Assembly (NCBI GenBank): GCA_963798465.1
Contig: CAWCTC010000001.1
Location: 132,315-196,314, forward strand
Reading direction: 5' to 3'
Source of the DNA: an uncultured bacterium
GTDB taxonomy: Bacteria; Patescibacteriota; Minisyncoccia; Phycocordibacterales; GWA1-40-21
Length of the DNA: 64,000 nucleotides
Position 1 is the stretch's first letter. Each line of letters opens with the position of its first letter. Below, one piece after another: positions 1-64,000 of this stretch. Made by a program: the position numbers and the translations under genes. The notes under the pieces are model-generated. The model was not told the origin of the DNA, made no database searches, and saw nothing but the letters and a program-made list of their open reading frames with translations.

Positions 1-548
1 GTGATGCCGTTGTATGTTTTTGTAGGCATGTCTTGAAGCGCTCCTTGAGTGAGAGAATCCATGGTTGCTTGGTCCATTTGCGAACCGTCAGCCGGCTGTG
101 AAGCGATGATGTTTGACATCAAATCTTCCGCGATTTTTTGCGTGGAATTTAGTTTTTCATATTCCGCGGTTGCTTCCTGACTTTGTGCGACGAGAGTCGG
201 ATCAATTTTGTCATTCGCTTCTTGTCCTTTTGGAGCGGTGTTTGCTTTAAGTGGATCTCTGTTTTCAGTGATTTCTTCTCCATCTGGCGTGCCATCTCCG
301 TCCGTATCAATATTATGAGGGTCTGTGCCGTAAAGAATTTCTTTCCAATCTGGCAGTCCATCGCCATCTGAATCCATGGTCATGACTGAAGATGTAGCGT
401 TTGCATCTGAAGCTGTCAAATTATTATTACTATATTTTGTGGTGCTTGGTCTCCAGTAATTTAAAATTATAATAACAACAACCAAAACAATTGCTGCTGA
501 AAGCGCTATTATAAAATTTTTTGATGGCAGATATTTTTTATTTATCAT
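1..548 (-). CDS. membrane-anchored protein with DxDxDG (thrombospondin type-3-like) Ca-binding repeats; C-terminus runs off the window
   Basis: ATG at 548-546 opens an uninterrupted minus frame to the window edge (absent from the ORF track because no stop lies in the window). N-terminal TM segment IIALSAAIVLVVVIIIL. Repeats DSDGDGLPDWKE and DTDGDGTPDGEE. Confidence 0.6.
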   Translation of the reverse strand, partial: MINKKYLPSKNFIIALSAAIVLVVVIIILNYWRPSTTKYSNNNLTASDANATSSVMTMDSDGDGLPDWKEILYGTDPHNIDTDGDGTPDGEEITENRDPLKANTAPKGQEANDKIDPTLVAQSQEATAEYEKLNSTQKIAEDLMSNIIASQPADGSQMDQATMDSLTQGALQDMPTKTYNGI

Positions 549-598
549 TTATGAAAGGTTATTAGCTAAAATGTTTTAGAAATAAAAAATAAAGAGGT

Positions 599-1720
599 TT
601 AATTACATACCCATTCACCAAACGTACACCAGCTGCCAAACTGCCAACCATGGCAGTGGCAGCTGGGGATACAAGATTGAACCGCCGCAGGTTCTGGTTC
701 AGATCCTCCTTGCGGCAGAACTGCAACAAGTTCAACTTCCTTTGTGACCGTACGAGTTTGGGTCCAGCTGGTTGTATGGGGGCTGTTTGTACAAGATCCC
801 CAATCGCCGACAACATACCAATAATAGGGAATAGTATTTTGTGCAGTTGGCACAACAGAAGGTGTAACTGGGACTGGATTATTTTGAGTTATGTTTATTT
901 TTGATACTGAAATTGGTGTTACTGATGTTTGTGTTGATGTTGAACTCCCCGTCAAAGATTTATTTAACAATTGGTTCAACTTTTTCCTCGTCGAAGGACC
1001 GACTGTTCCTGTGCCTGTCGTCAGACCGTAAGGAGTTAATATTTCACTTGCATATTTCATCTGAAATTTTGATACAGCAACTGCTGTCGCTTCATCATAA
1101 AGATTTTGCGCTCCTGCCGGCGATGTCATAGTATAAACCAAAGCTGTGTCTGGATCGGAATTCAAAACTGTTTTTAATAAAATTACATCATCGCCGGTAT
1201 CTCCGAGCGATAAATCTCTATTGAATGCAGTTATAGGTGCAGTGGATGTCGATACGACGACAGGAACGAAATCGCTTAATTTTATATTGTATTGGGTAGC
1301 CAAAGTATTCAGCTTGGCTATTGTTGTCGTTCCGACAATTCCATCGCCTGATGCTGGCAAACCTGCAGGTATGATTATATCAAGCGGATATTTTTGCTGA
1401 AATACCTTTACGGCATTTTGTGTTGCACTTCCGAATGTGCCGGTGACTGGAAGCTGTGCTTTAGTTTCCAAATTTAATATTGCCTGCAGAGCTGAAACAT
1501 CTTGTCCTGAAGAGCCGACTGTTAAAACTCTGGTAAAAACTGGCGTGTAAGCAACAGGCGTTGTCGTCGTGCTTGGCGTCGGTCCCAGAATAACTACCGC
1601 AGATTGTGCCGATTGAACGACTAAGAATAGAGTGAATAAAACAAAGACAGCCAAAGACATTTTTTCAAGCCAGCCTGGAAGCCTGCTATTGAAAGAAAAG
1701 TTAGATTTTTGATTGTTCAT
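599..1720 (-). CDS. secreted/anchored protein with two peptidoglycan-binding (PG_binding_1-like) repeats and a Trp/Cys-rich C-terminal module
   Basis: N-terminal hydrophobic signal. Two repeats of the type LxxGxxGxDVxxLQxxL...G.FG..T..AV..FQ. C-terminus GDWGSC...SWTQTRTV...GWQFGSWC. Confidence 0.6.
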   Translation of the reverse strand: MNNQKSNFSFNSRLPGWLEKMSLAVFVLFTLFLVVQSAQSAVVILGPTPSTTTTPVAYTPVFTRVLTVGSSGQDVSALQAILNLETKAQLPVTGTFGSATQNAVKVFQQKYPLDIIIPAGLPASGDGIVGTTTIAKLNTLATQYNIKLSDFVPVVVSTSTAPITAFNRDLSLGDTGDDVILLKTVLNSDPDTALVYTMTSPAGAQNLYDEATAVAVSKFQMKYASEILTPYGLTTGTGTVGPSTRKKLNQLLNKSLTGSSTSTQTSVTPISVSKINITQNNPVPVTPSVVPTAQNTIPYYWYVVGDWGSCTNSPHTTSWTQTRTVTKEVELVAVLPQGGSEPEPAAVQSCIPSCHCHGWQFGSWCTFGEWVCN

Positions 1721-1827
1721 ATTTTTATATACGTGGCTATTAAAACTATCAATATTATATAATTAATATTGGCAAATTACAAAGATAAAACTTCTAAGAT
1801 AAAAAACTTTTTAAAATGCCGTTTTTA

Positions 1828-2679
1828 TCAAATCAGTTTTTTTATCAACTCTTTCCAGTCTTCAAGCTTCAAGTCTTCCGAACGGGCTTTTTCCGGTATT
1901 TTAAGCTCATGGAATATTTTCTGCAGGTCATTTTTGCCGAATTTTTCTTTCAGATTGACTATTAGCATCTTTCTTTTGTGTGCAAAACCAGCTTTTATGA
2001 CTTCAAAGAATTTTTCCTCGGTGATTTCCTTGCTTGCCACGAGAGCTTTAGCTTTTTCGTGGCTTGCCACGAGGTCAGCAGACTTTTCGTGGAAAAAATC
2101 CTTAGAAATATTGTCTACAAGTAAAATTGCAGAATCAACTTTTGGTGCAGGGCTGAAGTTTTCTTTCTCAACTTTCATTATTTTCTTGGGAATTCCATAG
2201 GCTTTTACTGACAAAGAAAGCAAACTTTCCTTTAAATCTCTGGCGATTATCCTGTCAGCTATCTCTTTTTGCACCATTATTACCAGTTTTTTCGGCTGGA
2301 TGCTTCCGGAAAGGAATTTTCTGAAAATCAGACCTGTAATATAGTATGGAATGTTGGCTATCAACTTATAATCCACAGTTTTAAAACCAAGTTTTTCCAA
2401 ATCTAATTCTAAAATATCGCCATGAATAAGGCTAAATTGACCGTTTTGGATTTCAGACGCGAATTTCTCTTTTAAGTATTCGATGAGTCGGTCGTCTTTT
2501 TCCACAGCGATGACTTTTGCCTCAGTTTCAAGAATTTTTTCAGTCAAAGCTCCCTGCCCTGGCCCGATTTCGAGAACCCGGTCATTTGAATTAATTTCCC
2601 CAGCTTTTATCATCGCCAAAAGAGCAGTTTTTGATTTCAAAAAGTTCTGACCGAGCGATTTTTTTGCATGTATTTCCAT
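1828..2679 (-). CDS. rsmA: 16S rRNA (adenine1518/1519-N6)-dimethyltransferase
   Basis: KSLGQNFL and EIGPGQGALT SAM-binding motifs typical of KsgA/RsmA. Ends in TGA. Confidence 0.9.
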   Translation of the reverse strand: MEIHAKKSLGQNFLKSKTALLAMIKAGEINSNDRVLEIGPGQGALTEKILETEAKVIAVEKDDRLIEYLKEKFASEIQNGQFSLIHGDILELDLEKLGFKTVDYKLIANIPYYITGLIFRKFLSGSIQPKKLVIMVQKEIADRIIARDLKESLLSLSVKAYGIPKKIMKVEKENFSPAPKVDSAILLVDNISKDFFHEKSADLVASHEKAKALVASKEITEEKFFEVIKAGFAHKRKMLIVNLKEKFGKNDLQKIFHELKIPEKARSEDLKLEDWKELIKKLI

Positions 2680-2682
2680 AAT

Positions 2683-3390
2683 TTAGAGGCAAGGCCTCTC
2701 AGTTGTTATTCCTCCAATTCCTTTTGTTGTTCCTTCTGTCTCATTAACTCACCCAATGAATCAGAAAGGAATTTTTTATAAGAATTTTTGCTATTAAATT
2801 GTTCAAGTATTATAGACTTATCACAAATACCGTTTAAATCCTTAGTATATTCATCTAAACTTGAGAATACTTTATCTGTATTTATCTTATGTATTTTATC
2901 ATTTAGATTTACATAAGCACTTAAATATAGCAAATATTCATTATCTTTTATATATTTCGCCTTAAATTTACCTTGGAATAATGATCCAGTTCTTTTTTCT
3001 TTATTATTAAAATATAAAGTATAGCCAGTTCCAAGTCTTTGCATAAATTGTGATATTCCGTTATCAGAAATCTGTTTTACTATTAAATGAAAATGATTTT
3101 GATTTAGACAATATGCAATTATTTCAACAAGACGATTTTGATTTTGAGTATTTTGTAATTTTTTATTTTCTAAAAAAGATTTCGAATATAAACCGCCAAA
3201 AGTTTGTTCAGTATTTAATTCAATAATACTTTCTAAAAACCTCTCATAATCATCATTTTTACCAAATATAATCCTCTTATCAATACCACGATTATATATG
3301 TGATATATTTCATTATTAATAAATGGCACTTTTCTAGAACTCATATTGTAAATATTAACAAAATTAAAACTTAGAGGCAAGGCCTCTAAG
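2683..3390 (-). mobile_element. IS200/RAYT-like single-gene unit bracketed by identical hairpin repeats
   Basis: TTAGAGGCAAGGCCTCT (stem AGAGGC/GCCTCT) occurs at 2683-2700 and 3371-3390. The two copies flank the Y1 transposase-like gene exactly, between the uvrD stop and the ksgA start. Confidence 0.5.
2706..3344 (-). CDS. HUH-Y1 transposase-like protein (IS200-like / REP-associated tyrosine transposase family)
   Basis: YHIYNRG, an HUH motif (NHFHLIV), GSLFQGKFK, and a C-terminal Tyr region (EYLLYLSAYVNLN). Start moved to the internal MSSRK because the longer ORF overlaps the uvrD 3' end. Confidence 0.65.
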   Translation of the reverse strand: MSSRKVPFINNEIYHIYNRGIDKRIIFGKNDDYERFLESIIELNTEQTFGGLYSKSFLENKKLQNTQNQNRLVEIIAYCLNQNHFHLIVKQISDNGISQFMQRLGTGYTLYFNNKEKRTGSLFQGKFKAKYIKDNEYLLYLSAYVNLNDKIHKINTDKVFSSLDEYTKDLNGICDKSIILEQFNSKNSYKKFLSDSLGELMRQKEQQKELEE

Positions 3391-5385
3391 TTACCATTCA
3401 AGGTACACGATTTTCTCCCGATATTCAAATTTTTCTTCTTCCAAAAAGCCATTGTCGAATTCCCCAAGAAAAATTGATGGAAGATTCATCTGCATCGAAC
3501 CGAAAATCGTTCTCATTTCTGCATAAGTCATAAATAATTTTTTTCTTGCGCGCGTGACAGCGACATAAAATAATCTCCTCTCCTCCTCCATTTCTTCCGG
3601 AGTTTTTTCTGCACCGCTCATTCCTTGGTGCGGAAATAAATCTTGTTCAAGTCCGGTAATGAAAACATAATCGAATTCCAAACCTTTTGAAGCATGCACT
3701 GTCATCAGCTTCACCGCATTTTCATTTTTTTCTAATGTATCTTGATCCGAAGCAAGCGAACATTCTTCCAAAAGTTTTTCTACGCCTTCAAGTTTTGGCA
3801 AGTGATCGTATTTGATTGCGAGAGTTGCAAGCTCGCGCATGTTTTCCAATCTTTCTTTATCTTCGTCTCCGCCTTTTTGCAATTCGAGTTCAATTCCCGA
3901 TTCGCGAATTATAAATCGAATTACTTCAGATGGTTTTATACTTTCAGCTTCTTTCTTGATTCTCAAAAGCAAATTGAAAAAAGTATTTACTTTTTCTTTC
4001 ACACCGAGCGGAAGTTCATCTTTTTTTCCTTCAAATATTTTTAATATCGTGACTTTGCCGATTCCTCTTGCCGGAACATTTATAATTCTTTTTATATCAG
4101 ACAAACTTTCCGGATTCAAACTCGCGCGAAGAAAAGCCAGAATATCTTTTACTTCTTTTCTTTCAAAAAATTTTGTTCCAAGGACTTGGTACGGAACATT
4201 TTCTGTGAGAAATGCTTCTTCGAGAACGCGCGATTGAAAATTTGCGCGGTAAAGCACTGCAATTTCTCTCGGACTTGCTCCGTTTGCAATCAATTCTTGC
4301 GATTTTCTGGCTATAAATCTAGCTTCTTCAGTTTCATTTAAAGCCTTAAAAAATGAGACTTTTTCGCCTTCGGCGTTCTTTGTAAAGAGATTTTTTTCAC
4401 GTCTCAATTTATTATTTTTTATTACTTCATTTGCGACGGCGAGAATAGTTTGTGTCGAGCGATAATTTTGTTCAAGCAGAATTATTTTTGCTTCCGGATA
4501 ATCTTCTTCGAAACTCAAAATATTTTGAATGTCTGCACCGCGCCAGCTGTAAATACTTTGATCGATATCTCCTACCACGCAGATATTCCTATTTTTTGCA
4601 GCTAAAAGTTTTGCTGTCATATATTGGACTTTGTTTGTATCTTGGTATTCATCAATATGAATGTATTTCCAAAGATTCTGATATATTTCTAAAACTTCCG
4701 GATGATTTTTTAAAATATTGTAAGTTTTCAAAAGTAAATCATCGAAATCAAGAGCTTTTTCCTGTGCAAGTTTTTTTTCATACATTGGCCAGACTTTTCC
4801 GACGACTGCTTGCAGAGTGTATCCATTTTTATCTGAACCAGCAGAATATTCTTCCACGGAAACTAAATTACCTTTTTCCCTTGAAATAATATTCAAGATT
4901 TTGCTCGGTTCAAATTGTTTTGGATCTATATCCAAACTTTTCAAGCAATCTTTCACAAGTTTTGAAGAGTCGCTCCTGTCCATGATGCTGAAATTTCTCG
5001 TGAGGCCGATGAGCCGAGCGTTTTCTTTAAGAATATGAACGCCGAGAGAATGAAATGTGCTGATGAATGGTTTGTGATTGTAACTTACGGGAAAATTCAA
5101 ACTTTTCTCTTCAGAAATAATTTTCTCAACTCTTTCGCGCATTTCTTTTGAAGCTTTGTTCGTAAATGTGATAGCCAATATGCTTTCGGGACTTACTCCT
5201 TCTTTTATTAAATGTAAGATTCTGTGAGAAATCGTCTTAGTCTTTCCAGCTCCTGCTCCGGCGATTATTAAGATCGGTCCGTCTTTTTGTAAAACAGCTT
5301 CTTTTTGTTGTTCGTTTAGTCCTTCCAGATGAGTCATCGAATAAACCCGCTCACCTACTTTATTATTTTGATGATTATTATCCAT
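3391..5385 (-). CDS. uvrD: ATP-dependent DNA helicase, UvrD/PcrA/Rep family
   Basis: Walker A motif AGAGAGKTKT, DEYQDTN, and YRSTQ helicase motifs. 664 aa, intact. Confidence 0.9.
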   Translation of the reverse strand: MDNNHQNNKVGERVYSMTHLEGLNEQQKEAVLQKDGPILIIAGAGAGKTKTISHRILHLIKEGVSPESILAITFTNKASKEMRERVEKIISEEKSLNFPVSYNHKPFISTFHSLGVHILKENARLIGLTRNFSIMDRSDSSKLVKDCLKSLDIDPKQFEPSKILNIISREKGNLVSVEEYSAGSDKNGYTLQAVVGKVWPMYEKKLAQEKALDFDDLLLKTYNILKNHPEVLEIYQNLWKYIHIDEYQDTNKVQYMTAKLLAAKNRNICVVGDIDQSIYSWRGADIQNILSFEEDYPEAKIILLEQNYRSTQTILAVANEVIKNNKLRREKNLFTKNAEGEKVSFFKALNETEEARFIARKSQELIANGASPREIAVLYRANFQSRVLEEAFLTENVPYQVLGTKFFERKEVKDILAFLRASLNPESLSDIKRIINVPARGIGKVTILKIFEGKKDELPLGVKEKVNTFFNLLLRIKKEAESIKPSEVIRFIIRESGIELELQKGGDEDKERLENMRELATLAIKYDHLPKLEGVEKLLEECSLASDQDTLEKNENAVKLMTVHASKGLEFDYVFITGLEQDLFPHQGMSGAEKTPEEMEEERRLFYVAVTRARKKLFMTYAEMRTIFGSMQMNLPSIFLGEFDNGFLEEEKFEYREKIVYLEW

Positions 5386-5527
5386 AATTTAGACTTGATT
5401 TTATATTGTTATCATTTTTTATTAGTATACCGGTAGGTGTACGGGTAAATATAACATACGAAAGTTGAATCAGAAAATTAAAAGTTAAAAAATTAAAATT
5501 TAGACCTTAACCGAAAATAAAAAGTGC

Positions 5528-5536
5528 TGTGGATAA
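5528..5536 (-). promoter_or_regulatory. perfect DnaA-box 9-mer (TTATCCACA on the minus strand)
   Basis: TGTGGATAA read on the plus strand, in the uvrD / M23-peptidase divergent intergenic region. Confidence 0.35.
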
Positions 5537-5781
5537 GTTGTTTGACCTCCATCGCTCAAATGGTATCATTATTCCCGTACCGCTAATGATGATTGATTGT
5601 TTAAATATGGCTTTGTTTAGCCATATTATACAGAAAAGACAGAATCCCTTTAAAAAATCGGCTTATTTTAAGAAAAAAATCTATATTTGGCTCTAAAAGC
5701 GAGAAAAACTCCAAGAGTCAGCCCATAAGTTCTAAGTTTTTAACTGTTTTCACGAAATGGTCTACGGTTTTTATTTTTACT

Positions 5782-6864
5782 TTGGGTTTTATTTATATAA
5801 TCCCGTTTCTTGCAAATGCAAATATTGTGTCTGATATTTCAACTTTATTTTCAGGCAATTCCCAAGTCGTGGCTCCCGATGACAGTCAAACACCTGATGA
5901 CTCAAATTCTCAAAATGTGCCCCTGCTTGCAAGCAGCGTAAATTTGAATGCTAATGCTGCAGTCGGTGGAGGAAATATTACTGTTTCAGATGACGGCGAG
6001 GCATTGATGTCTGAAAGCGGTCCTTCTGGGACGATTGCGGATATCGGAGATACTGTTAACACAGGTCAGATTAGTAAATATACTGTGAGAGCCGGTGACA
6101 ATTTGTCATCTATCGCAAAAATGTATGGAGTTACAACAAATACAATTGTTTGGGCAAATAATCTTTCCAAAGCAACTATTCATACTGGCGAATCGCTTTT
6201 GATCTTACCTGTTTCTGGAACAATACATACTGTTGTAAAAGGAGATACATTAGCATCAATTGCAAAAAAATATAATGCTGATGTTGGAGACATCGCGGAG
6301 TTCAATGGTTTGGATTCCAAAGTGCCGCTTGTTGTTGGCAATACGTTGATTATTCCAAATGGAGAAGGTTCAGTTGAAATCAGCGGAAGTGTTACAACAA
6401 ATTCTTCAAATCCGTTTGCTGCCGGAGGGGCATATTACAATCCTTACAGAGGAGGAAGTGGTTCAAACGAAGACAGTTATTATGTCAGACCTCTTGCCGG
6501 GGGAATTATGACGCAAGGTTTGCATGGATATAACGCAGTCGATATAGGAACTCCTATCGGAACGCCGATATATGCTGCGGCAGCCGGACAAGTCATAGTT
6601 GCCAGATCTTCTGGATGGAATGGAGGTTACGGAAATTATATTGTTATTTCTCACGATAATGGAACGCAAACTCTTTATGCTCACTTGAGCCAAGTTCTTG
6701 TCAGCGAAGGAGAAAGTGTCGCACAAGGACAGACAATCGGTCTTTCAGGAAACACCGGAGATGTCTTCCCTGCACCGACAGCGGCTCATCCAAACTCTGG
6801 TGCGCATTTACACTTTGAAGTCAGAGGCGCGCATAACTTCATGCTGAATAAAAGTGAATATTAA
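5782..6864 (+). CDS. LysM-domain M23 family metallopeptidase
   Basis: Two LysM repeats (YTVRAGDNLSSIAKMYG and HTVVKGDTLASIAKKYN) and the M23 signature GNTG...HLHFEVR. Confidence 0.85.
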   Translation: MGFIYIIPFLANANIVSDISTLFSGNSQVVAPDDSQTPDDSNSQNVPLLASSVNLNANAAVGGGNITVSDDGEALMSESGPSGTIADIGDTVNTGQISKYTVRAGDNLSSIAKMYGVTTNTIVWANNLSKATIHTGESLLILPVSGTIHTVVKGDTLASIAKKYNADVGDIAEFNGLDSKVPLVVGNTLIIPNGEGSVEISGSVTTNSSNPFAAGGAYYNPYRGGSGSNEDSYYVRPLAGGIMTQGLHGYNAVDIGTPIGTPIYAAAAGQVIVARSSGWNGGYGNYIVISHDNGTQTLYAHLSQVLVSEGESVAQGQTIGLSGNTGDVFPAPTAAHPNSGAHLHFEVRGAHNFMLNKSEY

Positions 6865-6915
6865 ATAAAAATACAAAAGGGCGGCCGCTTCGCGGCCGCC
6901 CTTTTGTATTTTATT
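6864..6915. terminator. bidirectional GC-rich stem-loop terminator
   Basis: Core GGGCGGCCGC-TTCG-GCGGCCGCCC flanked by A/T runs, between convergent genes. Confidence 0.8.
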
Positions 6916-6924
6916 TTTTTTAAT

Positions 6925-8493
6925 TTACTGATTTCTTTTTGGTCTGTATTGAAGCGCTTCGAGAATATGCGATGAGTTTATTGTTTCATTTCCTTCCAAA
7001 TCCGCGATAGTTCTTCCGAGTTTTATTATTCTATGATATGCGCGGGCTGACAAATCTAATTTTTTAGCTGAAGTATTTAAAATTTCCTTTGCGCTATCTT
7101 CCAGTCCGGAGATTTTATTTATGTCTTTCGCTTCCATCTCGCTGTTTGTTTTTATTTTTCTGCCAGCTTCGGCAAATCTTTTTTTCTGAATTTCTCGCGC
7201 AGAGATTACTCGTTTTTTTATTTCAGCGGTTTCTTTTTTGCCGGAATCTTTTTCGGCGAGCTTTTCGTAATTGATTTGTGAAACTTCAACCCACATGTCT
7301 ATTCTGTCGATTATTGGTCCAGAAATTTTTCTCTGATACCTTAGCAAGTCCATCGGCTTGCAGATGCATTCCTTTGTTTTTGAGCCGAAGTTTCCGCAAG
7401 GGCAAGGATTCATTGCTGCAATCAAAATGAAATTTGCCGGGAAAGTTATTGTTCCTTTCGATCTTGAAATAGTTATCTCGCCTTCTTCAAGCGGTTCGCG
7501 TAAAGTTTCAATAACTTTCCTGTCAAATTCTGGAAACTCATCCAAAAATAAAACACCGCGATGTGCGAGAGTTATTTCTCCAGGTTTTGGAGTTGCTCCT
7601 CCGCCGACAATCGAAACATATGAAGCAGTATGATGCGGAGCTCTGACTGGTGATTTTGTAATGATATCTTTTTTCAAAACACCTGCGACGGAATGAATTG
7701 AAGTTATTTCCAGAATTTCGTCAAAAGAAAGTGTTGGCAGAATATGCGCGAAAGCTTTTGCCAGCATTGTTTTTCCGGTTCCTGGAGGTCCGTACATTGC
7801 AATATTGTGTCCGCCTGCAGCTGCGATTTCTAATCCCCTTTTTGCAGTTTCCTGACCTTTTATTTCACTGAAATCAATAAGCATCTCGTCAACTTCCGAG
7901 ATTATTTCTGTCGGAGGCTGTTGTTCCAGTTTTTTTGAAATATTTTCTTCTTTTTGTTTTTCTTTGATTAATTTTTTTGTATTCAAATGTTCGATTATTT
8001 CTTTCAGATTGTTCGCACTGTAAATTTTAATATCGGAAATCAGCGCGGCTTCTTTTGCATTTTCTTTCGGCAGGAAGACTTCGAGGAATCCGCTTGCTTT
8101 GGCCTGCGCGACTATCGGAAGCACGCCGTTTATTCTTCTCAGATTTCCATCAAGCGAAAGCTCACCCAAGAAAAGTATTTTTTCCGCATTAAATTCTATT
8201 TCTTCATTTGCAAGTAGATATGCGAGAGAAATTGCAACATCAAAAATCGGTCCTTCTTTCTTTATGTCCGCGGGAGCAAGCGAGACGACGACTTTTTGAT
8301 TCAAACTTTTTGGAGAAGTGAAACCGGAATTTTTTATTGAAGCTGAAACTCTGTCCCGTGATTCCTCGACTCCCTTGTCCGGCAAACCGACGATAGTGAA
8401 ATTATGCAATCCCTTTGAAAGATCGATTTCAACATCAATTATTTTTGCGCCAAGGCCTATCGTCTGTGCGCTGAAAGTTTTTGCAAAGCTCAT
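6925..8493 (-). CDS. comM: Mg-chelatase-like AAA+ ATPase, YifB/ComM family
   Basis: N-terminal Lon-like domain, Walker A motif GPPGTGKT, C-terminal ChlI-type domain. 522 aa, intact. Confidence 0.9.
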   Translation of the reverse strand: MSFAKTFSAQTIGLGAKIIDVEIDLSKGLHNFTIVGLPDKGVEESRDRVSASIKNSGFTSPKSLNQKVVVSLAPADIKKEGPIFDVAISLAYLLANEEIEFNAEKILFLGELSLDGNLRRINGVLPIVAQAKASGFLEVFLPKENAKEAALISDIKIYSANNLKEIIEHLNTKKLIKEKQKEENISKKLEQQPPTEIISEVDEMLIDFSEIKGQETAKRGLEIAAAGGHNIAMYGPPGTGKTMLAKAFAHILPTLSFDEILEITSIHSVAGVLKKDIITKSPVRAPHHTASYVSIVGGGATPKPGEITLAHRGVLFLDEFPEFDRKVIETLREPLEEGEITISRSKGTITFPANFILIAAMNPCPCGNFGSKTKECICKPMDLLRYQRKISGPIIDRIDMWVEVSQINYEKLAEKDSGKKETAEIKKRVISAREIQKKRFAEAGRKIKTNSEMEAKDINKISGLEDSAKEILNTSAKKLDLSARAYHRIIKLGRTIADLEGNETINSSHILEALQYRPKRNQ

Positions 8494-8658
8494 TTACCCG
8501 AGAAAATTTTTACTAATAAAAAAGTTGTTTTTGGCATATATTTATTCTAAGTTCATTTTAAACCATATCATCATTTTTAGCCAACTTTTTTGCACGGAAT
8601 ATCCTTTTTATTACAAAAAATTATATTCCGTGCATTAGTAAAAACTTTAACGGGTGAA
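8494..8658 (-). promoter_or_regulatory. inverted-repeat leader element, copy 1 (upstream of comM)
   Basis: Read on the minus strand, the 5' arm TTCACCCGTTAAAGTTTTTAC pairs with the 3' arm GTAAAAATTTTCTCGGGTAA. The 3' arm directly abuts the ATG. TGTATAAT -10 box at 8665-8672 (minus). Confidence 0.6.
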
Positions 8659-8693
8659 GAAAACATTATACAGGCAAATTTTAAAAAACAAAA

Positions 8694-8732
8694 TTAAAAG
8701 AGGGTTTTCGCTCTGCGAAAACCCTCTTTTAA
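8694..8732. terminator. stem-loop terminator after the dksA-like gene
   Basis: AAAAGAGGGTTTTCG-CTCT-GCGAAAACCCTCTTTT. Confidence 0.75.
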
Positions 8733-8744
8733 TTTTTATTTTTC

Positions 8745-9137
8745 TTATTTTTTCGAATGTTCGATGCAAGTTCTTGCGGAAGGATTCGCTTCCAGCCTTT
8801 CTTCTGGAATATTTTCTCCGCCGACTTCGCACTTTCCATAAGTTCCATTTTTTATTTTTTCCAGTGCAATCTTTATATCGTCATATTGTTTCTGCAGCCT
8901 TTGCAATAAAGATTCATTTTCATCAAAATTTTCCAATTCATCCGCGACTTCATCGTCATCCGCGCCGTCAAAGTTCAAATCCGTTTCCACAGCTTCCCAT
9001 TCATCCGGATTTTCTGGATTTCTTCGGGCAATTTTACTTATTTCGCTTTCCACCAATTTCATCTCGTCGTCCAATTTTATTTTAAGTTTTTTTATATCCA
9101 TATGTATAAATTGTAACAAACTATATTTATTAGACAA
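8745..9137 (-). CDS. DksA/TraR family C4-type zinc-finger protein
   Basis: GKCEVGGENIPEERLEANPSARTCIEH motif. The true start may be the internal MDIKK at 9101. Confidence 0.75.
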   Translation of the reverse strand: MSNKYSLLQFIHMDIKKLKIKLDDEMKLVESEISKIARRNPENPDEWEAVETDLNFDGADDDEVADELENFDENESLLQRLQKQYDDIKIALEKIKNGTYGKCEVGGENIPEERLEANPSARTCIEHSKK

Positions 9138-9148
9138 GTTCTGTTTTT

Positions 9149-10240
9149 TTACTGCGTGACGACTCGCGCTTTGCTCACTCTGTTTATGATTTCCTCGAGA
9201 GTGTTGACACTTGTCGTTATGACTATGGTATTCTGATCGATAATTGAGTAGAGAAAAACAATATTTCCCGAAGAATCTTCAACAACTCTGCAATCCTTGT
9301 TATCAATAGTATAGTCTTGAAATTTTATTGCCGTGCTCAATGATGAGCTTGAATACAAAGCTGAATTATCTGGCAATTCGAATAATTCTTTGAAATTCTG
9401 CCAGAGATCTGTTTCCCAGGAAAGCATTCCTGAAAAAGCCGTATCATAATCGCCCACTTTCAATATCAAAAATCTCTGGTTTCCATTGTAATTGTAAAGA
9501 CCGAACATATACGGATCTTTAAGCGTGAGCTCTATCTGCGAAGGCACGTCTGCTCCGATTAATTGCAAAAATTCGCTTGCGGTCACAAGTTTTTCATTTG
9601 TGCTGGTTCCTTCCGTAAGAAAAATATTTTCAAGCTGTCCAAGCTGTGTCGATGATTCATCGACTCTTTCCTGGAGCGTCGTGCTAAGTCTGTTCTGATT
9701 TATCGTATCTAAATTTATTTCTTCTTCCAAATCCGCAGTTATTATCGGTTGGGAAGAAATTGTTTCAACTGGAACTTTTTTCGGGCCGAATTGCATATTG
9801 ATGAGAAGTTGAGGTATGAAAATAGTAAGTGCACCGCCGAAAACTAGGATCAAACTTATGATTATGATTATTTTATTTATTCCTTGTTTTTTTGTTCCTA
9901 CTTCCGTTTTTCTTTCCTGTCCGATCATCTTTTTGTTCTCGGCGAGAGCCATGTTGATGGAAGATATATGACCGGCTTGAATAGTTTCTTCAACATCGCT
10001 TTTATAAGTCCTGATTATCGGCCGAGTTTGTTTTTTTATTTCGGGAGGAGGAATTTCAGACTCGTCTTTGATTTTTATCAACGGTTCGGCTTTTATTTCT
10101 GGCGTCTGTTCAGGAATGATATTGCTGTTTGTTTTTGGTGCTTCACTCGGATTAATATAAGAATCGAGCTGGCTTTCTATAGCCGCTTTTTCTTTCAATT
10201 GGTCGATTATATTCGGTTCTGCTTTTTTTTCTTCGTCCAT
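9149..10240 (-). CDS. hypothetical single-pass membrane protein
   Basis: 363-aa intact ORF with a central TM segment (IIIIISLILVFGGALTIFIPQLLI). No recognisable domain. Confidence 0.55.
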   Translation of the reverse strand: MDEEKKAEPNIIDQLKEKAAIESQLDSYINPSEAPKTNSNIIPEQTPEIKAEPLIKIKDESEIPPPEIKKQTRPIIRTYKSDVEETIQAGHISSINMALAENKKMIGQERKTEVGTKKQGINKIIIIISLILVFGGALTIFIPQLLINMQFGPKKVPVETISSQPIITADLEEEINLDTINQNRLSTTLQERVDESSTQLGQLENIFLTEGTSTNEKLVTASEFLQLIGADVPSQIELTLKDPYMFGLYNYNGNQRFLILKVGDYDTAFSGMLSWETDLWQNFKELFELPDNSALYSSSSLSTAIKFQDYTIDNKDCRVVEDSSGNIVFLYSIIDQNTIVITTSVNTLEEIINRVSKARVVTQ

Positions 10241-10262
10241 AAAATTTTCTTCAGAAAATTAT

Positions 10263-10400
10263 TTACCCGAGAAAATTTTTGCCAAAGAAAATGTTATTGA
10301 TTAAAGTCCAGTAACATTTAAAATTGGTCTTCTTCTCTTAGTAAGATGATATCATAAATATTGATTTTCAATAACATTGGCAAAAACTTTAGCGGGTTAA
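10263..10400 (-). promoter_or_regulatory. inverted-repeat leader element, copy 2 (upstream of the hypothetical membrane protein)
   Basis: Same arms as copy 1 (TTAACCCGCTAAAGTTTTTGCC ... GGCAAAAATTTTCTCGGGTAA). Here an extra 22-nt palindrome separates the 3' arm from the ATG. Confidence 0.55.
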
Positions 10401-10402
10401 CT

Positions 10403-10448
10403 AAAAAAAGCCGTTTTTGTCTTTTTTTAGACAGAAACGGCTTTTTTT
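10403..10448. terminator. stem-loop terminator after pnp
   Basis: GCCGTTTTTGTCT / AGACAGAAACGGC stem with T-runs on both sides. Confidence 0.7.
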
Positions 10449-10450
10449 GA

Positions 10451-12600
10451 TTAGGCTTTTTTCGGTTCAGTTGGAGGAACTGGAGGATTTTTCTTTTTGA
10501 TGAAGTCTGGATTGGCTGATTTAATTGATAATGCAATCCTTTCTCTTTCATCTACGCCTTTTACAACCACCGGCACTTTGTCGCCGACTTTAAGATAATC
10601 CGCGACATTATCTATTCTAAACGGTGCGATTTCTGAAACATGAACTAAGCCGTCTGTGTCATATCCGATATTTACGAATGCTCCGAAAGCTTCGACTCTG
10701 ACAACTGTTCCCTCGAATTTTTCTCCAGCTTTGTATTCATGAGTCATGCTTTCGACTATGTCTTTGGCTTTTTCAGCAGAACCATTTTTTCCTGTGAGAT
10801 AAACTGTTCCATCATCGTCTATGTCCATTTCCGCACCAGTTTTTTCTTTGATTGCTTTAATTGTTTTTCCTCCTGAGCCGATTACTCCGCCGATTTGATC
10901 AGGTTGAATTTTAACTACCAATATTTTTGGTGCATTCGGCGAAATATCTTTTCTTGTTTCCGAAATCGCAGCTTTAATTACGTCCAAAATTTGCAATCTT
11001 GCCTTTTTTGCTTTTTCAAAAGCTATAGCCAAAACTGGAATTGGAATACCGCTAACTTTTACATCCATTTGAATTGCAGTCACTCCTTCTGTTGTTCCGG
11101 CAACTTTGAAATCCATATCGCCATAATGATCTTCCGGTCCTTGAATATCCGTAAGGACTTTATAAATTCCTTTTCCATCCGACATCAATCCTGAAGCAAT
11201 TCCAGCAACTGGTCTTTTTAATCGGAACTCCTCCATCCATAAGTGCAAGAGTCGAACCACAAACCGAGCCCATCGAAGTTGAACCATTTGAAGACATTGC
11301 TTCTGAAACCAATCTTATCGTGTAAGGAAAAATATTTTTGTTTCGGAATCATCGGGAATAAAGCTTTTTCTGCCAAATCTCCATGGCCGATCATTCTTCT
11401 ATTTGTTCCGCCCATTCTTCCCGTTTCTCCGGTTGAATATGGTGGAAAATTGTAATGGTGCATGAATCTTTTTGCTTCTTCTTTTTCTTCCATTCCTTCA
11501 ATAACTTGCGCGTCTTTCGGTCCGCCAAGTGTTAAAACTGAAAGGATATGCGTTCCTCCTCTGTAAAATATTCCTGAGCCGTGAAGAATGGGTGAAACTC
11601 CGCCGGCTTGTGCAAACAAAGGTCGAAGTTCATCAATTCCTCTGCCGTCTGCTCTTTTATCGAACTTCAAAACTTGTTCATGAATCAATTCATCAAGTTT
11701 TTCTTCAATATATTTGTCGGCGCAAAAGCAAAATCATCTTCAGAAAGAGATTCTTCGGCAATTTTCATCCATTCATCTGATGATTTCATCATTATTTTTT
11801 CATGTCCTGGAATTCCGCTCATGACAGTTTTTTCAAATTTTCCTTCGATTTTATCTGCAAAAAGTTTTTTGACAGTTTCTGGCATTTCTGGGGCTGGAAT
11901 TTCCACTTTTTTAACTCCGATTTTTGTGATTATTTCCTTCTGCCAAGCATTTATTTTTTCGATTTGTTCCGAAGCAAGCTTCAAAGCCATCAACAATCGT
12001 AGATTCTTGCGCTTCTTCTCCGCCGAGTTCAATCATATTTATATTTCCGTCTTTTCCGCAGGCAAGCAAGTCTAATTCATAAGTTTCATTTTCTCTTTCA
12101 ACATAAGTTGGATTTATTTGAAAGCCGTCATTTGCATGTTTGCTGATTCTTATCGCACTGACTGGTCCATGAAAAGGAATATTTGAAACTCCAAGCGCAA
12201 GTGACGCTGCAATAACTCCAAGCGTATCAGGATCATCTTGATCCAAAGAAAGAACCGTCAAAACAACTTGGATTTCATTTCGAATCCATTGATCAAAAAG
12301 CGGGCGGATTGTTCTGTCTGTAATTCTTCCGGATAAAATTGCTTCGTCAGATGGCTTTCCTTCTCTTCTCGTATATCTTGAACCGAGAATTTGTCCTGTT
12401 GCGTAAAATTTTTCCTCGTAATCAACTGTCAAAGGAAAAAAATCCGTATCCTTTTTATTTTTTGACATCACTGCGGTTGCAAGGACTGCTGTTGCGCCGT
12501 ATCTTAAAATAACCGAACCATTGGCATTTTCTACCAAATCATTGAACTCGGCAGTAAGTTTTTTGCCGTTTAGTTCCATCGAAAATTCTTGTTTGTGCAT
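10451..12600 (-). pseudogene. pnp: polynucleotide phosphorylase, reading frame broken by at least 4 single-nt indels
   Basis: Four consecutive ORFs in different frames together give a colinear PNPase: RNase PH domains, [38 protein letters not shown] in a shifted frame, then KH and S1 domains. Shifts lie near 11986-11991, 11720-11730, 11328-11332 and 11215-11219. Confidence 0.8.
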
Positions 12601-12732
12601 TTTTTTAGATTTACCAACAAATTCCAGATTAGAAACAAATGTTCCAAGCTGTTTATTTGTTGGCAAAATAAATTAATAACTAATAATAAAAGAACAGTTT
12701 TATACTAGCATAAAAATTAATTTTTAAAAATA

Positions 12733-12775
12733 AAAAAACAAAGGGCGGCCGCTTCGCGGCCGCCCTTTGTTTTTT
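12733..12775. terminator. GC-rich stem-loop terminator
   Basis: Same 23-nt core GGGCGGCCGCTTCGCGGCCGCCC as at 6879 and 25677. Confidence 0.8.
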
Positions 12776-12782
12776 TATTTTC

Positions 12783-13304
12783 TTATCTTCTATTATTCTG
12801 TCCTATCATATATTTGTAAGGATTTTTATCTAAATCCATGAAATCATCCACTGTTTCAACGAGTTTTCCTGATGTTGATTTGCTGAATGAAACCAATTCA
12901 ACCTGGCAACCTTGCGTTATTTTCAAATATTCAACTAACGGAATGAAATCGCCGTCACCAGTTACCAAAATCACGGCGTCTAGTTTGGGTGAAAGTGAAA
13001 TAGCATCAATTGCCATCGCCACATCCCAGTCCCCTTTTTTTGATCCACCGGCAAAAATCTGCAAATTTTTTGTTTTTGTTGTGATTCCCACTTTTCCCAG
13101 TGCTTCAAAAAAGTTTTTTTCATCTCCTGCTTCTGTGGAAATAACATATGCTGTCGCTCTTATTAAAACTCTTCCATCAAGCGCATCTTTCACCACTTGC
13201 CCAAAATTTACTTTTGCTCCATACAAATTTTTCGCAGAGTGATAAATATTTTGCGTATCTATAAAAATTCCTACTCTTTGTCCTTTATGTTTTATTACTG
13301 ACAT
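12783..13304 (-). CDS. NYN domain (LabA-like) protein
   Basis: GIFIDTQNIYHSAK and VILVTGDGDFIPLVEYLK motifs typical of NYN/LabA nuclease-like proteins. Confidence 0.8.
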   Translation of the reverse strand: MSVIKHKGQRVGIFIDTQNIYHSAKNLYGAKVNFGQVVKDALDGRVLIRATAYVISTEAGDEKNFFEALGKVGITTKTKNLQIFAGGSKKGDWDVAMAIDAISLSPKLDAVILVTGDGDFIPLVEYLKITQGCQVELVSFSKSTSGKLVETVDDFMDLDKNPYKYMIGQNNRR

Positions 13305-13417
13305 ATTAAAATTATATTTATATATTAAATTACGACCAATGTAAATTATATCATGAATTAGTCTTTGCGAGTGAAGCGAAGCAATCCAGTTTCTAGACTG
13401 CCGCGCATTAGCTCGCA

Positions 13418-13491
13418 GTGGAACTAAAATAAGAAAAATAAAAAATACCGCAGTTATGCGGTTTTTTTTATTTTTCTTATTTTAGTTCCAC
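13418..13491. terminator. 74-nt nested hairpin terminator that includes the last codons of rpsO
   Basis: GTGGAACTAAAATAAGAAAAATAAAAAATACCGCAG...GCGGT...GTTCCAC. The stem covers the rpsO stop codon. Confidence 0.7.
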
Positions 13492-13740
13492 CTTCTTCAT
13501 TATAACATCGTATCTTTTTGGTGATGTTTTTTGTAGATACTTGAGGTGTTTTCTTCTGTCGGCAACCATTCCGAGCAATCCTCTTCTCGAGTGATTGTCT
13601 TTTGCATTTTTCTTCAAGTGTTTTGTCAATTCATCGATTCTTTTTGAAAGGATGGCAATCTGAACTTCCGGAGATCCTGTGTCCGTAGCATGTGTCGCAA
13701 CTTCTTTGATTACTTTCGCTTTTTTTGTCTTTGTTAACAT
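13477..13740 (-). CDS. rpsO: 30S ribosomal protein S15
   Basis: 87 aa with GSPEVQIAILSKRI and HSRRGLLGMV motifs. Lies in the usual rpsO-pnp neighbourhood. Confidence 0.95.
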   Translation of the reverse strand: MLTKTKKAKVIKEVATHATDTGSPEVQIAILSKRIDELTKHLKKNAKDNHSRRGLLGMVADRRKHLKYLQKTSPKRYDVIMKKVELK

Positions 13741-13842
13741 GGCTCATAAGATATCATAATAATTAGATTTTTGCAATATTTATATAAAGGACATTATTTT
13801 AACGTGTCGCAAAATATTTTGCGACATGGTAAAATATTATTA

Positions 13843-14796
13843 ATGAAACTTTCTGAACTTAAAAGACAATTTCTTGAATATACAGAAATAGAGCGCGGAC
13901 GTAGCATAAAAACCGTTGTTAATTACAATAGATATATTGATAAATTCATAGAATTTTCTGGAGATATAAGCCCCGAAAACATAAATGAAAATATGTTCCG
14001 TGAATACAGATTGTTTTTGAACAGACAGACGATAAAGCAAAACCGCGGGAAAAATTTATATCAAAGAGACGGACGTTCTGAAACTTTAAAAAAGAAAACC
14101 CAAAATTATTATCTTATCGCACTTCGTGCTTATCTGAAGTTTGCAAATAAAATCGGGATTAAAACGATATCGCCGGAAATAATAGAGCTTGCGAAAGTCG
14201 GTGAAAGATCTCTCGATCTTATTTCAAGAGATGATTTGGAAAAAATTATGAAAGGCCCGGATGTCGCGACTCTAAAAGGCTCGCGGGATAAGGCTATTTT
14301 TGAACTTTTGTTTTCAACCGGATTGCGTGTTTCCGAGCTGTGTTCTCTTCCTCGCGATATTGATTTGGACAGAGATGAATTTTCTGTTCGCGGAAAAGGA
14401 GAAAAAGTTCGTGTTGTTTTTCTTTCACAAGATGCGAAAGATGCTGTGAAAAAATATTTGGATAAAAGAGATGATATGTCCGATGCACTTTTTGTTCAGA
14501 TTGATTCACCGATAAAAAATTCTGAAAAAAAATCGAATGAAATTTCTGGAGCTCTTACTTCCCGATCCGTAGAAAGAATAATAAGATTTTATGCAATTAA
14601 AGCCGGCATTTCTAAGAAAGTTACACCGCATGTTTTAAGACATATTTTTGCCACAGATTTGCTCAGTAATGGTGCGGATTTGCGTTCTGTTCAGGCAATG
14701 CTTGGACATGCAAATATCGCCACGACTCAGATTTATACTCACATTACAGACAAACATCTCAGAGATATTCACAAAAATTTTCATGACAAAAAATAA
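13843..14796 (+). CDS. tyrosine recombinase, XerC/XerD-like
   Basis: SAM-like N-terminal domain. Catalytic residues in GLRVSEL, HVLRHIFAT and GHANIATTQIYTH. Start set at MKLSEL, 7 nt after TGGTAAAAT. Confidence 0.85.
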   Translation: MKLSELKRQFLEYTEIERGRSIKTVVNYNRYIDKFIEFSGDISPENINENMFREYRLFLNRQTIKQNRGKNLYQRDGRSETLKKKTQNYYLIALRAYLKFANKIGIKTISPEIIELAKVGERSLDLISRDDLEKIMKGPDVATLKGSRDKAIFELLFSTGLRVSELCSLPRDIDLDRDEFSVRGKGEKVRVVFLSQDAKDAVKKYLDKRDDMSDALFVQIDSPIKNSEKKSNEISGALTSRSVERIIRFYAIKAGISKKVTPHVLRHIFATDLLSNGADLRSVQAMLGHANIATTQIYTHITDKHLRDIHKNFHDKK

Positions 14797-14849
14797 AATG
14801 CATTAAAAAAGAGCGGCGCCTTTGGCGCCGCTCTTTTTTAATGCATTTT
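14795..14849. terminator. bidirectional GC-rich stem-loop terminator
   Basis: GAGCGGCGCC-TTTG-GCGCCGCTC core inside a longer A/T-rich palindrome. Confidence 0.8.
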
Positions 14850-15219
14850 ATTTATCCTCTTCTTTTTTATGTTCTGGATGTTGATGCATCTTTTTTTCTT
14901 TTTCTCTCGGTCTCTTTTCAACAAAATAATAAATCAGTGCACCGATAATCCAAGTAAAAATAATGACGATAACCCAGATTAATTTCATCTTTTCAGGAGA
15001 ATTTTTAATTGCATCAATAAGCATAACTAGCCAGAATACAAAGACAAATATGCAGAAACAAATCCAGATTAGAGGTATTAAAAGTAAGGGAAAAACAAGC
15101 CATGAAGTATTTGATTGAAATCCGTTATATCCTCCTCGGTAATAATTCATCATATATCCTTGAGCTGAAGCTAATACTGGTAATGCAAACAATGATAAAC
15201 TTGCTATAATTTTTTTCAT
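14848..15219 (-). CDS. small membrane protein with a PLD-nuclease N-terminal-like (PLDc_N) domain
   Basis: Signal-like N-terminus, TM helices, LIDAIKNS...IIGALIYYF motif, basic tail. Confidence 0.55.
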   Translation of the reverse strand: MKKIIASLSLFALPVLASAQGYMMNYYRGGYNGFQSNTSWLVFPLLLIPLIWICFCIFVFVFWLVMLIDAIKNSPEKMKLIWVIVIIFTWIIGALIYYFVEKRPREKEKKMHQHPEHKKEEDK

Positions 15220-15315
15220 AATTTTATAATTTAATTATTTTTTTCGACTTGTTAACAACCAAATTATATCACAAATGTATGCATGTGCGAGTCTTAAAAA
15301 ACATAGTATAATAAT

Positions 15316-16086
15316 ATGACAATGAAATTAATATCTTGGAATGTTAATGGTCTCAGATCCTTATATAAAAAAGGTGCCTTTAGTTCTATCTTTGAAATTG
15401 ATCCGGATATAATTTGTATGCAAGAAACAAAAGCCCATCCAGACCAACTTCCAGATGAAGTTCGCTCTCCTGCTGGTTATCATTCATATTTTGACCATTC
15501 AAAAATTAAAAAGGGATATAGCGGAGTTGCTATTTTTTCAAAAGTTGAGCCAGATAAAGTTGAATATGGCATTGGAATAAAAAAGTTTGATGATGAAGGT
15601 CGTGTTTTGGTGGCTTATTATAAGGCTTTTGTTCTGTTAAATGTTTATTTCCCAAATGGTGGAGGTGGTCCAGACAGACTTGAGTATAAGATGGAATTTT
15701 ACGATGAATTCCTAAAATTTATCGATAAATTGGAAAAAGAAGGCAAAAAAATCGTGTTTTGTGGCGATGTTAATACTGCGCACGCAGAGATTGACTTGTT
15801 TCATCCGAAAGAAAACGCAAACAATACGGGTTTTTTGGAAATGGAAAGAAAATGGATAGATAAAGTTATTGAACATGGATATTTGGACACTTTTAGAACT
15901 TTACATCCGGATAAAATACAATATAGTTGGTGGGATATGAAATCCTACGCTAGAGACAGAGGAATTGGATGGAGAATCGATTATTTTTTTGTTTCAGAAA
16001 ATTTAAAAAATGAAATTAAAAAAGCGGAAATTTTTGACAATATTTTTGGTTCAGATCACTGCCCTATTTTTTTAGAGTTGAATTAA
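15316..16086 (+). CDS. xth: exodeoxyribonuclease III
   Basis: ISWNVNGLR, CMQETK, and SDHCP at the C-terminus. The functional start is probably the second ATG at 15322. Confidence 0.9.
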   Translation: MTMKLISWNVNGLRSLYKKGAFSSIFEIDPDIICMQETKAHPDQLPDEVRSPAGYHSYFDHSKIKKGYSGVAIFSKVEPDKVEYGIGIKKFDDEGRVLVAYYKAFVLLNVYFPNGGGGPDRLEYKMEFYDEFLKFIDKLEKEGKKIVFCGDVNTAHAEIDLFHPKENANNTGFLEMERKWIDKVIEHGYLDTFRTLHPDKIQYSWWDMKSYARDRGIGWRIDYFFVSENLKNEIKKAEIFDNIFGSDHCPIFLELN

Positions 16087-16174
16087 TTCGTAATACATGT
16101 GAGTCAAATTTCTAAAATAAGCTTATTTTAAAGCATATATTTTATGTCTTTTACAATTAAATATTGATGTCAAG

Positions 16175-16183
16175 TTATCCACA
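16175..16183 (+). promoter_or_regulatory. perfect DnaA-box 9-mer TTATCCACA
   Basis: Read directly. Embedded in a 540-nt AT-rich non-coding stretch. Confidence 0.4.
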
Positions 16184-16600
16184 GTTATGTCCTTTACATA
16201 ATTTCTATAGGACATATAATGATATCGGAAAATAGTTTTGATGATATAGACAAGGAATAGTATGCAACTGCTTTCCATGTCCTCCTTTTCATCATAACAA
16301 AAGTATGTTCTTTCAATGAAAGTCTAGCTAACTTTCGAAAAATCAAATAGAAATTGTTTGGTAAAAAGATTATATCTTTCCCATCCTTAAAAATTACATC
16401 ATTTATATATATTATAAAAAGTAATTAAAGGAGTATAAAATTTTTACGAGATATTATCTAATTTGTAGCCGCTCAAAAATATCGCTCAGGTATTTGGAGC
16501 GGTTTTTTATTGGAAAATAAAGAGCGAAGCGACTATATTTCCCTGTATCCTGTAAATACTCGCTGAATTTATGTATTTACAGGGTTATTTCCATACGATA

Positions 16601-16616
16601 TGTTTCGCATGAAACA
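16601..16616. other. parS-like 16-mer TGTTTCGCATGAAACA
   Basis: 14/16 match to the Firmicute parS consensus TGTTTCACGTGAAACA. Lies 9 nt beyond the yraN stop codon. Confidence 0.35.
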
Positions 16617-16624
16617 TTAAACAG

Positions 16625-17029
16625 CTATAATATTACATTTTCTATAATTTCAATCTTTGAAATCAACCGTTTTTTATCAATATAAACCGTAATTACATCA
16701 AATTGCCATTCCGTTTCATCTGAAACGTTTTTTTCCGACAGATATACTTGTATGGTTCTTGCTAATCTCTGTAATTTCCAAGGATGAAGGTTATCTTCCG
16801 GTCTAAAACTATCATTCGTTTCATGCGAAACATTAGTGAGTGTTTCGCATGAAACACTTTTAACCTCGATAAAGTGTAATCTATCTTTGTTTTTAGCTAT
16901 TATATCTATTTCCCCGCATTTTTTTAGATAGTTTCTTTCAATAATTTTAAAACCTCGTTTTTCAATAAATCTGCATGCCAGATCTTCTCCTAAATTACCA
17001 GTTCTTCTTTTATCTGTTATATTTGTCAT
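16625..17029 (-). CDS. yraN: YraN family (UPF0102) endonuclease-like protein
   Basis: GNLGEDLACRFIEKRGFKIIERNY, GEIDIIA, and HFIEVKS motifs. Confidence 0.8.
   Translation of the reverse strand: MTNITDKRRTGNLGEDLACRFIEKRGFKIIERNYLKKCGEIDIIAKNKDRLHFIEVKSVSCETLTNVSHETNDSFRPEDNLHPWKLQRLARTIQVYLSEKNVSDETEWQFDVITVYIDKKRLISKIEIIENVIL
16817..16856. other. two inverted parS-like 16-mers forming a 15-bp perfect hairpin inside yraN
   Basis: CGTTTCATGCGAAACA (16817-16832) and TGTTTCGCATGAAACA (16841-16856). They encode VSCET and VSHET in the protein. Confidence 0.35.
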
Positions 17030-17281
17030 TTAATTATATTAAATATATTAACATAGTTATGTTTCTTATGTAATTTTTTTATTAAAAATTACTTTTTATG
17101 AACATTTCATGTGTAACACATATAAAGTGTTACTAAGAAACACTTTCTATCAGACAAAAGTGATATCTATGTAAATTATCAAATATAGGCTTGTTTATAG
17201 CCATATTTAAGATAAAAGACTTATATCTTTTTAAAGTCATATAATATATTTAAACTGTCTTTAATTAACATATCCCCAGAG

Positions 17282-17290
17282 TTATCCACA
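17282..17290 (+). promoter_or_regulatory. perfect DnaA-box 9-mer TTATCCACA
   Basis: Read directly. The flanking context AGTTATCCACAG is shared with the boxes at 16175 and 5528. Confidence 0.4.
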
Positions 17291-17489
17291 GTTTTACCCA
17301 AAAAGTGTTTATTTTAAAGCCTAAATTTTTGAATATAATTCCATTTTTTATAAATTATGTTGTGATGTGTCTGATAAAAAATTGAGAGTGTCTTTGAAAA
17401 AAATTCAAAAAACTATGGAAATAATTTTTGAAATGCGAACGAAGGGGAACACAATAATTTGTAATTTGGGTCCCACCCCAAATTACAAA

Positions 17490-17679
17490 TACGGAAAACG
17501 CGCCGAGATCGCTTCGCTTATCTTCCATTACATGGACGGTATACCTTTCGTATTTTTTTACATGAGTACATGTTAAAAAATATACTCAAGGTTTTTCGAT
17601 TCCCGGACGCAAGCAAAATTGTTTGCTTGCTCACTCGCACAAATGAAAAACACTCAGAATTCTGAGTGTTTTTCATTTG
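17490..17679 (-). other. tRNA-like trailer module behind tRNA-Gly(GCC)
   Basis: 56-nt perfect palindrome at 17632-17687 that includes the acceptor 3' strand. On the minus strand it is followed by TGCGAGTG, a 9-bp hairpin, CCGGGAATCGAA (complement of the T-arm 3' half), a long A/T hairpin, ATAC, and a TGTAA-loop hairpin. Confidence 0.45.
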
Positions 17680-17750
17680 TGCGAGTGCCGGGAATCGAAC
17701 CCGGGCCCAATCCTTGGCAAGGACTAGTTCTACCATTAAACCACACTCGC
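17680..17750 (-). tRNA. tRNA-Gly (anticodon GCC)
   Basis: Manual cloverleaf: acceptor GCGAGTG/CACTCGC, anticodon loop TTGCCAA, T-arm CCGGG-TTCGATT-CCCGG. No encoded CCA. Confidence 0.9.
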
Positions 17751-17898
17751 ATAAGCCTTATTTGATGTATATTGGAACTAAACGAAGTAATTCTAGCATT
17801 TTCTTTTTTAAAAATCTACCATCTAAATATTCAAAACATATTACATGTTTCGAAATTATGTTGAGTTTCGAATATTTACATGATAGAATTTTGATTCA

Positions 17899-18342
17899 AT
17901 GAAAAAATGTTCAAAGTGTAAAAAAGAAAAATCAGATGATGAATTTAATTTTAAAAATAAAGGTTTAAAATTACGACAGTGTCAGTGTAAAGAATGTACT
18001 AGATTATTAATAAAAAATCATTATAATGAGAATAAACAGTATTATTTTAGTAAAGCTAAAAAAAGAAATTTAGAAATTAAAACAAACATTGTTAAATATT
18101 TACAAAATTACTTATCAAATAAGTCATGTATTGATTGTGGAGAGTCAGATATTGCAGTTCTTGAATTTGATCACACAAATCGATCAAAAAAATTTAAAGC
18201 TGTTTCAACTCTCATAAGATGTGGTTACCCAATGGAGGTAATACTGGAGGAAATAAGTAAATGTGATATTAGATGTGCGAACTGTCATAGGAGAAAGACG
18301 TCAAAAGATTTTAAATGGCTTAAAACAATAATGCCCCTGTAG
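17899..18342 (+). CDS. HNH (His-Me finger) endonuclease
   Basis: CxxC pairs, LEFDH, and CANCHRRKT motif. The last 10 nt overlap the 5' end of tRNA-Arg. Confidence 0.7.
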   Translation: MKKCSKCKKEKSDDEFNFKNKGLKLRQCQCKECTRLLIKNHYNENKQYYFSKAKKRNLEIKTNIVKYLQNYLSNKSCIDCGESDIAVLEFDHTNRSKKFKAVSTLIRCGYPMEVILEEISKCDIRCANCHRRKTSKDFKWLKTIMPL

Positions 18343-18404
18343 CTCAACGGATAGAGTACTGGTCTTCGAAACCAGTGGTGAAGGTTCAATTCCTTCCAGG
18401 GGTA
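18333..18404 (+). tRNA. tRNA-Arg (anticodon TCG)
   Basis: Acceptor GCCCCTG/CAGGGGT, anticodon stem CTGGT/ACCAG with loop CTTCGAA, T-arm GAAGG-TTCAATT-CCTTC. Confidence 0.9.
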
Positions 18405-18447
18405 CAAAAAGTTTATTATATTTAGTTATTTTGATATAATTCAAACA

Positions 18448-19953
18448 ATGAAAAAAACTATCCTAGAATATGGTCCAATTCCAAAAGAAGTTTTAGAAGT
18501 TTCAGAAACACTTAAAAAATCTGGTTATGAAGCTTACTTGGTAGGTGGTTGTGTTCGTGATATTTTGGTCGGTTTAAAACCAAAAGATTGGGATATTACG
18601 ACAAACGCCAAACCTGAAGATATAATAAGGATATTTCCGGATACTTTCTATGAAAATGTTTACGGAACGGTTGGTGTAGTGAATGAAACGGTTTCTGATG
18701 AAACGCTCAAGGTAATTGAAATAACGCCATATAGGCTTGAATCCGAATATTCTGACAATAGAAGGCCTGACAAGGTGACTTTCAGTGATAAGCTCGAAGA
18801 TGATTTGAAAAGAAGAGATTTTACAATAAATGCTATTGCTTTGGATATTGAAAATGAGGGAAGCAAGGAAGATTTTTATAAAGGACATATTGTCGATCTA
18901 TTTCACGGACAGGAAGATTTAAAAAATAAAATTTTGCGAACTGTCGGAGACGCGCATGAAAGATTTCAAGAAGATGGTCTTAGAATATTGCGCGCTGTGA
19001 GAATAGGGAACTATGTCGGATTTGAAATTGACAGTAAAACGGAAAAAGCATTAGCAGAAGAGTCTCACTTGCTTTCAAATATAGCAAAAGAAAGAATTCG
19101 CGATGAATTTGCAAAAATAATTATGTCGAAAGATCCAGAACAAGGATTAAAATCTTGTCAGAAATTTGGATTGTTAAAATTTATTATTCCAGAATTAGAA
19201 AAAACAATTAATGTTGAACAAGGCGGAGCGCACATTTACGATGTTTGGAATCATTCGCTCAAAGCATTACAATTTGCCGCCGACAAAAATTTTTCTTTGG
19301 AGCTTCGTCTTTCTGCACTTTTGCATGACATAGGAAAACCGAAATCAAAAAGGGAAGGAGAAAAAAAACCGACATTTTACGGCCATGAAGTTGTCAGTGC
19401 AAGAATGACGGAAAAAATTTTGCTGGATCTGAAATTTCCGACAAAAATAATTGAAAAAGTCACAAAACTCGTTAGAAATCATATGTTTTTTGCCGACACG
19501 GAACTTATTAGTTTGTCAGCTGTTCGAAGAATTGTTGCAAGAGTTGGGAAAGATAATGTTTGGGATCTTATGGATTTACGCGCTTGTGACAGAATAGGAA
19601 TGGGCAGACCAAAAGAAGATCCATATCGTTTGAGAAAATATCACGCGATGATTGACGAAGCGACGAGAGATCCGATTTCTGTAGGAATGCTTAATATTGA
19701 TGGAAAGAAAATTATGGAAGTTACGGGCGAAATTCCTGGACCAAAAATCGGTTTTGTTTTACATGCACTTCTTGAAGAGGTTTTAGATAATCCAAAATTA
19801 AATACTGAAGAATATTTAAATAAAAAAGCAATTGAACTTATTAAGCTCCCGGAAAAAAAGTTGCGAGAAATGGGTGAGGAAGGAAAAGAAAGAAAAGAAG
19901 AAAAAAATGAAGAAGAATTGAAAGAGATTAGAAAGAGTCATAAGGTCAGATAA
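18448..19953 (+). CDS. cca: CCA-adding tRNA nucleotidyltransferase with an HD domain
   Basis: GGCVRD nucleotidyltransferase head and LLHDIGKP HD motif. TGATATAAT sits 7 nt upstream of the ATG. Confidence 0.85.
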   Translation: MKKTILEYGPIPKEVLEVSETLKKSGYEAYLVGGCVRDILVGLKPKDWDITTNAKPEDIIRIFPDTFYENVYGTVGVVNETVSDETLKVIEITPYRLESEYSDNRRPDKVTFSDKLEDDLKRRDFTINAIALDIENEGSKEDFYKGHIVDLFHGQEDLKNKILRTVGDAHERFQEDGLRILRAVRIGNYVGFEIDSKTEKALAEESHLLSNIAKERIRDEFAKIIMSKDPEQGLKSCQKFGLLKFIIPELEKTINVEQGGAHIYDVWNHSLKALQFAADKNFSLELRLSALLHDIGKPKSKREGEKKPTFYGHEVVSARMTEKILLDLKFPTKIIEKVTKLVRNHMFFADTELISLSAVRRIVARVGKDNVWDLMDLRACDRIGMGRPKEDPYRLRKYHAMIDEATRDPISVGMLNIDGKKIMEVTGEIPGPKIGFVLHALLEEVLDNPKLNTEEYLNKKAIELIKLPEKKLREMGEEGKERKEEKNEEELKEIRKSHKVR

Positions 19954-19969
19954 AATTTGTTTTTATTTC

Positions 19970-21505
19970 ATGAACAAAGAACTTGTAACATATATTATTG
20001 CAAAGCTAAAGCAAGGAAATACTTTTGAATCGATAAAAGATGAGCTTATTAAATATGGCTGGTCTATCGATGATATAAATGCGGCTTACAAAAGTTGTAT
20101 TTCATCAAAAAAAACCGACGCTTTTTCTTTTTCAAAAATTTTTCATTCAAAAATTCCGAGAGTTATGAATATTTTTTTAATTTTTGTTTTTCTGGGATTA
20201 TTTGCCTGTTTTTTCTTATATTTTAAAAATCCGGTTTATAGCTATACGATAAATTTAGCCTCAGTAATTCCTGGCACAAAAACAGAAACTTTGAATTATG
20301 GGGAACAGCCAGCGTTATCAAATCCAGTTTTTTTTGATCAAGTAAAAAATCAATTTATTAGCGACAAAGTAAATTTTATTGAAGTTAATCTTTCTGACAT
20401 GTATGTAAAGGTCTACAAAAATGGCGACGATGTTTTGGATCTACCGGTAAAAACAATTGGCAGGGAAGGCTCGTGGTGGGAAACGCCTGCCGGACTTTAT
20501 AAAATAGAAACAAAAGAACCGACTCATTTTTCTTCTATGGGAAATGTTTATATGCCGTGGAGCATGGAATTTCAGGGAAATTTTTACATTCATGGTATTC
20601 CTTATTTTTCCGATGGAACGCCGGTCGCTACTTCATATTCCGGAGGATGTATCAGACTCGAAACTGATGATGCAAAAAAACTTTATGATGCGGTAGATAT
20701 TGGATACCCGATTCTTGTTTATAAAAATAGTTTTGAGCCCGATGATTTTCAATACACGGAAGCGGTTCCGACTTTGTCTGGGGCTTCTTCAATCGCAGTA
20801 GATATTGGAAATAATTATGTCTTTTCAGAAAATAATCCCGATGAAGTTTTGCCGATTGCCTCAATTACAAAATTGATGACTGCGCTCGTTACGACTGAAT
20901 ATATAAATCTTGATGATATTGCGACTGTTCCGCAGGAAGCTATAGTTTATACTTCCACTCCGCGTTTGAAAGTCGGAGAAAAAATAAGCGTCTATCAGCT
21001 TCTTTATCCTCTTCTTATGGAATCTTCAAATGAAGCAGCTGAAACTATCGCTAGATATTTTGGTCGCGATGATTTTATTGCTGACATGAATGCGAAAGCT
21101 GCTTCTCTTGGAATGACTCATACGCATTTTGCGGATCCGTCTGGAGCTTCTGCGGACAATGTTTCCACGGCTGAAGATTTGGTAACTTTGGCAAAATATA
21201 TTTATTACAATAGGCAATTTATATTGAATATCACATCCGGAAAAATAAATAATTCCGCCTATGAGCCGAATATGTTTACCGGTATGTCAGATTTCAATGA
21301 TTTTACAGATAATCCAAATTTTGTCGGAGGAAAAGTCGGAGAAACTACGGCAGCAAAAGAAACTGAACTTTCAATATTTGATTTGCCCATAGCAAACAGC
21401 ACCAGCACTCGGCCGATAGTCATAATTACTTTGGGCTCGGATAATAGAAAAAGTGATATACAATCCATGCTTGATTATATTTCAAACAATTTTTTTAAAA
21501 AATAA
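19970..21505 (+). CDS. fusion of an L,D-transpeptidase (YkuD) and a D-alanyl-D-alanine carboxypeptidase (peptidase S11)
   Basis: YkuD motifs IHG...SGGCIRL. S11 motifs SITK and SSN. N-terminal soluble domain followed by a TM segment. Confidence 0.8.
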   Translation: MNKELVTYIIAKLKQGNTFESIKDELIKYGWSIDDINAAYKSCISSKKTDAFSFSKIFHSKIPRVMNIFLIFVFLGLFACFFLYFKNPVYSYTINLASVIPGTKTETLNYGEQPALSNPVFFDQVKNQFISDKVNFIEVNLSDMYVKVYKNGDDVLDLPVKTIGREGSWWETPAGLYKIETKEPTHFSSMGNVYMPWSMEFQGNFYIHGIPYFSDGTPVATSYSGGCIRLETDDAKKLYDAVDIGYPILVYKNSFEPDDFQYTEAVPTLSGASSIAVDIGNNYVFSENNPDEVLPIASITKLMTALVTTEYINLDDIATVPQEAIVYTSTPRLKVGEKISVYQLLYPLLMESSNEAAETIARYFGRDDFIADMNAKAASLGMTHTHFADPSGASADNVSTAEDLVTLAKYIYYNRQFILNITSGKINNSAYEPNMFTGMSDFNDFTDNPNFVGGKVGETTAAKETELSIFDLPIANSTSTRPIVIITLGSDNRKSDIQSMLDYISNNFFKK

Positions 21506-21557
21506 TTTTTGTTTCTCGCCTATTTTTGTATTTTGTGCTAATATCTTTTTGTTATAT

Positions 21558-21628
21558 CGGAGTGTAGTGTAACGGTAGCATTCGTGCTTTGGGAGCATGC
21601 GATCCGGGTTCGAATCCCGGCACTCCGA
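21558..21628 (+). tRNA. tRNA-Pro (anticodon TGG)
   Basis: Acceptor CGGAGTG/CACTCCG, anticodon loop TTTGGGA, T-arm CCGGG-TTCGAAT-CCCGG. Confidence 0.9.
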
Positions 21629-21836
21629 CAAAAACTAAAATAACCTTCAATTGAAGGTTATTTTAGTTTTTGTCGGAGTGTTCAAAGTGCTGGGAGCACT
21701 TTGAAAGGGATTCGAAGCCCGATTGTGTATTTTTTACAAGTTTAATAACGAAGTAAAAAATCCAATCGGGATACTGGTCGTGTAACGACCGAAATTCCCG
21801 GCAAATCTGGATTGGAAGTTTCGAAACTCCCGGCGA
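21629..21836 (+). other. tRNA-like trailer module behind tRNA-Pro
   Basis: 60-nt perfect palindrome at 21621-21680 that incorporates the acceptor strand. It is followed by CGGAGTG, a hairpin with loop TGGGA, GGGATTCGAA, a long hairpin CCCGATTG...CAATCGGG, ATAC, the hairpin GGTCG-TGTAA-CGACC, and GAAATTCCCGGCA. Confidence 0.45.
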
Positions 21837-21855
21837 TTATGTTATTATATAAATT

Positions 21856-22533
21856 ATGAAACTCCTTCTTTACGGACATAATACAGATGAAATAAAACAC
21901 TTGGCCGAGAAAGCTGGTTTTGAAATTGTAAATGAAAATCCAGATGTCGTAGCAAGTTATGGTGGTGATGGAACTTTTATGCAAGCTGAGAGCAAATTTC
22001 CAGGGATTCCAAAATTTGCATTAAAAAAAAGTAAAATTTGCAAAAAGTGTCACGACCTTCCTATTGAAGAAATGTTTAGAAAAGTTTTTTCAGGAGAATA
22101 TAGGATTGAAGAGGACATAAAAATAGAGTCTGTGTGCAAAGGCAAAAAAATAGTGGGTCTCAACGAAATAATCATCCACAATTCTGATCCGAGAAGGGCA
22201 ATACGCTACGAAGTTTTTGTAAATGATAAGAAAATTGACAGCGAGATAATAGGGGATGGAGTAATCATTTCTACACCTTATGGCTCAACTGGATATTACA
22301 GGTCAATTACAGATGGTATATTTGAAGTTGGAATAGGTTTAGCTTTTAATAATAGTACTGAGCAGTCCGATCATATGGTTTTAAAAGAGGATTCAGAGAT
22401 TAAAATAAAGATAGTGCGCGGACCTGCGGTAGCTTATGCTGATAATGATGAAGTAGAGATACCTTTGAATGATGGAGATGAAATTGAAATTAAAAAATCG
22501 AAAGAAATTGCAAAAATAATCAGATTATTATAA
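21856..22533 (+). CDS. nadK: NAD kinase
   Basis: GGDGT motif and NAD kinase C-terminal beta-sandwich pattern. TGTTATTAT lies 7 nt upstream of the ATG. Confidence 0.85.
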   Translation: MKLLLYGHNTDEIKHLAEKAGFEIVNENPDVVASYGGDGTFMQAESKFPGIPKFALKKSKICKKCHDLPIEEMFRKVFSGEYRIEEDIKIESVCKGKKIVGLNEIIIHNSDPRRAIRYEVFVNDKKIDSEIIGDGVIISTPYGSTGYYRSITDGIFEVGIGLAFNNSTEQSDHMVLKEDSEIKIKIVRGPAVAYADNDEVEIPLNDGDEIEIKKSKEIAKIIRLL

Positions 22534-22847
22534 TGACAAATCAACCAAAAAAATTTACAAGAAGAATTGAAGATTTTGATTGTGAGAAATGCGGAGCGAA
22601 AAATATCGGCACAGGTTTTACCAATCATTGTTGTAAATGTTTGTGGAGCAAACACGTGGATATTAATCCTGGAGATAGAGCTGCAAATTGTGGGGGAATG
22701 ATGGAACCAGTAAAAATAGATTTTGAAAAAAATAAATATATCATAAATCATAAATGTGTGAAATGTGGTTTTAAAAAGAGACAGAGTTTGGAGAAAAATG
22801 ATAATTTTGATGCAGCGGTGGCTATAACAAAAAAATTGGCTAAATAA
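22533..22847 (+). CDS. RNHCP domain protein (zinc ribbon)
   Basis: FDCEKCG...NHCCKCLWSKHVD...CVKCG pattern. The start overlaps the nadK stop. Confidence 0.7.
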   Translation: MTNQPKKFTRRIEDFDCEKCGAKNIGTGFTNHCCKCLWSKHVDINPGDRAANCGGMMEPVKIDFEKNKYIINHKCVKCGFKKRQSLEKNDNFDAAVAITKKLAK

Positions 22848-23035
22848 TTGCTTCAAATTAGTATTTCTGCTAATATTACAGCGTTCTTTTCAATGCGGGC
22901 CGAGTTGTGAAATTTGGCATTGTTTTTAAAAAGTAACATTTTGGGTCAGAGTTTAGTTTTAGTTCTCAATAATTGAATAGGATAATAGTAAAATATATGG
23001 CTAAAAAACTTTTTGATGCCAAATTCTACTACTCG

Positions 23036-23106
23036 GCGGGCATAGTTTAGTGGTAAAACAACAGTTTTCCAAACTGTGGTTGGGTGTTCGATTCACCCTG
23101 CCCGCA
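23036..23106 (+). tRNA. tRNA-Gly (anticodon TCC)
   Basis: Acceptor GCGGGCA/TGCCCGC, anticodon stem ACAGT/ACTGT with loop TTTCCAA, T-arm GGGTG-TTCGATT-CACCC. Confidence 0.9.
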
Positions 23107-23308
23107 CAAATGAAATAACCAACTTTTTTAAGTTGGTTATTTCATTTGTCGAGGCAAGCGAACAAACTGCTTTGTTCGTGTGGGTGAATCGAAAGACTTT
23201 TCCATATGAGCGAAGCGAAGCAGAAAAGTACCTGGCTACGTCGTAGCAGATTCACCCTGCCCGCACAAATGAAAAATCACTCAGTTTTCTGAGTGATTTT
23301 TCATTTTG
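23107..23308 (+). other. tRNA-like trailer module behind tRNA-Gly(TCC)
   Basis: Hairpin at 23107-23148. GGGTGAATC (23182-23190) pairs with GATTCACCC (23249-23257), enclosing GAAAGAC and two hairpins. The module ends with a direct repeat of the tRNA 3' end (23249-23265) followed by a second hairpin (23266-23308). Confidence 0.5.
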
Positions 23309-23348
23309 TAATGATTAACACATTTATTTTTTGTGCTATTATTTAATT

Positions 23349-24302
23349 ATGGAAAAACTAAAAACACAGGAAACTTTGGACTTGGAAATGATTGAGACTA
23401 CAGTTGAGGAAATAAAAAATCGTCCAGAAAATAGAAGAATTGATCCGAAGGATTTTTATGAAAGCGGATTATTTTCTAAAAAGTTGATTGATCATGATAT
23501 AGAAGATGTAGAAGTAAAACAAAAGGAAATACTTAATCAGAAAGCTGGCATGTCTGAATATCAGAAGAGCAGAAATAAAATTGCAGAGTTTGTTGAGGTT
23601 TCCATTCCAGAAGCAATCAGAAATCTTGGATGGCTTGGAGAAAATGTAAATGTGATAAGACCTTCCGATTGGGATGATTATTTTAGAGGAATTGATAATG
23701 TCGTGCAGATGTTCCCAGATGAAATAATAGAGGATGAAAATGATTTAAAATGTATTGGATTTTCTATTGATTTTACAATATCTGAAAAATCAGCCCTAGA
23801 TAAAGTTTTTGAAGCGTCGCTAGCCATTGCTCGTGGAAAAGTTCCGTCAATGCAATATTTTAGTGCTGATATTAAAACAAAAGATGGAGATAAAAACATA
23901 AAACTTAGAGATTTTAAAATTCCTAGAATAGTCATGTCTTGTCCAGATGATGTTCTGAATAAATCAAAAAATGATTTATTAAATTACGAAAAAAATCCAG
24001 ATGATGAAAATATAAAAGAAAAAGCCAAAGACTGTGTATTAAGATATCATTTTATAAAGGAAACATTATCTCAATTAGTTTTTTTTACTGAATTAGCAGA
24101 AAAATTAGGGAATACTGCAGCTAGAGATGTATATAATAGTTCATTGGAATCATTTAAAATGATTGTTGAAGAGCAAGGCATTGATGATGATTTGATTGAA
24201 GAGAAAACTGGTAAAATTTCTGGTCTAGTAGGAAATTTTGATTTGGAAGCAAATCATGGACAATGGATCGAAATATTAAAAGTAATGGCAAAAAATAAAT
24301 AA
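23349..24302 (+). CDS. hypothetical protein
   Basis: 317-aa intact ORF, acidic, with no recognisable motif. Start set at MEKLK. Confidence 0.5.
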   Translation: MEKLKTQETLDLEMIETTVEEIKNRPENRRIDPKDFYESGLFSKKLIDHDIEDVEVKQKEILNQKAGMSEYQKSRNKIAEFVEVSIPEAIRNLGWLGENVNVIRPSDWDDYFRGIDNVVQMFPDEIIEDENDLKCIGFSIDFTISEKSALDKVFEASLAIARGKVPSMQYFSADIKTKDGDKNIKLRDFKIPRIVMSCPDDVLNKSKNDLLNYEKNPDDENIKEKAKDCVLRYHFIKETLSQLVFFTELAEKLGNTAARDVYNSSLESFKMIVEEQGIDDDLIEEKTGKISGLVGNFDLEANHGQWIEILKVMAKNK

Positions 24303-24329
24303 AAAAAGAGGCTGCCTCTAAGCATCCTC

Positions 24330-24536
24330 TTATTTTTTTTGTGCTATTGCTCTTGCAGTAGCCTTAGTTAGATAAAGATAACTGTCCATTTCCTCTTTGT
24401 CTAACAGCCCCATGTTATGAAGTTTTATTATTGTATCTGTTTGGAGCTTTCTAGCTTCTTCGGGCACTACAAGTTTTTCGGTTAAGGCCTTTTCTAAAAA
24501 CTTTTTAGCATCTTCTTTTGTGGGTATTTTTTTCAT
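24330..24536 (-). CDS. hypothetical small protein
   Basis: 68-aa ORF with coding-like composition. Confidence 0.4.
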   Translation of the reverse strand: MKKIPTKEDAKKFLEKALTEKLVVPEEARKLQTDTIIKLHNMGLLDKEEMDSYLYLTKATARAIAQKK

Positions 24537-24670
24537 AAATGCCTCCTCTCTAAAAATACATTATCATAGATATATTGATTTGTAAATAGTAGAATATAGT
24601 TTAATTATATGACAAACATTAGTTTGATGGATACAGAAAAATATAATCGTTACATTCATTATTTTCCAAT

Positions 24671-24697
24671 AAAAAATCGCCTAGAGGGCGATTTTTT
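24671..24697. terminator. stem-loop terminator after hup
   Basis: AAAAAATCGCCC-TAGA-GGGCGATTTTTT. Confidence 0.75.
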
Positions 24698-24722
24698 ATT
24701 TCTTAAGAATCTTTATTCAAAA

Positions 24723-24995
24723 TTACTTAACTGCATCCTTCAAAGCCTTTGCTGCTCTGAATTTTGGAACCTTCATCGCTTTAACCTGAATAGTTTCACC
24801 TGTTCGTGGGTTTCTTGCTTGTCTAGCAGCTCTTTGCTTGACTGAGAATATACCGATGCCTGCTATTGATACTTCTTCTCCTTTTTTCAAAGATGCGACT
24901 ATTGAATCAAAAACCTTATCAACGACCTGCTCTGCTTGCACTTTTGTTCCGCCTAGAACTACTTGCACAGCTTCTACAATTCCTGCTTTATTCAT
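24723..24995 (-). CDS. hup: HU family DNA-binding protein
   Basis: MNKAGIVEAV...GIGIFSVKQRAARQARNPRTGETI beta-arm motif. Confidence 0.9.
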   Translation of the reverse strand: MNKAGIVEAVQVVLGGTKVQAEQVVDKVFDSIVASLKKGEEVSIAGIGIFSVKQRAARQARNPRTGETIQVKAMKVPKFRAAKALKDAVK

Positions 24996-25253
24996 AATAA
25001 TTTGCAAATTATTCCGCGCATCAGGTCTGGATTCGCGAAGCTTTTAAGTATTTCATATGCTTTCCCGACATATGAAATGTTTAATGACCTGCATAATATT
25101 ATAATACCTTGTTTTTAAAGCGCAATAGGAGAAAATATATTGACATTTTTTGAAATTATTTTATAGCTTTTATTAAAATATGGCGTAAATGCTAATAATG
25201 TTCGCTAAATTTGATTGGAATTAATTTGTTATTTGTTTTATTATATAAAATAT

Positions 25254-25667
25254 ATGAAAAAAATGGTACAAAAAGCCGGAGCAATTGTTTTAAGCGCTAA
25301 AAATAAAGGTAATATTGTCCTAATCTATAGAATCAGTTTGAATGACTGGTCCTTTCCCAAAGGCCATGTTGAAAAAGGTGAAACTTATGAGCAGACAATG
25401 ATCAGAGAGATTAAAGAAGAAACTGGATTGGATGTAAAAATAATTAAAAAATTGCCTGATAATTTATATTCAAATGAAGATGAAGGGAAAATTTCTACAA
25501 AGATGTTCCTTGTCGCATCGGAAGATGATTCAAAAATCAAACCGGAGCTTCCCGGCGATAGAACGGAATGGATTCCGTATGATGAAGTCGTGGAAAAGCT
25601 CAGCTATGATAATTTGAAAGATTATTTTAAAAAGGTTTTGCCGGAAATAAAAAAAGCAATTGCGTAA
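25254..25667 (+). CDS. NUDIX hydrolase
   Basis: Nudix box GHVEKGETYEQTMIREIKEETG. Confidence 0.85.
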   Translation: MKKMVQKAGAIVLSAKNKGNIVLIYRISLNDWSFPKGHVEKGETYEQTMIREIKEETGLDVKIIKKLPDNLYSNEDEGKISTKMFLVASEDDSKIKPELPGDRTEWIPYDEVVEKLSYDNLKDYFKKVLPEIKKAIA

Positions 25668-25670
25668 AAT

Positions 25671-25706
25671 TTTAAAAGGGCGGCCGCTTCGCGGCCGCCC
25701 TTTTAA
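25671..25706. terminator. bidirectional GC-rich stem-loop terminator
   Basis: Third copy of the core GGGCGGCCGCTTCGCGGCCGCCC, between convergent genes. Confidence 0.8.
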
Positions 25707-25715
25707 AATTTTTTC

Positions 25716-27245
25716 TTATCTCGCGTATTCAATAATCCTATTTTCTCTTATCAAAGTGACTTTTATTTCTCCTGGATATTTCAAATCGGATTCAATTTTG
25801 TCGGCTATATCGCGAGCCAGTTTTTTTGCATCAAGATCGGAAATCTGGTCTGGCGTGACGAAGACTCTGATTTCTCTTCCAGCTTGAAGTGCATATGATT
25901 TTTCAACCCCTGGGAATGAATTTGCCGTAGCTTCGAGTTCCTCAAGTCTTTTTATGTAATTTTCAATGCTGTCGCTTCTTGCACCTGGTCTTCCGCCGGA
26001 AATCGTGTCTGCAACTTGAACAATAATCGCTTCAACGCTTTCATAAGGATATTCTTCGTGGTGAGATTGCATCGCTTTTATTACAGCTTCGCTCACTCCG
26101 AATTTTTGCAAGATTCTTCTGCCGATTTCAACGTGAGTTCCTGCAACTTCATGGTCGAGTGCTTTACCGATATCGTGGACCAACGCGGCAGTTTTTGCTA
26201 TTTGAACATTTGCACCAAGTTCCTCAGCAATCATTCCTGCAAGCAATGACATTTCTATCGAATGTTGAAGAACATTTTGTCCGTAGCTTGTTCTAAAATG
26301 AAGTCTTCCAAGAATTGCAATGACTCTAGGATCCAAGCCGATAACTCCGCATTCATAAGCTGCCTGTTCTCCTTTTTCTTTTATTATTTTATTTATATCT
26401 AGCTGAGCTTTTTCAACAACTTTCTCTATTTTTGCCGGCTGGATTCTTCCATCGAGAAGCAAGTTTTCAAGAGCGACTCTGGCAACTTGTCTTCTGATCG
26501 GATCAAACGAAGAAATTGTAATAATGCCTGGCGTATCATCAACTATGACTTCAACTCCAGTGACTCTTTCAAAAGCTTTTATATTTTTTCCTTCCTTTCC
26601 TATAATTTTTCCTTTCATTTCATCTGAAGGAATGCTTAAAATAGTGGACATGATATCCGGAGCAACAGATGTTGAAAGCCTTTGAATTGAAGTTGCAAGA
26701 ATTTCTCTCGCTCTATTTTCAAATTTTTCTTCGCCATTTTCCTCGAGTTTTTTCATCCTGCTCATAATATCTACTTCATATTTTTTCTCCATTGAAGCAA
26801 GAACAGTGTTTATCGCTTCTTCTTCGGACATTTTTGCGATTGACAAAAGCTCGGCGTTTTTTTCCACCTCTATTTTATCGACTTTTTCTTTGACATCTTT
26901 TATTTCGACAAGCTTCTGTTTTATATTTCCTTCTTCCTTGTCTATATCAATTTGTCTCTGGTCCAAAAGACCTTCTTTTTTTATAAGACGATCTTCGGTA
27001 ACTCTAAATTTTTCTTCTTTTTCCTTGGCCTCTTTTTTCGCTTCGCTTATTATTTCCACAGATTTTGTTTCTGCTTCAATAATCACTTTCTTTGATTTTT
27101 CTTCAGCACTCAGCATCATCTGCCTGACTTGAAGTTCCAAAGAACCTTTTTGTCCCATAGATATGATGATTCTCAAGAAATATCCGAGCGCAATACCGAC
27201 AAGACCTGCGATGCTTGCGAACAGGACTATTATTCTTAATGACAT
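25716..27245 (-). CDS. rny: ribonuclease Y
   Basis: N-terminal TM segment, coiled coil, KH domain (GKIIGKEGKNIKAFE), and HD domain (ALVHDIGKA). 509 aa, intact. Confidence 0.9.
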   Translation of the reverse strand: MSLRIIVLFASIAGLVGIALGYFLRIIISMGQKGSLELQVRQMMLSAEEKSKKVIIEAETKSVEIISEAKKEAKEKEEKFRVTEDRLIKKEGLLDQRQIDIDKEEGNIKQKLVEIKDVKEKVDKIEVEKNAELLSIAKMSEEEAINTVLASMEKKYEVDIMSRMKKLEENGEEKFENRAREILATSIQRLSTSVAPDIMSTILSIPSDEMKGKIIGKEGKNIKAFERVTGVEVIVDDTPGIITISSFDPIRRQVARVALENLLLDGRIQPAKIEKVVEKAQLDINKIIKEKGEQAAYECGVIGLDPRVIAILGRLHFRTSYGQNVLQHSIEMSLLAGMIAEELGANVQIAKTAALVHDIGKALDHEVAGTHVEIGRRILQKFGVSEAVIKAMQSHHEEYPYESVEAIIVQVADTISGGRPGARSDSIENYIKRLEELEATANSFPGVEKSYALQAGREIRVFVTPDQISDLDAKKLARDIADKIESDLKYPGEIKVTLIRENRIIEYAR

Positions 27246-27553
27246 ATTATTGTGAAAAAGATCTCGTCTTTTTCTAGATTTCCAATATCTTTATGTAGTT
27301 TTCTACCGTCTTCACTGCGTTAACTTTCTCTATAATTCTTAAAAACATAATATTTTATTTAAAAATCTGAAAAAACTGAATCCTTTAAAATTAAATTACT
27401 AACATACTTATACTATAGTAATTTTCCTGTTTTGTCTATTAGTTTTATCCTATAAAATAGGGTTATTTTTAGCATCGAAAAACCAGGTATTGACATATTT
27501 TTTAAAAAGAAGTAGAATATTATGCATAGAAAAAGCGGTTAAATAACAAAATC

Positions 27554-28150
27554 ATGAATATGGAAGGCCGAACAATTTTGGAACAAGTAAAACACATCCT
27601 GAACCTAGACGGAGGTTTTTCAAACTGCAGAAGAGGAAAAGAATTTGAAGTAGCGATTGCATACTGATAATAGCTGAAGCATGAAGGCAATCGATGCCAT
27701 GAAATTTTTAAAAAGAGCAAAATTGGCGGATAGACTTTTAAATGCAATGAAAGAAGTTCAAATTGAATCGGAATCAGATGATTTAGAAAAATTAGAATCA
27801 AAATATTTTATGTGAAGTTTCGCTGAAACTGATGTTGAACAAGGAAAAGTTGGTAAAAAAAACCCAGAGGATAACTACAGGCACCGAAGATTTGCAAAAA
27901 GTTGTCAATGGAAAGGAAATAATTTTCAAGAAAAACCCTAACCCATAACTTATGCCGAGGCACATGCTGGACAGATGAAGATTGCTACATAGAGGAAAAT
28001 GGTTTGTATAAAATGATAAAGCGGAAGCTTTGAAGGAAAAATATGGTCAAGCTCGATGAAATTCGATTATCCGAAGTTTTTCACTTTGAGCGATGGAAAA
28101 ATAAAAATCAGATATAAAGAAGACGAGATGAATGCAAAACACTGATGTAA
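27554..28150 (+). pseudogene. unidentified gene(s) with coding-like segments in all three plus frames
   Basis: MNMEGRTILEQVKHILNLDGG... stops at TGATAATAG. Coding continues in other frames (SMKAIDAMKFLKRAKLADRLLNAMKEVQIESESDDLEKLESKYF, LVKKTQRITTGTEDLQKVVNGKEIIFKKNP, and others). Confidence 0.4.
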
Positions 28151-28163
28151 ATAAAACACAATA

Positions 28164-28195
28164 AAAAGCCGCGCCTGAAGGGCGCGGCTTTTTGT
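28164..28195. terminator. GC-rich stem-loop terminator
   Basis: AAAAAGCCGCGCC-TGAA-GGGCGCGGCTTTTT. Confidence 0.75.
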
Positions 28196-28248
28196 TTTAT
28201 ATTATTAGGTTATAATTTAATTATCTTATTAATTTAAAAATTAAAAAT

Positions 28249-28856
28249 ATGAAAATGATATGCATGGATTTGGAAAAGTGGCTATTTACCTGAATTTTGG
28301 GAGGAATTTGCCGCAGCGACTGGAATAAAAACAGCTTGCGCTGACCACAAGAGATGTTCCTGATTATGACAAGCTCATAGAAATGAGAATTGAAATTCTG
28401 AAAGAAAAAGGATATACGATTCAAAAAATGAAAAAGATTATTGCAAAAATGAAACCGTTCGACGGTGCGCCGGAATTTATAAAATGGATAGAGAAACCGG
28501 AAAAGCTCAGCCAATAATTTTCACGGGCAGTTTTTACGATTATATTATGCCGCTTATCAGCAAACTTGGATTTCCGCTGACTTTTGCAAATATCGCTTGA
28601 AATAGATAAAGAGGGAAATGTCGTCGGTTACAAACTTAGAGAAAAAGATGGAAAAATTGAAATGATAAATAGATTGCATGAAGCTGGATTTTCTACCATT
28701 GCGATAGGCGATAGTTTCAATGATTTGAAAATGTTGAAAGGCGCAAATAAAGGAATTCTTTTTAGACCATCACCAAAACTTTTAGAAACAGAAAAAGAAA
28801 TTGAAGTGGCAACTACTTATGAGGAGTTGAAAAAGATAATTGAGAAAATAATTTAG
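28249..28856 (+). pseudogene. HAD-family phosphoserine phosphatase / ThrH-like gene with at least 4 frameshifts
   Basis: Pieces colinear with ThrH-type proteins lie in different frames: MKMICMDLE, LPEFWEEFAAATGIK, TTRDVPDYDKLIEMRIEILKEKG, IIFTGSFYDYIMPLISKLGFP, and LEIDKEGNVVGYKLREKDGK...GDSFNDLKML. Confidence 0.7.
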
Positions 28857-28864
28857 AATAAAGA

Positions 28865-28897
28865 AAAAGAGCGGCGCCTACGGCGCCGCTCTTTTTT
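28865..28897. terminator. bidirectional GC-rich stem-loop terminator
   Basis: GAGCGGCGCC-TAC-GGCGCCGCTC core. Confidence 0.8.
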
Positions 28898-28905
28898 GAT
28901 TTTGC

Positions 28906-29476
28906 CTACAGTATTTTATCAACTATTCCGTATTTTTTAGCTTCTTCTGCTGACATGAAAAAATCTCTATCAGCATCTTTTTCTACTTTTTCCAAAGTTT
29001 GGCTCGTATTTTTTGAAAGCATTTTATTAAGTTTATCTTTAATTTTTAAGATATGTTTTGCATTGATTTCAATATCTGAAGCTTGTCCTTGTCCGCCACC
29101 ACTTGGTTGATGTATCATCACTTCTGCATTTGCCAAAGCAAATCTTTTTCCTTTTTCCCCGGCTGAAAGTATGACTGCTCCCATTGATGCTGCTTTTCCG
29201 ACGCAAACCGTGCAAACATCATTTTTAATATGATTCATTGTATCTATAATTGCCAGTGCATCCGTTACATTTCCTCCAGGAGAATTTATATAAAGTTTTA
29301 CATCTTTTTTTGGATCTTCTGACTGCAAGAAAAGAATTGTGCAATAACAATATTTGCTGTGTCATCATCTATCGGTCCGCCAAAAAAAATTATTCCTTCT
29401 TTAAAAGTCTTGAATAAATATCAAAAGCTCTTTCGCCAAATTGTGATTTTTCTATTACTGTTGGTATTAGGTTCAT
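28906..29476 (-). pseudogene. clpP: ATP-dependent Clp protease proteolytic subunit with 2 frameshifts near the 5' end
   Basis: [45 protein letters not shown], and [21 protein letters not shown]...GKAASMGA...MIHQP lie in three different frames. Confidence 0.8.
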
Positions 29477-29581
29477 ATGTTTTTTAAAAGTATAAAAAAT
29501 CTAGTTAAAAGACAAAATCTATAAAGTCAATGAAAAAGACAAATGCTCCGCACTTTATACTTTTGAATATATACTTAGTTT

Positions 29582-30278
29582 ATGCGATTTCACAGATTTT
29601 ATATAGATCAAACAAATAGTAAAAGAAATCCGCATAAATGATAAAAAGCTTTTGCATCAGTGGCTGAAAGTTTTCAGATTCAAAACGAGCGACAGAGTAA
29701 TTGTTTTCAATGGTGGAGATTCAGAATATGAAGGATATTTCAAAATTCTTTCAAAAGATGAAGCCGTGCTTGTCATAGACAAAGAAAGAAAAAGTGAAAA
29801 ACCTACGGATATTGAATTGCATCTTTTCCAGTCAATAATTAAAAAAGATAATTTTGAATTGATTGTAGAAAAATGCACGGAAATCGGCGCGTCGGCATTT
29901 CATCCGATAATTTCCGAAAGAAGCGAGAAAAAAGATTTGAATATTGAAAGATTGAATAAAATTGCGAAGGAAGCAGCGGAACAATCTGGCAAAACAAATT
30001 TACCGAAAATTTTCGAGCCAGAAGATTTGAAAAAGGCGATTTTTGATTTTGACGGAGAACTGTTTGTCCTAGATTTTGACGGTCAATTTTTCAGAAACAT
30101 TTTTTCTATCAGAAATACTGATAAAAAAATTGGAATTTTCATAGGTCCAGAAGGCGGATGGTCAGAAAAAGAAAGATTTTTATTTGATGAAGAAGGGAAT
30201 AAGAGGCGTTCTTTCGGTCCGCAAATACTTCGTGCCGAAACCGCGGTGATTGTCTGTAAGCGCTTTAATACTTTTTGA
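29582..30278 (+). pseudogene. rsmE: 16S rRNA (uracil1498-N3)-methyltransferase with a frameshift near codon 13
   Basis: MRFHRFYIDQTN sits in one frame. The rest (LHQWLKVFRFK...IFIGPEGGWSEKE...ILRAETA) sits in another. Confidence 0.75.
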
Positions 30279-30299
30279 AATAATTATTTTTATTCTTTT

Positions 30300-30640
30300 G
30301 AAGTTATCTTTAAACTCCGGATATCCTATTTTTATTGATAATTTTTAATGGCTAGGTTCGTTTTTGATTATACCCCCATCAATCCATTGTTTTATATAGT
30401 TTCGGAATCAATTTTTCTTTTTTCTATAAGGTCTAAAGCTTCATCACCAGTTTTTGCTCCATATTCATCACGTATATGGGCCGAAAATTATTATAGTGTT
30501 AGATAATATTTCACTGATTTTTTTTTGTCCTGAGGTTCATCATCTATAGTTCTTAATACATGATATTATAGCCATCATAGCTTTAATAAGGTCATTTTAT
30601 ATTCAAAGTCCCAATTCGTCTTTTATGTTTTTTCATTATG
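30300..30640 (-). pseudogene. short degraded coding remnants of unknown function
   Basis: Only short minus-strand fragments (for example IRDEYGAKTGDEALDLIEKRK and KQWIDGGIIKNEP) interrupted by stops in every frame. Confidence 0.3.
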
Positions 30641-30800
30641 TATCCTTATGAGTTCATTTACCGAGTAGCAGCATTTGAAGAATCTTCTATGGACCATTTG
30701 CCGAGTCAAAATAATTGGTTTTTCATAACCTTATATTATCAATTTTATTTGAAATTGAACAGGTTGGACTTTTACTCATTTAAAATATATCATTTAAACA

Positions 30801-31538
30801 ATGATTTATTTTTATTATGGAACAGACACAGAAAATGCGAGAAAAAAAGCGAAAATAACCGTCGATTCTTTGCTTGCCAAAAAACCGGATGCAACTTTGA
30901 TAAAAATCGGAGAGGAAGAATTGAAAAGCGGAAAATCATGAAGTTGCAAGCGGGCAGGCGCTTTTTTCCAGTAAATATATTGTCTTTTTTCATAATACAT
31001 TTGAAAACAAAGAAAACAAGGAGATAATTCTGAAAAGTATAAAGGAGATTGCTAACTCGGAAAATATTTTTATTTTTGCGGAAGGAAAAGTCAGAAAGCT
31101 GGACTTGCAAAAATTGAAGAATCCGCGGAAAAGGTCAAAAAATTTGTAAAAGCGGAAAAACCTATGGACAAAAAAGAAAAGCTCGCTTTGATCGGCGAAA
31201 AAGTAGATTTTTTCGAATTCGCCGACGCACTTGGCAAACGGGATAAAAGGGGTTTGTGGGTCTTTATCAGAATGCGCTGCAGAACAAGTTTCCGGCGGAA
31301 GAAGTAAATGGAATGTTTTCTGGCAAGTGAAAAGCATGTTGCTTGGGAAAAAATACAAAACTGCCATGAAGCCGGAATGAAATGTTATCCGTTTCAAAAA
31401 GCTCGCGAATATTCCAGAAATTATAAAGATGACGAACTCGAAAAACTTTCTTCGGAACTTGTCGGTATGTTCCACGAAGCGCACAGAGGAAATATTGATT
31501 TCCATGTTGCTCTGGAAAAATTTATTTTGAGTTTGTAA
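30801..31538 (+). pseudogene. holA: DNA polymerase III delta subunit with at least 4 frameshifts
   Basis: MIYFYYGTDTENARKKA..., ALFSSKYIVFFHNTFENKENKEIILKSIKEIANSENIFIFAEGKV, KAGLAKIEESAEKVKKF...FADALGKRDKRGLW, WQVKSMLL, and the C-terminal FHEAHRGNIDFHVALEKFILSL lie in alternating frames. Confidence 0.7.
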
Positions 31539-31568
31539 TCTAAAAATTATGTATTGAAAAAGGCGGTT

Positions 31569-31824
31569 TTAGACCGCCTTCGGTGATTTACACCCATTTT
31601 TCTTTAGCCATTTTAAAACTTTTTTGACATCTGTTGTTTTAAAATCCGCAAAATAAATGCGCGGGCTGTAATAACCGTGATAATACTCAATTCCTTTTTC
31701 CTCAAGAAATTTCTTAAATTCCTTGAGTTTGATAAATTCCGGGAATACATCATCATTAGCAATTCCATAGATAGTTATTCGTATTCTCGAAATTTTTTCT
31801 AAAGTGTATCGCGGTTGCACTCAT
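31569..31824 (-). pseudogene. hypothetical small protein, apparently frameshifted just after its start
   Basis: A strong SD (AAAGGAGGT) and the ATG at 31824 open a 22-codon frame. The 83-aa ORF 31569-31820 continues in another frame. Confidence 0.4.
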
Positions 31825-31928
31825 GAGTGTTACCTCCTTTTGGTGTGCAGATTTAAATTTCTAGTAGTATCTTCTCATAAATGTGGACATTTAGCAAATT
31901 TCTTGGTATATTTTCGTGGTTAATATAT

Positions 31929-32001
31929 GCGCTTATAGCTCAGTCGGTAGAGCAGCTCCCTTTTAAGGAGACGGTCGTTGGTTCGATTCCAACTAAGCGC
32001 A
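31929..32001 (+). tRNA. tRNA-Lys (anticodon TTT)
   Basis: Acceptor GCGCTTA/TAAGCGC, anticodon loop CTTTTAA, T-arm GTTGG-TTCGATT-CCAAC. Confidence 0.9.
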
Positions 32002-32205
32002 CAAATTTTTTATAAAAATTTGGGCAGCTTAAGGAAGCACCTGCGTGCTTTCGTGTTGGAATCGAAAGACTTTTCCTTATCGAATGAGCAAAGCGAAATG
32101 AGATGGAAAAGTACCTGGCTATGTAGTAGCCGATTCCAACTCAAGCGCACAACGCAAGCAATTAAAAATCGCCGGTTATCTATAAGGCGATTTTTTCTTG
32201 CGTTG
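32002..32205 (+). other. tRNA-like trailer module behind tRNA-Lys
   Basis: Hairpin at 32002-32022. GCAGCTTAAG resembles the acceptor 5' strand. GTTGGAATC (32055-32063) pairs with GATTCCAAC (32132-32140), enclosing GAAAGAC, the ACTTTTCC/GGAAAAGT hairpin and the GGCTA-TGTAG-TAGCC hairpin. The module ends TCAAGCGCA (32141-32149) and is followed by a hairpin at 32150-32205. Confidence 0.5.
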
Positions 32206-32350
32206 TGCGGACCGGACGAACGGAGTGAGGAGGTCGGGCTGTAACTTTGCTTTGAGTTCACGAAAAGCAAAAGTTATAGCCACAGTGAAATCAAAGTTTC
32301 AAATGAAGATAGTTTAAGAAGACTCTGATTGGAATGAACCAGTTTTTAGA

Positions 32351-32378
32351 TTGACAAATAACATTTATCGTGTATACT
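32351..32378 (+). promoter_or_regulatory. sigma70-type promoter (TTGACA, 16-nt spacer, TATACT)
   Basis: TTGACA at 32351-32356 and TATACT at 32373-32378. Confidence 0.55.
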
Positions 32379-32384
32379 ACAAGT

Positions 32385-32625
32385 GTAGATATTTAACACT
32401 AGTTAAACATCTACACCAACTGATCGTTAATCAGTGGTGTTCACGGGATATTAATCTTTTGATTAACTTCCCAATCTGTGCGATTTACGATACTTTGTAT
32501 CCAGACTTTAAACCATCGCACCCGTTCTTTCTTAATTATTTTTATAGATACAGATTCTATAAAGCAAATATTTTATTTGTACTCGTATATTGTGTTACAC
32601 TTACCTCGGTAAGTTGTTTTTTTAT
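32385..32625 (+). ncRNA. candidate structured small RNA of unknown class
   Basis: Lies between a consensus-like promoter and an intrinsic terminator (ACTTAC-CTCG-GTAAGT plus a T-run at 32599-32625). Contains several local helices: GTGTAGAT/ATCTACAC, CACCAACTGAT/ATCAGTGGTG, and GTGCGAT/ATCGCAC. The only overlapping ORF has a TTG start and an implausible composition. Confidence 0.4.
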
Positions 32626-32681
32626 TTTAAAATTTCCTCTGATTGCTAGAAGAAGTTAGAACCTATTTTGTATGATTAGTT

Positions 32682-33232
32682 TTAATTTGACTCTTCCACA
32701 AGTTTCTCAGCTTCTTTTAAAAGATTAAAAATTTGCAAATGTTCCATTAATTCTTTTGGAGTAAGAGGTCGGTGAAATCCATTTTTTGCATACCACCCAA
32801 CTTTTCCAGATTTATCTACAAATGATTCTGTTTTTCCAGAAAGATGTCTTCTTTAATGTACCTTCCTCATTATCCTCAGGTTTCGTTTTCTTTCCCACTA
32901 GGTCCACGACTTCCTCCAGAACACTTTTTTCTGATGTATTTTCCTCATCCTTTGTTACTAAAAATACTTCGACTTCTTTTCCCAACATATGATCATTGGT
33001 AGCTTTCGATTAAATCCTCCGAATGTTGTATATCTGGATAGAGTTTTGTAAGCATATCTTCAGTTAAGGTAAAACGAAAAACTTCCGCTTTCAAGTCATT
33101 ATTTTTGAGAAACAATAAAAGTGGTGCTGGTGTATCTGTATTCTCAGGCTTTGTCATAAACATAGAGACTTTTTGCGCCAATTCCTCAGGAGAGATTTCT
33201 CTTTCTTTTTTATTTGATAATGATTCTTTCAT
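32682..33232 (-). pseudogene. hypothetical protein gene with at least 2 frameshifts
   Basis: MKESLSNKKEREISPEELAQKV..., MLGKEVEVFLVTKDEENTSEKSVLEEVVDLVGKK..., and HLSGKTESFVDKSGKVGWYAKNGFHRPLTPKELMEHLQIF... lie in three frames. Confidence 0.45.
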
Positions 33233-33268
33233 ATTTATTAACTATAATGTAAAATTGTAGCATATAAT

Positions 33269-33857
33269 ATGGCCCAAGAAAACGAGACAAAAATACTTAA
33301 TATAGATTTCAAAAAGCTTGAAAGGAAACTTTCTAGATTGGTGCGGTAAAAGCTGGTGAAGTATTTTTCAGATCCATTAGTTTTGATTTTCCTGGTTTTC
33401 CTCTAGATAAGGATGCATCATGGATACATTCAGAGATGATGGTAAAAAAGTAACTTTAGCTTATAAAAAACGTCTTGGTGTTACGGGAGTAAAAGGTCAG
33501 AATGATAGCGGAATGGAGGAAATAGAAATAATCGTTAGTAGTTACGAGGATACAATTTCTCTTTTAAAAAAAATTGGCATGATAGAAAAGTTTTCTCAAG
33601 AGAAGAAACGTATAACTTGGAAAAAAGGAAGTGTAACATTTGATATTGATACGTGGCCACGCTTAAATACGTATTTAGAGATTGAGGGAGAAAACTGGAC
33701 GGATGTGGATGCTACAGTTCTAGAATTGGGATTTGATCTAAAAGATAAAGTGATATGTTCAGCCACACAGATTTATGAACTGAACGGAATTAACGATAAA
33801 GACTATATTATAATGAATTTTGATAAGTGGGTGAAAAGAGACGGAAGTATTTGTTAA
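33269..33857 (+). pseudogene. CYTH-domain (CyaB-like / triphosphatase) gene with 2 frameshifts near the 5' end
   Basis: MAQENETKILNIDFKKLERKL, AVKAGEVFFRSISFDFPGFPLDKDASWI, and RDDGKKVTLAYKKR...EIEI...FDIDTWP...YLEIEGE lie in different frames. Confidence 0.65.
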
Positions 33858-33962
33858 CTTTTCTCAAATATTAGCTTCTGCTCTGATTACTAGAAGTAAG
33901 TCGGAATATATTTTGCATATAAAAAACCCGCACTTTTCAGTACGGGCTTTTATTCATAGAAA

Positions 33963-34370
33963 TCATACTGTTAAAAGTATGGCAGCAAGACTTGCAAAAA
34001 CGAAACCAATTCCTTGTTTAAGAGTTATACCATTGTTGCACACCTGATAAACAGCAGAGATTACAAGGCATACAAGAATTTCAATAACAATAAGTAACCC
34101 GACATTTTTTACCGATGCCTCATGCAGCATTTTGTTAAAAAGCAAAGTACCTATTGCTCCACAAATTCCTGCTGTGATTACAAATGTCCAGTTTATTCCC
34201 GTTGGAATTTTTCCAAAACTGCTGATGTTGAAAGGAACAATACAAACAAACATTATGACTACAAATGCTAGTGAAGAAATATTTCCACTAAGCCCGCTTT
34301 TATTCATCAAAAGCGGCCAGATTCCCCAAAAAATTCCGACAAAAACAGAATTCATAATAAGCTTCTGCAT
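33963..34370 (-). CDS. small multi-pass membrane protein (EamA/DMT-like half transporter)
   Basis: 135 aa with 4 predicted TM helices. Confidence 0.5.
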   Translation of the reverse strand: MQKLIMNSVFVGIFWGIWPLLMNKSGLSGNISSLAFVVIMFVCIVPFNISSFGKIPTGINWTFVITAGICGAIGTLLFNKMLHEASVKNVGLLIVIEILVCLVISAVYQVCNNGITLKQGIGFVFASLAAILLTV

Positions 34371-34560
34371 ATTATTCTCCTTTTCAAATAAGATTTTACA
34401 TCTGTGAATAGATTATCAGAATATATAGTATTTGTCTATTATATAAATCAGCTTCTCATACATTTCTTCCATATAATAATTATCATTAAAAATAGTTAGA
34501 ATAATTTCTGGAAAAGGCACAAAAATAGGTTGAAATAAGAATGCTTTTGTTTTTTATATT

Positions 34561-35079
34561 TTGTATAATAATATCTATGAGAATTTTAATTATAAAATAT
34601 TTTTTGCTTCGATATTTGCCGTTCTTGTTCTTGTAATATTAAATGCAAGTTTTTTCCAGCATAAAGCCAAAGCAGATTCTTCGGATTATCAATATATAAA
34701 TATAACATCCAGTGATATTTCTCAGGCGGGATACAGCGGTGTCAGTCAGCAGTCGCCGGAAAATAATATGTATCAGTCGCCGAATCTTTATTTTTGGGTA
34801 AATAATTCTTCAGAATCAAATCCAATGTCCGGCAAGACTTTTGATTTGCTGATGGTTTCTCAATATACAAACGGCTTGGCATATAACAATGATTTATTCA
34901 GCTATGGCACGAGTACGCATTCCGTGGATATAAGCGGAGCAAAAGCTCAGGAAGATCAGCTTGATTACGGCAGAGTCGCATTAAACTTTTCCAAAGGAAA
35001 TTATTATTTTGTTATAATTGGTCCGAATGCGCAGAATGTTGAAGCTCTGGCAAAAAACATTGCTGGTAAGATTCAATAG
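34561..35079 (+). CDS. hypothetical secreted or anchored protein
   Basis: N-terminal hydrophobic segment (IFFASIFAVLVLVILNA). Intact 172-aa ORF with an uncertain start. Confidence 0.45.
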   Translation: MYNNIYENFNYKIFFASIFAVLVLVILNASFFQHKAKADSSDYQYINITSSDISQAGYSGVSQQSPENNMYQSPNLYFWVNNSSESNPMSGKTFDLLMVSQYTNGLAYNNDLFSYGTSTHSVDISGAKAQEDQLDYGRVALNFSKGNYYFVIIGPNAQNVEALAKNIAGKIQ

Positions 35080-35189
35080 CTTATTTTCTATTATTTTGAA
35101 GAGATTGAAATAAATTTGACAAAATATTTTTTTGTCGTAAAGTATCTGTCAGACAAGTTATAAAATTTATCCTTTAGAGGAGGAATAAA

Positions 35190-35543
35190 ATGGAAGTAAA
35201 CGTCGTTGGTATGAATAATGAGAAGGGAAAAGTTATTGCATTAAAGGAATGCACAGAAAGTATTTCCGGTGATAAGTGGTTTTCTTTTCTGGAAGATGTG
35301 GAATCTTTTTTAAACAAGGAAAAAATTCCGTTCAAACTTGGCAGAGGGAGCTCTAACCTAATGAGGGAAGCCAACTTTATTATGAAAAGTAATAAACGCG
35401 CTAAAGGTAGCAGAAATATCTTTGCTAAGTTTTTAAATCTTCATAAAAGCATAGAAAAGGCGGAGCGGAAAAGCTCGCCTTTGTTTTTTAATTTTTGGAA
35501 AAGAAAAAAGGAGAATGAATGTTTTAACATCCAGCCTCCTTAA
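35190..35543 (+). CDS. hypothetical protein
   Basis: Strong SD (GAGGAGGA) before the ATG. A terminator-like hairpin inside the 3' third makes the true end uncertain. Confidence 0.35.
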   Translation: MEVNVVGMNNEKGKVIALKECTESISGDKWFSFLEDVESFLNKEKIPFKLGRGSSNLMREANFIMKSNKRAKGSRNIFAKFLNLHKSIEKAERKSSPLFFNFWKRKKENECFNIQPP

Positions 35544-35700
35544 TAATTTTACTCCGGCGAACAATTTTGGCTCGCTGTCTATGTTTAGTACGACAGTTCA
35601 GTATATGCTCGCCGTTAATCTTAACAATGGTATACATGTGATAATCTTCGATCGGATCATAAACTGATCCGCAAGCCATCACCATCATACCCATCGTCAT
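35524..35700 (-). CDS. hypothetical 58-aa protein (below the ORF-track size cutoff)
   Basis: MTMGMMVMACGSVYDPIEDYHMYTIVKINGEHILNCRTKHRQRAKIVRRSKIIKEAGC. In the same frame as the upstream ORF, separated by a TGA. Confidence 0.3.
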   Translation of the reverse strand: MTMGMMVMACGSVYDPIEDYHMYTIVKINGEHILNCRTKHRQRAKIVRRSKIIKEAGC

Positions 35701-35733
35701 TCCATGTATTCTTATCTGATGCCTGCCATTGTT

Positions 35734-35871
35734 TCATATATATTTGCCGGTATGAAACCTAATCACAGACATTTTTTCCTCAGCTTCTTTAACAGAAGCA
35801 TTACCGAAATTGAATAAAGATAATCTCTCTATCAATCTCGGCTCGGGTGGCTTTGGGAAAGTTTTCATCAT
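35734..35871 (-). CDS. hypothetical 45-aa protein (below the ORF-track size cutoff)
   Basis: MMKTFPKPPEPRLIERLSLFNFGNASVKEAEEKMSVIRFHTGKYI. Its ATG directly follows the TAA of the preceding short ORF. Confidence 0.3.
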   Translation of the reverse strand: MMKTFPKPPEPRLIERLSLFNFGNASVKEAEEKMSVIRFHTGKYI

Positions 35872-36162
35872 TTACTTTCCATTCCCACTTTGTACCCTCG
35901 AAGCTAATTTTTCTAGTCCCACATTACATTCTCTTCCTTCAAGTAGAACTTCAGCAACGATAGATCTCATTACTTCTTTCATTAGAGCAATGTCCTTTGT
36001 TACATTCTTAAGCTCCGTGAGTTATCATTCGGAATGACCTCCTTTACGCCTTTTTGGCGTTTTTTATTTAAACAATCATCCATTACAGATGACGTTTATA
36101 TCTAAAAGAACTTACTACTCTATGATAGTATAACCAAAAAAAAGAGTTTTGTCAACTATAAA

Positions 36163-36570
36163 TTATAAAGGCAAATCAAGGGCGAAAGCGCCGGCGCCGA
36201 GGAAAATCAATGAAAGGGAAATCGTGAACATCAATATATAGAAAGTGAGATTTCTTTTTTCCAAGTCTGATTCTCTGTATTCCAGGATTGCCTCGCAGAA
36301 GAAGAGCAGTGCGAATACCATAGCTGTGATTTGAGTGTAAGCTCCGGCCAAAAGCATAAGTGCGCCGAGAATTTCAATGAATGCCAGAACTTTTACGAAA
36401 ATCTTCGCCGGCTGGATGTTTATCGTTTCAAAAAGTTTCTGCCAAGCGGTTTTTTCTTTTGTCAGTTTAAGATAGCCGAGATTGATCGTGATAAGTCCAA
36501 GAACAACTCTCAACATCAAAGGCGAAATCTGGCTGAATGTAAGCAAACTTGGAAATGTATTTAATATCAT
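36163..36570 (-). CDS. DoxX family membrane protein
   Basis: Four TM helices and a RVVLGLITINLGYLKL... pattern typical of DoxX. Confidence 0.7.
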   Translation of the reverse strand: MILNTFPSLLTFSQISPLMLRVVLGLITINLGYLKLTKEKTAWQKLFETINIQPAKIFVKVLAFIEILGALMLLAGAYTQITAMVFALLFFCEAILEYRESDLEKRNLTFYILMFTISLSLIFLGAGAFALDLPL

Positions 36571-36742
36571 ATGCGATTAGTATACTATTAAGGCGGGTTT
36601 TCGGCAAAGTCAAAAACTCGCCTTTAATCTTTGCACAGTTTGATGTATATTCAAGTTGTGAAAAATAAACAAAACCCCGCAAAGAATTTTATAAGAATAG
36701 CTCAAATGTTAAGTTTTTTATAATATCTAATTAACAAAAGTT

Positions 36743-37240
36743 GTGCCAAATTTAAAACAAAGTGAAAATTCACGCAGGGCAAGAGTTGTGATTCTTGACA
36801 ATATAAGAAGCGTTCATAACGTGGGTTCTATTTTCCGCACTTCTGATGCGCTCGGAATTGATAAAATATGTTTATGCGGTTGCACGCCAACACCAACTGA
36901 CAGATTTGGCAGAGCAAGAAAAGATTTGGCTAAAGTTGCACTCGGAGCTGAAAAAGATATTGCTTGGGAATATTTTTTAGATACTAAAAAAATAATTAAA
37001 AAATTAAAAAAAGAAGGATTTCAGATAATTGCGGTTGAACAGGACGAAAAATCTGTTGATTATAAAAAAGTTAAGATGAAATTTCCCGCGGCGATTTTGA
37101 TGGGGAATGAAGTCGACGGAATTGATAAAAAAACTTTAGCACTTTGTGATGTGATTGCAGAAATTCCAATGAAAGGCAAAAAAGAATCTTTGAATGTTTC
37201 AGTTTCGTTTGGGATCGCTGGATATGAGATACTAAAATAA
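36743..37240 (+). CDS. SpoU/TrmH family RNA 2'-O-methyltransferase
   Basis: NVGSIFRTSDALG, MGNEVDGI and ESLNVSVSFGI SPOUT motifs. Confidence 0.8.
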   Translation: MPNLKQSENSRRARVVILDNIRSVHNVGSIFRTSDALGIDKICLCGCTPTPTDRFGRARKDLAKVALGAEKDIAWEYFLDTKKIIKKLKKEGFQIIAVEQDEKSVDYKKVKMKFPAAILMGNEVDGIDKKTLALCDVIAEIPMKGKKESLNVSVSFGIAGYEILK

Positions 37241-37316
37241 CCTATTTGACATTATTTATTTTTATGGTATTGTTATTCAGAAATCAGTTCTAAAATAATT
37301 TATATGGAGGTGTCAT

Positions 37317-37583
37317 ATGTTGTATGAAGTGAAACCGGAGAAAGAAACGATAAAACAGTTTTTGGAAAGGGAGGGTAAACTTGTAAAGTTTGGAGACATA
37401 CACTGGATAAAGGGTATGTTTCCACTAGCTCTTTCCGATGGAATGTTTTTGTTTTTAGCTTTAAATCAAAATGATGTAGACTTTATAAATAAAAGATATA
37501 CCAGTGAGTGGTATATGGTAAAAGGGGAAAGAATTTTAGAATTTACTAATCCCGCTTTTGAACAACATATTTGCGCTCAATAA
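37317..37583 (+). CDS. hypothetical small protein (stand-alone cassette)
   Basis: TTGACA promoter-like box, GGAGGT SD, 88-aa ORF, and its own terminator (AACCGGCGAT...ATCGCCGGTT). Confidence 0.5.
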   Translation: MLYEVKPEKETIKQFLEREGKLVKFGDIHWIKGMFPLALSDGMFLFLALNQNDVDFINKRYTSEWYMVKGERILEFTNPAFEQHICAQ

Positions 37584-37667
37584 TAATAAAAACCGGCGAT
37601 GGTAATATCGCCGGTTTTTTCTTTTGCACAACTAGCAGCAAGATGTTATAAGAGTTATTATATATCT

Positions 37668-38935
37668 ATGCAAAAAATAATTTCAAAAATTAAAAAATTA
37701 ATGCCGAAAAAACTGTGGCAAAAGCTTCAGCCGATTTATCATTACAAGCTTGCAGTTCTCGGCGCGATTATTTACAGATTTCCATCAAAAGAAATAAAAG
37801 TTGTCGGCGTGACTGGAACGAAAGGAAAAACTTCATCAGTGGAGTTCGTGAATGCGATTTTGGAAGAAGCTGGCAAAAAAACAGCTGTCGCCGGAACTTT
37901 GAGATTTAAAATTGGAAATGAATCGAAACCGAATTTATACAAGATGACGATGCCGGGAAGAATTTTCATACAAAAATTTTTACGAAAAGCAGTTCTCGCC
38001 GGATGCGAATATGCAATAATTGAAATTTCTTCCGAAGCTGCGAAACAATACAGAAATAAATTTATCGATCTTGATGCTCTGATTTTTACAAATCTTGCGC
38101 CTGAACATATTGAGTCGCACGGAAGTTATGAAAAATATGTCGAGGCAAAACTTGCGATTGCAAAAGAATTGGAAAAATCTTCAAAAGAAAACAAAGCGAT
38201 GATCGTGAATGCCGACGACAAAGAAGGAGAAAAATTTTTGAAAATAAATGTTGGAAAATAAAATTACTTATTCTTTGGCCGAAGCAAAAGATATTTCTGC
38301 GTCGGAAGATTTCACAAAATTTACTTACAAAGGAGTAAAGATGGAAACAACACTTCCGGGAAAATTTAATATTTATAATATGCTCGGCGCGATAAAATAT
38401 GCCGAACATGAAAAAATAGATTTGGAAATTGTAAAAAAAGCATTTTTAAAATTGAAAGAAATAAAAGGGCGAGCGCAAAGAATTGAAGAAGGGCAGGATT
38501 TCAAAGTTGTCGTTGATTATGCTCACACGCCGGATTCTTTGAAAGCGATTTATGAAACATATCTTGGAAGTAAAAAAATCGTGGTGCTTGGAAATTGCGG
38601 TGGTGGCCGTGACAAATGGAAAAGAAAAGAAATGGCAGAAATTGCAGACAATTATTGCGAAGCGGTGATTCTCACAGATGAAGATCCATACGATGACGAT
38701 CCGCGAGAAATTGTGGAAGACATGGCGAAATATTTTAAAAATAAAAAACCGGAAATAATAATGGACAGGAGAGAAGCGATTGCGAAAGCATTTCAAAAAT
38801 CAAAAAGTGGAGACGTTGTGATAATCACAGGAAAGGGAACGGATCCGTACATCATGAGAAAAAATGGTGAGAAAGAAAAATGGAGCGATGCGGAAGTGGC
38901 GAGAGGAAGAATTGAAAAAATTGTTGAAAAAGTAA
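37668..38935 (+). pseudogene. murE: Mur ligase (MurE-like UDP-MurNAc-tripeptide synthetase) with 2 frameshifts
   Basis: GVTGTKGKTS P-loop in ORF 37599-38261 and DYAHTPDSL in ORF 38248-39048. The join ...FLKINV|ENKITYSL needs a 1-nt shift near 38245-38255. The annotated C-terminus reads through the terminator, whereas a shifted frame ends EELKKLLKK-TAA at 38933-38935. Confidence 0.75.
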
Positions 38936-38990
38936 AATACAAAAAGGGCGGCCCGCTAAGCGGGCCGCCCTTTTTGTATTTTACTTTTTT
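38927..38990. terminator. long GC-rich stem-loop terminator
   Basis: GTAAAATACAAAAAGGGCGGCCCGC-TAA-GCGGGCCGCCCTTTTTGTATTTTAC. Confidence 0.8.
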
Positions 38991-39014
38991 TAGCTTTGGC
39001 TTTAAACTTCAGCT

Positions 39015-39920
39015 ATGCCAGAACTTCCAGAAGTGCAAACAACTGTAAATATTTTAAACAGCAAAGTCAAAGGACTTTCTATTTTAGACGTGTGGACGGA
39101 TTATGATTCCTCATTTCACGCCGGAAAAAATAATATAAAGGACAAAAAATATTTTCCGATATTCAGAAAAGAAATTTTAAATAAAAAGATTTTAGACGTA
39201 AAAAGAATGGCAAAAAATGTTTTGATTAACGTTTCAGGAAACAAGACTATTCTCGTGCACATGAAGATGACGGGAAAACTTTTATACGGAAAATATAAAT
39301 TTTCAGACGGAAAATGGCTTCCCCCGATTGGCACCTCGCTCGCGGATCCGTATAACCGTTTCATCCATCTTGCGTTTAGTTTGTCGGATAAAAATACTTT
39401 GGTGCTTTCCGATGCAAGAAAATTTGCAAAAGTTTATGTTTTTGAAACAGACAAAATGTCCGAGATAGCTGACCTTGAGAAGCTCGGTCCGGAACCTCTG
39501 GAGAAAAGTTTTACGTATGAGATTTTCAAAGAAAGACTGCAAAAAAAATCGAATGGAAAAATCAAAACGGTGCTGATGGATCAGGAAATAATTTCCGGAA
39601 TAGGAAATATTTATTCCGACGAAGCTTTGTGGGCTTCCTCAATTCATCCGCTGCAAAAAGTAAAAGATATTTCTGAGACGCAATTGAAATTACTTTTTAA
39701 AAACATTATTAAAATTTTAACCGAGTCGATAAAAATCGGCGGAGATTCAATGTCGGATTACAGAAATCCGCTTGGTGGAAAAGGCGGTTATCAGAATTTG
39801 CACAAAGCATACGGGCAAGAAGGAAAAAAATGTCAGAAAAAAGATGGAGGAATTATTAAAAGAATAAAAGTCGGCGGAAGGAGCGCATGTTTTTGTCCGG
39901 TGCATCAGAAATTAAATTAA
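39015..39920 (+). CDS. mutM: formamidopyrimidine-DNA glycosylase
   Basis: N-terminal MPELPEV, H2TH region, and a C-terminal zinc finger (CQKK...CFCPVHQ). Confidence 0.9.
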   Translation: MPELPEVQTTVNILNSKVKGLSILDVWTDYDSSFHAGKNNIKDKKYFPIFRKEILNKKILDVKRMAKNVLINVSGNKTILVHMKMTGKLLYGKYKFSDGKWLPPIGTSLADPYNRFIHLAFSLSDKNTLVLSDARKFAKVYVFETDKMSEIADLEKLGPEPLEKSFTYEIFKERLQKKSNGKIKTVLMDQEIISGIGNIYSDEALWASSIHPLQKVKDISETQLKLLFKNIIKILTESIKIGGDSMSDYRNPLGGKGGYQNLHKAYGQEGKKCQKKDGGIIKRIKVGGRSACFCPVHQKLN

Positions 39921-39926
39921 AAAATA

Positions 39927-39957
39927 CGGGCGGGTTTTGCTTCGCAAAACCCGCCCG
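39927..39957. terminator. GC-rich stem-loop terminator
   Basis: GGGCGGGTTTTGC ... GCAAAACCCGCCC. Confidence 0.75.
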
Positions 39958-40010
39958 ATTTTTCATTTTCCTAACCCTAAAGGATAAGGAAAATATATTC
40001 GCTTCGCTCA

Positions 40011-40580
40011 TTATTTTCCTAAAATTTTCAGTGCCGCCTTTATTCTGTCTCCAGTTTTTGTAATTGTTTTTTCTACATCGCGAAGTGCATCACGTGCATC
40101 TTTCGGATTGTAGCCGAGAGCTTTCAAAGCTTCGATTGCGTCTATTTCATCGCGAAGTGAAATATCATTTTCATCACCTGATATGCCGACCTTATCTTTT
40201 AGCTCGAGCACCATTTTGTCTGCAATCTTTTTTCCAATTCCTGAAACTTTTGTAAGATGGGAAGTGTCGCCGGTTGAAATTGCTCGCTTGAGTGCTGGAA
40301 CAGAACTGATGTTCAAAACATTTACGGCAGTTTTCGGACCGATTCCAGAAATAGAAATTATCATTTCAAAAAATTGCAATTCTTCTTCTGAAAGAAATCC
40401 ATAAAGATCGAGTGCGTCTTCTCTGACGACTAAATGAGTGAACAAGGAAATCTTTTCTCCTTTTTGCGCGACTTCTTTTGTTTCTGCTGTCGTGTAAATT
40501 TTAAAACCGATTCCGCCGACTCCGACAGTTAGAAATTTAACATTTGTGTCCCAAACTATACCTTCTATTTTTGATATCAT
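40011..40580 (-). CDS. ruvA: Holliday junction DNA helicase subunit RuvA
   Basis: MISKIEGIV..., two HhH motifs (ISGIGPKTA and VSGIGKKIA), and C-terminal domain III. Confidence 0.9.
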   Translation of the reverse strand: MISKIEGIVWDTNVKFLTVGVGGIGFKIYTTAETKEVAQKGEKISLFTHLVVREDALDLYGFLSEEELQFFEMIISISGIGPKTAVNVLNISSVPALKRAISTGDTSHLTKVSGIGKKIADKMVLELKDKVGISGDENDISLRDEIDAIEALKALGYNPKDARDALRDVEKTITKTGDRIKAALKILGK

Positions 40581-40719
40581 TTACCCGAGAAAATTTTTGC
40601 TGATGAAAATGTGTTGATGTTACATGAACTGGCAGTTTTGATTAAGATTTATCTTTCAAAAAAGATATCTCTGCCAACTTCTCATTTTCAACACGTCAGC
40701 AAAAACTTTAACGGGTTAA
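40581..40719 (-). promoter_or_regulatory. inverted-repeat leader element, copy 3 (upstream of ruvA)
   Basis: On the minus strand, TTAACCCGTTAAAGTTTTTGCTGA pairs with TCAGCAAAAATTTTCTCGGGTAA, which abuts the ATG. TAGTAT -10-like box at 40722-40727. Confidence 0.6.
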
Positions 40720-40851
40720 TGATACTACGAAAATCAAAAAATAAAAATCAATCGACTGGCATTGATTTCTCATATCAAAAGTGTTAGTGTATAAACCTAT
40801 CAATAAATCGTGTCTCGATTATTATTTGATAAAATAAATTAATTAAAACAA

Positions 40852-41124
40852 ATGCCTATAATAGCATCAGCAAAAAAAGCCTTAAGAGTAGCAAAAAAGA
40901 AAGCAGTATTTAATACACGCAGAAGTAATGCTATGGAAAAAGCTTTGAAAGGAATAAAAAAACTTGTCACAGCGAATAAAATAAAAGAAGCGGAAAAAAT
41001 GCTGCCGGAAGTTTATACAGCAATCGACAAAGCAGTAAAAACAAAGTTTATAAAAAAGAATGCCGGAGCAAGATACAAATCAAGAATAACTTTATTCTTG
41101 AATAAAGCGAAAGCAGAAAAATAA
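40852..41124 (+). CDS. rpsT: 30S ribosomal protein S20
   Basis: MPIIASAKKALRVAKKKAVFNTRR... typical S20 N-terminus. 90 aa. Confidence 0.9.
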   Translation: MPIIASAKKALRVAKKKAVFNTRRSNAMEKALKGIKKLVTANKIKEAEKMLPEVYTAIDKAVKTKFIKKNAGARYKSRITLFLNKAKAEK

Positions 41125-41211
41125 TTTCTAAAAAACACCCGAGAGGGTGTTTTTGAATAAAAAAAAGGCGCCCAAATGAGGACGCCTTTAATACACATAA
41201 TATACAATTGT

Positions 41212-41511
41212 TTATTTTTTAACCCAAGATCTAAGTTCCCCCCAGCTTATTCCTATGTCTGCGAATGAAAGAATACCATGATTAAGTTTATCCCTTATTT
41301 TATCTTTGTATCTTTCCAAAGTTCTGCGGGACTTAGTCTTTTTTCTTATAGATCTTAGCATGTTCCGCGCCACGCTTCTTTCGCACTCAGTCAGCCAGTC
41401 TTCAACCTCTCCTGGAAATTTATGTCTGTCCATCAAATTTCCAAAAAAATTTTTGATATAAAGCGGAACATGTGACATTCTAACCCGAATCAGTAGTCGT
41501 CTAATAAGCAT
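41212..41511 (-). CDS. hypothetical small basic protein
   Basis: GGAGGTG SD 5 nt before the ATG. 99 aa with no confident domain. Confidence 0.4.
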   Translation of the reverse strand: MLIRRLLIRVRMSHVPLYIKNFFGNLMDRHKFPGEVEDWLTECERSVARNMLRSIRKKTKSRRTLERYKDKIRDKLNHGILSFADIGISWGELRSWVKK

Positions 41512-41761
41512 TTCTGCACCTCCAATTTTTTGTAAAACATCATTCTTACCTATTATAGCATTAATTACGTTAATGTCAAGAGTAGTAAAAATAACACATA
41601 TTCAAGGGTGTTTTTAATTGTACTGTGGTCAGGAATAATTTTCTCGTCGTCACTCGAAAATTTTCACTACCCTGACTCGTTTGTTTTGCTTGCTAGCAAA
41701 ACATAACTCCGTCTCGCACATGTATCAAAAAACACGAAGCAGTTCGTGTTTTTCTATCATG

Positions 41762-41833
41762 TGCGCCTACGTGGAATCGAACCACGATCAAACCCTTCGC
41801 AAGGGTTCATCCTATCCATTGAACGACAGGCGC
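41762..41833 (-). tRNA. tRNA-Arg (anticodon GCG as read)
   Basis: Acceptor GCGCCTG/TAGGCGC, anticodon stem AACCC/GGGTT with loop TTGCGAA, T-arm CGTGG-TTCGATT-CCACG. Confidence 0.85.
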
Positions 41834-41892
41834 ATACTTAAACATATGCAGTTTATGATAAAGACATTAAAAAGTAAAACAAAAACTCGGAT

Positions 41893-42354
41893 TTAGAATC
41901 CGAGTTTTTCCATGATTTTTTGTCCGAGCGGTTCGTGCATTTCGACTTCTGGAAGATATTGAAGCAGGAATTCCCTGACATCAAGATGATTGTGTTCTTC
42001 AAGCGGAATGGATATTAAAGGCATCAATGGCTTTTTTGATTTTAATAAAATTTTCTGATTGCTCTTGTCTGAAGCTTCAACCCAGAATGATTCAAGCGAA
42101 GCGAATGGGTACATTTCTTTTCCAGTTTTTATCCCTTTCTGATTGATGCTTATTTCGAATACTTTTGGTGGCGTCAGAGAAATTGAAAGTAGAAGCCCTG
42201 TGGCAATTATTATTAATATTCCGAAAAGCGCGTCGTTCACGATGAAAGAGATTACAACTATGGAAAGAGCGATCAATATGACGGCCCAATACCAATCGGC
42301 AGTTTTTTCTTTTCTTTTATATTCTAGAGCCTTCCAAGAAATTTTATTTTCCAT
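41893..42354 (-). CDS. hypothetical two-TM membrane protein
   Basis: 153 aa with two adjacent TM helices after a short N-terminal region. Confidence 0.5.
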   Translation of the reverse strand: MENKISWKALEYKRKEKTADWYWAVILIALSIVVISFIVNDALFGILIIIATGLLLSISLTPPKVFEISINQKGIKTGKEMYPFASLESFWVEASDKSNQKILLKSKKPLMPLISIPLEEHNHLDVREFLLQYLPEVEMHEPLGQKIMEKLGF

Positions 42355-42464
42355 GTGGAAATTATATCATTTTAAATCACAGTGCACCAATATGTTGAAA
42401 GTATTCGGCATATATGTATAATCAGTTCAGGTGTTTTAAAAATAAGTTAATGGGGAGGATTGAA

Positions 42465-42590
42465 ATGAAAGGAGATATGGATAGCGGACCTTTTGTTTTT
42501 TGCAATTTGATTATCGGGGTGCTGTGGCTTGTAATTATAATAGTATTTGAATTTTTCAAAAAACTTTTTGGAAATAAAAGCCGCGCTTGA
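42465..42590 (+). CDS. hypothetical 41-aa membrane peptide
   Basis: GGGAGGA SD 5 nt upstream and one TM segment (FVFCNLIIGVLWLVIIIVF). The stop lies inside a terminator hairpin. Confidence 0.3.
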   Translation: MKGDMDSGPFVFCNLIIGVLWLVIIIVFEFFKKLFGNKSRA

Positions 42591-42636
42591 AAAAGCGGGG
42601 CTTTTTTTTATCGTTCATGATGATATAATTGCCTGC

Positions 42637-43398
42637 ATGAGTACAAAATTGATAATAGCAAATTGGAAAATGAATCCTAAGTCTGCAAAGACTGCAAGAG
42701 AAATAGTCGCTTCAATAAATAAGCAATCGAAAAATTTTGGCGATGTTCGATTGATAGTTTGCCCTCCATTTATTTTTCTTGACGAAGTTTCGAATATAAT
42801 TTCTCTTTCCAAGAAAATTTTTCTCGGAGCACAGGATGTTTTTGTCGGACAAGGAGTATCTCACACCGGAGAAATTGGAATAGACCAGCTTAAATCTGCC
42901 GGAGTCAAATATATTTTGGTTGGCCATTCAGAAAGAAGAGCTTTGTTTGATAACGATGAAATTGTAAAAGTAAAAATGCTCGGCTCGATAAAAAGCGGTT
43001 TCAAAACTATTTTATGTGTCGGAGAAAAAGAAAGAAACGAACACGGCGATCATTATCATGAAGTGAAAAGACAAATTGAAGATGCAATCATGAAACTTCC
43101 AAAGAAATTTGTCGGCAATCTTATAATCGCTTATGAACCTATTTGGGCGATAGGCAGACCGGAAAATGAAGCAATAAAACCGGATCAGCTTCGCGAAATA
43201 ACTATTTTTATAAAGAGGTTGCTAAGCGATATTTTTGGCGCAAAAGAAATGGAGAAAGTCAAAATACTTTACGGCGGTTCTGTCACGAAAAATAATTTCA
43301 AGGAAATAATCGAGAAGGGAAATGTTGATGGAATTTTAGTCGGCAGAGAAAGTCTGAAAGTAAAAAATTTTGTAGAGCTTATCGAGGGAATAAAATAA
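42637..43398 (+). CDS. tpiA: triosephosphate isomerase
   Basis: IIANWKMN, VGHSERR and AYEPIWAIG motifs. TGATATAAT lies 7 nt upstream of the ATG. Confidence 0.9.
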   Translation: MSTKLIIANWKMNPKSAKTAREIVASINKQSKNFGDVRLIVCPPFIFLDEVSNIISLSKKIFLGAQDVFVGQGVSHTGEIGIDQLKSAGVKYILVGHSERRALFDNDEIVKVKMLGSIKSGFKTILCVGEKERNEHGDHYHEVKRQIEDAIMKLPKKFVGNLIIAYEPIWAIGRPENEAIKPDQLREITIFIKRLLSDIFGAKEMEKVKILYGGSVTKNNFKEIIEKGNVDGILVGRESLKVKNFVELIEGIK

Positions 43399-43402
43399 AA
43401 TA

Positions 43403-43436
43403 AAAAGGGCGGCTGCTTTCGCGGTCGCCCTTTTTT
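43403..43436. terminator. GC-rich stem-loop terminator
   Basis: AAAAAGGGCGGCTGC-TTTC-GCGGTCGCCCTTTTTT. Confidence 0.75.
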
Positions 43437-43549
43437 GGTCTAAAGTTTTTATTATCCTTTAGGTAATAAAAACATTTAGACATGATTTTTGTGGTACAAA
43501 AATCAATTCTGCGGAATCACATCGCACGAGTCCTTTTGGTGCGATGCAA

Positions 43550-43924
43550 TTAATTTTTTAGTGCATCTCTTATTTTTTCCGCATTGCATTTGAAATCTTT
43601 GCTATCGCAATTTTCAGATGTTTTATCCGGATAAACCCAGAAATGCGCATGCGGAACATCTTTTCCTTCAATGCGTCCGAGAATTATTTCTTGATTGAAA
43701 GCCTTTTTTTGAGCTAAGGCGATTTTTTTTACAACTTCAAAATATTCTCCGGCATTTGGAATATCCCAAACCCATCTATAATGATCTTTTGGAATAACCA
43801 AACTATGCCCGGCAGAACGAGGATTTATATCAAGAAATGCCAGAAATTTATCATCCTCATACACAATCTCAGCCGGAATTTCTTTGCTGACTATTTTACA
43901 AAATATGCAATTTTTGTCTTTCAT
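43550..43924 (-). CDS. HIT family protein
   Basis: CIFCKI zinc-binding start and histidine-triad region VPHAHFWV. Confidence 0.85.
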   Translation of the reverse strand: MKDKNCIFCKIVSKEIPAEIVYEDDKFLAFLDINPRSAGHSLVIPKDHYRWVWDIPNAGEYFEVVKKIALAQKKAFNQEIILGRIEGKDVPHAHFWVYPDKTSENCDSKDFKCNAEKIRDALKN

Positions 43925-43966
43925 GAATAGTATTTTAATATATTTTAATTGAAAAGACTATTTTTT

Positions 43967-44032
43967 GTCATTCCCGCGCAGGCGGGAATCCAGAATTAGT
44001 TCAACTTAGATTCCCGCCTGCGCGGGAATGAC
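43967..44032. repeat. nested double-hairpin palindromic element
   Basis: GTCATTCCCGCGCAGGCGGGAATC (43967-43990) and its exact reverse complement (44009-44032). Each arm is itself a hairpin (ATTCCCGC/GCGGGAAT). Confidence 0.7.
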
Positions 44033-44056
44033 ACAGTATCATGTTATAATCATATT

Positions 44057-45808
44057 ATGAATAATTATTCAGTCAGACCGGAATTAAGCGAAAAAATAAA
44101 TAAAGAATTGGAAAAATATCCGGAAATTTTGCGCAAGCTTTTATATTATCGAGGAATAAAGATGGAAAAAGGAGCCGAAAGTTTTTTGAATCCGATTTTT
44201 GAAGAAAACAACGACCCATTTGAAATGTTCGGAATGGAAATTGCAGTGGAAAGGATTTTTCAGGCGATTGAAAATAAAGAAAAAATAATAATTTACAGTG
44301 ATTATGATGCAGACGGAATTCCTGGCGCGGTAGTTCTTCACGATTTCTTTAAAAAAATCGGCTATGACAATTTTGAAAATTATATTCCGCACAGGGTTCT
44401 TGAAGGTTTCGGATTGAACGATGAAGCAATCGATGAGTTTGCAAAAAATAAAGTTAATTTGATAATCACAGTGGATTGCGGAATCGCCGATGTCGAGGAA
44501 GCGAAAAAAATAAAAAAATATAAGATAGATTTGATAATAACGGATCATCACTTGCCGAGAATTGATTCGAAAGGAAAAGAAGAATTGCCAAAAGCGTTTG
44601 CAATACTTGATTCGAAACAATCAGGATGCAATTATCCAGACAAAAATCTTTGTGGAGCTGGTGTAGCTTTTAAACTTGTCCAAGCTTTGATTTCTAGAAT
44701 TAATACTTTTGACTTTAAAGACTTTCGACTTGATGGACTAACTCCCGGCTGGGAAAAATGGCTTCTCGATATGGTCGCGATTGCAACGATTTCAGATATG
44801 GTTCCGCTTGTAGGAGAAAATAGATTGCTCGCTTATTTTGGCCTAAAAGTTTTGAGAAAATCTCCGCGTCCAGGTTTGCAAAAACTTCTTTCAATAATAA
44901 AAGTTGATCAAAGAAATATTACCGAGGACGACATAGGTTTTATGATTTCTCCGAGAATAAATGCCGCTTCAAGAATGGGAATTCCGGAGGACGCTTTTAA
45001 TATGCTTGTAACAAAAGATGATAATGAAGCGCTAAAATATGCATTTCATTTGAATAAAATAAACGACGAGAGAAAAGGAATCGTCGCAGAAATGGTCAAA
45101 GAAATTAGAAAACATTGGAATAAAATTGACCCGGAGAAAAAAAGAAAAGTTTTGGTCGCGGGAAATCCGGATTGGAAGCCGTCGCTTCTCGGTCTTGTTG
45201 CGAATTCTCTTTTGGACGAACATGACGGACCGATTTTTCTTTGGGGCAGAGAAGAAGGAAAAACTTTGAAAGGTTCTTGCCGTTCTGACGGTTGCGTTGA
45301 TATTGTCGCGATGATGCGAGAAGCTTCAGATTTGTTTGACGAATATGGCGGACATTCTGCTTCGGGAGGTTTTTCTATTTCTCTTGAAAAAGTTGATTTG
45401 CTTGCCGACGGGCTTGAAGCTTCATATCAAAAAGTTTGTGTGAGCGGAAGCAATAAAAAAGAATTAATCGCTGACATTTCAATAAATATCGATGATGTAA
45501 ATAATAATTTGGAAAAAGAAATCAGCATACTCGCGCCGTTTGGAATGGATAATCCGAAGCCGATTTTCTTGTTTAAAAATATTGAAATATTTGATACAAA
45601 AATTTTTGGAAAGAAAAATAATCACTTGAAGATAGATTTTGCAAATAAAAAAGGACAAAAAATTTCCGCAATCGCATTTTTCAAAAAACCGGAAGATTTT
45701 CCCGTGAAAATCGAAAAGGGAGAAAAAATAAATTTGTTGGCGAATATTGAAAAGAGTTTTTTTGCTGGGAGAGAAGAATTGAGATTGAGAATTGTTGATA
45801 TAGTTTAA
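44057..45808 (+). CDS. recJ: single-stranded-DNA-specific exonuclease RecJ
   Basis: DHH motifs (DYDADGI and ITDHH) and a DHHA1 region (GGHSASGG). 583 aa, intact. Confidence 0.9.
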   Translation: MNNYSVRPELSEKINKELEKYPEILRKLLYYRGIKMEKGAESFLNPIFEENNDPFEMFGMEIAVERIFQAIENKEKIIIYSDYDADGIPGAVVLHDFFKKIGYDNFENYIPHRVLEGFGLNDEAIDEFAKNKVNLIITVDCGIADVEEAKKIKKYKIDLIITDHHLPRIDSKGKEELPKAFAILDSKQSGCNYPDKNLCGAGVAFKLVQALISRINTFDFKDFRLDGLTPGWEKWLLDMVAIATISDMVPLVGENRLLAYFGLKVLRKSPRPGLQKLLSIIKVDQRNITEDDIGFMISPRINAASRMGIPEDAFNMLVTKDDNEALKYAFHLNKINDERKGIVAEMVKEIRKHWNKIDPEKKRKVLVAGNPDWKPSLLGLVANSLLDEHDGPIFLWGREEGKTLKGSCRSDGCVDIVAMMREASDLFDEYGGHSASGGFSISLEKVDLLADGLEASYQKVCVSGSNKKELIADISINIDDVNNNLEKEISILAPFGMDNPKPIFLFKNIEIFDTKIFGKKNNHLKIDFANKKGQKISAIAFFKKPEDFPVKIEKGEKINLLANIEKSFFAGREELRLRIVDIV

Positions 45809-45871
45809 ATATGTTTTTGCTTGCGATTTCGGTAATTTTGGGGTAAATTAGTCTTTGTTCGACAAATAAAT

Positions 45872-45958
45872 GGAAGAGTGGCTGAGTGGTTTAAAGCACC
45901 AGTCTTGAAAACTGGAGGGCTCGCAAGGGTCCCGTGAGTTCGAATCTCACCTCTTCCG
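45872..45958 (+). tRNA. tRNA-Ser (anticodon TGA)
   Basis: Acceptor GGAAGAG/CTCTTCC, anticodon loop CTTGAAA, long variable arm, T-arm GTGAG-TTCGAAT-CTCAC, discriminator G. Confidence 0.9.
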
Positions 45959-46135
45959 CAACGACAAATAAAAACAGCCTGGGAAGGCTGTTTTTATTTT
46001 GGCGTCATGGATGAAAGGTGAGATTCGAAAGACGGAGCCGACACGAACGATAGTGAATGAATCGGCGAGTCGGGGTCGCAAGTTCTTATGAGCGAAGCGA
46101 ATTAGAAACTTGGACCGAATCTCACCTCTTCCGCA
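45959..46135 (+). other. tRNA-like trailer module behind tRNA-Ser
   Basis: Hairpin AAATAAAAACAGCC...GGCTGTTTTTATTT. GGTGAGATTC (46017-46026) pairs with GAATCTCACC (46117-46126), enclosing GAAAGAC and hairpins that include a GAGCGAAGCGAA cap. A perfect 19-nt direct repeat of the tRNA 3' end lies at 46117-46135. Confidence 0.5.
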
Positions 46136-46161
46136 AAATAATTTTATGGTAAAATAAAAAG

Positions 46162-46719
46162 ATGATAGCAATAATTACAGCATGGATTTTAGTCGGACTA
46201 TATTGGATTTTAATGTCTTTTAAAAATAAGACATCGACAGAGAGCGAGTCTTCTTTTTCTAGAATATTGTTCTTAGGAATAATGACATTTTCTTTTTATT
46301 TATTATTCTCTGAAAGTTTTCTAGTGCAATTTGGATTGAGTAATTATATTTTTACTTCTTCATTATTGCTTTATTGCGTTGGATTTATGATTGCCTTTAT
46401 AGGTTTAGCTTTTGCAGTCTATTCAAGATATTACATCGGGAAAAATTGGAGTGGACGAATTGAAATAAAAAAAGATCATAAATTATTGACAACAGGACCT
46501 TATGGAATTACAAGACATCCGATTTACACAGGGCTTTTGCTCGGAATTATAGGAACCATATTGATATACAATCAACCAAAAGGATTACTGGCTCTGCTTT
46601 TTATATTTTGTGCATTTTCATTTAAAATAAATAAAGAGGAAAAATTTCTCCTAAAACAATTTCCAGAATACGCGACTTATATGAAAAAAGTAAAAAGGAT
46701 AATTCCTTTTGTTTACTAA
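46162..46719 (+). CDS. isoprenylcysteine carboxyl / phospholipid methyltransferase family membrane protein
   Basis: Multi-TM protein with the ITRHPIYTGLLLG motif. Confidence 0.7.
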   Translation: MIAIITAWILVGLYWILMSFKNKTSTESESSFSRILFLGIMTFSFYLLFSESFLVQFGLSNYIFTSSLLLYCVGFMIAFIGLAFAVYSRYYIGKNWSGRIEIKKDHKLLTTGPYGITRHPIYTGLLLGIIGTILIYNQPKGLLALLFIFCAFSFKINKEEKFLLKQFPEYATYMKKVKRIIPFVY

Positions 46720-46911
46720 TAGACATTATCCTTTTTAGTTCGCATGATGAAATGCATTGTTATAATAATATAAAAATTATTCTAATAACTTCATAGGCCT
46801 TGTTGTCAAAAAGTTTTGATACGAGTATTTCCGCATTTGTAAAATTTACTACAAAAAAGTATGGTATAATTACAAAAGTCGGGATATTTAATTAACTCAA
46901 TTCAAAAAATT

Positions 46912-47073
46912 ATGATGATAAGAGGAAATTTTATTGGTGCGGCGATTGTTGCAATAATTTACACGGTTTATATTTTAATAAAACCTTTTCCGCAGAAATG
47001 GCAGATGGCGTTGATATTGGTGATTCTCAATGCTTTGACAATCGTATTGTTGTATTTTGCATTCAAAGTCTAA
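46912..47073 (+). CDS. hypothetical 53-aa two-TM peptide
   Basis: Preceded by TGGTATAAT. Hydrophobic sequence. Below the ORF-track cutoff. Confidence 0.3.
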   Translation: MMIRGNFIGAAIVAIIYTVYILIKPFPQKWQMALILVILNALTIVLLYFAFKV

Positions 47074-47424
47074 AAATAAAGAATAATTTTGTTGAAACAA
47101 AAAAACCGCTGAAAACAGCGTGTTTTTTAATTTTTCTTGATTGGCTAAGATTAATGGTTACTCTTACAGATAGATATTATTTTTTTTACTACATTATTGC
47201 ATTTGGATTAGTAGTGCTATAATTGTATCGGTTCATTTTGTATCTATTCTGTAAATTTACGTATTTTGGTCGAATTGATTAATTTAATAAAAAATAATTA
47301 ATTAAAACAATAAAATAATTTAAACATACGTAAAATCACAATCTAAATCTTAGAGACTCTTGAAGCTTAGACATAATTTTGTTTGGACAATTTTAAAAAA
47401 TTAATAATTAATAATAAATAAAAA

Positions 47425-49089
47425 ATGAAGAAATTTAATATAATAACTTCGCTCGTTTCTTTTCTTTTTGTTCTCGGTCTCATTGGACCGATCACCACTT
47501 TCGCAGCTACTGCAACAGGAGTACCTCTTGGATCAATAGATACAAATAATATTGTAGTTCTCGGAAAAACTGCGATAACTGATGTACCAGCTTCTATAAT
47601 TACTGGAAATATTGGAATAAGTCCAGCCACAGGTGCGCAAATCGGAGTAACTTGTCCAGAAATTTCAGGTTCAATTTACACAGTTGATGCTTTAACTGCT
47701 TTTGCAGGCGGTCCTGGAGGAAGCGCAGACAATACTTGTGTTATGGCGGGTCCCGGAACAAATAAAACTTTAATTGATAATGCAGTGCTTGATATGGGAA
47801 CTGCTTATACTTATGCTGCGGGTGAAGCAGCAGGAACTGGCGCCTTCTTGAACATAGGAACTCCAGCTGGAACAGTCGGCACAATGACTCTTGCTCCCGG
47901 TGTTTATACTTGGAACAGTAATGTAGATATAACAAATAATGTCACTCTTTCTGGAGGAGCAAATGATGTTTGGGTATTTCAAATAACTGGAACTCTAACT
48001 CTTGAGGCTGCTAAAAGTATTATTTTGACTGGAGGTGCACAAGCAAAAAATGTTTTCTGGCAAGTGACCGGAACCACTAATCTATTAGCTGGCTCAAATA
48101 TGGTTGGAATTATATTGGATCAAACAAATATAGCTATGGTCACTGGCGCAACATTAAATGGAAAAGCTTTAGCTCAAACTGCAGTTACCCTTGAGAGTAA
48201 TACTATCGGGATTTCTGCTTCTGCTGCTCCCATTACTTCGCATAATAGATATTATTCGGCACCATCAGCACCAGTTCCAACTATCCCTATAATCGGAATT
48301 ACAAAAGTCCCAAGTCCTCTATCTTTGCCTTTAGGTCCTGGGGAAGTTACTTATAATTACACAGTTTCAAATATTGGAGGGCAAACGGCATTAACTGATG
48401 TTTCTGTCGTTGATGACAAATGTAGTCCCGTAACTTTAGTTTCTGGTAATTTTAATGGCGATGAAAAACTTTATAAGGGTGCGGACTGGAAATATACTTG
48501 TACCACAATGCTCACAAGCACTACTGCGAATACTGCAATTGCAACCGGATATAGCGATGACAGTTTTCATACAGCAGCAATTGCAACCGCGATTTCTACA
48601 GTTGTCGTCGGTACTTCACTTACACCACCGCTCATAAACGTTGTAAAAGTTCCAAGTCAATTGACTGCGCTTCCATTTGGAGGTGGTAATATAACTTACA
48701 CTTATACGGTTACAAATCCAGGTGTAGTTTCACTTCAAAATGTTTCTGTTGTTGATAACAAATGCAGCACTGTGACTTTAGTTTCCGGTGATTCTAACAA
48801 TAATGGTTTGCTTGATACAAATGAAACATGGAAATATACATGTACGGCAAATGTTCCAGTCTCAACTGCAAGTGTTGCTACAGCAAAAGGCAGTGCAAAC
48901 AGTTTGACAGCGTTAGCTTATTCTTTTGTAAATGTTCTTGTATCAACTCCAACACTTCCTAACACAGGATTTTCTCCTGCTGGCATAACTATTTCATGGC
49001 TTACAATTATTCTTGCTCTTGCTGTCGTAGTACTTGCGATTTGGCTTGCTGTAGTAATGAAGAAAGACAAAAATAAAACAAAAGTTTAG
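47425..49089 (+). CDS. LPXTG-anchored surface protein with an ice-binding-like (DUF3494-type) domain and two DUF11-like repeats
   Basis: Signal peptide. The beta-solenoid-type motif ITGNIGISPATG. Two repeats of about 115 aa (VTYNYTVSNIG...VVDDKCSPVT and ITYTYTVTNPG...VVDNKCSTVT). C-terminal LPNTG, a TM segment and a KK tail. Confidence 0.8.
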   Translation: MKKFNIITSLVSFLFVLGLIGPITTFAATATGVPLGSIDTNNIVVLGKTAITDVPASIITGNIGISPATGAQIGVTCPEISGSIYTVDALTAFAGGPGGSADNTCVMAGPGTNKTLIDNAVLDMGTAYTYAAGEAAGTGAFLNIGTPAGTVGTMTLAPGVYTWNSNVDITNNVTLSGGANDVWVFQITGTLTLEAAKSIILTGGAQAKNVFWQVTGTTNLLAGSNMVGIILDQTNIAMVTGATLNGKALAQTAVTLESNTIGISASAAPITSHNRYYSAPSAPVPTIPIIGITKVPSPLSLPLGPGEVTYNYTVSNIGGQTALTDVSVVDDKCSPVTLVSGNFNGDEKLYKGADWKYTCTTMLTSTTANTAIATGYSDDSFHTAAIATAISTVVVGTSLTPPLINVVKVPSQLTALPFGGGNITYTYTVTNPGVVSLQNVSVVDNKCSTVTLVSGDSNNNGLLDTNETWKYTCTANVPVSTASVATAKGSANSLTALAYSFVNVLVSTPTLPNTGFSPAGITISWLTIILALAVVVLAIWLAVVMKKDKNKTKV

Positions 49090-49133
49090 TCTAATTATCT
49101 GTTGTTAAAACCAACATATAATTAATTAAAAAT

Positions 49134-49754
49134 ATGCAATCGAAAATCTCACTGAAGCTATCATTGTCGATTATTGGTGGAATAATAATTATATTTTCTT
49201 TAGTTATTTTATTCATTCAAAATAATAGTGCACCGCAAAATTTGATTCCTATTGTTCCGCCAGTTGCATATATTGTTCATGCTGTACCTCCTGCAGAATT
49301 ATCGAGTTCAACGCTTCCCGCGCGTCTCGTGATTCCAAAGATAAGCGTTGATGCTTTTGTTGAGTATCTGGGTCTAACTTCAACAGGTGCAATGGATGTT
49401 CCAAAAGGACCAAGCGACGTGGCGTGGTTTGATCTAGGACCGCGTCCTGGAGAGATTGGAGATGCTGTTATTGCAGGACATTATGGTTGGAAAGATAATA
49501 TACCGGCCTCATTTGATAATTTGTCCAAACTGAAAATAGGAGATGAAATATATGTTGAGGATTATTCAGGAGCAACTACTACATTTGTCGTAAAAGAAAT
49601 CGGAAACTTTGATAAGAATGCAGATTCTGCAAATGTTTTTGATTCAAGCGATGGAAAGGCACATCTTAATCTTGTCACATGCGAAGGAATCTGGAACGCA
49701 GCAGAAAAGAGTTATTCTGATAGATTGGTAGTATTTACCGATGAAGAAATATAG
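49134..49754 (+). CDS. sortase family transpeptidase
   Basis: N-terminal TM anchor, catalytic His (VIAGHYGW) and Cys (LNLVTCEG). Lies immediately downstream of the LPNTG substrate. Confidence 0.85.
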   Translation: MQSKISLKLSLSIIGGIIIIFSLVILFIQNNSAPQNLIPIVPPVAYIVHAVPPAELSSSTLPARLVIPKISVDAFVEYLGLTSTGAMDVPKGPSDVAWFDLGPRPGEIGDAVIAGHYGWKDNIPASFDNLSKLKIGDEIYVEDYSGATTTFVVKEIGNFDKNADSANVFDSSDGKAHLNLVTCEGIWNAAEKSYSDRLVVFTDEEI

Positions 49755-49824
49755 TTTGGTTCATTAAAATTTAATAATTAATATGCGCTTATCAGATAAA
49801 AAATATTTTTGATGAGCAAGAAAA

Positions 49825-50094
49825 ATGGTAGAAAATAAAAAAACAGTTAAATCAGTAAGCAAGTTTGTTTCTCAAGGTGCGAAAGATGCCGCATATCTTA
49901 AAGTTAAAGGTAAAAGAATTATTAAAGATATGAAAAAGAGATGGGATGCCAGCGAGCCAAGAAGAAAAATAATGGAAGCTGATGCAAAAAAAGCTATTAA
50001 AAAAATGGTTGGAAAAGGCGGCAGAAAAATGATTAAAAAATCAGTTCAACTTAAAAACGATATCTCAAAAGGAGTAAAACTTGGTTTAAAATAA
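49825..50094 (+). CDS. hypothetical lysine-rich small protein
   Basis: 89-aa ORF, highly basic. Confidence 0.4.
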   Translation: MVENKKTVKSVSKFVSQGAKDAAYLKVKGKRIIKDMKKRWDASEPRRKIMEADAKKAIKKMVGKGGRKMIKKSVQLKNDISKGVKLGLK

Positions 50095-50164
50095 TTTAAA
50101 AATTAATCTATATAAATTGCGTCGAGTTTAAATGATGGTTACTCGACGTTATTTCGCAAAATAA

Positions 50165-50533
50165 ATGAAAAAAATAATAATATCAATAATAATAATTATT
50201 CTTGCTATTTTATTTGTAATAACTTTTGGTATTTTTCAAAATCCAAATTCTGGCCAGCACACCGGCTACATAACTTCAGTTGAAAAATCAGGAATAATTT
50301 TACAGACGTGGACGGTATATGTAAAAACCGATCCGCAATCGTCGCAAGAAGACACTTATTGTGTCACCGATTCAAACACTATTGCTTCTTTGCAAAATTA
50401 TGAAAAAGAAAGATTGCCGGTAACAGTATATTATTCTGCTCCGATTTTATTGTGGAGATGGCAGTGCGGAAATGAATCTTCAATAATAAATTCAGTTTCT
50501 ACAGTCAGTTTATCGACGACTACAGTTCAATAA
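50165..50533 (+). CDS. hypothetical membrane-anchored protein
   Basis: N-terminal TM segment (IIISIIIIILAILFVITFGIF). 122 aa. Confidence 0.45.
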   Translation: MKKIIISIIIIILAILFVITFGIFQNPNSGQHTGYITSVEKSGIILQTWTVYVKTDPQSSQEDTYCVTDSNTIASLQNYEKERLPVTVYYSAPILLWRWQCGNESSIINSVSTVSLSTTTVQ

Positions 50534-50668
50534 ATTACACTACGCTCAAAAAGTTCGCTGAAAATATAGTTTTTTTGTTGATAATCCGTTTGTTTCTATT
50601 TTATTGGAACTGATGTAGAATTACGTTTGTAAAAGGTCAGTCTTATTTATTAGTAATAAAAATTTTTT

Positions 50669-50938
50669 ATGGAAAACATGGACAAAAAGCAGTGGGGAGA
50701 TATGGAATCAAAAGACTCTTGCGGATGCGGAATGCATCATGGAGGCAAGCATCATCTTGTAAAAATAATTTTGAAGCTTGTTATTGTAATAATTATTTTT
50801 TGGTGCGGTTTCCAATTAGGTCAAATGACTGGTTTTATTAAAGCATCTGAAAATGGAATTATGCATACGAGGACATATTCCAACAATATGGCGCCTAACA
50901 TAAATGCTGGAGCGACAACGCTGACCCCGGCACAATAA
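50669..50938 (+). CDS. hypothetical His/Cys-rich membrane protein
   Basis: CGCGMHHGGKHH followed by a TM helix. Confidence 0.4.
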   Translation: MENMDKKQWGDMESKDSCGCGMHHGGKHHLVKIILKLVIVIIIFWCGFQLGQMTGFIKASENGIMHTRTYSNNMAPNINAGATTLTPAQ

Positions 50939-51039
50939 AAGTTTTAAATTACTTTAATTTAAACAAAAAAACCTCGGCTTTCTGCCAAGGTTTTTTTGTT
51001 GTATTTTTAAATAGTGCTAGATAGTGTTAAGATATAGTT

Positions 51040-51894
51040 ATGAAAAAAAGATTCATCCTTTTGTTTACTCTCATAATTTTAATAGCTGTTTCTGTAGCGT
51101 TATATTTCTTTTTACAAAATAAGAATAAAAATCCTGCGGGAAATATTGTGAATTTTTATTGTCAGGAAGGAAATTTTCAGGGAGAATTCGGACAAAATTA
51201 TGTTTTGCTGACATTTTCTGACAAAACAAATCTTCTTTTGCCGCAGGCAACTTCAGGTTCAGGAATCCGCTATGAACTCGGCTCGACGACATTTATCGGG
51301 GAAGGTTCAAATGCATCTCTTACAATCGGAACAACGACTTATACGAATTGCATCGCGGGAAATCAAATATTGAAAAATGGAACGAATACTTATACCGATT
51401 TATCAAAAACTTTTTCTTTTTCATATCCGAGCCAGTTTAAACTTTTTGGCGGAGATTTCGGATATTCTCAAGATTGGAGTGCCGACACAAATGATTTAGG
51501 ACTTCTTTTGACTGAAGTTTATATTCCTCAAAATTTTTTCACGGCAAAAACTAATTTTGGCGATGCAAAATTTACAGTTGGAACAAGTGCAGATCCGGAT
51601 GCTGTGAAAAATTGTCTCGTTTATAATTATGGTCCGGTGGGAACGACAAGCGAAGCCATGATAGGAGACAGAGAATTCACAAAAATGGAATTTACCGACG
51701 CCGGTGCAGGAAATTATTATGATACGACAAGTTACAGAACGATTTATAACAATCAATGCTACGCGGTGGAATACACGATTCATTCCTCGAATATTTATAA
51801 TTACAGTCCGGATCAAGGAGTGACGGAATTTGATAAAGCTGCTGTAACTTCAGTTCTTGAAGGAATCGCACAGAGTTTCAAATTTATTCAATAA
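51040..51894 (+). CDS. membrane-anchored protein with an MliC-like (lysozyme inhibitor) domain
   Basis: TM anchor, then YCQEGN...LLLPQATSGSGIRYE...GEGSNASL...YTNC, matching the MliC pattern. Confidence 0.55.
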   Translation: MKKRFILLFTLIILIAVSVALYFFLQNKNKNPAGNIVNFYCQEGNFQGEFGQNYVLLTFSDKTNLLLPQATSGSGIRYELGSTTFIGEGSNASLTIGTTTYTNCIAGNQILKNGTNTYTDLSKTFSFSYPSQFKLFGGDFGYSQDWSADTNDLGLLLTEVYIPQNFFTAKTNFGDAKFTVGTSADPDAVKNCLVYNYGPVGTTSEAMIGDREFTKMEFTDAGAGNYYDTTSYRTIYNNQCYAVEYTIHSSNIYNYSPDQGVTEFDKAAVTSVLEGIAQSFKFIQ

Positions 51895-51916
51895 AATAAA
51901 ATCCTCGGCGTATTTT

Positions 51917-52093
51917 CTACGTCGAGGATTCTTTTTTCTTTTCTTCTGAGATTTTTTCAGTCTCTTCTTTTTTCGGGTAAGCTTTTTTTACGTCCAGCTG
52001 AGCTCCGTTTTTATTATGACAATTTGAGTGCACTAAACCGAAATAATACGTTCTACAATTTGGGCAAAATTTTCTTCCCGTCGGTTTTTCCAT
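51917..52093 (-). CDS. hypothetical zinc-ribbon small protein
   Basis: AAGGAGA SD 5 nt before the internal ATG. CPNC...H..CH motif with an acidic/basic tail. Confidence 0.4.
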   Translation of the reverse strand: MEKPTGRKFCPNCRTYYFGLVHSNCHNKNGAQLDVKKAYPKKEETEKISEEKKKESST

Positions 52094-52339
52094 TTGATTC
52101 TCCTTTTCGAAAAAATTAACTTCCGGGGTCAATATTAACAAAATAATTAAACATTGCAAATGATGACTTTTACTAATCATTTTGTGATATAATTTATTCA
52201 TTATTAGAATAATATAATAAATATTATGGCCAACGATAGAAATAATTCGAAAAAAGACAAAAAGAAACCAAAGAAGAATAAAAAATAGTTATTTAAAAAA
52301 ACCGCTTCGTGCGGTTTTTTTAAAATGTTCTGTTTTTTA

Positions 52340-52582
52340 TTATGCGGTTTTTTGTTCTTCCTTATCTTTGAAGTAAAGCCAGATAAGATATCCTATTTCA
52401 AGCAAACCGACAGTGTTTACGACTCCCATAATTATGAACATTGTCATATGGTTATGTTTTGCTGCTTGCCACAGGGCGATAAGCTTCCAAACGAGCGACC
52501 AAATTATCACAAATAAAGTTATGAATGGATGTGCAATCATGAAAGAAAACAAAGGTCCGCTTAATGCTGTTTGTGTATTCAT
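52340..52582 (-). CDS. small two-TM membrane protein (DUF5652-like)
   Basis: 80 aa with the LIALWQAAKHNH...LLEIGYLIWLYF pattern. Confidence 0.5.
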   Translation of the reverse strand: MNTQTALSGPLFSFMIAHPFITLFVIIWSLVWKLIALWQAAKHNHMTMFIIMGVVNTVGLLEIGYLIWLYFKDKEEQKTA

Positions 52583-52631
52583 GGAACCATTATATCAAAT
52601 AAAAACTTAATTTCAATTATTGCTGGCAAGC

Positions 52632-53048
52632 TTAGTATTTTCCAGCAACCTCGAAATTGACGTAAAGATTTATAATATAATTCCAAATACCGACGACTGC
52701 TGCGATGATTACTCTCGAATCCAGAAATTCCATATGGAATATTTCCACGAGTATTCTCATTCCCAGCATTGCTATCGCTATACCTATCGATGCTATCGCC
52801 ATGAAGGCAAAATATCCTTTGTGTATTGAAGCAAGAGAACCTTTAAAAACATAATGTCGGCTGAAAAGATAATTTATCGATATCGCTACGGTAAATGCAG
52901 CACCTGTTGCAATTATATAATTCCATTTCAGCATGTCTGTGAAAATATAAAGAAGCGCAAGATCAAAGGCGAAAGTTGAAGCGCCGATTGCGACATATTT
53001 TAGAAAACGTTTTGCTGCTTTTACCACCATAGTCTGATATTCTAGCAA
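52632..53048 (-). CDS. GtrA family membrane protein
   Basis: Four TM helices and an FxxVGxxxxxxxxxxxF-type N-terminus typical of GtrA-like proteins. Confidence 0.7.
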   Translation of the reverse strand: MLEYQTMVVKAAKRFLKYVAIGASTFAFDLALLYIFTDMLKWNYIIATGAAFTVAISINYLFSRHYVFKGSLASIHKGYFAFMAIASIGIAIAMLGMRILVEIFHMEFLDSRVIIAAVVGIWNYIINLYVNFEVAGKY

Positions 53049-53098
53049 GAATTTTTATAAATTGCATATAAAATATCTGCGGTATAATTTCGTTTTAA

Positions 53099-53740
53099 TT
53101 AAAGTCCTGGTTTTTTGGAACTTACTTTATTCTGATCATATATTATATAAACAAAAAACATTGAACTGACAATTGCTGCGAAGAAGCACCAAACCGATGT
53201 AAAATCTATTGTAAAGAAAAGCCATGAAATAATCGCGAGGACTGTGATGATGGCACCAAATATTCTGAAAATCTGCCGGCTGGAAATTATAAGAGGAAGA
53301 AGAGTCGTCAAAAGATATCCGGAGGCTACCAAATCTTTCAATGGGAAATTAAAATTATAATTTATGCATGATTTCAATTCTTGTATGACGGGAGCTTGAG
53401 TCATTATAATTACAAGAAAATACATTGAGATTGCAATTCCCAAAAAAACAAACCATTTCATTACATCGCGTTTTTCTTTGTCGAGTATATAAACTGCAAC
53501 AGGAGAATATATCGGCCATACTACGAATGCAAAAAATAAAAAACCATAACCAGCAATGAGCGATATTGAGCCATTATTCAAATAAATCCATTGAATACCT
53601 TCAAAAAATTGCTGAACGGCGAAAAGAAGTGGAATGATTGCAAGAATTTTATTCTCTTTTTTTGCCGAAGCTAAAGAAGCGACACCGATGACAGCGAGAC
53701 CTCCGCTTGCGATAAAACTAGCTTGAGCTGAAAAGCACAT
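53099..53740 (-). CDS. hypothetical polytopic membrane protein
   Basis: 213 aa with about 6-7 TM helices. Confidence 0.5.
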   Translation of the reverse strand: MCFSAQASFIASGGLAVIGVASLASAKKENKILAIIPLLFAVQQFFEGIQWIYLNNGSISLIAGYGFLFFAFVVWPIYSPVAVYILDKEKRDVMKWFVFLGIAISMYFLVIIMTQAPVIQELKSCINYNFNFPLKDLVASGYLLTTLLPLIISSRQIFRIFGAIITVLAIISWLFFTIDFTSVWCFFAAIVSSMFFVYIIYDQNKVSSKKPGL

Positions 53741-53872
53741 GAGTGAAGTATAACAGGTTTAACATGAAAGCCTATGATTATAAAAGCAGAATCTATGACA
53801 AATATATTATTGATATATGATATAATTGCACCAGCAAAGATTTTTTATTTCTTAAACTAATTTTTAAAAAAA

Positions 53873-54568
53873 ATGATTACTCCAGATTTATTGACTTATA
53901 TAAAAACTGAATTAGCGAAAGGCACGCCAAGAGATGTTATCCAGTCAAATTTAGTAGGTGGCGGATGGAATGTCGCCGATGTCAATGAAGGTTTTTCTGC
54001 GGTACTACCTCCAAAAAATCCAGCACCTGCTCCTGCACCTGCACCGATGTCAACACTAGCTTCTATCAATAATAATTTAAATATTCAAAATCAAGTTCAG
54101 CCAGCGACTCCAGTACAAAATCCTGCTGAGCCAATAAAATTAAATATGGCAGCGATAGAAAATCCGGTTCAATCAAATATTTTAAAGGTTATGCCAACAC
54201 AAGCATCAGTTCAACCAACTGCACCAAAAATAATGCCGGTACAATTTCCTGTTCAGTCATCTGTGTCAGCACAAAATTATAAAATCGGCACGTCTTTTCA
54301 GCCAAAGAGTGCAAAAATTATTCATAAAAAATCAGGTTCATCTTTCGGAATAATTTTTTTGTTACTTCTTCTTTTGGGTGGCGGAGTTTATGCTTATTAT
54401 AAATATTTTTCTGCAAATACAAATACTTCGTCAAATAATATTCAAAATCAACCAGCAGAAATTTCTACAACGACCCAAAATCAGTCAGCATCAAATGCGC
54501 CAATGATTCCTGTTACAACAACTCAAAATAATATAGCTACTACGAGTTCTTCAACACCATCAAAATAA
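53873..54568 (+). CDS. hypothetical membrane protein with a conserved N-terminal domain and a Pro/Ala/Gln-rich linker
   Basis: The N-terminal 40 aa (DLLTYIKTELAKGTPRDVIQSNLVGGGWNVADVNEGF) resemble the N-terminus of ORF 19970. Followed by a PAPAPAPAP linker and a TM segment. Confidence 0.5.
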   Translation: MITPDLLTYIKTELAKGTPRDVIQSNLVGGGWNVADVNEGFSAVLPPKNPAPAPAPAPMSTLASINNNLNIQNQVQPATPVQNPAEPIKLNMAAIENPVQSNILKVMPTQASVQPTAPKIMPVQFPVQSSVSAQNYKIGTSFQPKSAKIIHKKSGSSFGIIFLLLLLLGGGVYAYYKYFSANTNTSSNNIQNQPAEISTTTQNQSASNAPMIPVTTTQNNIATTSSSTPSK

Positions 54569-54712
54569 TGCTATAATATTTTGTGGTTCTAAAATTTTAG
54601 GAGGTGCAAAATGAACAACGGAAGTAAATATCCGAACATCAGAGAACACAAACCCTGGTGGATCGGATGGTTCATTTTTAGAAAGGTCCTGTTTTTCAGG
54701 ACCTTTTTTTAT

Positions 54713-55456
54713 TTATAAATTTCTTTTCCAATTATCTAGAATTATTGCGGTCGCAATCGCTACATTTAAAGATTCTGCTTTTCCAAAAGCTGGGATTGTG
54801 ATTTTTTTTGTAATTAATTTCTCAATTTCTTCACTTACGCCGTTTGATTCATTTCCCATAACGAGAATTCCGCTTGCTGGGAATTTTGTTTCATGAATAT
54901 TTTCACCGTTTAAAAATGCACCGAAAATTGGCAGTTTTGTATATGAGAGAAAATCTTTCAAATCCGTGTAAAACATATTTACTCTAGTGAAAGAGCCTTT
55001 TGTCGCCGTGATAACTTTTGGATTGTAAAAATCTACGGTATTTTTTGAAGCAACAATATTTTTTATTCCATACCAGTCTGCGATGCGAATGATTGTTCCT
55101 AGGTTTCCCGGATCTTTGATTTCATCAAGTGCAATTACAACTTCATCTTTTTTGATTTCAAAATTTTTGTTTTCTTTTTGTTTCACGACAGCAAGTGCCG
55201 CATTATTTGTCGCGAAGGTTCCGACTTTTTCCAAATCAAATTGATTTACAATTTCATATGATTTTGATTTTTCTCTTATTTTTTCTCCATATTTGTCAAA
55301 AAATTCCGTCGTTGTGAGTAAAAGTTCAATTTCAAAATCTGAGTCGAGTAATTCTGAAACGCTTTTTTCTCCTTCGACTAAAAATAGTCCGAGCTCGACT
55401 CTGTTTTTCTTTTCATCCAGCGATTTTATAAGTTTTGCTTGGTTTTTCGTGAACAT
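54713..55456 (-). CDS. TrmH/SpoU family RNA methyltransferase (RlmB-like)
   Basis: N-terminal substrate-binding domain. SPOUT motifs DPGNLGTIIRIADW, MGNESNGV and ESLNVAIATAI. Confidence 0.8.
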   Translation of the reverse strand: MFTKNQAKLIKSLDEKKNRVELGLFLVEGEKSVSELLDSDFEIELLLTTTEFFDKYGEKIREKSKSYEIVNQFDLEKVGTFATNNAALAVVKQKENKNFEIKKDEVVIALDEIKDPGNLGTIIRIADWYGIKNIVASKNTVDFYNPKVITATKGSFTRVNMFYTDLKDFLSYTKLPIFGAFLNGENIHETKFPASGILVMGNESNGVSEEIEKLITKKITIPAFGKAESLNVAIATAIILDNWKRNL

Positions 55457-55593
55457 TTACCCGAGAAAATTTTTGCTGATAAAAATGTGATTGAAGGACT
55501 ATTGAATCACTCATGTGCTAAAGTCTATCTGACTACTAGATTATACAATATTTTTGCATTTTTAATGCGTCAGCAAAAACTTTAGCGGGTGAA
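55457..55593 (-). promoter_or_regulatory. inverted-repeat leader element, copy 4 (upstream of the TrmH-family gene)
   Basis: On the minus strand, TTCACCCGCTAAAGTTTTTGCTGA pairs with TCAGCAAAAATTTTCTCGGGTAA, which abuts the ATG. TGCTAGAAT extended -10 with the hexamer at 55597-55602. Confidence 0.6.
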
Positions 55594-55629
55594 GAGATTC
55601 TAGCATAAATCTGCTATACTTTCCTCAAT

Positions 55630-56073
55630 ATGAAATTCACATTTATTTCAGTCGGGAAGAAGAATGATTCGGATATTGAAGTTGCTGTCGCCGATTATAC
55701 AAAGAGAATCAGCAGATATTTTCCGATTGAATGGAAATTAATTCCAACTTCGGATAAAGAAAAAGAAGGAGAAACGATTTTAAAAAATTTGGATGGTGGA
55801 GATTTTGTCGTTGCGCTCGACGATAAAGGAAAAGAAATGACAACCGAAGAACTTGCGGGTTTTATTGAAAAAAGAATGTCCGCTTCAGATAAAAGAATTG
55901 TATTTATAATTGGCGGAGCTTATGGATTTTCCGAAAATGTTTATGCGAGAGCAAATTTTAAATGGTCACTTTCAAAACTGACTTTTCCGCATCAGCTTGT
56001 TCGGCTTATTTTATCAGAAGCTTTATATCGTGCGATTTCTGTGATAAAAAAAGAACCGTATCATCATGCATGA
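55630..56073 (+). CDS. rlmH: 23S rRNA (pseudouridine1915-N3)-methyltransferase
   Basis: 147 aa with IIGGAYGF and TFPHQLVRLILSEALYRA motifs. Confidence 0.9.
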   Translation: MKFTFISVGKKNDSDIEVAVADYTKRISRYFPIEWKLIPTSDKEKEGETILKNLDGGDFVVALDDKGKEMTTEELAGFIEKRMSASDKRIVFIIGGAYGFSENVYARANFKWSLSKLTFPHQLVRLILSEALYRAISVIKKEPYHHA

Positions 56074-56114
56074 TTATTGCGTATTTTTTGATGATATGTA
56101 ATTATAAAAACAAT

Positions 56115-56528
56115 ATGGATAAAAAACTTGATTTGCCGAGAGATGAAATGGCATTTAGAAAAATCTATAAAGATTTGGTGGCAGGTGAAAAAATTACTAC
56201 GGTTTTTCGTCCTGGAAAAAGACTGTGTGGTGATTTTAGAAGCTACTGTCTAGGCGAAAAAATAACAATAAGAATAATAGAAAATGTTGGAGCTGATTGG
56301 GCAAAGATTGCACCACAATTTGAAACCGACTTCAGAAAAATAATAGAAATTATAGATACATCAATTATGAAGCTAAAAGATCTCACGAGTAAAGATTTTC
56401 TCGGTTCTTCCCCTGATGTGTGTGACAAAAAATCTTTGATATATCATCTGGGACTTATTTACAATTTATCGATTGATGAACTCAATGATGAATCTTCTGT
56501 CACAAAGATAAAATTTCAATACATCTAA
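56115..56528 (+). CDS. hypothetical protein (possibly ASCH-like)
   Basis: Start set at MDKKLDL. 137 aa with weak similarity only. Confidence 0.4.
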   Translation: MDKKLDLPRDEMAFRKIYKDLVAGEKITTVFRPGKRLCGDFRSYCLGEKITIRIIENVGADWAKIAPQFETDFRKIIEIIDTSIMKLKDLTSKDFLGSSPDVCDKKSLIYHLGLIYNLSIDELNDESSVTKIKFQYI

Positions 56529-56549
56529 AATTAGTGAATTTATTATTAA

Positions 56550-57614
56550 TTGAGTGAGTATATATATTATGCTATGATGAATCCGGAAGAAAATAAAAAT
56601 ATGGAGGATAAAAAGATGATATTGGACAATCTGCTTGCATTCGCCGAACAGCCGAAAGGCAATCTGGAATCTCTTGATTTTCAAAAGTATGAGGTGTCTC
56701 TGCTTGAACATGATTATCCGGCAAAAACCGCAGTCATGTGGAATGCTGTGTACAAGAAACTGGGTATGGATATTGGAAATATTATGGGGGTTGGTAATCC
56801 GGAAAAATGCGCTGAAATTTTGGATGTGCTTCGTGAAGATCCAAAATACATCGGTGGCGGTGCCGGAGTTGGTTTCAAAGATGTCGCTTTCGATCTTGTG
56901 GATGAACTTGATCCAATGGCGAAAGCTATCGGCTCTATCAATTTTATTTTGAAAACGTCGGAAGGAAAGTTAAAAGGTTTCAACACCGATGGAATTGGTT
57001 TTGCAATGAGCTTGAAAGAAAAGTTCAGAGACGGTTCAAAAGAAATGAAAGGCTCCAAAGCAGTTGTTTTGGGAGCTGGAGGTACGAGTAATTCAGTTTC
57101 ATTTTCTTTGGCCAACAGTGGAATGAACGTTGTGATTTTGAATCGAACCGTAGCAAAAGCGCAAAATCTCGCGGAAAGGATAAATTCTTTTCTGGGAGAA
57201 GAGATTTGCAATTTCGGTGGTGAAGATGATATTGAAAAAGAGGTTGCTGATGCCGATGCAATTGTAAATGTTTCTACCAAAGGTGCGGCAGGGGATTTTG
57301 AAAAATATTCCGCACTTGCTCCTGCGATTTTACCAGCAACGAAAGAAAATATCGATGAGAATCTGAAAGAATCGCAAAAAATTCTTTCTGAACTCAAAGC
57401 GAGAACGATTGTCTGCGATGTTATTCTTAGAAATGAGCCAACACCGATGTTGGAGCAGGCAAAGGAAGATAATTTTGAAACTTTGAACGGAATTCCAATG
57501 GTCATCAATCAAGCAGTGGAAGCTTTCTGGTTGCTTCATGGAAAAGAAATGGAGGAAAAGAAAGTCACAAAAAGTGAAGTTGCCGAGATAATGAAAGAGG
57601 CGGCTTATTCTTAA
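56550..57614 (+). CDS. shikimate/quinate dehydrogenase-like (AroE family) protein
   Basis: AIGSINFILKT..GKLKGFNTDGIGF and the Rossmann motif VLGAGGTSNSV..NRT. The N-terminal substrate motifs are divergent. Confidence 0.6.
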   Translation: MSEYIYYAMMNPEENKNMEDKKMILDNLLAFAEQPKGNLESLDFQKYEVSLLEHDYPAKTAVMWNAVYKKLGMDIGNIMGVGNPEKCAEILDVLREDPKYIGGGAGVGFKDVAFDLVDELDPMAKAIGSINFILKTSEGKLKGFNTDGIGFAMSLKEKFRDGSKEMKGSKAVVLGAGGTSNSVSFSLANSGMNVVILNRTVAKAQNLAERINSFLGEEICNFGGEDDIEKEVADADAIVNVSTKGAAGDFEKYSALAPAILPATKENIDENLKESQKILSELKARTIVCDVILRNEPTPMLEQAKEDNFETLNGIPMVINQAVEAFWLLHGKEMEEKKVTKSEVAEIMKEAAYS

Positions 57615-57630
57615 AAAATAATGCTATGCC

Positions 57631-57660
57631 AAATGGCGCGTCAAAAGACGCGCCATTTTT
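57631..57660. terminator. stem-loop terminator
   Basis: AAATGGCGCGTC-AAAA-GACGCGCCATTTTTT. Confidence 0.75.
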
Positions 57661-57736
57661 TATTGAAAATTCTTGCTGTTTTAAAAAAACTCAATAGGTA
57701 TATAATATATTTGTTATCAGCCTAATATTTAAACAT

Positions 57737-58129
57737 ATGAAAAAAGGATTTGTAGCAAATATTGAAAAGGAAACTTTGGATAATAATAATTTTAGAAAAG
57801 TTCTTTTTACTTCAGTTCACGGGCAAGTCGTAGTGATGACTTTAGTTCCGAATGAAGAAATCGGAATGGAAGTCCATGAATTATCGGATCAATTTTTTCG
57901 TTTTGAAAGCGGGGAAGGAAAAGTAATAATTGACGGCGAGGAAGCAATCGTATCGGACGGTTTTGCTGCAGTCGTACCAGCGGGTTCACAGCATAATGTA
58001 ATTAATACTTCAAGCGATAAACCTTTGAAACTTTATACAATTTACATGCCACCACATCACAGAGATGGAGTAATTCATAAAACAAAGGAAGATGCTGAAG
58101 TGGATACAACTGACGAATATTTGGGCTAG
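57737..58129 (+). CDS. cupin domain protein
   Basis: Cupin_2-type motifs (GMEVHELSDQFFRFESGEG and VPAGSQHNVIN). Confidence 0.7.
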   Translation: MKKGFVANIEKETLDNNNFRKVLFTSVHGQVVVMTLVPNEEIGMEVHELSDQFFRFESGEGKVIIDGEEAIVSDGFAAVVPAGSQHNVINTSSDKPLKLYTIYMPPHHRDGVIHKTKEDAEVDTTDEYLG

Positions 58130-58132
58130 ATT

Positions 58133-58696
58133 ATGGACAGAAAAATCTCAGAAATTATAAAAAAAAATGGAGTCGGAGTCTTGCCGACGGATACTTTGTA
58201 TGGGCTTGTCGGTTCCGCGTTTTCAAAAGAAGCCGTTGATAGAATTTATGATTTAAAAAGCAGAAACGAGAAAAAATCTTTGATAATCCTTATTTCTTCG
58301 ATTGAGGATTTGGAAAAATTCGGCGTGAAAATTACCGAGTCTGCGAAAAAATTCATGGAAAAATTCTGGCCGGGAAAAGTCAGCATTGTTTTGCCGTTCA
58401 ATAATAAGCAGTTGTCTTATTTGGACAGAATGGGCGGAACTTTGGCTTTCAGATTTCCGAAAAAAGAAGATTTAATAAAATTAATAAAAGAAGTCGGACC
58501 GATTGTCGCTCCGTCTGCCAATCCTGAAGGTCTGGCGCCGGCAAAAGATATCGATGAAGCGAGAATTTATTTTGATGACAGAGTAGATTTTTATGTCGAT
58601 GGAGGAAAAATTGAATCCGAGCCTTCAACTCTTGTAAAAATTGACGGAGACAAGATTGAAGTTTTGCGCGAAGGTGCGGTTAAAATAATGTTATAA
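58133..58696 (+). CDS. tsaC: L-threonylcarbamoyladenylate synthase (YrdC/TsaC type)
   Basis: LPTDTLYGL and SANPEG motifs. 187 aa. Confidence 0.85.
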   Translation: MDRKISEIIKKNGVGVLPTDTLYGLVGSAFSKEAVDRIYDLKSRNEKKSLIILISSIEDLEKFGVKITESAKKFMEKFWPGKVSIVLPFNNKQLSYLDRMGGTLAFRFPKKEDLIKLIKEVGPIVAPSANPEGLAPAKDIDEARIYFDDRVDFYVDGGKIESEPSTLVKIDGDKIEVLREGAVKIML

Positions 58697-58702
58697 GTTT
58701 TC

Positions 58703-58773
58703 GTATTGTCATTCCCGTGAAAACGGGAATCTAGATTAATTTTGGATCCCCGCATTCGCGAGGATGACAATAC
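58703..58773. repeat. nested double-hairpin palindromic element (diverged second copy)
   Basis: GTCATTCCCGTGAAAACGGGAATC (58708-58731) and GGATCCCCGCATTCGCGAGGATGAC (58744-58768). Each arm folds on itself. Outer arms GTATTGTCAT/ATGACAATAC. Confidence 0.6.
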
Positions 58774-58810
58774 TTTTTTGATATTTTTATATGATATAAT
58801 TCTTAACAAT

Positions 58811-59512
58811 ATGCAAAAAAGTATTATCATTTTCAGCGATGGTTCATCGAGAGGAAATCCAGGTCCGGGAGGCTGGGGCGCAATTATCGCAGATGAAAAA
58901 AAAGCTTTGGAGATTGGCGGAAGAGAAAATCACACGACGAATAATCGCATGGAACTTTTAGGCGCCATAAATGCGCTTGCATCAATTAAACAATCAAAGG
59001 AAGAAATAATTTTAAATACGGATTCATCATACGTGATAAATGGAATTACAAAATGGGTTTATGGCTGGCAGAAAAATGGCTGGATAAATTCTACAAAAGA
59101 TGAAGTTTCAAATCGCGATTTATGGGAAGAGTTGATAAAAGTTTCTGATAGTAAAAAAATAAAATGGAATTATGTCGGCGGTCATATTGGAGTTCCAGGA
59201 AATGAAAGATGTGATGAGATAGCGACTTCATTTGCAGATAATGAAAAAATAAAACTTTTCAAAGGTAAGATTTCTGATTATGAATTTAATTTGTCTGACA
59301 CGAAAGGAAATGGAATAAAAATTTCAAAAAAATCCAAAAATAAAAGTCCGGCATATTCTTATCTGAGCCTGGTTCACGGAGTTTTACATATTGATAAGAC
59401 TTGGCTGGAGTGCGAAAAAAGAGTGAAAGGCGTAAAAGGAAATGTTAAATTCAAAAAATCGGCGAGCCTGGAAAATGAAAAAGAAATTTTGAAAGAGTGG
59501 GGAATACGATAA
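58811..59512 (+). CDS. rnhA: ribonuclease HI with a C-terminal extension
   Basis: SDGSSRGNPGPGGWG, NNRMEL and TDSSYV RNase H motifs. The extra 80-aa tail resembles an RNase H1 hybrid-binding-type domain (W.ECEKRVKG). Confidence 0.85.
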   Translation: MQKSIIIFSDGSSRGNPGPGGWGAIIADEKKALEIGGRENHTTNNRMELLGAINALASIKQSKEEIILNTDSSYVINGITKWVYGWQKNGWINSTKDEVSNRDLWEELIKVSDSKKIKWNYVGGHIGVPGNERCDEIATSFADNEKIKLFKGKISDYEFNLSDTKGNGIKISKKSKNKSPAYSYLSLVHGVLHIDKTWLECEKRVKGVKGNVKFKKSASLENEKEILKEWGIR

Positions 59513-59517
59513 TAATA

Positions 59518-59549
59518 AATGGGCGGCCAGCGAAGCTGGCCGCCCATTT
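59518..59549. terminator. GC-rich stem-loop terminator
   Basis: AAATGGGCGGCCAGC-GAA-GCTGGCCGCCCATTT. Confidence 0.8.
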
Positions 59550-59675
59550 GTGTTTAATATTAAAATTGACAATAATCCTTTCAATTGCTTTAATTGAGTG
59601 AACAGAGTTCTTTGCAAAAATAAAAAGAACTAATTCTATTTTTAAAATTTGGCTTTGGCCAAAAAAGGAGGATTT

Positions 59676-60077
59676 ATGGAAAAAGTATTAGATGTTGAAA
59701 AAGGTGCATTTGCTGGATGGGCGAAAGTCATTCTCAATAAGTACAGAGGTGAGATTGCAACAGACGATATAGATCTTTCAGGAAGTTTTATTGTATCATC
59801 TTTTTCTGTGCCAACGGACAGCTCTTACGAAGATGTGAACGAAATAGCAAGAAAAAACAGCTTTGGCAAAATACCTCTTTCGCTCATTGCATTTGAGGTG
59901 TTATCAAACCCGGATTTCGTAAGTGAAAAGGGTTTTATTCTGATGGACTCTCTGGAAGATCATGACGGAACGAATGTTATTTTCCATATAGAGGATAAGC
60001 TTTTAAAGGCTTATCACTTAAAGAAAGAAACCATTTTTCCGGCGGGCACCGTAATATTTGCCTTAAAAAAGAAATAG
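59676..60077 (+). CDS. hypothetical protein (stand-alone cassette A)
   Basis: TTGACA box, GGCTTTGGCC hairpin, AAAGGAGGA SD, 133-aa ORF, and its own terminator at 60092-60125. Confidence 0.5.
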   Translation: MEKVLDVEKGAFAGWAKVILNKYRGEIATDDIDLSGSFIVSSFSVPTDSSYEDVNEIARKNSFGKIPLSLIAFEVLSNPDFVSEKGFILMDSLEDHDGTNVIFHIEDKLLKAYHLKKETIFPAGTVIFALKKK

Positions 60078-60226
60078 TAAAAGTTCAAAATAAAAACCGC
60101 TGGTCATTCTGGCGGTTTTTTTTATTTCTAAATTGACATTTTTTCAAAAAGCGCTTTAATTGTTCAAGACGTTTTTTCTATGAAATAAAAATATTTCAAA
60201 TATGGCTTCGGCCGAAGGAGGTTTTT

Positions 60227-60697
60227 ATGAATGAAGTTTCTGATAAAGTACAGGATGAGAATTACGAAATTGCTTTGCAGAATAAAGAAGATTTTTTGAC
60301 TCTCGCAAAGAGAAACGGAATTGTCATTGGAAAGGAGGTAATGGATTTTCTTCCGCAAATAAAGTTTGACTGCGGTCTAATCACTAAGGACGATTTCGCC
60401 TTGGTATCAAACGAGGAGATCGGAATCGATGACGATGATTGGATAAAAGTATTCGATTTTATTTATGTGGCCGAACATTTCGGTTTGAAGAAAATCGGAT
60501 ACGCGGAAGCACTCATTTCCATCATCATGCATAAGGATGATGTTGAGTGCAGGCAAGCGGAAATAATCCCAGCTATAATTCCCATTTATGGAAATTATAT
60601 TGTGGGAAAATGGGTTGGAGAAACTTATTTCATTTCACTGTTTGACGGATACATTGCGTTGCCGCAATACGCTCGCATTACGGCAAGAAGAAAATAA
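60227..60697 (+). CDS. hypothetical protein (stand-alone cassette B)
   Basis: TTGACA box, GGCTTCGGCC hairpin, GAAGGAGG SD, 156-aa ORF, and its own terminator at 60732-60767. Confidence 0.5.
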   Translation: MNEVSDKVQDENYEIALQNKEDFLTLAKRNGIVIGKEVMDFLPQIKFDCGLITKDDFALVSNEEIGIDDDDWIKVFDFIYVAEHFGLKKIGYAEALISIIMHKDDVECRQAEIIPAIIPIYGNYIVGKWVGETYFISLFDGYIALPQYARITARRK

Positions 60698-60782
60698 ATT
60701 TTCTCCAAAAATATTTTCAGTAAGAAATTTTAAAACCGCCGGATTTTATATACCGGCGGTTTTTTTATGCTAAAATATTCTG

Positions 60783-62303
60783 GTGAAAAATGATTTTTCT
60801 TTGGCAATTTCGATTGTCGGTTTTATTTCTGCAATTTTTTTGTGCTCATTTTTCAAAATTGGAATTACTTTTTCATTTTTTCTGATTTTTATTTCAGCAG
60901 TCCTATTTTTATTCAGAAAATTTTTTGTTTCCAATTCTGAATGTCGGCGGCAAATTTTTCTCATTACAATTTTTATTCTGTCTTTTGGCTTGGGAGTTTT
61001 GAGATACGGATTGATTGACCTGAAACCTCTTGATGCGAATTTGGAAAACAATATCGGTAATAAAATAGAAATCAGCGGAATTATTTCGAGCGAGCCGGAA
61101 AAAACGGACAAGCAGCAGATTTTAACCGTTGATTTCAAAAATATTTTTATTTCAACTTCCAGTGTTGCGGTTTCCGGAAAGGGAATCGTCAGCACGGATT
61201 TATATCCTGGATTCAATTATGGCGATTTGATAAAAATCTACGGAACGCTTTCAAAACCGGAAAATTTTTCCAATTCGGCTGGCGGAGCGAGCACGACGGA
61301 TGATTTCGATTATATTTCTTATCTGGCAAAAGACGATATTTATTACAAGATTGATTTTGCGCAGGCGAAATTTATTTCTTCAGGACACGGAAATTCAGTG
61401 CAGGCTTTTTTGTTTAAAATAAAAGATGCTTTTATTGAAAATCTTAACAAAACGATAGTCGAGCCGGAAGCATCGTTTCTCGGAGGAATTCTTATCGGCG
61501 CGAAAAATTCAATGGATAAAGATACGACGGAAATTCTCCGCAAGTCCGGACTTTCTTATATTGTGGTTCTTTCCGGATACAATATTACGGTCGTGGCGAA
61601 TGCGATTGAAAAAACATTTTCTTTTCTTCCGCGAAACATCGGATTTCTCGGCGGAGTTTTCGGAATAATTCTTTTTGTGATAATGTCTGGCTCTTCTTCA
61701 ACCGCAATCCGCGCAGGAATCATGGCACTCATCGTGATTTTGGCGGATGCGACTCACAGGAATTATCAGGCCGGCAGAGCTTTGATTTTTGCCGGAGTTC
61801 TGATGGTGATTTTCAATCCGAAAATCTTGGTTTTTGATTTGTCTTTCCAGCTTTCTTTCATTGCGACCGTCGCAATAATTTATGTCGCGCCGATTTTGGA
61901 AAATAAATTCGGTTTCATCACCGAAAAATTCAATTTGAGAAGCACGATTTCTTCCACAGTTTCAGCACAGATTCTAGTTTTACCTCTTATACTTTATTCA
62001 ATGGGGACGCTTTCGCTTGTTGCGATTCCCGCAAATATTTTTGTGATTGCTTCCATTCCGGCGACGATGCTTTTCGGCTTCATCGCTGGAATGCTCGGAT
62101 TTCTTTGGCTTCCGCTCGCGCTTCCTTTTGCTTGGATTTCTTGGATTTTTCTCGCATATATAATAAATATTTCAAAATTTTTTGCCGATCTGCCGTTTTC
62201 TTCGATAAATATTCCCTGGTTTTCTTCGGCTCTCATGGCTCTGAGCTATTTAATTATTTTCGGCTGGATTTTTTATGAAGGCAGAAAGCAAAAACATGTT
62301 TAA
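60783..62303 (+). CDS. comEC: ComEC/Rec2 family competence membrane channel protein
   Basis: N-terminal DUF4131-like TM region followed by a polytopic competence domain. 506 aa, intact. Confidence 0.8.
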   Translation: MKNDFSLAISIVGFISAIFLCSFFKIGITFSFFLIFISAVLFLFRKFFVSNSECRRQIFLITIFILSFGLGVLRYGLIDLKPLDANLENNIGNKIEISGIISSEPEKTDKQQILTVDFKNIFISTSSVAVSGKGIVSTDLYPGFNYGDLIKIYGTLSKPENFSNSAGGASTTDDFDYISYLAKDDIYYKIDFAQAKFISSGHGNSVQAFLFKIKDAFIENLNKTIVEPEASFLGGILIGAKNSMDKDTTEILRKSGLSYIVVLSGYNITVVANAIEKTFSFLPRNIGFLGGVFGIILFVIMSGSSSTAIRAGIMALIVILADATHRNYQAGRALIFAGVLMVIFNPKILVFDLSFQLSFIATVAIIYVAPILENKFGFITEKFNLRSTISSTVSAQILVLPLILYSMGTLSLVAIPANIFVIASIPATMLFGFIAGMLGFLWLPLALPFAWISWIFLAYIINISKFFADLPFSSINIPWFSSALMALSYLIIFGWIFYEGRKQKHV

Positions 62304-63150
62304 ATTCAGCTATATAAAAATATATTTTTTGATTTTTCTCTTGCTTGCAAATGCAATGATTTTTTACGCTGTAATTTCAGAAAACAGAAACGGCATTTTG
62401 CAAGTTTCATTTTTGAATATCGGGCAAGGCGACGCGGAACTTATCGAATCGCCGACCGGAAATACTTTTTTAATCGATGGCGGTCCGGACAAAAGTATTT
62501 TGAATGCGCTCGGCAGAGTTTTGCCTTTTTATGACAAGACAATCAATGCAGTTTTGGCGACGCATCCGGATTCTGATCATGTCGGAGGAATTCCGGAAGT
62601 CATGAAAAATTATTCCGTCGGAGAATTCGTTTATACCGGAGCGACTTCGAGCACGGGAATATTCAAACATCTGGAATCTGAAATTTCTGAAAAAAATATT
62701 AAAACAAATATTGCGAGAGCCGGAGAAATATTCGATCTCGGCGGCGGAGCTTTTTTGAAAATTTTATATCCGGACAAAAATCCGCAGGGAACGGACACGA
62801 ATGAATATTCAATCGTCGCGGAACTTTATTATGGCGATTCGACTTTTATGTTTACCGGAGATGCGCCGACGGATGTTTTGGACGGACTTGCCGAAAAAGA
62901 TGGAAAGGAATTGAAAAGTGATGTTTTGAAAGTCGCGCATCATGGTTCAAAAAATTCTCTTTCCCCGGCTTTTTTATCTGCCGTAGATCCTGAATACTCA
63001 ATAATTTCAGCGGGGAAAAATAATAAATATGGCTTTCCCAATAAGGAAATACTTGATTATTTAAATGGAATAAAAAGTCAAATACTTGCTACTTTTGATC
63101 TTGGCGACATCATTTTCACATCTGACGGGCAGACTCTTGAAAAGAAATAA
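62296..63150 (+). CDS. MBL-fold metallo-hydrolase (ComEC C-terminal beta-lactamase-type domain encoded as a separate gene)
   Basis: LNIGQGDA, THPDSDHVGG and VAHHGS motifs. Own TM anchor. ATGTTTAA start/stop overlap with comEC. Confidence 0.75.
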   Translation: MFKFSYIKIYFLIFLLLANAMIFYAVISENRNGILQVSFLNIGQGDAELIESPTGNTFLIDGGPDKSILNALGRVLPFYDKTINAVLATHPDSDHVGGIPEVMKNYSVGEFVYTGATSSTGIFKHLESEISEKNIKTNIARAGEIFDLGGGAFLKILYPDKNPQGTDTNEYSIVAELYYGDSTFMFTGDAPTDVLDGLAEKDGKELKSDVLKVAHHGSKNSLSPAFLSAVDPEYSIISAGKNNKYGFPNKEILDYLNGIKSQILATFDLGDIIFTSDGQTLEKK

Positions 63151-63303
63151 TTTTTTGCTTATTATATTATGTAACAATTTATCAACTTTATGCAGTTTTG
63201 TTTATTAAAACGTTGCTGTATAATAGCCATATAAGTTTTTGTGTTTAATATTATTAATTTAATTATTTTTTTATAGTTTTATAAAAACTAATCAACAAAA
63301 AAA

Positions 63304-63759
63304 ATGGTAGAAAATATTGTGAAAGACAATGTAAACGTTGTCAGAGTTAAAAAAATGAAAGTGATGCCGGTTATCATCTGGTTTATCATAGGTTTGATAC
63401 TTGGAGCAGGAGCACTTTTTGCTTGGGATAAATATATGTCAAAGACCCCAGCACAGTTGGCTACTCAAGTTCAACAGGCTCAAGTTCAAGACATTGTTGC
63501 AAAAGTAAGCAAGCTTATAATGCTTCCAACAGGAGAACAGCCAGTAGTCGCTACAATAAATGATGCGGCATCTTTGATAAAAGATCAGGTATTTTATAAA
63601 GGTGCTCAAAATGGAGATGTAGTATTGGTATATCAGAAAGCTGCAAAAGCAGTCATATATTCTCCTAGCAGAAATATAATAGTAAATGTCGGTCCTATAT
63701 TCTTGCAGGATCAGAATGCTTCAAGTACAGCTACAACTGCAGCGACCTCAACGAAATAA
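63304..63759 (+). CDS. hypothetical membrane-anchored protein
   Basis: TM segment (VIIWFIIGLILGAGALFAW). 151 aa. Confidence 0.45.
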   Translation: MVENIVKDNVNVVRVKKMKVMPVIIWFIIGLILGAGALFAWDKYMSKTPAQLATQVQQAQVQDIVAKVSKLIMLPTGEQPVVATINDAASLIKDQVFYKGAQNGDVVLVYQKAAKAVIYSPSRNIIVNVGPIFLQDQNASSTATTAATSTK

Positions 63760-63883
63760 TTAATTTCTTAAAAAACCGCATTCCCGCTTTGATAATAGAC
63801 TGGAGTGCGGTTTTTTTATATTATGCTATACGGAATATTTTATAATTCTATGATAGAATATATCTATTATAAAAGTTGCAAAC

Positions 63884-64000
63884 ATGTTTTTTAAGAATAA
63901 TAAAAAATTATTTTGTCTGGTTTCTTTTTTGTTTTTGAGCATATTATTTTTTCCTAAATCTATTTTTGCCTCTACAACTAATGGAACAATTTTAAATCCT
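63884..64000 (+). CDS. hypothetical secreted protein, N-terminal fragment (runs off the window)
   Basis: ATG at 63884. Signal-peptide-like MFFKNNKKLFCLVSFLFLSILFFPKSIFA. Confidence 0.4.
   Translation, partial: MFFKNNKKLFCLVSFLFLSILFFPKSIFASTTNGTILNP

Follow-up and report, generated by a model that had tools for sequence, protein, structure and literature searches.

CIMEs are integrase-less, cis-mobilizable derivatives of tRNA-gene elements. The Mauriceville retroplasmid captures tRNA sequences and integrates at tRNA genes. Recombination sites which are used as folded single strands are the attC sites of integrons and the attP(+) hairpin of the CTX phage. Pairing between a guide and its target is used by group II introns (EBS/IBS), by IS200/IS605 elements, whose guides lie next to hairpins, and by IS110 with its bridge RNA. 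In the window studied here, the whole stretch of 64,000 nucleotides from an uncultured bacterium of the Patescibacteriota, six of the seven tRNA genes are followed by elements of one family. The elements are non-coding and about 110-200 nt long, and they form a family of small elements behind tRNA genes that is widespread in Patescibacteria and apparently undescribed; the literature search found no description of such elements. The accepted signature of integration into tRNA genes is one complete and one partial tRNA copy flanking the insert (PMC9897764). The stretch behind the tRNA-Gly(GCC) gene of the window is one old, partly decayed copy of the family.

Structure of the tRNA-Gly(GCC) locus

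The original prediction for this locus listed a palindrome, a 9-bp hairpin, an antisense piece, an A/T hairpin, ATAC and a hairpin with a TGTAA loop, all of which are present in the sequence. The parts were assigned as follows:

17680-17750, minus strand: tRNA-Gly(GCC), no encoded CCA (ARAGORN; Rfam tRNA model, 66.6 bits)
17640-17679, minus strand: term1, perfect 40-nt palindromic hairpin CAAATGAAAAACACTCAG-AATT-CTGAGTGTTTTTCATTTG, left part of the element (sequence)
17632-17639, minus strand: A' arm, TGCGAGTG, Watson-Crick complement of the acceptor 3' strand and the discriminator, tRNA positions 66-73 (sequence)
17609-17630, minus strand: hp, 9-bp hairpin GCAAGCAAA-CAAT-TTTGCTTGC (sequence, fold)
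17595-17606, minus strand: T' arm, CCGGGAATCGAA, exact reverse complement of the T-loop and the 3' T-stem strand, tRNA positions 54-65 (sequence)
17543-17592, minus strand: core helix P2 of a diverged type-B core, long A/T-rich hairpin closed by ACCTT...AAGGT (fold; covariance-model alignment)
17537-17542, minus strand: linker J2/3, ATACCG, family consensus RUACYG (covariance-model alignment, family consensus)
17524-17536, minus strand: core helix P3, TCCA-TGTAA-TGGA, short hairpin with the UGUAA pentaloop of the family (sequence)
17499-17523, minus strand: altered direct repeat (DR) of the tRNA 3' part (sequence, fold)
17457-17490, minus strand: term2, hairpin ATTTGTAATTTGGGGTGGGACCCAAATTACAAAT, which ends the locus (terminator-like scan, ortholog alignment)

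Positions 54-73 of the tRNA are the segment that is mirrored by the downstream element. The final 8 nt of the tRNA form the right arm (17680-17687) of a perfect palindrome of 56 nt (28+28 nt, 17632-17687), which takes in the 3' acceptor strand and is made up of CACTCGCA (17632-17639), the 40-nt hairpin (17640-17679) and TGCGAGTG (17680-17687). It is completed by the A' arm. By eye, term1 resembles an intrinsic terminator, with an inner stem CACTCAG/CTGAGTG followed by TTTTT. It was left unflagged in a terminator scan; the T-run is itself paired inside an extended 18-bp stem. At this locus the scan flagged only the distal hairpin at 17457-17490 (term2), which is kept in the closest relative (L024) and, judging from the ortholog alignment, is flank sequence outside of the element.

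The hp hairpin is located exactly between the A' and T' arms, which corresponds to the junction of T-stem and acceptor stem (positions 65|66). It is similar to hairpins in type-A modules, and its ortholog in L024 has an identical stem with a CTGC loop. P2 carries a conserved TTGAG with a bulged A on its 5' side. The UGUAA pentaloop of P3 presumably follows the T-loop motif pattern UGNRA, which it fits by eye. In the altered DR, GAT is followed by a mini-hairpin insertion, AAGCGAAGC(GA), and then by (GA)TCTCGG. The stretch GATCTCGG (17503-17510) still pairs with the T' arm, and the acceptor part of the repeat is decayed down to CGCG. The spot of the mini-hairpin insertion, after positions 58-60, is common to many family members. 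The closing direct repeat of the module was not part of the original prediction. The fold of this strand, taken from T54 through the last base of the core, reaches -94.7 kcal/mol, compared to -33 for shuffles (z = -15.6).

Further elements in the window

That the acceptor-including palindrome and the downstream module recur at several tRNA loci had been predicted and was borne out. The following elements were found behind other tRNA genes:

21629-21803, plus strand: sister type-B element behind tRNA-Pro(TGG) (sequence; covariance model, 83.3 bits; fold z = -15.6)
23107-23308, plus strand: type-A2 element behind tRNA-Gly(TCC) (sequence, regex match, alignment)
32002-32290, plus strand: type-A2 element behind tRNA-Lys(TTT), then a second, A1-short-like unit (sequence, regex match)
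41627-41761, minus strand: A1-short element behind tRNA-Arg(GCG) (sequence, regex match)
45959-46135, plus strand: type-A1 element behind tRNA-Ser(TGA), with T' at 46017-46029, core at 46030-46116 and exact DR at 46117-46135 (sequence, fold, regex match)

The Pro element consists of term1 (21629-21672), A' with the sequence TCGGAGTG (21673-21680), hp (21681-21705), T' (21706-21716), the core (21717-21790) and the DR GAA-AT-TCCCGGCA (21791-21803). The Gly(TCC) element has term1 at 23107-23148, a degenerate A', a hp with CTGC loop, T' at 23182-23193, the core at 23194-23248 and an exact DR at 23249-23265. T' and DR of the Lys(TTT) element are located at 32056-32066 and 32132-32149, and its module is predicted to fold as a tRNA-like minihelix with a three-way junction. 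The A1-short element behind tRNA-Arg(GCG) is built from a hairpin, an A' arm of 4-5 nt and an AGAC...GACC core followed by ACA, without a T' arm and without a long DR; parallels were found by regex in L017, L021 and L026.

A second hairpin follows the DR of the Gly(TCC) element (23266-23308, 43 nt) and is similar to term1 of the Gly(GCC) locus (17640-17679, 40 nt). The two were predicted to link both Gly loci, and indeed they are about 90% identical, with two substitutions in the loop and three single-base indels. A search for the hairpin family CAAATGAAA...TTTCATTTG in about 1.9 Mb (window and fetched loci) gave six occurrences, all of them directly behind a tRNA 3' end or its downstream repeat. 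This hairpin is therefore not distributed at random relative to tRNAs.

Layout and covariation of the family

Across the family, a unit follows the order tRNA, perfect hairpin (term1), A', hairpin, T', three-way-junction core and direct repeat. A' is antisense to tRNA positions 66-73 and T' to positions 54-65. The DR, which always stands immediately after the core, spans the tRNA from position 54/57 to 73. Computed on the sequence, A' and T' are able to pair either with positions 54-73 or with the DR. At least four core types (A1, A2, B and D) occur; type B, common to the Gly(GCC) and Pro loci, consists of a long hairpin, the ATACCG linker and the UGUAA-loop hairpin.

Both antisense pieces covary with whichever tRNA stands upstream, an observation which goes beyond the original prediction. 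Among the matches listed, which are metagenome copies, T' has at most one mismatch in 12 to its cognate tRNA in 59 of 87 cases, compared to 4/87 for non-cognate tRNAs. At most one mismatch in 8 was found for A' in 49/87 (cognate) and 5/87 (non-cognate) of these copies, and at most two mismatches in 17 for the DR in 39/87 and 2/87. The mismatch rate is 3.8% in the inner 10 nt of T', and the DR is exact at positions 57-65 in 38 of 83 copies. The junctions on both sides read TTC|GA(A/T)TC in 44 of 83. The duplication is 17-20 nt long (about 4 nt in the A1-short form), and A' arms or direct repeats are decayed in many copies. The inverted repeats reproduce the target tRNA and vary from one target to the next. 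In one sub-lineage term1, hairpin and core are constant and A' and T' differ at tRNA-Ser(act), tRNA-Ser(tga) and another RNA. Here the arms are the only retargeted parts; term1, hairpin and core are unchanged between copies. At G-U and mismatched pairs the arms are the complement of the tRNA 3' strand and not a copy of the 5' strand, by which a reading of the arms as copies of the tRNA 5' half (a degenerate tandem tRNA) was rejected. This reading is also contradicted by the T-loop part, which is clearly antisense for GATT-type loops.

A covariance model, built from metagenomic copies only, detected the Pro element with 83.3 bits (E ~3e-21) and the Gly(GCC) element (17503-17636, minus strand) with 29.3 bits (E ~4e-6), these E-values being rough. 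By these scores the Gly(GCC) and Pro modules, thought from the beginning to be of the same kind, belong to one family. The metagenomic set was picked by a motif in the 3' half of the core, so that conservation of this motif is by construction. A third match in the window (35772-35870, minus strand, 15.7 bits) was rejected as a chance match, without arms and apparently within a small ORF. In the core 89.5% of the cells are paired compared to 76% in shuffles, and the covariation score is 0.377 compared to 0.143, a value that none of 500 shuffles reached. P2b and P3 are rich in compensatory changes (9, 23 and 33 double changes at P3 stem pairs among 56 sequences), and P2 covaries across the family. 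Covariation supports a three-helix junction of P1 (T' paired with the DR), P2 and P3, with the junction strands GAA(G) and RUACYG in type B and GAAAGAC and GG in type A1. P2a contains 37 G-U pairs and no A-C pairs, so the tRNA-sense strand is apparently the folded one.

Distribution and linkage to tRNA genes

In the window and 80 related genome loci, all drawn from one synteny block, 50 of 219 tRNAs have an antisense T-loop 12-mer and/or a 17-nt DR within 450 nt downstream, and none of 216 upstream control regions has such features. Elements are found behind about a quarter of the tRNAs in 80 related Paceibacterota genomes. All 30 genuine regex matches of the core lie downstream of a tRNA on the same strand, as do 20 of 21 covariance-model matches in 1.1 Mb of related genomes. 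The type-B core motif was detected at no fewer than 120 metagenome loci. Among the matches listed, 87 of 124 sit behind a same-strand tRNA, and these 87 cover at least 30 anticodons and at least 14 amino acids; 20 more are at contig edges. The core motif is mostly located 75-160 nt from the tRNA end, which leaves no space for an ORF. The original prediction had not covered the scale of the family, which spans several types of core, tRNAs of many identities and a large number of genomes and metagenomes of Patescibacteria.

Searches for known families and associated genes

With Rfam 15 at gathering thresholds, only the seven tRNAs were detected in the whole window. Permissive scans of the Pro, Gly(TCC), Ser and Gly(GCC) modules gave no structured family and no ribozyme family, including twister, pistol, hatchet, hairpin and HDV ribozymes; they yielded only chance matches of the hairpin type (miRNA precursors, terminator-like small RNAs). 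The catalytic core of hammerhead ribozymes consists of CUGANGA, GAA and UH. A hammerhead of type I, II or III topology was rejected by reading of the junction strands, in which CUGANGA and the A15.1-U16.1/H17 context are absent. Group II introns are six-domain ribozymes with a conserved domain V and EBS/IBS pairing. This identity was likewise rejected, although the arms pair with the 5' flank: the element is shorter than 200 nt and matches no group II model. Readings as group II domain V, k-turn, T-box or box C/D fit neither sequence nor organism, and the group I introns in tRNAs of Patescibacteria, at position 35/36, are a different feature. The stretch CUGGAUGAG...GAAAC of type-D cores (L113) was discarded as an RNA motif, as it is not conserved in L016. 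The sequence GAGCGAAGCGAA is enriched (14 compared to 5.2 expected) but was rejected as a family marker, being also present in ordinary terminators and coding sequence.

In viral contigs the A2-type pattern gave 15 matches, a number within chance expectation, none of them with the architecture of the module. Phage and plasmid collections gave no match to the consensus type-B module. No partner protein was found among 533 clustered ORFs within 4 kb of 124 modules. The recurrent neighbour families, YraN/UPF0102, the CCA-adding enzyme and an ORF of 220 aa without Pfam match, are explained by the Arg/Gly/Pro synteny block alone. Neither an enzyme, a recombinase, an autonomous copy nor a co-occurring protein was found linked to the elements.

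Possible explanations

Directly observed are the architecture, the complementarity between arms and tRNA, the covariation of the core, the exclusive linkage to co-oriented tRNA genes, the patchy, swapped, nested and tandem copies, and the variation of the arms alongside a constant term1, hairpin and core. The best explanation, for which we see about as much to believe as to doubt, is a protein-less mobile element that is targeted to tRNA genes and folds as a single strand. Such a selfish element without a gene of its own would insert site-specifically into the 3' part of tRNA genes, leave the tRNA intact with a new terminator and duplicate exactly the segment that is able to pair with its arms. 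The arms would pick the target by base pairing, and the active form may be a single strand (transcript or ssDNA) shaped as a dumbbell or a tRNA-like minihelix. Integration could proceed from a circular or unit-length intermediate, either by a host or trans-acting enzyme or by catalysis of the element itself.

A structured RNA useful to the host, which we consider unlikely, would arise when transcription of the tRNA reads through term1. As a tRNA-like "shadow" that has the acceptor and T helices of the tRNA it follows, it could be processed by RNase P and the CCA-adding enzyme and act as a decoy, regulator or processing aid for that tRNA. The conserved, covarying structure of the core helices is equally expected of such an RNA. 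The module always lies on the strand of the tRNA, the hairpin occupies the very point at which D arm and anticodon arm branch off from the minihelix, the predicted fold of the Lys module by itself comprises an acceptor-like stem, a single arm and a lengthened T-stem, and the UGUAA loop fits the T-loop motif pattern in our reading. The comparison of relatives, however, speaks against it and for the mobile element. About 70-80% of the orthologous tRNA loci are without the module. The orthologous Arg-TCG, Gly-GCC, Pro and Gly-TCC loci are either empty or carry an A1, A2, B or D core depending on the species, and the orthologous spacers from tRNA-Arg to cca hold an element in certain genomes but none in others. 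No fewer than four unrelated cores replace one another at a given locus, even between genomes that are 96% identical in protein: L024 keeps term1, A', hp and T' at Gly(GCC) and has an A2 core in place of the B-like core of the window. Truncated copies are present as well as nested ones (an A1 core within a B-like core in L017) and tandem units (L025, L165 and L187). L078 has two B cores with a unit for a different tRNA between them, as expected if a circle was inserted by core homology. The host RNA is further disfavoured by the frequent loss of the acceptor part of the DR and by the terminator-like hairpin between tRNA and module. The elements appear to promote local rearrangement in the form of core swaps, inversions and tandem arrays. 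Against the mobile element it counts that the DNA assemblies showed no circular junction and no single population in which exactly matching empty and filled sites occurred together, that no enzyme or autonomous copy was found, and that the A' arms or direct repeats of many copies are decayed.

It is improbable that the modules are passive scars with nothing functional in them, in which the DRs were left by integrase insertions and the antisense arms arose by extension of a palindrome (template switching or fold-back synthesis at the terminator hairpin). The combination of a tRNA and a partial repeat of its 3' part is classic for attL/attR (PMC9897764), and 33-nt tRNA-Pro repeats without a core are found in L049 and L026. 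A' directly continues the palindrome of term1, which itself remains perfect while its sequence changes completely between orthologs. Fold-back synthesis would however give a contiguous A'T', whereas a conserved hairpin always splits the arms at 65|66, and repeated internal deletions with identical boundaries are implausible. Scars would also not account for cores that are conserved in sequence and covary over very many unrelated loci, nor for identical term1, hairpin and core with different arms.

We give little credit to a small circular RNA replicon driven by ribozymes (viroid- or retrozyme-like), of which DNA copies would be fixed in tRNA genes. The cores would then represent new ribozymes that cleave or ligate themselves; the substrate strand would lie in T', and a cut at UUC|GA would free a unit-length RNA. 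The three-way junction with its substrate-like P1 helix (T' and repeat) and the TTC|GA(A/T)TC at both junctions are in line with this, and several unrelated cores share one scaffold, as is the case for classes of self-cleaving ribozymes. Furthermore, A1-short resembles a circular permutation of the long form, and the unit is predicted to fold as a closed dumbbell. Against it stand the failure of even permissive thresholds to bring up a known ribozyme family, the absence of the hammerhead core motifs on inspection and of a linked reverse transcriptase, and the nature of the data, which are DNA assemblies throughout.

A generic terminator repeat or a chance likeness of tRNA trailers has practically no probability left, although this genome, at 34% GC, has many hairpins with runs of A and T and the GCGAAGC loop motif also occurs in ordinary terminators: it is refuted by the empty upstream controls, the covariance-model E-values, the failure of the non-cognate tRNA control and the restriction of the hairpin family to tRNA 3' ends or their repeats, which also excludes the random scatter named in the original prediction as the counter-scenario.

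The gene-less mobile element can be specified further, although we propose this only tentatively and with more doubt than conviction. It would be a new class of gene-less element in which A' and T' program the insertion into essentially any tRNA gene, the paired segment (positions 54-73) is the one that becomes duplicated, the interchangeable cores A1, A2, B and D are new ribozymes or folds that recruit a host enzyme, and the element is active as a single strand in the shape of a small dumbbell or circle. Its targets would apparently also include other RNA genes with a tRNA-like 3' end. If this programmed insertion is true, ultra-small bacteria would possess a natural insertion system that is minimal, programmable and guided by nucleic acid. 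Should the elements prove mobile, few known site-specific elements would be as small (about 150 nt, gene-less), and their targeting would be encoded by a pair of short antisense arms which differ from tRNA to tRNA. It could then be tested directly whether they are inserted by a ribozyme or by a host enzyme, and they could supply a minimal guide-programmed insertion module. Either way, the elements are relevant for annotation: they fill much of the scarce intergenic DNA behind tRNA genes and create partial tRNA copies.

Comparison with known systems

With MITEs, REP elements and Rickettsia palindromic elements the family shares the small, non-coding and hairpin-rich character, the many copies per small genome and the patchy occurrence. 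In contrast to these, it is strictly specific for tRNA 3' ends in site and orientation, its inverted repeats come from the target and not from its own ends, and its target duplication is long (17-20 nt). The terminal inverted repeats of its own and the short transposase-made duplication by which a MITE is recognized were not found in the family.

Similar to genomic islands, prophages, ICEs and CIMEs at tRNA genes, the insertion lies in the 3' part of the tRNA and the tRNA is restored, and the insert is bounded on its far side by a partial DR that covers T-loop through 3' end (PMC9897764). As in these systems the element brings a putative terminator of its own, and tandem accretion occurs. It differs in its length of only 110-200 nt without an integrase or any gene, in its inverted, split target copy with a covarying folded core, and in the many different tRNAs that are used by otherwise identical elements. 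Islands with tyrosine integrases are recognized by an intact tRNA with a partial 3' DR, which the family has, and by an integrase gene with kilobases of cargo, which it lacks.

Viral tRNA-like structures, the tRNA-like domain of tmRNA and the Mauriceville retroplasmid are comparable in the predicted mimic of an acceptor/T minihelix at the 3' end of the unit and in the link to tRNA genes. In the family, however, a three-way junction stands in place of the T-loop, the tRNA that is mimicked is the neighbouring one, and reverse transcriptase and coding capacity are lacking. A three-helix junction, as in small self-cleaving ribozymes, is present without their conserved catalytic core.

Like the EBS/IBS of group II introns and the guides of IS200/IS605 and IS110, the arms are short target-complementary segments in a constant element, located beside hairpins and varying with the target. 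The family differs from these systems by the absence of intron domains, transposase, bridge-RNA fold and Rfam match; the element encodes nothing, and the segment paired with its guide is itself duplicated.

The family can also be compared to integron attC and CTX attP(+). Its target is a tRNA gene and not dif or attI, its core is conserved in sequence, and neither signature sequences of IntI or Xer nor a linked recombinase were found. In both cases, an inverted copy of the target site lies close to a direct copy, the structure is conserved rather than the sequence, and bulged bases or a mini-hairpin are present on one strand. The single strand can fold back and rebuild a duplex which mimics the chromosomal target, and in the family the inverted and direct copies do fold into such a mimic when computed from the sequence.

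The module behind tRNA-Gly(GCC)

The trailer of tRNA-Gly(GCC) was resolved into a hairpin (term1), two antisense arms (A' and T'), a further hairpin (hp), a core and a direct repeat of the tRNA 3' part (DR).

Pieces of the tRNA-Gly(GCC) locus, read from the sequence and, for the distal hairpin, from a terminator scan
17680-17750, minus strand: tRNA-Gly(GCC), no encoded CCA
17640-17679, minus strand: term1, perfect palindromic 40-nt hairpin CAAATGAAAAACACTCAG-AATT-CTGAGTGTTTTTCATTTG
17632-17639, minus strand: A' arm TGCGAGTG, complementary to the last 8 nt of the tRNA
17609-17630, minus strand: hp, hairpin of 9 bp
17595-17606, minus strand: T' arm CCGGGAATCGAA, exact reverse complement of tRNA positions 54-65
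17543-17592, minus strand: long A/T-rich hairpin of the core
between the long hairpin and the next piece, minus strand: ATACCG
17524-17536, minus strand: TCCA-TGTAA-TGGA
3' of TCCA-TGTAA-TGGA, minus strand: mini-hairpin, then GATCTCGG, which still pairs with the T' arm
17457-17490, minus strand: distal hairpin, the only one of the locus flagged by the terminator scan

The tRNA end, term1 and A' together form a perfect 56-nt palindrome (17632-17687). The part of this strand between T54 and the core end folds with -94.7 kcal/mol, compared with -33 in shuffles (z = -15.6). In the predicted fold, A' and T' pair with tRNA positions 54-73, term1 lengthens this helix and hp is a side branch. The original prediction had listed the palindrome, the 9-bp hairpin, an antisense T piece, the A/T hairpin, ATAC and the TGTAA-loop hairpin. 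All of them are present and, given these pieces and the fold, the description is therefore correct throughout.

Module plan and term1 hairpins

Such a module follows 6 of the 7 tRNAs of the window, in the order tRNA, term1, A' (antisense to 66-73), hp, T' (antisense to 54-65), core and DR (tRNA ~57 to 73). At five loci, T' varies exactly with the T-arm of its own tRNA.

Core types and T' arms in the window
tRNA-Gly(GCC): T' CCGGGAATCGAA
tRNA-Pro: core type B, as at Gly(GCC); T' AGGGATTCGAA
tRNA-Gly(TCC): core type A2; T' GGGTGAATCGAA
tRNA-Lys: core type A2; T' TTGGAATCGAA
tRNA-Ser: core type A1; T' GGTGAGATTCGAA
tRNA-Arg(GCG): short A1 form
tRNA-Arg(TCG): no core

The short A1 form consists of tRNA, conserved hairpin, 4-5-nt A', core and ACA, and resembles a permuted version whose repeat is minimal. 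A mini-hairpin motif (GAGCGAAGCGAA / GCGAAGC) is enriched window-wide (for example at 39950-40010, minus strand, 13369-13380 and 16522-16533), with 14 matches (≤2 mismatches) against 5.2 expected. It occupies apical loops of module hairpins and also of ordinary terminators.

Term1 of Gly(GCC) had been described as nearly identical to the second hairpin of the Gly(TCC) locus, and the two are indeed only 2 loop substitutions and 3 single-base indels apart. The placement of this hairpin family (CAAATGAAA...TTTCATTTG) is not random with respect to tRNAs: all 6 occurrences in ~1.9 Mb of fetched sequence follow a tRNA 3' end or a DR, one of them behind a tRNA-Leu of an unrelated metagenome. One sub-lineage (hp GTGAC-TAAAY-GTCAC) has a conserved term1, hp and core, whereas its A' and T' are different at each of tRNA-Ser(act), tRNA-Ser(tga) and another RNA. 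Term1 is therefore part of the element, in which only the arms depend on the target. The term1 hairpins of orthologous tRNA-Pro loci (window 21629-21672; related locus L018, 12868-12911) differ entirely in sequence. Both are perfect 42-44-nt palindromes with the flanks CACTCCGA/TCGGAGTG in common, which suggests that each hairpin arm is regenerated from the other.

Structure of the type-B core

The alignment of 56 distinct metagenomic copies supports four helices: P1, T' paired with DR; P2a, GCCCGAUUG-A-G with C-CAAUYGGG and a bulged A; a variable P2b; and a short P3 closed by C-UGUAA-G. Paired cells amount to 89.5% (76% in shuffles) and two-sided changes were found in 231 cells (86 in shuffles). 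The covariation score of 0.377 (0.143 in shuffles) was reached by none of 500 shuffles and breaks down once the partners are shifted by a single column. Conservation of RUACUG and CUGUAAG in this set is by construction, as it was selected by core motif. The genome set, which was not pattern-selected, has the variants ATACCG and GGACTG and the loops A-TGTAA-T, G-TGTAA-C and C-TGCAA-G, and there P2a covaries as well (GCCTGATTG/CAATCAGG, GCCTTGTTG/CAACAAGG, GCCCCGTTG/CAACGGGG). P2a contains 37 G-U and no A-C pairs, and the module is invariably co-oriented with its tRNA. Both observations suggest that it is the tRNA-sense strand that folds; they would fit RNA and ssDNA alike.

A covariance model built only from metagenomic type-B copies scores the Pro module with 83.3 bits and the Gly(GCC) module (17503-17636, minus strand) with 29.3 bits (E about 4e-6, a rough value), which bears out the proposed likeness of the two. 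In 1.1 Mb of related loci, 20 of its 21 matches lie directly behind a same-strand tRNA. The Gly(GCC) stretch is therefore a diverged member of the type-B family. A weak match at 35772-35870 (minus strand; 15.7 bits, E about 0.03), in an apparent small ORF and with neither arms nor tRNA, was rejected as chance.

Occurrence in related genomes and metagenomes

Via the gene of the CCA-adding enzyme adjoining the Gly(GCC) locus, 80 syntenic loci were fetched, all from metagenome-assembled genomes of Patescibacteria (Paceibacterota, Parcubacteria), the closest with 96% protein-level identity. In this set, which represents a single synteny block, taken together with the window, the antisense T-loop 12-mer and/or the 17-nt repeat occurs downstream of 50 of 219 tRNAs with enough flank and in 0 of 216 upstream control regions. 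All 30 genuine cores found by regular expression (A1, A2 or B) follow a same-strand tRNA at a distance of at most 700 nt.

A pattern of 22 positions from the 3' half of the type-B core was found at ≥120 metagenome loci. Among the 124 matches listed, 87 follow a same-strand tRNA, mostly at a distance of 75-160 nt, and cover at least 30 anticodons and at least 14 amino-acid identities; another 20 lie at contig edges. Of the other 17, several represent the second unit of a tandem array, and one follows a tRNA missed by ARAGORN because a group I intron interrupts it (RF00028, 77.6 bits; L146, 603-840, minus strand). This tRNA gene thus shows both kinds of insertion, intron and type-B module. A perfect 10-nt T' arm but no recognised core follows 21 tRNAs, and therefore core types beyond A1, A2, B and D probably exist. 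Type D (CAGCGGA...ATGAGCTGGTGCCCAGA...) sits between T' and the repeat and forms tandems with A1 or B units:

L016, ~9870-10000: type-D core
L113, minus strand, upstream of the type-B module at 2902-3035: type-D core

Arms and repeat follow the cognate tRNA

Among the 87 tRNA-linked matches listed, T' (≤1 mismatch in 12) fits the cognate tRNA in 59 and a non-cognate control in 4, A' (≤1 in 8) in 49 and 5, and DR (≤2 in 17) in 39 and 2. Where the tRNA has G-U or mismatched pairs, the arms are the Watson-Crick complement of the 3' strand and do not follow the 5' strand. On this sequence evidence, the arms are therefore best read as antisense guides, and leftovers of a second tRNA copy are ruled out. 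Mismatches of T' concentrate in the two outermost bases; in the 10 nt opposite positions 54-63, 3.8% of positions differ. DR is exact over positions 57-65 in 38 of 83 copies, and 14 copies have an insertion of 1-2 nt after positions 58-60, where some, including Gly(GCC), carry a mini-hairpin. The base of P3 is TTC, as T54-C56, in 44/83 copies, which often brings the repeat to 20 nt. At two loci (L049, ~6290-6390, minus strand; L026, 180-265, plus strand), a direct repeat of 33 nt, copying tRNA-Pro from its variable loop to its 3' end, follows the tRNA at a distance of ~67 nt. It has no module core and is another kind of tRNA 3' duplication.

Variation between genomes

At the orthologous Arg-TCG, Gly-GCC, Pro and Gly-TCC loci, about 70-80% of species have no recognisable core, and the others have A1, A2, B, D or unrecognised cores. 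The spacer from tRNA-Arg to cca measures ~40 nt in the window, L018 and L020, and ~170 nt in L017, with an A1-short unit. Behind tRNA-Gly(GCC), the closest relative (L024) shares term1, A', hp, T' and the distal flank with the window, and has an A2 instead of the B-like core. The window hp is of the kind normally paired with A cores, so the window copy is a hybrid. The same locus has a B core with arms altered to fit its own acceptor stem in L018 and an A1 core nested within a B-like core in L017. Tandem units occur in L025, L165 and L187. Behind tRNA-Pro of L078, two B cores enclose a complete unit (repeat, hairpin, A', hp, T', core) with specificity for a different tRNA, the arrangement that a circular unit would leave on inserting through core homology. 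A local inversion adjoins the module-bearing tRNAs: tRNA-Arg(TCG) of L024 (9640-9880) is inverted relative to the window (18333-18405) and bears an A1-short unit, while the window copy is bare.

Neighbouring genes

The interval from tRNA-Gly(GCC) to tRNA-Arg(TCG) holds a Cys-rich ORF of 147 aa (17899-18342, plus strand), which overlaps the start of tRNA-Arg and has a CxxC...CANCH pattern that looks HNH-like by eye. In 8 metagenome loci, an ORF of ~220 aa ends a few nt upstream of tRNA-Gly(GCC) (e.g., L209, 1296-1961, minus strand). Neither has a Pfam match; both are possible free-standing, homing-endonuclease-like genes. A predicted nuclease gene of the UPF0102/YraN family (16625-17029, minus strand) lies downstream of the Gly(GCC) locus. 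It recurs near modules in 11 metagenome loci, always within the Arg/Gly/Pro synteny block, so the association appears to reflect synteny and not a functional tie. No enzyme for the elements was found among the ORFs near modules.

Interpretation

An insert framed by a complete tRNA and a partial copy of its 3' part is accepted as the mark of integration into a tRNA gene (PMC9897764). In the present case, the insert has only 110-200 nt and no gene, and carries a split antisense copy of the duplicated segment and one of several conserved covarying cores. On evidence that is all DNA sequence, we prefer a selfish gene-less element because it accounts for most facts, and give this reading an even chance. 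It would insert at the tRNA 3' end, restore the tRNA, bring a terminator, duplicate the segment that can pair with the arms and be active as a folded single strand. The unit or its circular form would be a dumbbell, in which term1 caps the A':acceptor helix, hp branches off at the 65|66 junction and a three-way junction terminates the T' helix. We infer a targeting role of the arms, the type of intermediate (RNA or ssDNA) and a catalyst.

A tRNA-like companion RNA useful to the host would explain the tRNA-like placement of hp and the covariation, but is unlikely given patchiness, core swapping and decay. Passive scars of integrations with palindrome extension are quite improbable, as a conserved hp splits the arms and the cores are conserved. 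The topology would make a ribozyme-based circular RNA with DNA copies attractive; lacking a ribozyme match, it is very doubtful. Chance or a generic terminator is excluded by the controls and retains next to no probability.

Comparison with known systems

The modules gave no family match in Rfam 15 at any threshold tried and no match in phage and plasmid collections; no description was found in the full text of the literature covered, which, like Rfam, is not exhaustive. Published work on tRNA group I introns of Patescibacteria concerns the anticodon loop. The selfish element proposed here shares the att-like duplication with tRNA-integrating islands but lacks their integrase. With integron attC and CTX attP sites it has the fold-back mimic of the target in common, without recombinase boxes, and with group II introns, IS200/IS605 and IS110 the embedded guide segments, without intron domains or transposase. 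tRNA-like structures share the minihelix, whereas the element has no intact T-loop. Since it fails one defining feature of each of these kinds, we rate the element, within the non-exhaustive literature and Rfam covered, as lying outside known kinds.

Follow-up and report, generated by a model that had tools for sequence, protein, structure and literature searches.

Genomic islands that integrate at tRNA genes classically leave direct repeats of the tRNA 3' end, and the attP site of CTX-phage type IMEX is a folded single-stranded DNA hairpin that mimics dif. Patescibacteria have tiny genomes with very little noncoding DNA. Here we describe, within a 64-kb stretch of DNA analyzed as a whole (the window), a perfect palindrome that reaches into a tRNA-Pro gene and is the left junction of a cassette module of ~130 to 180 nt lying immediately 3' of that gene. 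Such modules constitute a family that is widespread in Patescibacteria (CPR bacteria), is linked to tRNA genes, and is apparently undescribed so far; literature searches recovered no paper on them, only unrelated work, the nearest dealing with group I introns that sit in tRNA anticodon loops of Patescibacteria (PMC13011429).

The palindrome at tRNA-Pro and the module behind it

tRNA-Pro(tgg), which has no encoded CCA, lies at positions 21558 to 21629 on the forward strand (ARAGORN; Rfam RF00005, 61.8 bits), with its 3' boundary at 21629 or 21628 (ARAGORN and Rfam calls). Its acceptor 3' strand, CACTCCG, spans 21621 to 21627, the discriminator A is 21628, and the T loop reads TTCGAAT. Given this placement, the left arm of the palindrome (21621 to 21680, +, from the inverted-repeat listing) begins with CACTCCG and the discriminator, and the first-pass annotation was right in describing a perfect 60-nt palindrome with the acceptor 3' strand as its left arm: the arms, 21621 to 21650 and 21651 to 21680, are 30 nt each, 100% complementary, and separated by 0 nt. 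Directly 3' of the tRNA lies T1 (21629 to 21672, +), an A/U-flanked terminator-like hairpin. The last 8 nt of the right arm, TCGGAGTG (21673 to 21680, +), constitute an antisense arm, P1-5', which is complementary at every position to the acceptor 3' strand and discriminator and is conserved in the orthologous loci L072 and L074. P1-5' directly adjoins T1, which makes a single long palindrome out of the acceptor strand, T1, and P1-5'. The right arm thus ends, as had been noticed earlier, in a regenerated acceptor 5' strand, and a hairpin follows.

Long perfect palindromes are the normal terminator style here, similar A/U-flanked ones terminating many genes in the window, so the length and perfection of this one are not special by themselves. 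T1 has an AT-rich stem with a U-rich run inside it, drew no call in a simple consensus terminator scan, and has an interior that varies among relatives yet stays palindromic. The extension of the palindrome into tRNA-Pro is not chance; by our own arithmetic, a perfect 8-nt extension has p ~1.5e-5 per site. The competing pairing of the acceptor strand that had been proposed from the sequence is likewise real and not chance, and the extended fold is favored in a modeled read-through transcript, with predicted energies of -61.3 kcal/mol (extended) versus -53.3 kcal/mol (cloverleaf) for a transcript to 21680 and -120.4 versus -100.7 kcal/mol through the module.

The Pro module begins 44 nt past the discriminator, on the same strand as the tRNA. 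After P1-5' comes hairpin hpA (21681 to 21705, +), between two antisense segments at the tRNA 65/66 junction, with 11-bp arms and a central GGG or, equivalently, a 10-bp stem and the loop TGGGA. It shows a compensatory U-A to C-G change in L072 and has homologues in Gly, Lys, and Glu modules. The loop TGGGA was correctly reported in the first-pass annotation; its resemblance to the anticodon TGG is coincidental, as the homologous loops (CTGC, CAAT, and AGTA) never hold their own anticodon. Segment R, GGGATTCGAA (21707 to 21716, +), is antisense to the T loop and the 3' strand of the T stem and agrees with CCGGGATTCGAA at 10 of 12 positions. The scaffold follows, with the long AT-rich hairpin P3 (21718 to 21770, +; inverted repeat and CM alignment) and then J3/4 (AUAC) with hairpin P4 (21771 to 21791, +; GGTCG-TGTAA-CGACC at 21776 to 21790), which resemble the UAC-CUGGCUA...UAGCAG segment of the Gly(tcc) and Lys modules. 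The module closes with an "echo," F2, CGAAATTCCCGGCA (21790 to 21803, +), a degenerate direct copy of tRNA positions 56 to 69 in which the T part is kept with one extra base and the acceptor part is gone; L072 half keeps the latter (...GGCACT). These pieces (GGGATTCGAA, the long hairpin, ATAC, GGTCG-TGTAA-CGACC, and CGAAATTCCCGGCA) all lie where they had originally been reported, and R and the echoes bear out the view that the downstream region was assembled from tRNA-derived parts.

A second, older echo, CGAAACTCCCGGCG (21822 to 21835), sits 20 nt beyond the first within a T-arm-like hairpin (21814 to 21848, +) and overlaps a promoter-like site, TCGAAA-16-TATTAT, before the NAD kinase gene (21856 to 22533, +; PF20143), which flanks the cassette and lies outside it. 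On the other side, upstream of tRNA-Pro, a 511-aa ORF was assigned by Pfam to L,D-transpeptidase/S11 peptidase, and its candidacy as a second CCA-adding enzyme was rejected on that assignment.

A family of tRNA-linked modules in Patescibacteria

Across the family, the order of parts is tRNA 3' end, T1, P1-5', an optional hpA, R, AGAC, P3, P4, and the echo F2, often closed by a second terminator. R is an antisense copy of the T-stem 3' strand and T loop, and F2 is a direct copy of the tRNA that starts at T-loop position 56, runs to the discriminator, and often continues into the trailer. We found modules in Patescibacteria MAGs and 120 metagenome loci, spread over several Patescibacteria groups from Saccharibacteria to Paceibacterota. 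In total, 110 tRNA and module pairs were collected from the MAGs and metagenomes, 72 of them of high confidence and covering 17 isotypes, which is a lower bound. The same cassette family therefore stands 3' of at least 17 tRNA isotypes, and the design is not a device specific to tRNA-Pro.

Six of the seven tRNAs in the window carry a unit of this kind at their 3' side, and the window devotes roughly 1 kb to them. The module 3' of tRNA-Gly(gcc) (tRNA at 17679 to 17750, -) spans 17499 to 17687 on the reverse strand (CM and inverted repeat) and starts with a perfect 28+28 palindrome (17632 to 17687), followed by TGCGAGTG, hpA, R (CCGGGAATCGAA), scaffold, and a degenerate echo; CM R1 matches it at 17514 to 17630 (37.2 bits, E 4.6e-07). 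An intact module 3' of tRNA-Gly(tcc) (23108 to 23306, +; 102.5 bits, this copy being a seed of the model) reads T1, TCGAGGCA, hpA, R (GGGTGAATCGAA), scaffold, the exact echo GATTCACCCTGCCCGCA (23249 to 23265), CAAATGAAA, and T2. That of tRNA-Lys (31995 to 32149, +; 94.8 bits) has its echo at 32132 to 32149. A GACGGAG-type module, also a model seed, lies 3' of tRNA-Ser(tga) (45960 to 46136, +; 33.7 bits) and has the exact echo CGAATCTCACCTCTTCCGC. tRNA-Arg(gcg) is followed by a truncated variant (41656 to 41760, -; weak CM matches) that consists of a hairpin, TGCG, and an AGAC-GGAG...CGAGTC-AG-P4 scaffold and has neither R nor echo. Acceptor-including palindromes are not confined to tRNA-Pro: that of Gly(gcc) is perfect, and weaker ones occur at Gly(tcc), Lys, and Arg(gcg).

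CM R1, which was built without the Pro copy, aligned to it over its full length (21684 to 21799) as the fourth-ranked match in the window (E 0.011). Because the score is weak (19.3 bits), the Pro copy is a divergent member, and a partly decayed one, as its imperfect R, its echo without the acceptor part, and its extra older echo also indicate. Both strands of the Pro copy fold equally well.

R is the exact reverse complement of the T loop and T-stem 3' strand of its neighboring tRNA in 48 of 110 pairs and has at most one mismatch in 72 of 110. It follows variant T loops (TTCAAAT is answered by ATTTGAA in L074 and TCCGATT by AATCGGA in L197), L197 being so far the single case in which R tracks T-loop positions 54/55, which lie outside the echo. 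At T stems with a G.U pair, R complements the 3' strand by Watson-Crick pairing in 14 instances and copies the 5' strand in one. The echo is exact in its T part in 59 of 102 pairs and in its acceptor part in 54 of 102, the acceptor part being degenerate in about a third of copies. Its left edge is fixed at position 55/56: TT precedes CGA in 0 of 72 echoes, compared with 72 of 72 tRNA T loops. A full-length acceptor complement is found in only about 28 of 102 modules, and the Ala module L007 has A-U where tRNA-Ala has the G3.U70 pair. R paired with the tRNA in preference to the echo in 31 cases versus 5, and we dropped this as a sign of function; R and the echo have accumulated differences from the tRNA at comparable rates (107 versus 88 mismatches), so that the count is no evidence of selection on R alone.

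Every core folded alone, the Pro module included, yields an identical three-way junction, in which the scaffold contributes hairpins P3 and P4, an internal GGA/GA loop, and a conserved G.U (or G.T) pair. Among 79 trimmed cores, 86.9% of cells were paired, versus 70.7% in shuffles, and the covariation score was 0.427, versus 0.150 for shuffled alignments (0 of 500 reached it) and ≤0.10 with slid partners. Pair 2 of the P3 inner stem illustrates this (CG 33, GC 29, AU 6, and UA 6, with zero unpaired cells), and P4 pair 5 is G.U in 49 of the 79 cores. In 88 of 92 cores, folding is better for the tRNA-sense than for the antisense strand. The closing stem between R and echo has no independent covariation support, since each of the two matches the tRNA and changes in one are not compensated in the other. 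In the large sample, the search pattern itself fixed TCGAAAGACGGA, GAGTC, and GGG, so the conservation of these motifs is partly ascertainment. Many matches in the genome scan were noise, in the form of unrelated REP-like GTCATTCTGAGCGAAGCGAAGAATC repeats of other phyla, and CM R2, built from loop-trimmed cores, performed poorly in searches, since it lost too many bits on real loops.

The distribution of modules is patchy. The close relative L072 lacks exactly the 148-nt tRNA-Lys module (~31995 to 32142 in the window) between almost identical flanks, the site being filled in the window and in L032. A direct repeat of 20 nt, GATTCCAACTAAGCGCACAA, delimits this indel, which may represent either an insertion or a deletion; slippage between such repeats alone could produce empty sites. 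Whether the palindrome is conserved at orthologous tRNA-Pro loci, a question raised in the first-pass annotation, has a divided answer: it is present with a replaced interior in three of seven loci and absent from four. The module itself is found in the same three of seven, L072/L073 and L074/L075 keeping CACTCCGA...TCGGAGTG around the replaced hairpin interior, and is missing from L196, which has a remnant, and from L197, L198, and L199, which have none. L198 has a plain 29-nt copy of T arm and acceptor 57 nt past tRNA-Pro, without scaffold. At the orthologous tRNA-Gly(tcc), the window and L072 differ from L197 in module type, and four other relatives have no module; many tRNAs of module-bearing genomes likewise lack one. 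Identical modules occur in tandem (L104 and L178), and some copies have no adjacent tRNA. In L088, the stretch between tRNA-Ala and its module encodes a DNA methylase and a Z1/ResIII protein; in L178, L127, and L062, module copies enclose accessory genes. Identical copies flank accessory cargo of 1 to 4.4 kb, and most copies have no cargo. As a discrete, repeat-bounded unit that occurs in tandem and flanks cargo, the module behaves like the recurring boundary of an insertion cassette anchored at tRNA genes.

Origin and possible function of the modules

Searches of three module types against Rfam, at gathering thresholds and at E up to 10, gave no family match. Positions 21673 to 21836 produced no tRNA match (the RF00005 cloverleaf) even at E up to 10, and no match was obtained to the Rfam models of tmRNA, T-box, Y RNA-like RNAs, group I intron, known self-cleaving ribozymes, and IS605/IscB-associated RNAs. 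Searches in E-value mode gave noise only, for example to miRNA-type hairpin models, and one 18.5-bit permuted-tmRNA match lies on the palindrome. No match was found by blastn of the modules against plasmid and phage collections. There was no recombinase, transposase, or reverse transcriptase adjoining the modules or in the cargo examined. Within 3 kb of 102 modules, no recombinase was recurrent, nor was any protein family beyond the CCA-adding enzyme, which reflects synteny, and the LAGLIDADG-like HTH ORFs of tRNA introns.

Several candidate identities were rejected. A hammerhead ribozyme is contradicted by the alignment, in which GAAA is present, the CUGAUGA strand is not, G follows GUC, and 0 nt separate P4 from the closing stem; the core does not fit other small ribozymes, and none of their models matched. 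An aminoacylatable tRNA mimic or tmRNA-like RNA is at odds with the uncopied G.U pairs, the loss of Ala G3.U70, the paired discriminator, and the Rfam result. A retroelement primer-binding site does not apply either; the antisense arm complements the genomic trailer and not CCA, and it is therefore not directed at the mature tRNA. MITEs are marked by terminal inverted repeats and a short (2- to 10-bp) target-site duplication. A MITE or IS-derived element was set aside here: the repeat is 18 to 35 nt and copied from the tRNA, and the inverted segments are target derived and not element termini.

We lean, with moderate confidence, toward the palindrome region being a boundary module, att- or attC-like, of a tRNA-anchored insertion cassette. 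Under such a scheme, the echo would be the duplicated or restored target, and insertion at the universally conserved T loop would leave the tRNA intact. The antisense arm would pair with the echo and close a branched hairpin, a stem with a variable branched tip, in a fold resembling an integron attC or the CTX-phage attP hairpin; alternatively, its partner may be the 3' half of the tRNA itself. The folded site might be acted on by a recombinase, or by some other enzyme, whose gene lies elsewhere, the active fold could be single-stranded DNA or a read-through RNA, and any influence on tRNA-Pro maturation would be a side effect. No circular or excised form of a module was seen, and we count this against the cassette reading. 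An RNA function would account just as well for the fixed orientation, the terminator that follows, the GNRA-like loops, and the conserved G.U pair. More tentatively, the modules could be recognition or integration sites of an unknown integron-like or guide-bearing system of Patescibacteria, with the T loop as a safe harbor, a branched single-stranded DNA or RNA fold presenting the antisense "guide," and an enzyme acting in trans to insert or excise cassettes, whether or not these carry defense and accessory genes, and regenerate the tRNA.

The first-pass annotation had proposed that alternative folds couple tRNA maturation to termination. The folds stand as predictions, and the coupling is hard to reconcile with a unit that is gained or lost and is absent at four of the seven tRNA-Pro loci, from which it follows that tRNA-Pro maturation is independent of the module. 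Extended into a cis-regulatory switch, in which the acceptor-including hairpin would link maturation to termination or quality control and the echo would be a decoy for the antisense arm, the proposal gains from an alternative fold predicted to be 8 to 20 kcal/mol more stable than the cloverleaf-containing one, from an antisense complementarity to the own tRNA 3' half that is kept at many loci and tracks T-loop variants, from the compensatory replacement of the hairpin interior in the three orthologous Pro loci, and from the better folding of the sense strand. We nevertheless consider it unlikely. Many tRNAs of the same genomes have no module, some copies have no adjacent tRNA or flank cargo, full-length acceptor complements are the minority noted above, and RNA polymerase would reach the antisense arm only past the U-rich tail of T1, so that the arm, being downstream, cannot affect termination there. 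Strand-asymmetric folding, scaffold covariation with its conserved G.U pair, and wide conservation in Patescibacteria would also suit a host noncoding RNA that mimics the top half of a tRNA, cotranscribed, trimmed by RNase P and RNase Z, CCA tailed, and serving in trans as a tRNA-specific decoy or adaptor for a protein that reads the acceptor and T stem; the module has an exactly tRNA-like end, with discriminator and the same trailer, and its own terminator. Such a mimic is nonetheless improbable, given that T-stem G.U pairs are not copied (14 versus 1), that L007 replaces G3.U70, that about a third of echoes are degenerate in the acceptor part, that the discriminator is paired in the module, and that even close relatives differ in carrying it.

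Direct repeats of tRNA 3' ends, the classical island footprint, together with the scaffold-free 29-nt copy in L198 and the decay of many copies, would fit a DNA-level scar, whether an att duplication left by a deleted integrase-borne island or a decayed tandem tRNA copy, with hairpins of no function. We regard this as quite improbable: a scaffold with compensatory changes is kept beside 17 isotypes across several Patescibacteria groups, it holds no D-arm or anticodon-arm remnants and matches no tRNA model, and simple att duplication would never be expected to leave an antisense copy. Zero-spacer perfect palindromes can arise as amplification or assembly artifacts, for instance by a chimeric inverted join, and this, like chance, has a negligible probability here. 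Just 30 nt are inverted before a conserved module follows, and a sister perfect palindrome stands at another tRNA in the window. The artifact reading is effectively refuted because independent JGI, ENA, and NCBI assemblies share the architecture with different hairpin sequences.

If the modules are att-like ends, as we favor, they would explain how accessory and defense genes enter and leave reduced genomes, and they would represent a new structured site, for recombination or guidance, that carries its own "repair copy" of the gene it targets. They would also offer a programmable targeting logic, in which antisense arm and echo are matched to the neighboring tRNA. If they are RNAs, they would form a large unrecognized class of tRNA-coupled structured RNAs. 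For annotation, the modules cause tRNA-fragment repeats, long palindromes, and spurious ORFs by tRNA genes in thousands of MAGs.

Comparison with described systems

Intrinsic terminators and 3' external transcribed spacers share with the modules an A/U-flanked hairpin after the discriminator and the possibility of a tRNA-attached read-through RNA; the module stem, however, reaches into the tRNA and is followed by a conserved module with a copy of the tRNA 3' end. The tRNA-like domain of tmRNA, YrlA/Y RNA, and plant mitochondrial t-elements share with the modules the potential for an acceptor/T-like stack, built from 5' and 3' segments, that ends at the discriminator. Unlike these, the modules have no T loop or elbow, pair the discriminator, do not copy tRNA G.U pairs, match no Rfam family, and are specific in sequence to the neighboring tRNA.

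With tRNA islands and tycheposon-like elements, which use tyrosine-recombinase att sites including the T-loop sublocation, the modules share insertion at the 3' side of the tRNA, a restored tRNA 3' end as direct repeat, tandem accretion, and accessory or defense cargo. In contrast to them, most module units are 130 to 230 bp without any gene, have no integrase (tyrosine or serine recombinase) inside or beside them, and hold an antisense copy of the att core together with a conserved structured scaffold.

Integron attC sites are likewise imperfect palindromes conserved in structure rather than sequence, and their inverse core, variable branched tip, and core correspond to R, P3-P4, and echo. 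Like integron cassettes, the modules fold in a strand-specific manner and form arrays at one fixed anchor, with or without a single cargo gene. The anchor, however, is the T loop and 3' end of a tRNA and not attI, and the module core is copied from the host tRNA and varies with it, whereas the scaffold sequence is strongly conserved. The G|TTRRRY core was not found in the modules (the T loop GTTCGAA does not fit GTTRRRY), and no IntI-type integrase was seen nearby in a survey of recurrent families, which an intI gene could escape. Compared with the attP of CTX-phage type IMEX, the module targets a tRNA gene and not dif and comes with no phage genome; the two have in common a pair of inverted target copies ~90 nt apart that can be folded into a duplex mimicking the double-stranded target on the chromosome.

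The palindrome and the common unit 3' of tRNA genes

The tRNA-Pro(tgg) gene (21558-21629; ARAGORN, Rfam) runs into a perfect inverted repeat, borne out by repeat search, whose 30-nt arms (21621-21650 and 21651-21680) are 100% complementary with zero spacer. The left arm starts at CACTCCG, the tRNA's acceptor 3' strand, followed by the discriminator A; the right arm terminates in TCGGAGTG. The hairpins 3' of the palindrome and the T-arm-like and D-arm-like pieces reported in the first-pass annotation were all recovered in a repeat search of the locus.

Reading the DNA after each tRNA revealed a common unit (here, module) 3' of six of the seven tRNA genes in the window. In order, it comprises a terminator-like hairpin (T1); the antisense arm P1-5', the reverse complement of the acceptor 3' strand and discriminator; often a hairpin, hpA; the antisense arm R, the reverse complement of the T-stem 3' strand and T loop, ending ...TCGAA; AGAC; the scaffold hairpins P3 and P4; an echo (F2), a direct tRNA copy that starts at C56/G57 and runs past the discriminator; and, often, a second terminator. 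Over 26 nt, the echo of the intact Gly(tcc) module (GATTCACCCTGCCCGCACAAATGAAA) matches its tRNA exactly. The tRNA-Pro palindrome is thus the tRNA 3' strand plus T1 and P1-5'. The anticodon triplet TGG, noted earlier in the hpA loop TGGGA, is a coincidence; homologous hpA loops read CTGC, CAAT or AGTA.

An inverted-repeat scan of the whole window identified long perfect A/U-flanked palindromes as the normal terminator style of this genome, several of which extend into tRNA 3' ends, namely those of tRNA-Gly(gcc) (17632-17687, perfect 28+28), tRNA-Gly(tcc) (23099-23156) and tRNA-Lys (31994-32031). Many genes also end in such palindromes with a GGGCGGCCGC-type core (6863-6917, 12727-12781, 14791-14853, 25666-25712, 38927-38989 and 59510-59556), several of them 22-31 bp and perfect; these look like bidirectional terminators.

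A covariance model was built from ten TTTTCC-type modules, with the Pro and Gly(gcc) copies excluded. Searching the window with it returned Gly(tcc), a model seed, at 102.5 bits and Lys at 94.8 bits; the left-out Gly(gcc) module scored 37.2 bits (E = 4.6e-07) and the left-out Pro module (21684-21799) 19.3 bits (E = 0.011), ranking fourth at full length. The Pro R matches at 10 of 12 positions, the echo CGAAATTCCCGGCA lacks the acceptor part, a second echo lies at 21822-21835, and neither strand of the module folds better than the other (z = -5.7 and -5.9). The Pro copy belongs to the family as a diverged and decayed member.

The sole window tRNA without a module, tRNA-Arg(tcg) (18333-18405), is directly followed by a CCA-adding enzyme gene (18448-19953; PolyA_pol + HD), and cca adjoins module-bearing tRNAs at six other loci. 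None of the seven window tRNAs encodes CCA; six trailers start with CA (five CAAA, one CATG), tRNA-Ser being the exception. In the Pro and Gly(gcc) modules, the P4 loop has 6-8 nt in common with the D loop of the module's own tRNA (GTGTAACG, 21777-21787 versus 21564-21574, and TAATGG, 17540-17525, respectively); with only two cases, this likeness may be fortuitous or may hint that the scaffold descends from a tRNA. Upstream of tRNA-Pro, an ORF (19970-21505) encodes a protein in which an L,D-transpeptidase (YkuD) domain is fused to a D-Ala-D-Ala carboxypeptidase (S11) domain.

A tRNA-linked family with a conserved scaffold

Across the family, modules share this anatomy, tRNA-specific antisense and sense copies, a conserved scaffold and a fixed T-loop boundary. 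When one genome per species was scanned with a sequence pattern, true modules were essentially confined to Patescibacteria MAGs (Saccharibacteria, Paceibacterota/Minisyncoccia, Yonath-, Taylor-, Zambryski-, Vogel- and Spechtbacteria). Apart from one match in a 'Burkholderiales' bin whose status is uncertain, the remaining matches were unrelated REP-like repeats. In the window, a perfect inverted repeat of 25 nt (43966-44033; TGTCATTCCCGCGCAGGCGGGAATC / GATTCCCGCCTGCGCGGGAATGACA) resembles the GTCATTC...GAATC REP-like repeats of Acidobacteriota and Bradyrhizobium that were the main false matches. In the 'Burkholderiales' MAG, the module lies on a GC-rich (57%) contig (JANOEV010000422.1), behind a tRNA-Leu that encodes CCA, and its hairpin flanks (AAATGAAAA...TTTTCATTT) are those seen in the window; this reflects either cross-phylum spread or a mis-binned contig. 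A metagenome pattern scan added at least 120 further loci.

Both scans together yielded at least 110 tRNA-module pairs, at least 72 of them high-confidence, covering 17 isotypes. Among the matches listed, R was the exact reverse complement of the T loop and T-stem 3' strand in 48 of 110 pairs and had at most one mismatch in 72 of 110; where T stems contained G.U, it was the Watson-Crick complement of the 3' strand 14 times and a copy of the 5' strand once. Of 102 echoes, again among the matches listed, 59 reproduced the T part exactly and 54 the acceptor part, which was degenerate in about a third. Their left edge was fixed at T-loop 55/56 (TT before CGA in 0/72 echoes versus 72/72 tRNA T loops starting TT), and their right edge fell 0-15 nt beyond the discriminator (72 high-confidence pairs; both among the matches listed).

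Every core folded alone gave a common three-way junction. We aligned 79 trimmed cores with variable loops swapped for GAAA; TCGAAAGACGGA, GAGTC and GGG are fixed by the search pattern used to collect modules. In this alignment 86.9% of cells were paired in the named structure (70.7% in shuffles), both sides had changed in 337 cells (124 in shuffles), and the covariation score was 0.427, compared with 0.150 in shuffles (reached by 0/500) and at most 0.10 with slid partners. The P3 inner stem and P4 stem, which are independent of the tRNA, showed clean covariation; one P3 pair was CG in 33 cores, GC in 29, AU in 6, UA in 6, GU in 3, UG in 2 and unpaired in none. The closing stem of R with echo covaries only because both strands copy the tRNA, and where the two strands differ there is no compensation.

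The tRNA-sense strand folded better than its complement in 88 of 92 cores (-47.3 versus -39.4 kcal/mol), and one P4 pair was G.U in 49/79; G.T pairs and strand asymmetry would also be expected of a folded single DNA strand. GCGAAGC, an exceptionally stable DNA mini-hairpin, is frequent at module hairpin tips. Hairpins with a GAGCGAAGCGA loop, e.g., GGAAAATAATGAGCGAAGCGAATATATTTTCC, also occur at gene ends remote from tRNAs (16510-16545, plus strand; 39990-40025, minus strand; also 13369, 27038 and 42094), with 12 motif matches versus 1.8 expected; in many modules this loop also tops P3 and P4.

Gain, loss and cargo

Modules were present or absent as units, occurred in tandem and flanked cargo genes as copies. 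Orthologous tRNA-Pro loci from other genomes and metagenomes (L-numbers) were recovered via NAD-kinase homologues. At 87% NAD-kinase amino acid identity (L072/L073), tRNA and module are near-identical to the window, with the T1 interior replaced, the palindrome still running through CACTCCGA/TCGGAGTG and one compensatory pair in hpA. L074/L075 (69%) have a perfect 30+30 palindrome of different sequence and hpA, with scaffold and echo decayed and R tracking their own T loop (TTCAAAT to ATTTGAA). L196 (76%) has a hairpin and TCGGA only, and nothing follows tRNA-Pro in L197 (70%) or L199 (65%). L198 (66%) has a plain 29-nt copy of the T arm and acceptor (region 2340-2500); its tRNA-Pro encodes CCA, and the direct copy, 57 nt downstream, joins the usual CAAATG trailer without scaffold. 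This has the appearance of another, simpler kind of tRNA 3'-half duplication. In L072 (~1016-1438) an ACT-domain gene separates the Pro module from the NAD kinase gene; the window lacks this gene and has, at 21804-21855, the second echo and a promoter-like site instead.

These loci bear on the earlier proposal that alternative folds involving the palindrome could couple tRNA-Pro maturation to termination. In silico, a read-through transcript does favour the extended hairpin by 8-20 kcal/mol, but the palindrome and module are kept only in near relatives and are therefore dispensable for tRNA-Pro. Two things argue against a dedicated coupler: the element has a patchy, mobile-like distribution, and its antisense arm lies downstream of the T1 U-rich tail. 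The switch may be a side-effect of the module.

At tRNA-Lys, 148 nt present in the window and L032 are precisely missing from L072, with near-identical flanks and a bounding 20-nt repeat, GATTCCAACTAAGCGCACAA. All three loci retain, downstream of the tRNA-Lys terminator, an older truncated module (TGCG-GACC-GGA...GA-GGTC-GG-hairpin; window 32150-32290, L072 10840-11110), with a degenerate echo, GGTCCAACTAAGT, in L072. This arrangement suggests successive insertions at one tRNA. The orthologous tRNA-Gly(tcc) carries a TTTTCC-type module in the window and L072 and none in four other relatives; in L197 it carries a GGAG-type variant whose R (GGGTGAATCGGA) is complementary to that tRNA's unusual T loop, TCCGATT.

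Tandem identical modules occur in L104 and L178; the two of L104 (6368-6608) are orphan 182-nt units without an adjacent tRNA. Among the matches listed, 50 of 152 scaffold matches had no tRNA within 200 nt upstream, and in four followed cases the cognate tRNA lay kilobases upstream, with accessory genes between. In L088, tRNA-Ala is followed by 4.4 kb with genes for a DNA methylase, a Z1/ResIII protein and one unknown product, and after these come the hairpin, the antisense arm, the scaffold and the echo. L178 has tRNA-His, two modules, 3.5 kb (DUF305, MauE-like, LigT-like, pyrophosphatases) and an identical second module copy. In L127, tRNA-Ala and a module precede 3.7 kb (TrmB-type regulator, others) and an identical T1 and module, and in L062 two modules after tRNA-Ser flank one nucleotidyltransferase gene. 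The cargo of these four loci contained no recombinase, and no recurrent recombinase was found within 3 kb of 102 modules (among the matches listed). L030 carries an orphan module (minus strand, ~4060) without an adjacent tRNA and a second with an exact tRNA-Ser 3' end, 2.7 kb from that tRNA.

Seven loci, including L063 (4169-4871) and L081 (2742-3405), have ORFs of ~220 aa beside or inside tRNA genes. These ORFs combine an HTH domain with a LAGLIDADG-like motif (LGLGVYIGEG) and are probably homing endonucleases of group I tRNA introns, which have been described for Patescibacteria (PMC13011429).

A putative boundary unit of insertion cassettes

We infer that modules are repeated boundary (att/attC-like) units of insertion cassettes whose anchor is the 3' end of a tRNA gene. 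Thanks to the echo, the tRNA would stay functional after an insertion at its conserved T loop. The antisense arm, paired with the echo or with the tRNA, would form a folded site on which a trans-encoded enzyme acts, the active fold being either ssDNA or RNA. No module type matched an Rfam family, even at E values up to 10, and the family appeared in no annotated plasmid or phage and in no paper of the literature searched, which does not prove it undescribed. The closest known systems are integron attC sites, the folded attP of CTX-type phages and islands integrated at tRNA genes. Unlike these, the modules are 130-230 bp and mostly gene-free, have no integrase nearby, and combine a conserved scaffold with a core that repeats part of the adjacent tRNA in both sense and antisense.

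Follow-up and report, generated by a model that had tools for sequence, protein, structure and literature searches.

The direct repeat expected from T-loop-class integrases starts in the T loop and stops where the tRNA ends. Recombination sites active as folded single strands include integron attC and the attP of CTX phage (XerCD), and transposases usually recognise simple hairpins. The MALAT1 mascRNA, the tRNA-like domain of tmRNA, YrlA and viral tRNA-like structures are RNAs handled by tRNA enzymes. Group I introns of Patescibacteria tRNA genes lie in the anticodon loop, at 35/36 (PMC13011429); these introns are unrelated to the modules described here and occupy another site of the tRNA.

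The window analysed was a stretch of 64 000 nucleotides from a Patescibacteria (candidate-phyla-radiation) genome. Behind most tRNA genes of this genome lies a small, highly structured DNA module that encodes no protein. Each module holds an inverted and a direct copy of the 3' end of its own tRNA, in the order tRNA, trailer hairpin, complement of the acceptor 3' strand, hairpin H0, complement of nt 54-65, three-way-junction core and second copy of nt 57-73 (Table 1). The module behind tRNA-Gly(TCC), a gene in which CCA is not encoded, copies nt 54-73 of that tRNA (23087-23106).

Table 1. Features of the tRNA-Gly(TCC) locus and other modules of the window
Feature	Position	Strand	Evidence
tRNA-Gly(TCC)	23036..23106	+	ARAGORN; Rfam RF00005, 72.2 bits
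Direct repeat copy 1: tRNA nt 57-73 + 9 nt trailer	23090..23115	+	sequence comparison
Long hairpin T1	23099..23156	+	inverted-repeat comparison
Hairpin H0 (GCGAACAAA / CUGC / UUUGUUCGU)	23158..23179	+	9/9 pairs covary, 97% paired
Inverted copy GGGTGAATCGAA, Watson-Crick complement of tRNA nt 54-65	23182..23193	+	sequence comparison
Type A three-way-junction core	23191..23248	+	alignment, covariance model
J12 GAAAG of type A core	23191-23195
P2 of type A core, cap GA-GC-GAA-GC-GA	23196-23203 / 23222-23229
J23 ACCU of type A core	23230-23233
P3 of type A core, GUC triloop	23234-23248
Direct repeat copy 2 (tail): tRNA nt 57-73 (23249-23265) + 9 nt trailer	23249..23274	+
Second hairpin T2, 18/18 bp	23267..23306	+
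Type A-like module behind tRNA-Gly(GCC)	17434..17679	-	covariance model 47.3 bits
Divergent type A module behind tRNA-Pro(TGG)	21630..21803	+	covariance model 26.2 bits
Type A module behind tRNA-Lys(TTT)	32003..32149	+	covariance model 93.4 bits
Decayed type B-like remnant behind tRNA-Arg(GCG) (GAGUCAGGGU..CCUGACC)	41629..41760	-	resemblance to L019, by eye only
Type B module behind tRNA-Ser(TGA)	45960..46135	+	inverted copy 12/12, tail 16/16

The 26-nt direct repeat described in an earlier note on this DNA was recovered without mismatch (23090-23115 equals 23249-23274, 26/26). It stretches to 58 nt at 76% identity because related hairpins follow both copies; the 133 nt between the repeats contain no ORF. 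As the note had claimed, GGGTGAATC (23182-23190) and GATTCACCC (23249-23257) are exactly complementary, so that the first 9 nt of the inverted copy pair with the tail in helix P1. Complementarity to the true tRNA is longer (12 nt): GGGTGAATCGAA (23182-23193) faces TTCGATTCACCC (23087-23098), which is the entire T loop with the 3' strand of the T stem. The hairpin placed earlier at 23107-23148 is present, but that extent is too short, as its arms (23099-23125 and 23130-23156, 27 nt each, 89% complementary) reach into the tRNA. The left arm of this hairpin (T1) is made of the acceptor 3' strand and the trailer, the right arm closes with a degenerate acceptor-strand complement, CGAGGCA (23150-23156), and T1 as a whole looks like an intrinsic terminator. 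The other hairpins listed at that time were also found: CGAACAAA/TTTGTTCG at 23159-23178, ACTTTTC/GAAAAGT, GCTAC/GTAGC and the one that follows the tail (T2). Within the inverted copy, H0 marks exactly the point where T stem and acceptor meet; its distance upstream of that copy is 25 nt in nearly all modules. The 3' end of the type A core meets the tail directly, with no linker.

Six of the seven tRNAs of the window carry a module, one more than had been counted, and tRNA-Arg(TCG) is the sole one without. The family covariance model matched the Gly(TCC) module at 105.8 bits and those behind tRNA-Lys, tRNA-Gly(GCC) and tRNA-Pro with the scores given in Table 1. A second core type is found behind tRNA-Ser (inverted copy 46017-46029, core GAAAGACGGAG..GAGUCGGGGUCG..GGACC, perfect tail 46117-46135), with a decayed copy of the same type behind tRNA-Arg(GCG), the arms of which have lost their match to the tRNA. 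The tail of the Lys module (32132-32149) has a 1-nt insertion and is perfect in the near-identical relative L018. The Gly(GCC) module has a perfect palindrome over the acceptor strand, an intact H0, an enlarged P2, additional hairpins and a decayed tail (17434-17450). The Pro module, with a perfect 60-nt palindrome (21621-21680) and a decayed tail (21791-21803), is orthologous to the copies of relatives L042 and L043 and is missing in L044.

Relatives were collected with one 20-base pattern scan, which gave 28 Patescibacteria loci with at least 12 tRNA species: Gly (three anticodons), Lys, Arg, Glu, Trp, His, Leu, Pro, Thr and Cys. A tRNA lies on the same strand 43-256 nt upstream in 27 of the 28 loci, and the arms fit this local tRNA. 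The 12-nt inverted copy agrees with the adjacent tRNA at 11.5/12 on average (35 modules), and the same 12-mers upstream of the same tRNAs, used as a control, give 6-10/12. The match is far above chance and bears out the earlier claim that helix and tail are tailored to the neighbouring tRNA. Tails are 17/17 in 14 tRNA-module pairs (first 45 loci and the window). The acceptor-5' copy is kept at 6/7 or better in 21/35 modules, and the acceptor part of the tail is intact in 23/35, often different modules. The L011 module follows a protein gene and has no tRNA nearer than 4.4 kb.

A tRNA pseudogene was rejected as the source of these sequences. Some tRNAs (His, Trp twice, Arg-CCT) contain a G.U pair in the T stem that the module does not inherit; the module there complements the 3' strand. 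The 5' strands of the module are Watson-Crick complements of the tRNA 3' strand, and the module is therefore not a duplicated tRNA. ARAGORN and Rfam found only the seven true tRNAs and no tRNA match on 23107-23308 at E <= 10, and ARAGORN gave no tmRNA in the window.

The interior of the module is a conserved, covarying structure. In the alignment, 92.8% of the cells are paired and changes on both sides were counted in 123 cells, versus 36 in shuffles. This covariation supports H0, P2 and P3, helices for which the earlier note had proposed such a check. At least three unrelated cores (A, B and D) share one scaffold, and the structure is kept with compensatory changes across distant lineages, e.g. 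in the Lys modules of the window and of L028. When searched against Rfam with gathering thresholds and permissive E-values, the A, B and D modules gave nothing relevant, self-cleaving ribozymes and riboswitches included. Hammerhead, hairpin, twister, pistol, HDV and k-turn junctions were compared by eye in both orientations and none fits. Box C/D and H/ACA guide RNAs were rejected by eye on the alignments, in which their boxes are absent and the guide-like strands pair with their target without unpaired bases.

It is possible, if doubtful, that the modules are useful to the host as co-transcribed RNAs on a tRNA scaffold. Each would fold into an L-shaped mimic with an acceptor helix and an extended T stem, in which H0 would take the position of the D and anticodon arms; RNase P and a 3' nuclease would release it. 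The functional part would be the A, B or D core at the place of the T loop, for instance a protein-binding RNA, a decoy for tRNA-acting enzymes or toxins, an aptamer or a ribozyme. In a switch variant, the inverted copy would pair with the tRNA 3' end or the tail and control maturation of the neighbouring tRNA. The helices that covary, the GA-rich motifs and the conservation of nucleotides at the junctions are what structured RNAs typically show, and the compensatory changes between distant lineages point the same way. On the tRNA-sense strand, G.U exceeds A.C (11 versus 6), events too few to decide the folding strand or between RNA and DNA, and type B retains two G.U pairs. About ten compact modules have no hairpin between the tRNA and the module and a terminator after the tail; those behind Gly, Thr and Lys, with no terminator before them, would be co-transcribed. 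The alternative pairing of the switch variant appears in the minimum-free-energy fold of the whole transcript, where the tRNA 3' end pairs with the inverted copy.

However, a terminator-like hairpin precedes at least 17 of 37 modules (about half), the internal acceptor helix is often lost, and tails decay or are truncated while the cores remain intact. The closest relatives have no module, module types differ at one tRNA, and tandem, deleted and cargo-flanking copies occur. Folded as RNA from a single sequence, the module by itself has only a slight advantage over shuffles (z = -3.0), and the comparative structure is not recovered. The predicted fold of a 159-nt unit as single-stranded DNA is exactly the comparative structure (-46.8 kcal/mol, z = -11.4). 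Of the earlier idea of an acceptor/T-arm mimic, the shape has survived (7-nt acceptor-like strand, 2 nt, 9-bp hairpin, 2-3 nt, extended T-stem-like helix). Against the idea as then put, the 5' strands of the module complement the tRNA 3' strand and do not copy the tRNA 5' strands, and the acceptor helix is inconstant; the Rfam tRNA model and ARAGORN are also blind to the module. Punctuation of leaderless mRNAs, also proposed at that time, found no support, since the next feature is usually a hairpin or a module and not a start codon.

Presence and absence of the modules is polymorphic, and the empty sites that the earlier note had suggested looking for exist. Eight of 17 alleles with an identical tRNA-Gly(TCC) 3' end are empty, and the others have five contents (A, B, D, D+A, D+B). 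In the closest pairs, the window (A) is 88% identical upstream to L056 (empty) and L047 (D+A) 93% identical to L055 (empty); NadK-RNHCP synteny is shared by L042 and L043, which are filled, and by L044 and L045, which are empty. An exact-sequence look-up of the neighbouring RNHCP protein returned no record. The trailer after the window tail, at the start of T2, is identical to that of L056 over its initial 12 nt (12/12), and the hairpin 3' of the L042 module resembles the sole terminator of L044; from these comparisons, the ancestral trailer is the distal one. The first terminator is identical in L047 and L055, and at the empty tRNA-Pro site of L044 a hairpin takes in 6 nt of the tRNA end together with the first base of the trailer.

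Tandem units were observed at L014, L039, L047 and L058, and a unit with its core deleted at L035. The search for a second, distant copy of the tRNA tail, as in large islands, gave only L038, where 1.5 kb lies between two near-identical B modules, and L020/L030, where about 1.1 kb separates the module from a distal tail. The cargo found has no Pfam or NCBIfam match to recombination proteins, that of L038 included. Different genes follow the same tRNA-Gly, and the regions downstream of module tRNAs are variable. Cores are homogenised within genomes (86% identity, versus 76% between genomes) and several pairs behind different tRNAs of one genome are 95-100% identical, with arms that remain tRNA-specific.

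The reading that we tentatively prefer is a mobile insertion module without cargo, which targets tRNA 3' ends and regenerates them. The Gly(TCC) module is one member of a large, Patescibacteria-wide family of protein-less modules of about 110-250 nt at tRNA 3' ends. The unit would be 23090-23248 (159 nt). Its first base would be G57 of the T loop, from which it would run through a tRNA 3' end of its own, the trailer hairpin or terminator and the Watson-Crick complement of the same 3' end, split by H0 at the T-stem/acceptor junction. It would close with the structured core (type A), whose last base abuts the next G57. Insertion would occur between C56 and G57. The 3' end brought in by the unit would complete the tRNA and so keep it intact, and the resident one would be displaced downstream as the tail, which would give the direct repeat. 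Repeated insertion would produce tandem arrays and recombination between repeats would remove units. On the folded tRNA-sense strand (single-stranded DNA or RNA), the inverted copy would pair with the left end of the unit to form a duplex replica of the target, and the fold would join both unit ends at the three-way junction. This fold may be what a putative recombination machinery recognises. Among the three proposals of the earlier note, very small tRNA-targeting insertions fit best (empty sites, arrays, decay, cargo), without the idea of random scars, which the conserved, covarying interior contradicts. The reading also draws on the arms matched to each tRNA, the distal ancestral trailer, the homogenised cores, the predicted single-stranded DNA fold and the terminator-like hairpin before about half of the modules.

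Several observations speak against mobility. It leaves unexplained how a unit gains the arms for a new tRNA, and the cores, three elaborate structures whose junction nucleotides are conserved, resemble functional RNAs more than the simple hairpins of transposases. Within-genome similarity of the cores could be due to gene conversion instead of movement, and the compact terminator-less modules and L011, with its lack of a nearby tRNA, are further difficulties. The first terminator shared by L047 and L055 makes the left boundary ambiguous and would fit a unit that entered behind this terminator and not within the T loop. No gene for a recombinase, a transposase or a reverse transcriptase was found linked to the modules, and no excised form of the unit was seen. 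The window has a single recombinase candidate, a Xer-type tyrosine recombinase of ordinary appearance (13771-14796), inside no module, about 3 kb from the nearest one (Gly-GCC, which ends at 17434) and about 8 kb from the Gly(TCC) module. We consider unlikely a bolder proposal, a self-contained integration device programmed for its target. H0 and the core would be the machine, or a handle for a host enzyme such as a Xer-type recombinase, and the inverted copy a guide that rebuilds the tRNA 3' end duplex in a folded single strand. Specificity would reside in about 20 nt and not in a protein, with A, B and D as alternative solutions.

The layout, exactly direct / inverted / direct, could also have arisen locally. 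During replication, two palindromes, one being the terminator hairpin and the other the T-loop TCGA/TTCGAA, would cause template switches that triplicate the tRNA 3' end in this order, quasi-palindrome correction and gene conversion would keep the match, and H0 and the cores would be acquired secondarily and spread by gene conversion. The spacer-less perfect palindromes around the Pro and Gly(GCC) 3' ends are in line with this origin, as are the inverted copy, which complements the 3' strand with T-loop bases included, the hairpin already reaching into the tRNA end at the empty L044 site, the terminator common to L047 and L055, and the homogenisation of cores but not arms. We nevertheless regard it as quite improbable. 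It does not explain the same H0 and three cores at the same two junctions behind at least 12 tRNA species in distant lineages, nor purifying selection on core structure, and an independent origin at every tRNA is unlikely.

Islands or prophages integrated in the T loop and later deleted would leave attL and attR close together. The repeat from the T loop to the tRNA end, the variable regions downstream of tRNAs and the occasional cargo between module copies are as such scars would have them. This explanation is largely refuted and very improbable: the interior is no random remnant but is conserved, covarying and shared by many tRNAs at phylum-level distances, no integrase gene or remnant adjoins any of the modules examined, the cargo lacks recombination matches, and viral contigs gave no match to the module. 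A phage origin was rejected for the window, whose genes are cellular (RNase Y, CCA enzyme, NadK, RuvA, Fpg, TIM). A search of a phage collection matched tRNAs only, and scans of 2.9 million viral contigs gave nothing or one chance coding match.

Searches of the literature by topic and by sequence string gave no account of the element. The earlier note had not recognised the layout; no previous description was found in Rfam or the literature searched. If the modules are mobile, no smaller elements are known that enter tRNA genes and repair them in the same step. Target choice would lie in nucleic acid and not in an integrase, which bears on programmable insertion and on how integration came to use tRNA genes universally. 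If they are RNAs, three structured classes would be new, each set in a tRNA-like scaffold of natural origin, and the RNA biology of this phylum is nearly unexplored. Present at most tRNA loci of the genome, they will mislead the annotation of Patescibacteria genomes with respect to terminators, 'att' sites and the 3' ends of tRNAs.

Like MITEs, REP/REPIN and IS200/IS605 elements, the modules are short, non-coding, strongly folded and multi-copy within a genome and, if they move, would rely on a function provided in trans. Unlike these, they lack terminal inverted repeats and a target duplication of short, fixed length, and every module is tailored to its own site: the unit ends, GATTC... and ...TAGCC, are not inverted repeats, and the repeat of 17-26 nt is the tRNA end. 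No Y1 (HUH) or RAYT transposase was found among the approximately 40 of 62 window ORFs scanned.

With tRNA-like RNAs and engineered 'tRNA scaffolds', the modules share an acceptor-like helix that stacks on a T-stem-like one and a foreign domain in a tRNA frame, and also location, next to a real tRNA. They differ from them in having no T loop or elbow, an acceptor helix that is often imperfect or missing, stems that copy the neighbouring tRNA, a frequent position behind a terminator, and polymorphic presence.

With attC and CTX attP, the likeness, which here comes from sequence and predicted fold, is in structure conserved above sequence, one-arm protrusions, arrays at a fixed entry point and most units without a recombinase; an imperfect inverted repeat may likewise fold into a duplex site. 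The predicted single-stranded DNA fold of the 159-nt unit pairs the inverted copy with the tRNA-end copy. The modules differ in lacking R/L boxes, integron integrase and attI, in targeting a tRNA gene instead of dif or attI, and in being mostly geneless. R boxes (RYYYAAC / GTTRRRY) are absent from the module alignments, no integron integrase is adjacent to any module, and the Xer-like protein of the window scores far under the integron-integrase cut-off.

tRNA-targeting islands and prophages (tyrosine-integrase attP/attB, T-loop class) and their derivatives without an integrase, the cis-mobilisable elements (CIMEs), differ from the modules in size (110-250 nt here, with no integrase or gene) and in lacking the inverted target copy and the conserved three-way-junction core. 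Between the Gly(TCC) repeats, the integrase and kilobases of an island are replaced by the 133 nt described above. An integrase system normally serves one tRNA, whereas a module core family serves at least 12, and the modules, unlike islands and prophages, are absent from viral contigs. Like islands and CIMEs, however, the modules have a repeat that runs from the T loop beyond the tRNA end (at Gly(TCC), the 3' part of the tRNA from G57, 26/26 nt), tandem accretion, empty sites in relatives, a variable adjacent region and a replacement 3' end that keeps the tRNA intact.

The 26-nt direct repeat, the pairing of GGGTGAATC with GATTCACCC and all the hairpins reported in the earlier note behind tRNA-Gly(TCC) were recovered at their positions. 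Two features had been overlooked. Set against the true tRNA, the inverted copy is 12 nt long, GGGTGAATCGAA being the complement of TTCGATTCACCC (T loop and T-stem 3' strand). The first hairpin extends into the tRNA, and its right arm ends with a sequence imperfectly complementary to the acceptor 3' strand. The order of the locus is tRNA 3' end (direct), trailer hairpin, tRNA 3' end (inverted), three-way-junction core (helices P1, P2 and P3; type A), tRNA 3' end (direct, the tail) and second hairpin. Hairpin H0 interrupts the inverted tRNA 3' end precisely at the T-stem/acceptor junction.

Positions of the features discussed (window coordinates, unless a fetched contig is named)
Feature	Position	Strand	Remarks
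tRNA-Gly(TCC)	23036-23106		
Direct repeat	23090-23115; 23249-23274		26 nt
GGGTGAATC; GATTCACCC	23182-23190; 23249-23257		
Hairpin H0	23158-23179		
Unit at tRNA-Gly(TCC)	23090-23248		159 nt; G57 of the tRNA to the end of P3
Xer-type tyrosine recombinase	13771-14796	+	best NCBIfam: XerD, XerC, XerA, all under equivalog cut-offs
HNH-like ORF	17899-18342	+	147 aa
Mur ligase, middle and C-terminal domains	37599-38261; 38248-39048	+	overlapping ORFs
Second hairpin and type B-like stretch behind Lys module	32150-32290		hairpin takes in the module tail
Palindrome, tRNA-Pro	21621-21680		centre CAATTG
Palindrome, tRNA-Gly(GCC)	17630-17686		centre GAATTC
A/T-stemmed hairpin	16511-16545	+	P2 cap motif
A/T-stemmed hairpin	39990-40025	-	P2 cap motif
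A/T-stemmed hairpin	13360-13385	+	P2 cap motif
323-aa protein	23331-24302		no family match
Module without tRNA	L011, 780-1010	-	complete type A, Glu-type hairpin
tRNA-Gly(TCC) with type D	L048, 5525-5595	-	module directly downstream
Kinase-like protein	L042, 2767-3486		
Paired type B copies	L038, 2527-4400		
Pilin-like cassette	L020, 5440-6480	-	

The origin of the arms was examined independently of core type. The reverse complement of tRNA nt 54-65 was sought up to 320 nt downstream of the tRNAs of the window and of the fetched loci L001-L045. Module-bearing tRNAs gave 12/12 or 11/12 matches; the controls (upstream search and module-less tRNAs) gave 6-10/12. The inverted copy is preceded, at a constant 25 nt, by the complement of the acceptor 3' strand. 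Where the T stem of the tRNA contains a G.U pair (His, Trp in two lineages, Arg-CCT), the module strand is the Watson-Crick partner of the tRNA 3' strand and not the tRNA 5' strand, as it also is for the acceptor stem of His. The 5' half of the module is therefore a complement of the tRNA 3' end and not a copy of the tRNA 5' half, and a duplicated tRNA was ruled out. An acceptor-like helix is inconsistently kept: the acceptor complement reaches at least 6/7 in 21 of 35 modules and the acceptor part of the tail at least 7/8 in 23 of 35, several modules having just one of them.

Covariation was analysed on an alignment of 26 modules, from which the covariance model was also built. Under our structure, 92.8% of the cells were paired. 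Compensatory changes, proposed earlier as a check, were abundant: both sides had changed in 123 cells, against 36 ± 5 in shuffles, and the values collapsed once partners were displaced by 1-3 columns. Covariation extends to all nine H0 pairs and to the top pairs of P2 and P3. In divergent members, GGCUA/UAGCC of P3 is replaced by GAAUA/UAUUC or GAACC/GGUUC, and the base of P2 is compensated as well. The junction strands GAAAG (its GAA being complementary to TTC of the T loop) and ACCU and the GUR triloop of P3 are kept, and the P2 cap is usually GA-RC-GNA-GY-GA. Such a conserved fold implies that something recognises the module. Elsewhere between genes, and not near tRNAs, hairpins with A/T stems also have the cap motif GAGCGAAGCGAA as their loop; the motif is enriched in the window (14 matches with at most two mismatches, 5.2 expected).

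Searched with this model, the window yielded four copies, all behind tRNAs, and nothing else convincing; the fetched loci yielded more, tandem ones included. The earlier count of five tRNAs out of seven was too low. Lys, Gly(GCC) and Pro follow the plan of Gly(TCC), the module of the Ser tRNA has another core (type B), and behind Arg(GCG) there is, judged by eye, a type B remnant in decay. Arg(TCG) is the sole tRNA of the window without a module. Behind the Lys module, a second long hairpin is followed by a stretch that resembles a type B core in decay (..ACGGAG..GAGGUCGGG..hairpin..) and probably represents an older member of a tandem array. The acceptor 3' strand and trailer of tRNA-Pro, and likewise those of tRNA-Gly(GCC), make up one half of a perfect palindrome of about 56-60 nt that has no spacer. 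This suggests that both palindromes arose at the DNA level, because an RNA hairpin needs no perfect centre.

Scanning a set of one genome per species for a 20-base junction pattern gave 41 loci, 28 of them in Patescibacteria (Paceibacterota, Nomurabacteria, Saccharibacteria, Minisyncoccia). The 13 from other phyla were rejected as chance matches, none having a tRNA upstream and most reading as coding. In 27 cases a same-strand tRNA (Gly with GCC, TCC or CCC, Lys, Arg with several anticodons, Glu, Trp, His, Leu, Pro, Thr or Cys) is located 43-256 nt upstream, its T stem matched by the module arm. The remaining patescibacterial matches lay at contig ends or were special cases such as L011, where the module stands behind a protein gene (inositol monophosphatase-like, judged by eye) with no tRNA within 4.4 kb upstream.

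Type B cores read ..UCGAAAG-NC-GGA-hairpin-GAG-GN-GGGGUCG-hairpin-GUGACCGA.. and show compensation too, GAC/GUC being replaced by GCC/GGC. A third core, type D (..UCGAACAGCGGAGUC..GACGAGCUGGUGCC..GGGAGAU..; about 130 nt, several hairpins), was found behind tRNA-Gly(TCC) in contigs L047-L050 and L058. Both occupy the same position as type A, between the same kinds of arms and often with the same H0; in L035 and L031 the core is deleted or very short. No Rfam family matched type A, B or D.

Relatives were compared for empty sites, and filled and empty tRNA sites were both found. At orthologous NadK-RNHCP-tRNA-Gly loci, the Gly and Pro modules are present in L042/L043 (NadK 87% identical) and cleanly absent from L044/L045 (76%). 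Scanning metagenomes for the exact 25 nt at the 3' end of tRNA-Gly(TCC) brought up 15 contigs. Adding the window and L042 gives 17 alleles, of which eight are empty; A and B occur twice each, D three times, and D+A and D+B once each. Going by upstream sequence, the closest pairs are not in the same state: the window (A) and L056 (empty) are 88% identical, L047 (D+A) and L055 (empty) 93%. The trailer that the window has in common with the empty site is the distal one (first 12 nt), as is the terminator common to L042 and L044. This fits a unit that would bring its own tRNA 3' end and hairpin and displace the old tRNA end downstream. Unlike these pairs, L047 and L055 have the proximal terminator in common, so that the left boundary of the unit given here is provisional. 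The genes after tRNA-Gly(TCC) differ among alleles, which makes the site a general hot spot. They encode a 323-aa protein in the window, L055, L056 and L057 (with a start within the tRNA trailer in L056 and L057); in L042 and L047 the product is kinase-like.

Tandem units were found in L014, L039, L047 and L058, and tails are often truncated or decayed while cores are still intact. In L038, two near-identical copies of trailer plus type B module surround a 1.5-kb stretch. Its two ORFs, of 236 and 176 aa, match nothing in Pfam or NCBIfam; the layout looks like that left by a circle integrating through the module. In L020 and L030, about 1.1 kb separates a type A module from a distal P3 remnant and Arg(GCG) tail. 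The L020 cassette, also present in L030 and L003, has two ORFs, a small one like a membrane protein and one like a type IV pilin (N-terminus KKGFTLIELLVVIAIIG). Its promoter-like leader CTTGCAGGTAGATATCTATCGTAGTAAACT was seen behind two different tRNAs of one genome bin.

Cores behind different tRNAs of the same genome are on average 86% identical (several 95-100%), against 76% between genomes, and same-genome modules with alike cores differ in H0 and arms. Such likeness indicates that cores either move or undergo gene conversion inside a genome. That the modules arise locally by template switching, their cores spreading secondarily, is an unlikely account. Presence or absence per site, tandem accretion, decay, cargo between copies and homogenisation within genomes together mark an element that is mobile or at least turns over rapidly. 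Our leading, still tentative reading is an insertion module that lacks cargo and regenerates the 3' end of the tRNA.

The modules as scars of ordinary islands is the least probable reading, below template switching. No recombinase linked to the modules was found; the window candidate is limited to an Xer-type gene, the sole recombinase among the ORFs scanned. The window is cellular, low-GC DNA of the candidate phyla radiation (Patescibacteria), encoding RNase Y, the CCA-adding enzyme, NAD kinase, a DD-carboxypeptidase/LD-transpeptidase fusion, RsmE, RuvA, Fpg, triosephosphate isomerase and RecJ. A near-identical stretch occurs in a 'Patescibacteria group bacterium' genome bin (L018), and a phage collection matched the window in its tRNAs only. 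None of the seven tRNA genes of the window encodes CCA. Between tRNA-Gly(GCC) and tRNA-Arg(TCG) there is a free-standing ORF that has CxxC pairs and an HNH-like motif and matches no Pfam or NCBIfam family, and in L044 a GIY-YIG ORF adjoins tRNA-Pro; homing-endonuclease-like genes seem to cluster at these tRNA loci. The split Mur ligase could reflect a frameshift, sequencing error or pseudogene.

The foremost rival, a less likely reading, is a tRNA-scaffolded RNA that would be transcribed together with the adjoining tRNA and may be a switch for it. The conserved junction nucleotides, the GA-rich motifs, the excess of G.U over A.C pairs on the tRNA-sense strand and compact modules without a terminator ahead speak for RNA. 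On the DNA side, at least 17 of 37 modules have a terminator-like hairpin with a T run ahead, and G.U pairs are scarce (about 1.7%). As single-stranded DNA, the unit is predicted to fold exactly into the comparative structure (-46.8 kcal/mol, z = -11.4); the module alone as RNA is predicted to fold weakly (z = -3.0). In the full tRNA-plus-module transcript, a swapped fold is predicted to be preferred, the inverted copy invading the tRNA. Reportedly, d(GCGNAGC) sequences form exceptionally stable DNA mini-hairpins (Hirao and colleagues, in the 1990s), and we take the P2 cap heptamers GCGAAGC, GCGTAGC and GCGCAGC to be such hairpins, again on the side of DNA. Terminators near modules have the RNA-typical UUCG loop, in contrast to the P2 caps.

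As the earlier note had supposed, the literature searched, by sequence motif too, gave no description of the layout, and Rfam 15 holds no model for it. We rate the module, whose mechanism we infer, as lying outside known kinds. Integrase-borne islands and their integrase-less derivatives likewise carry a replacement tRNA 3' end; integron attC sites and the CTX phage have a folded inverted repeat that rebuilds a recombination site, a logic that the predicted fold of the module would follow; MITE/REP elements are similar in size and non-coding nature, and tRNA-like RNAs in outline. From each of these four kinds, the module differs by lacking at least one defining feature.
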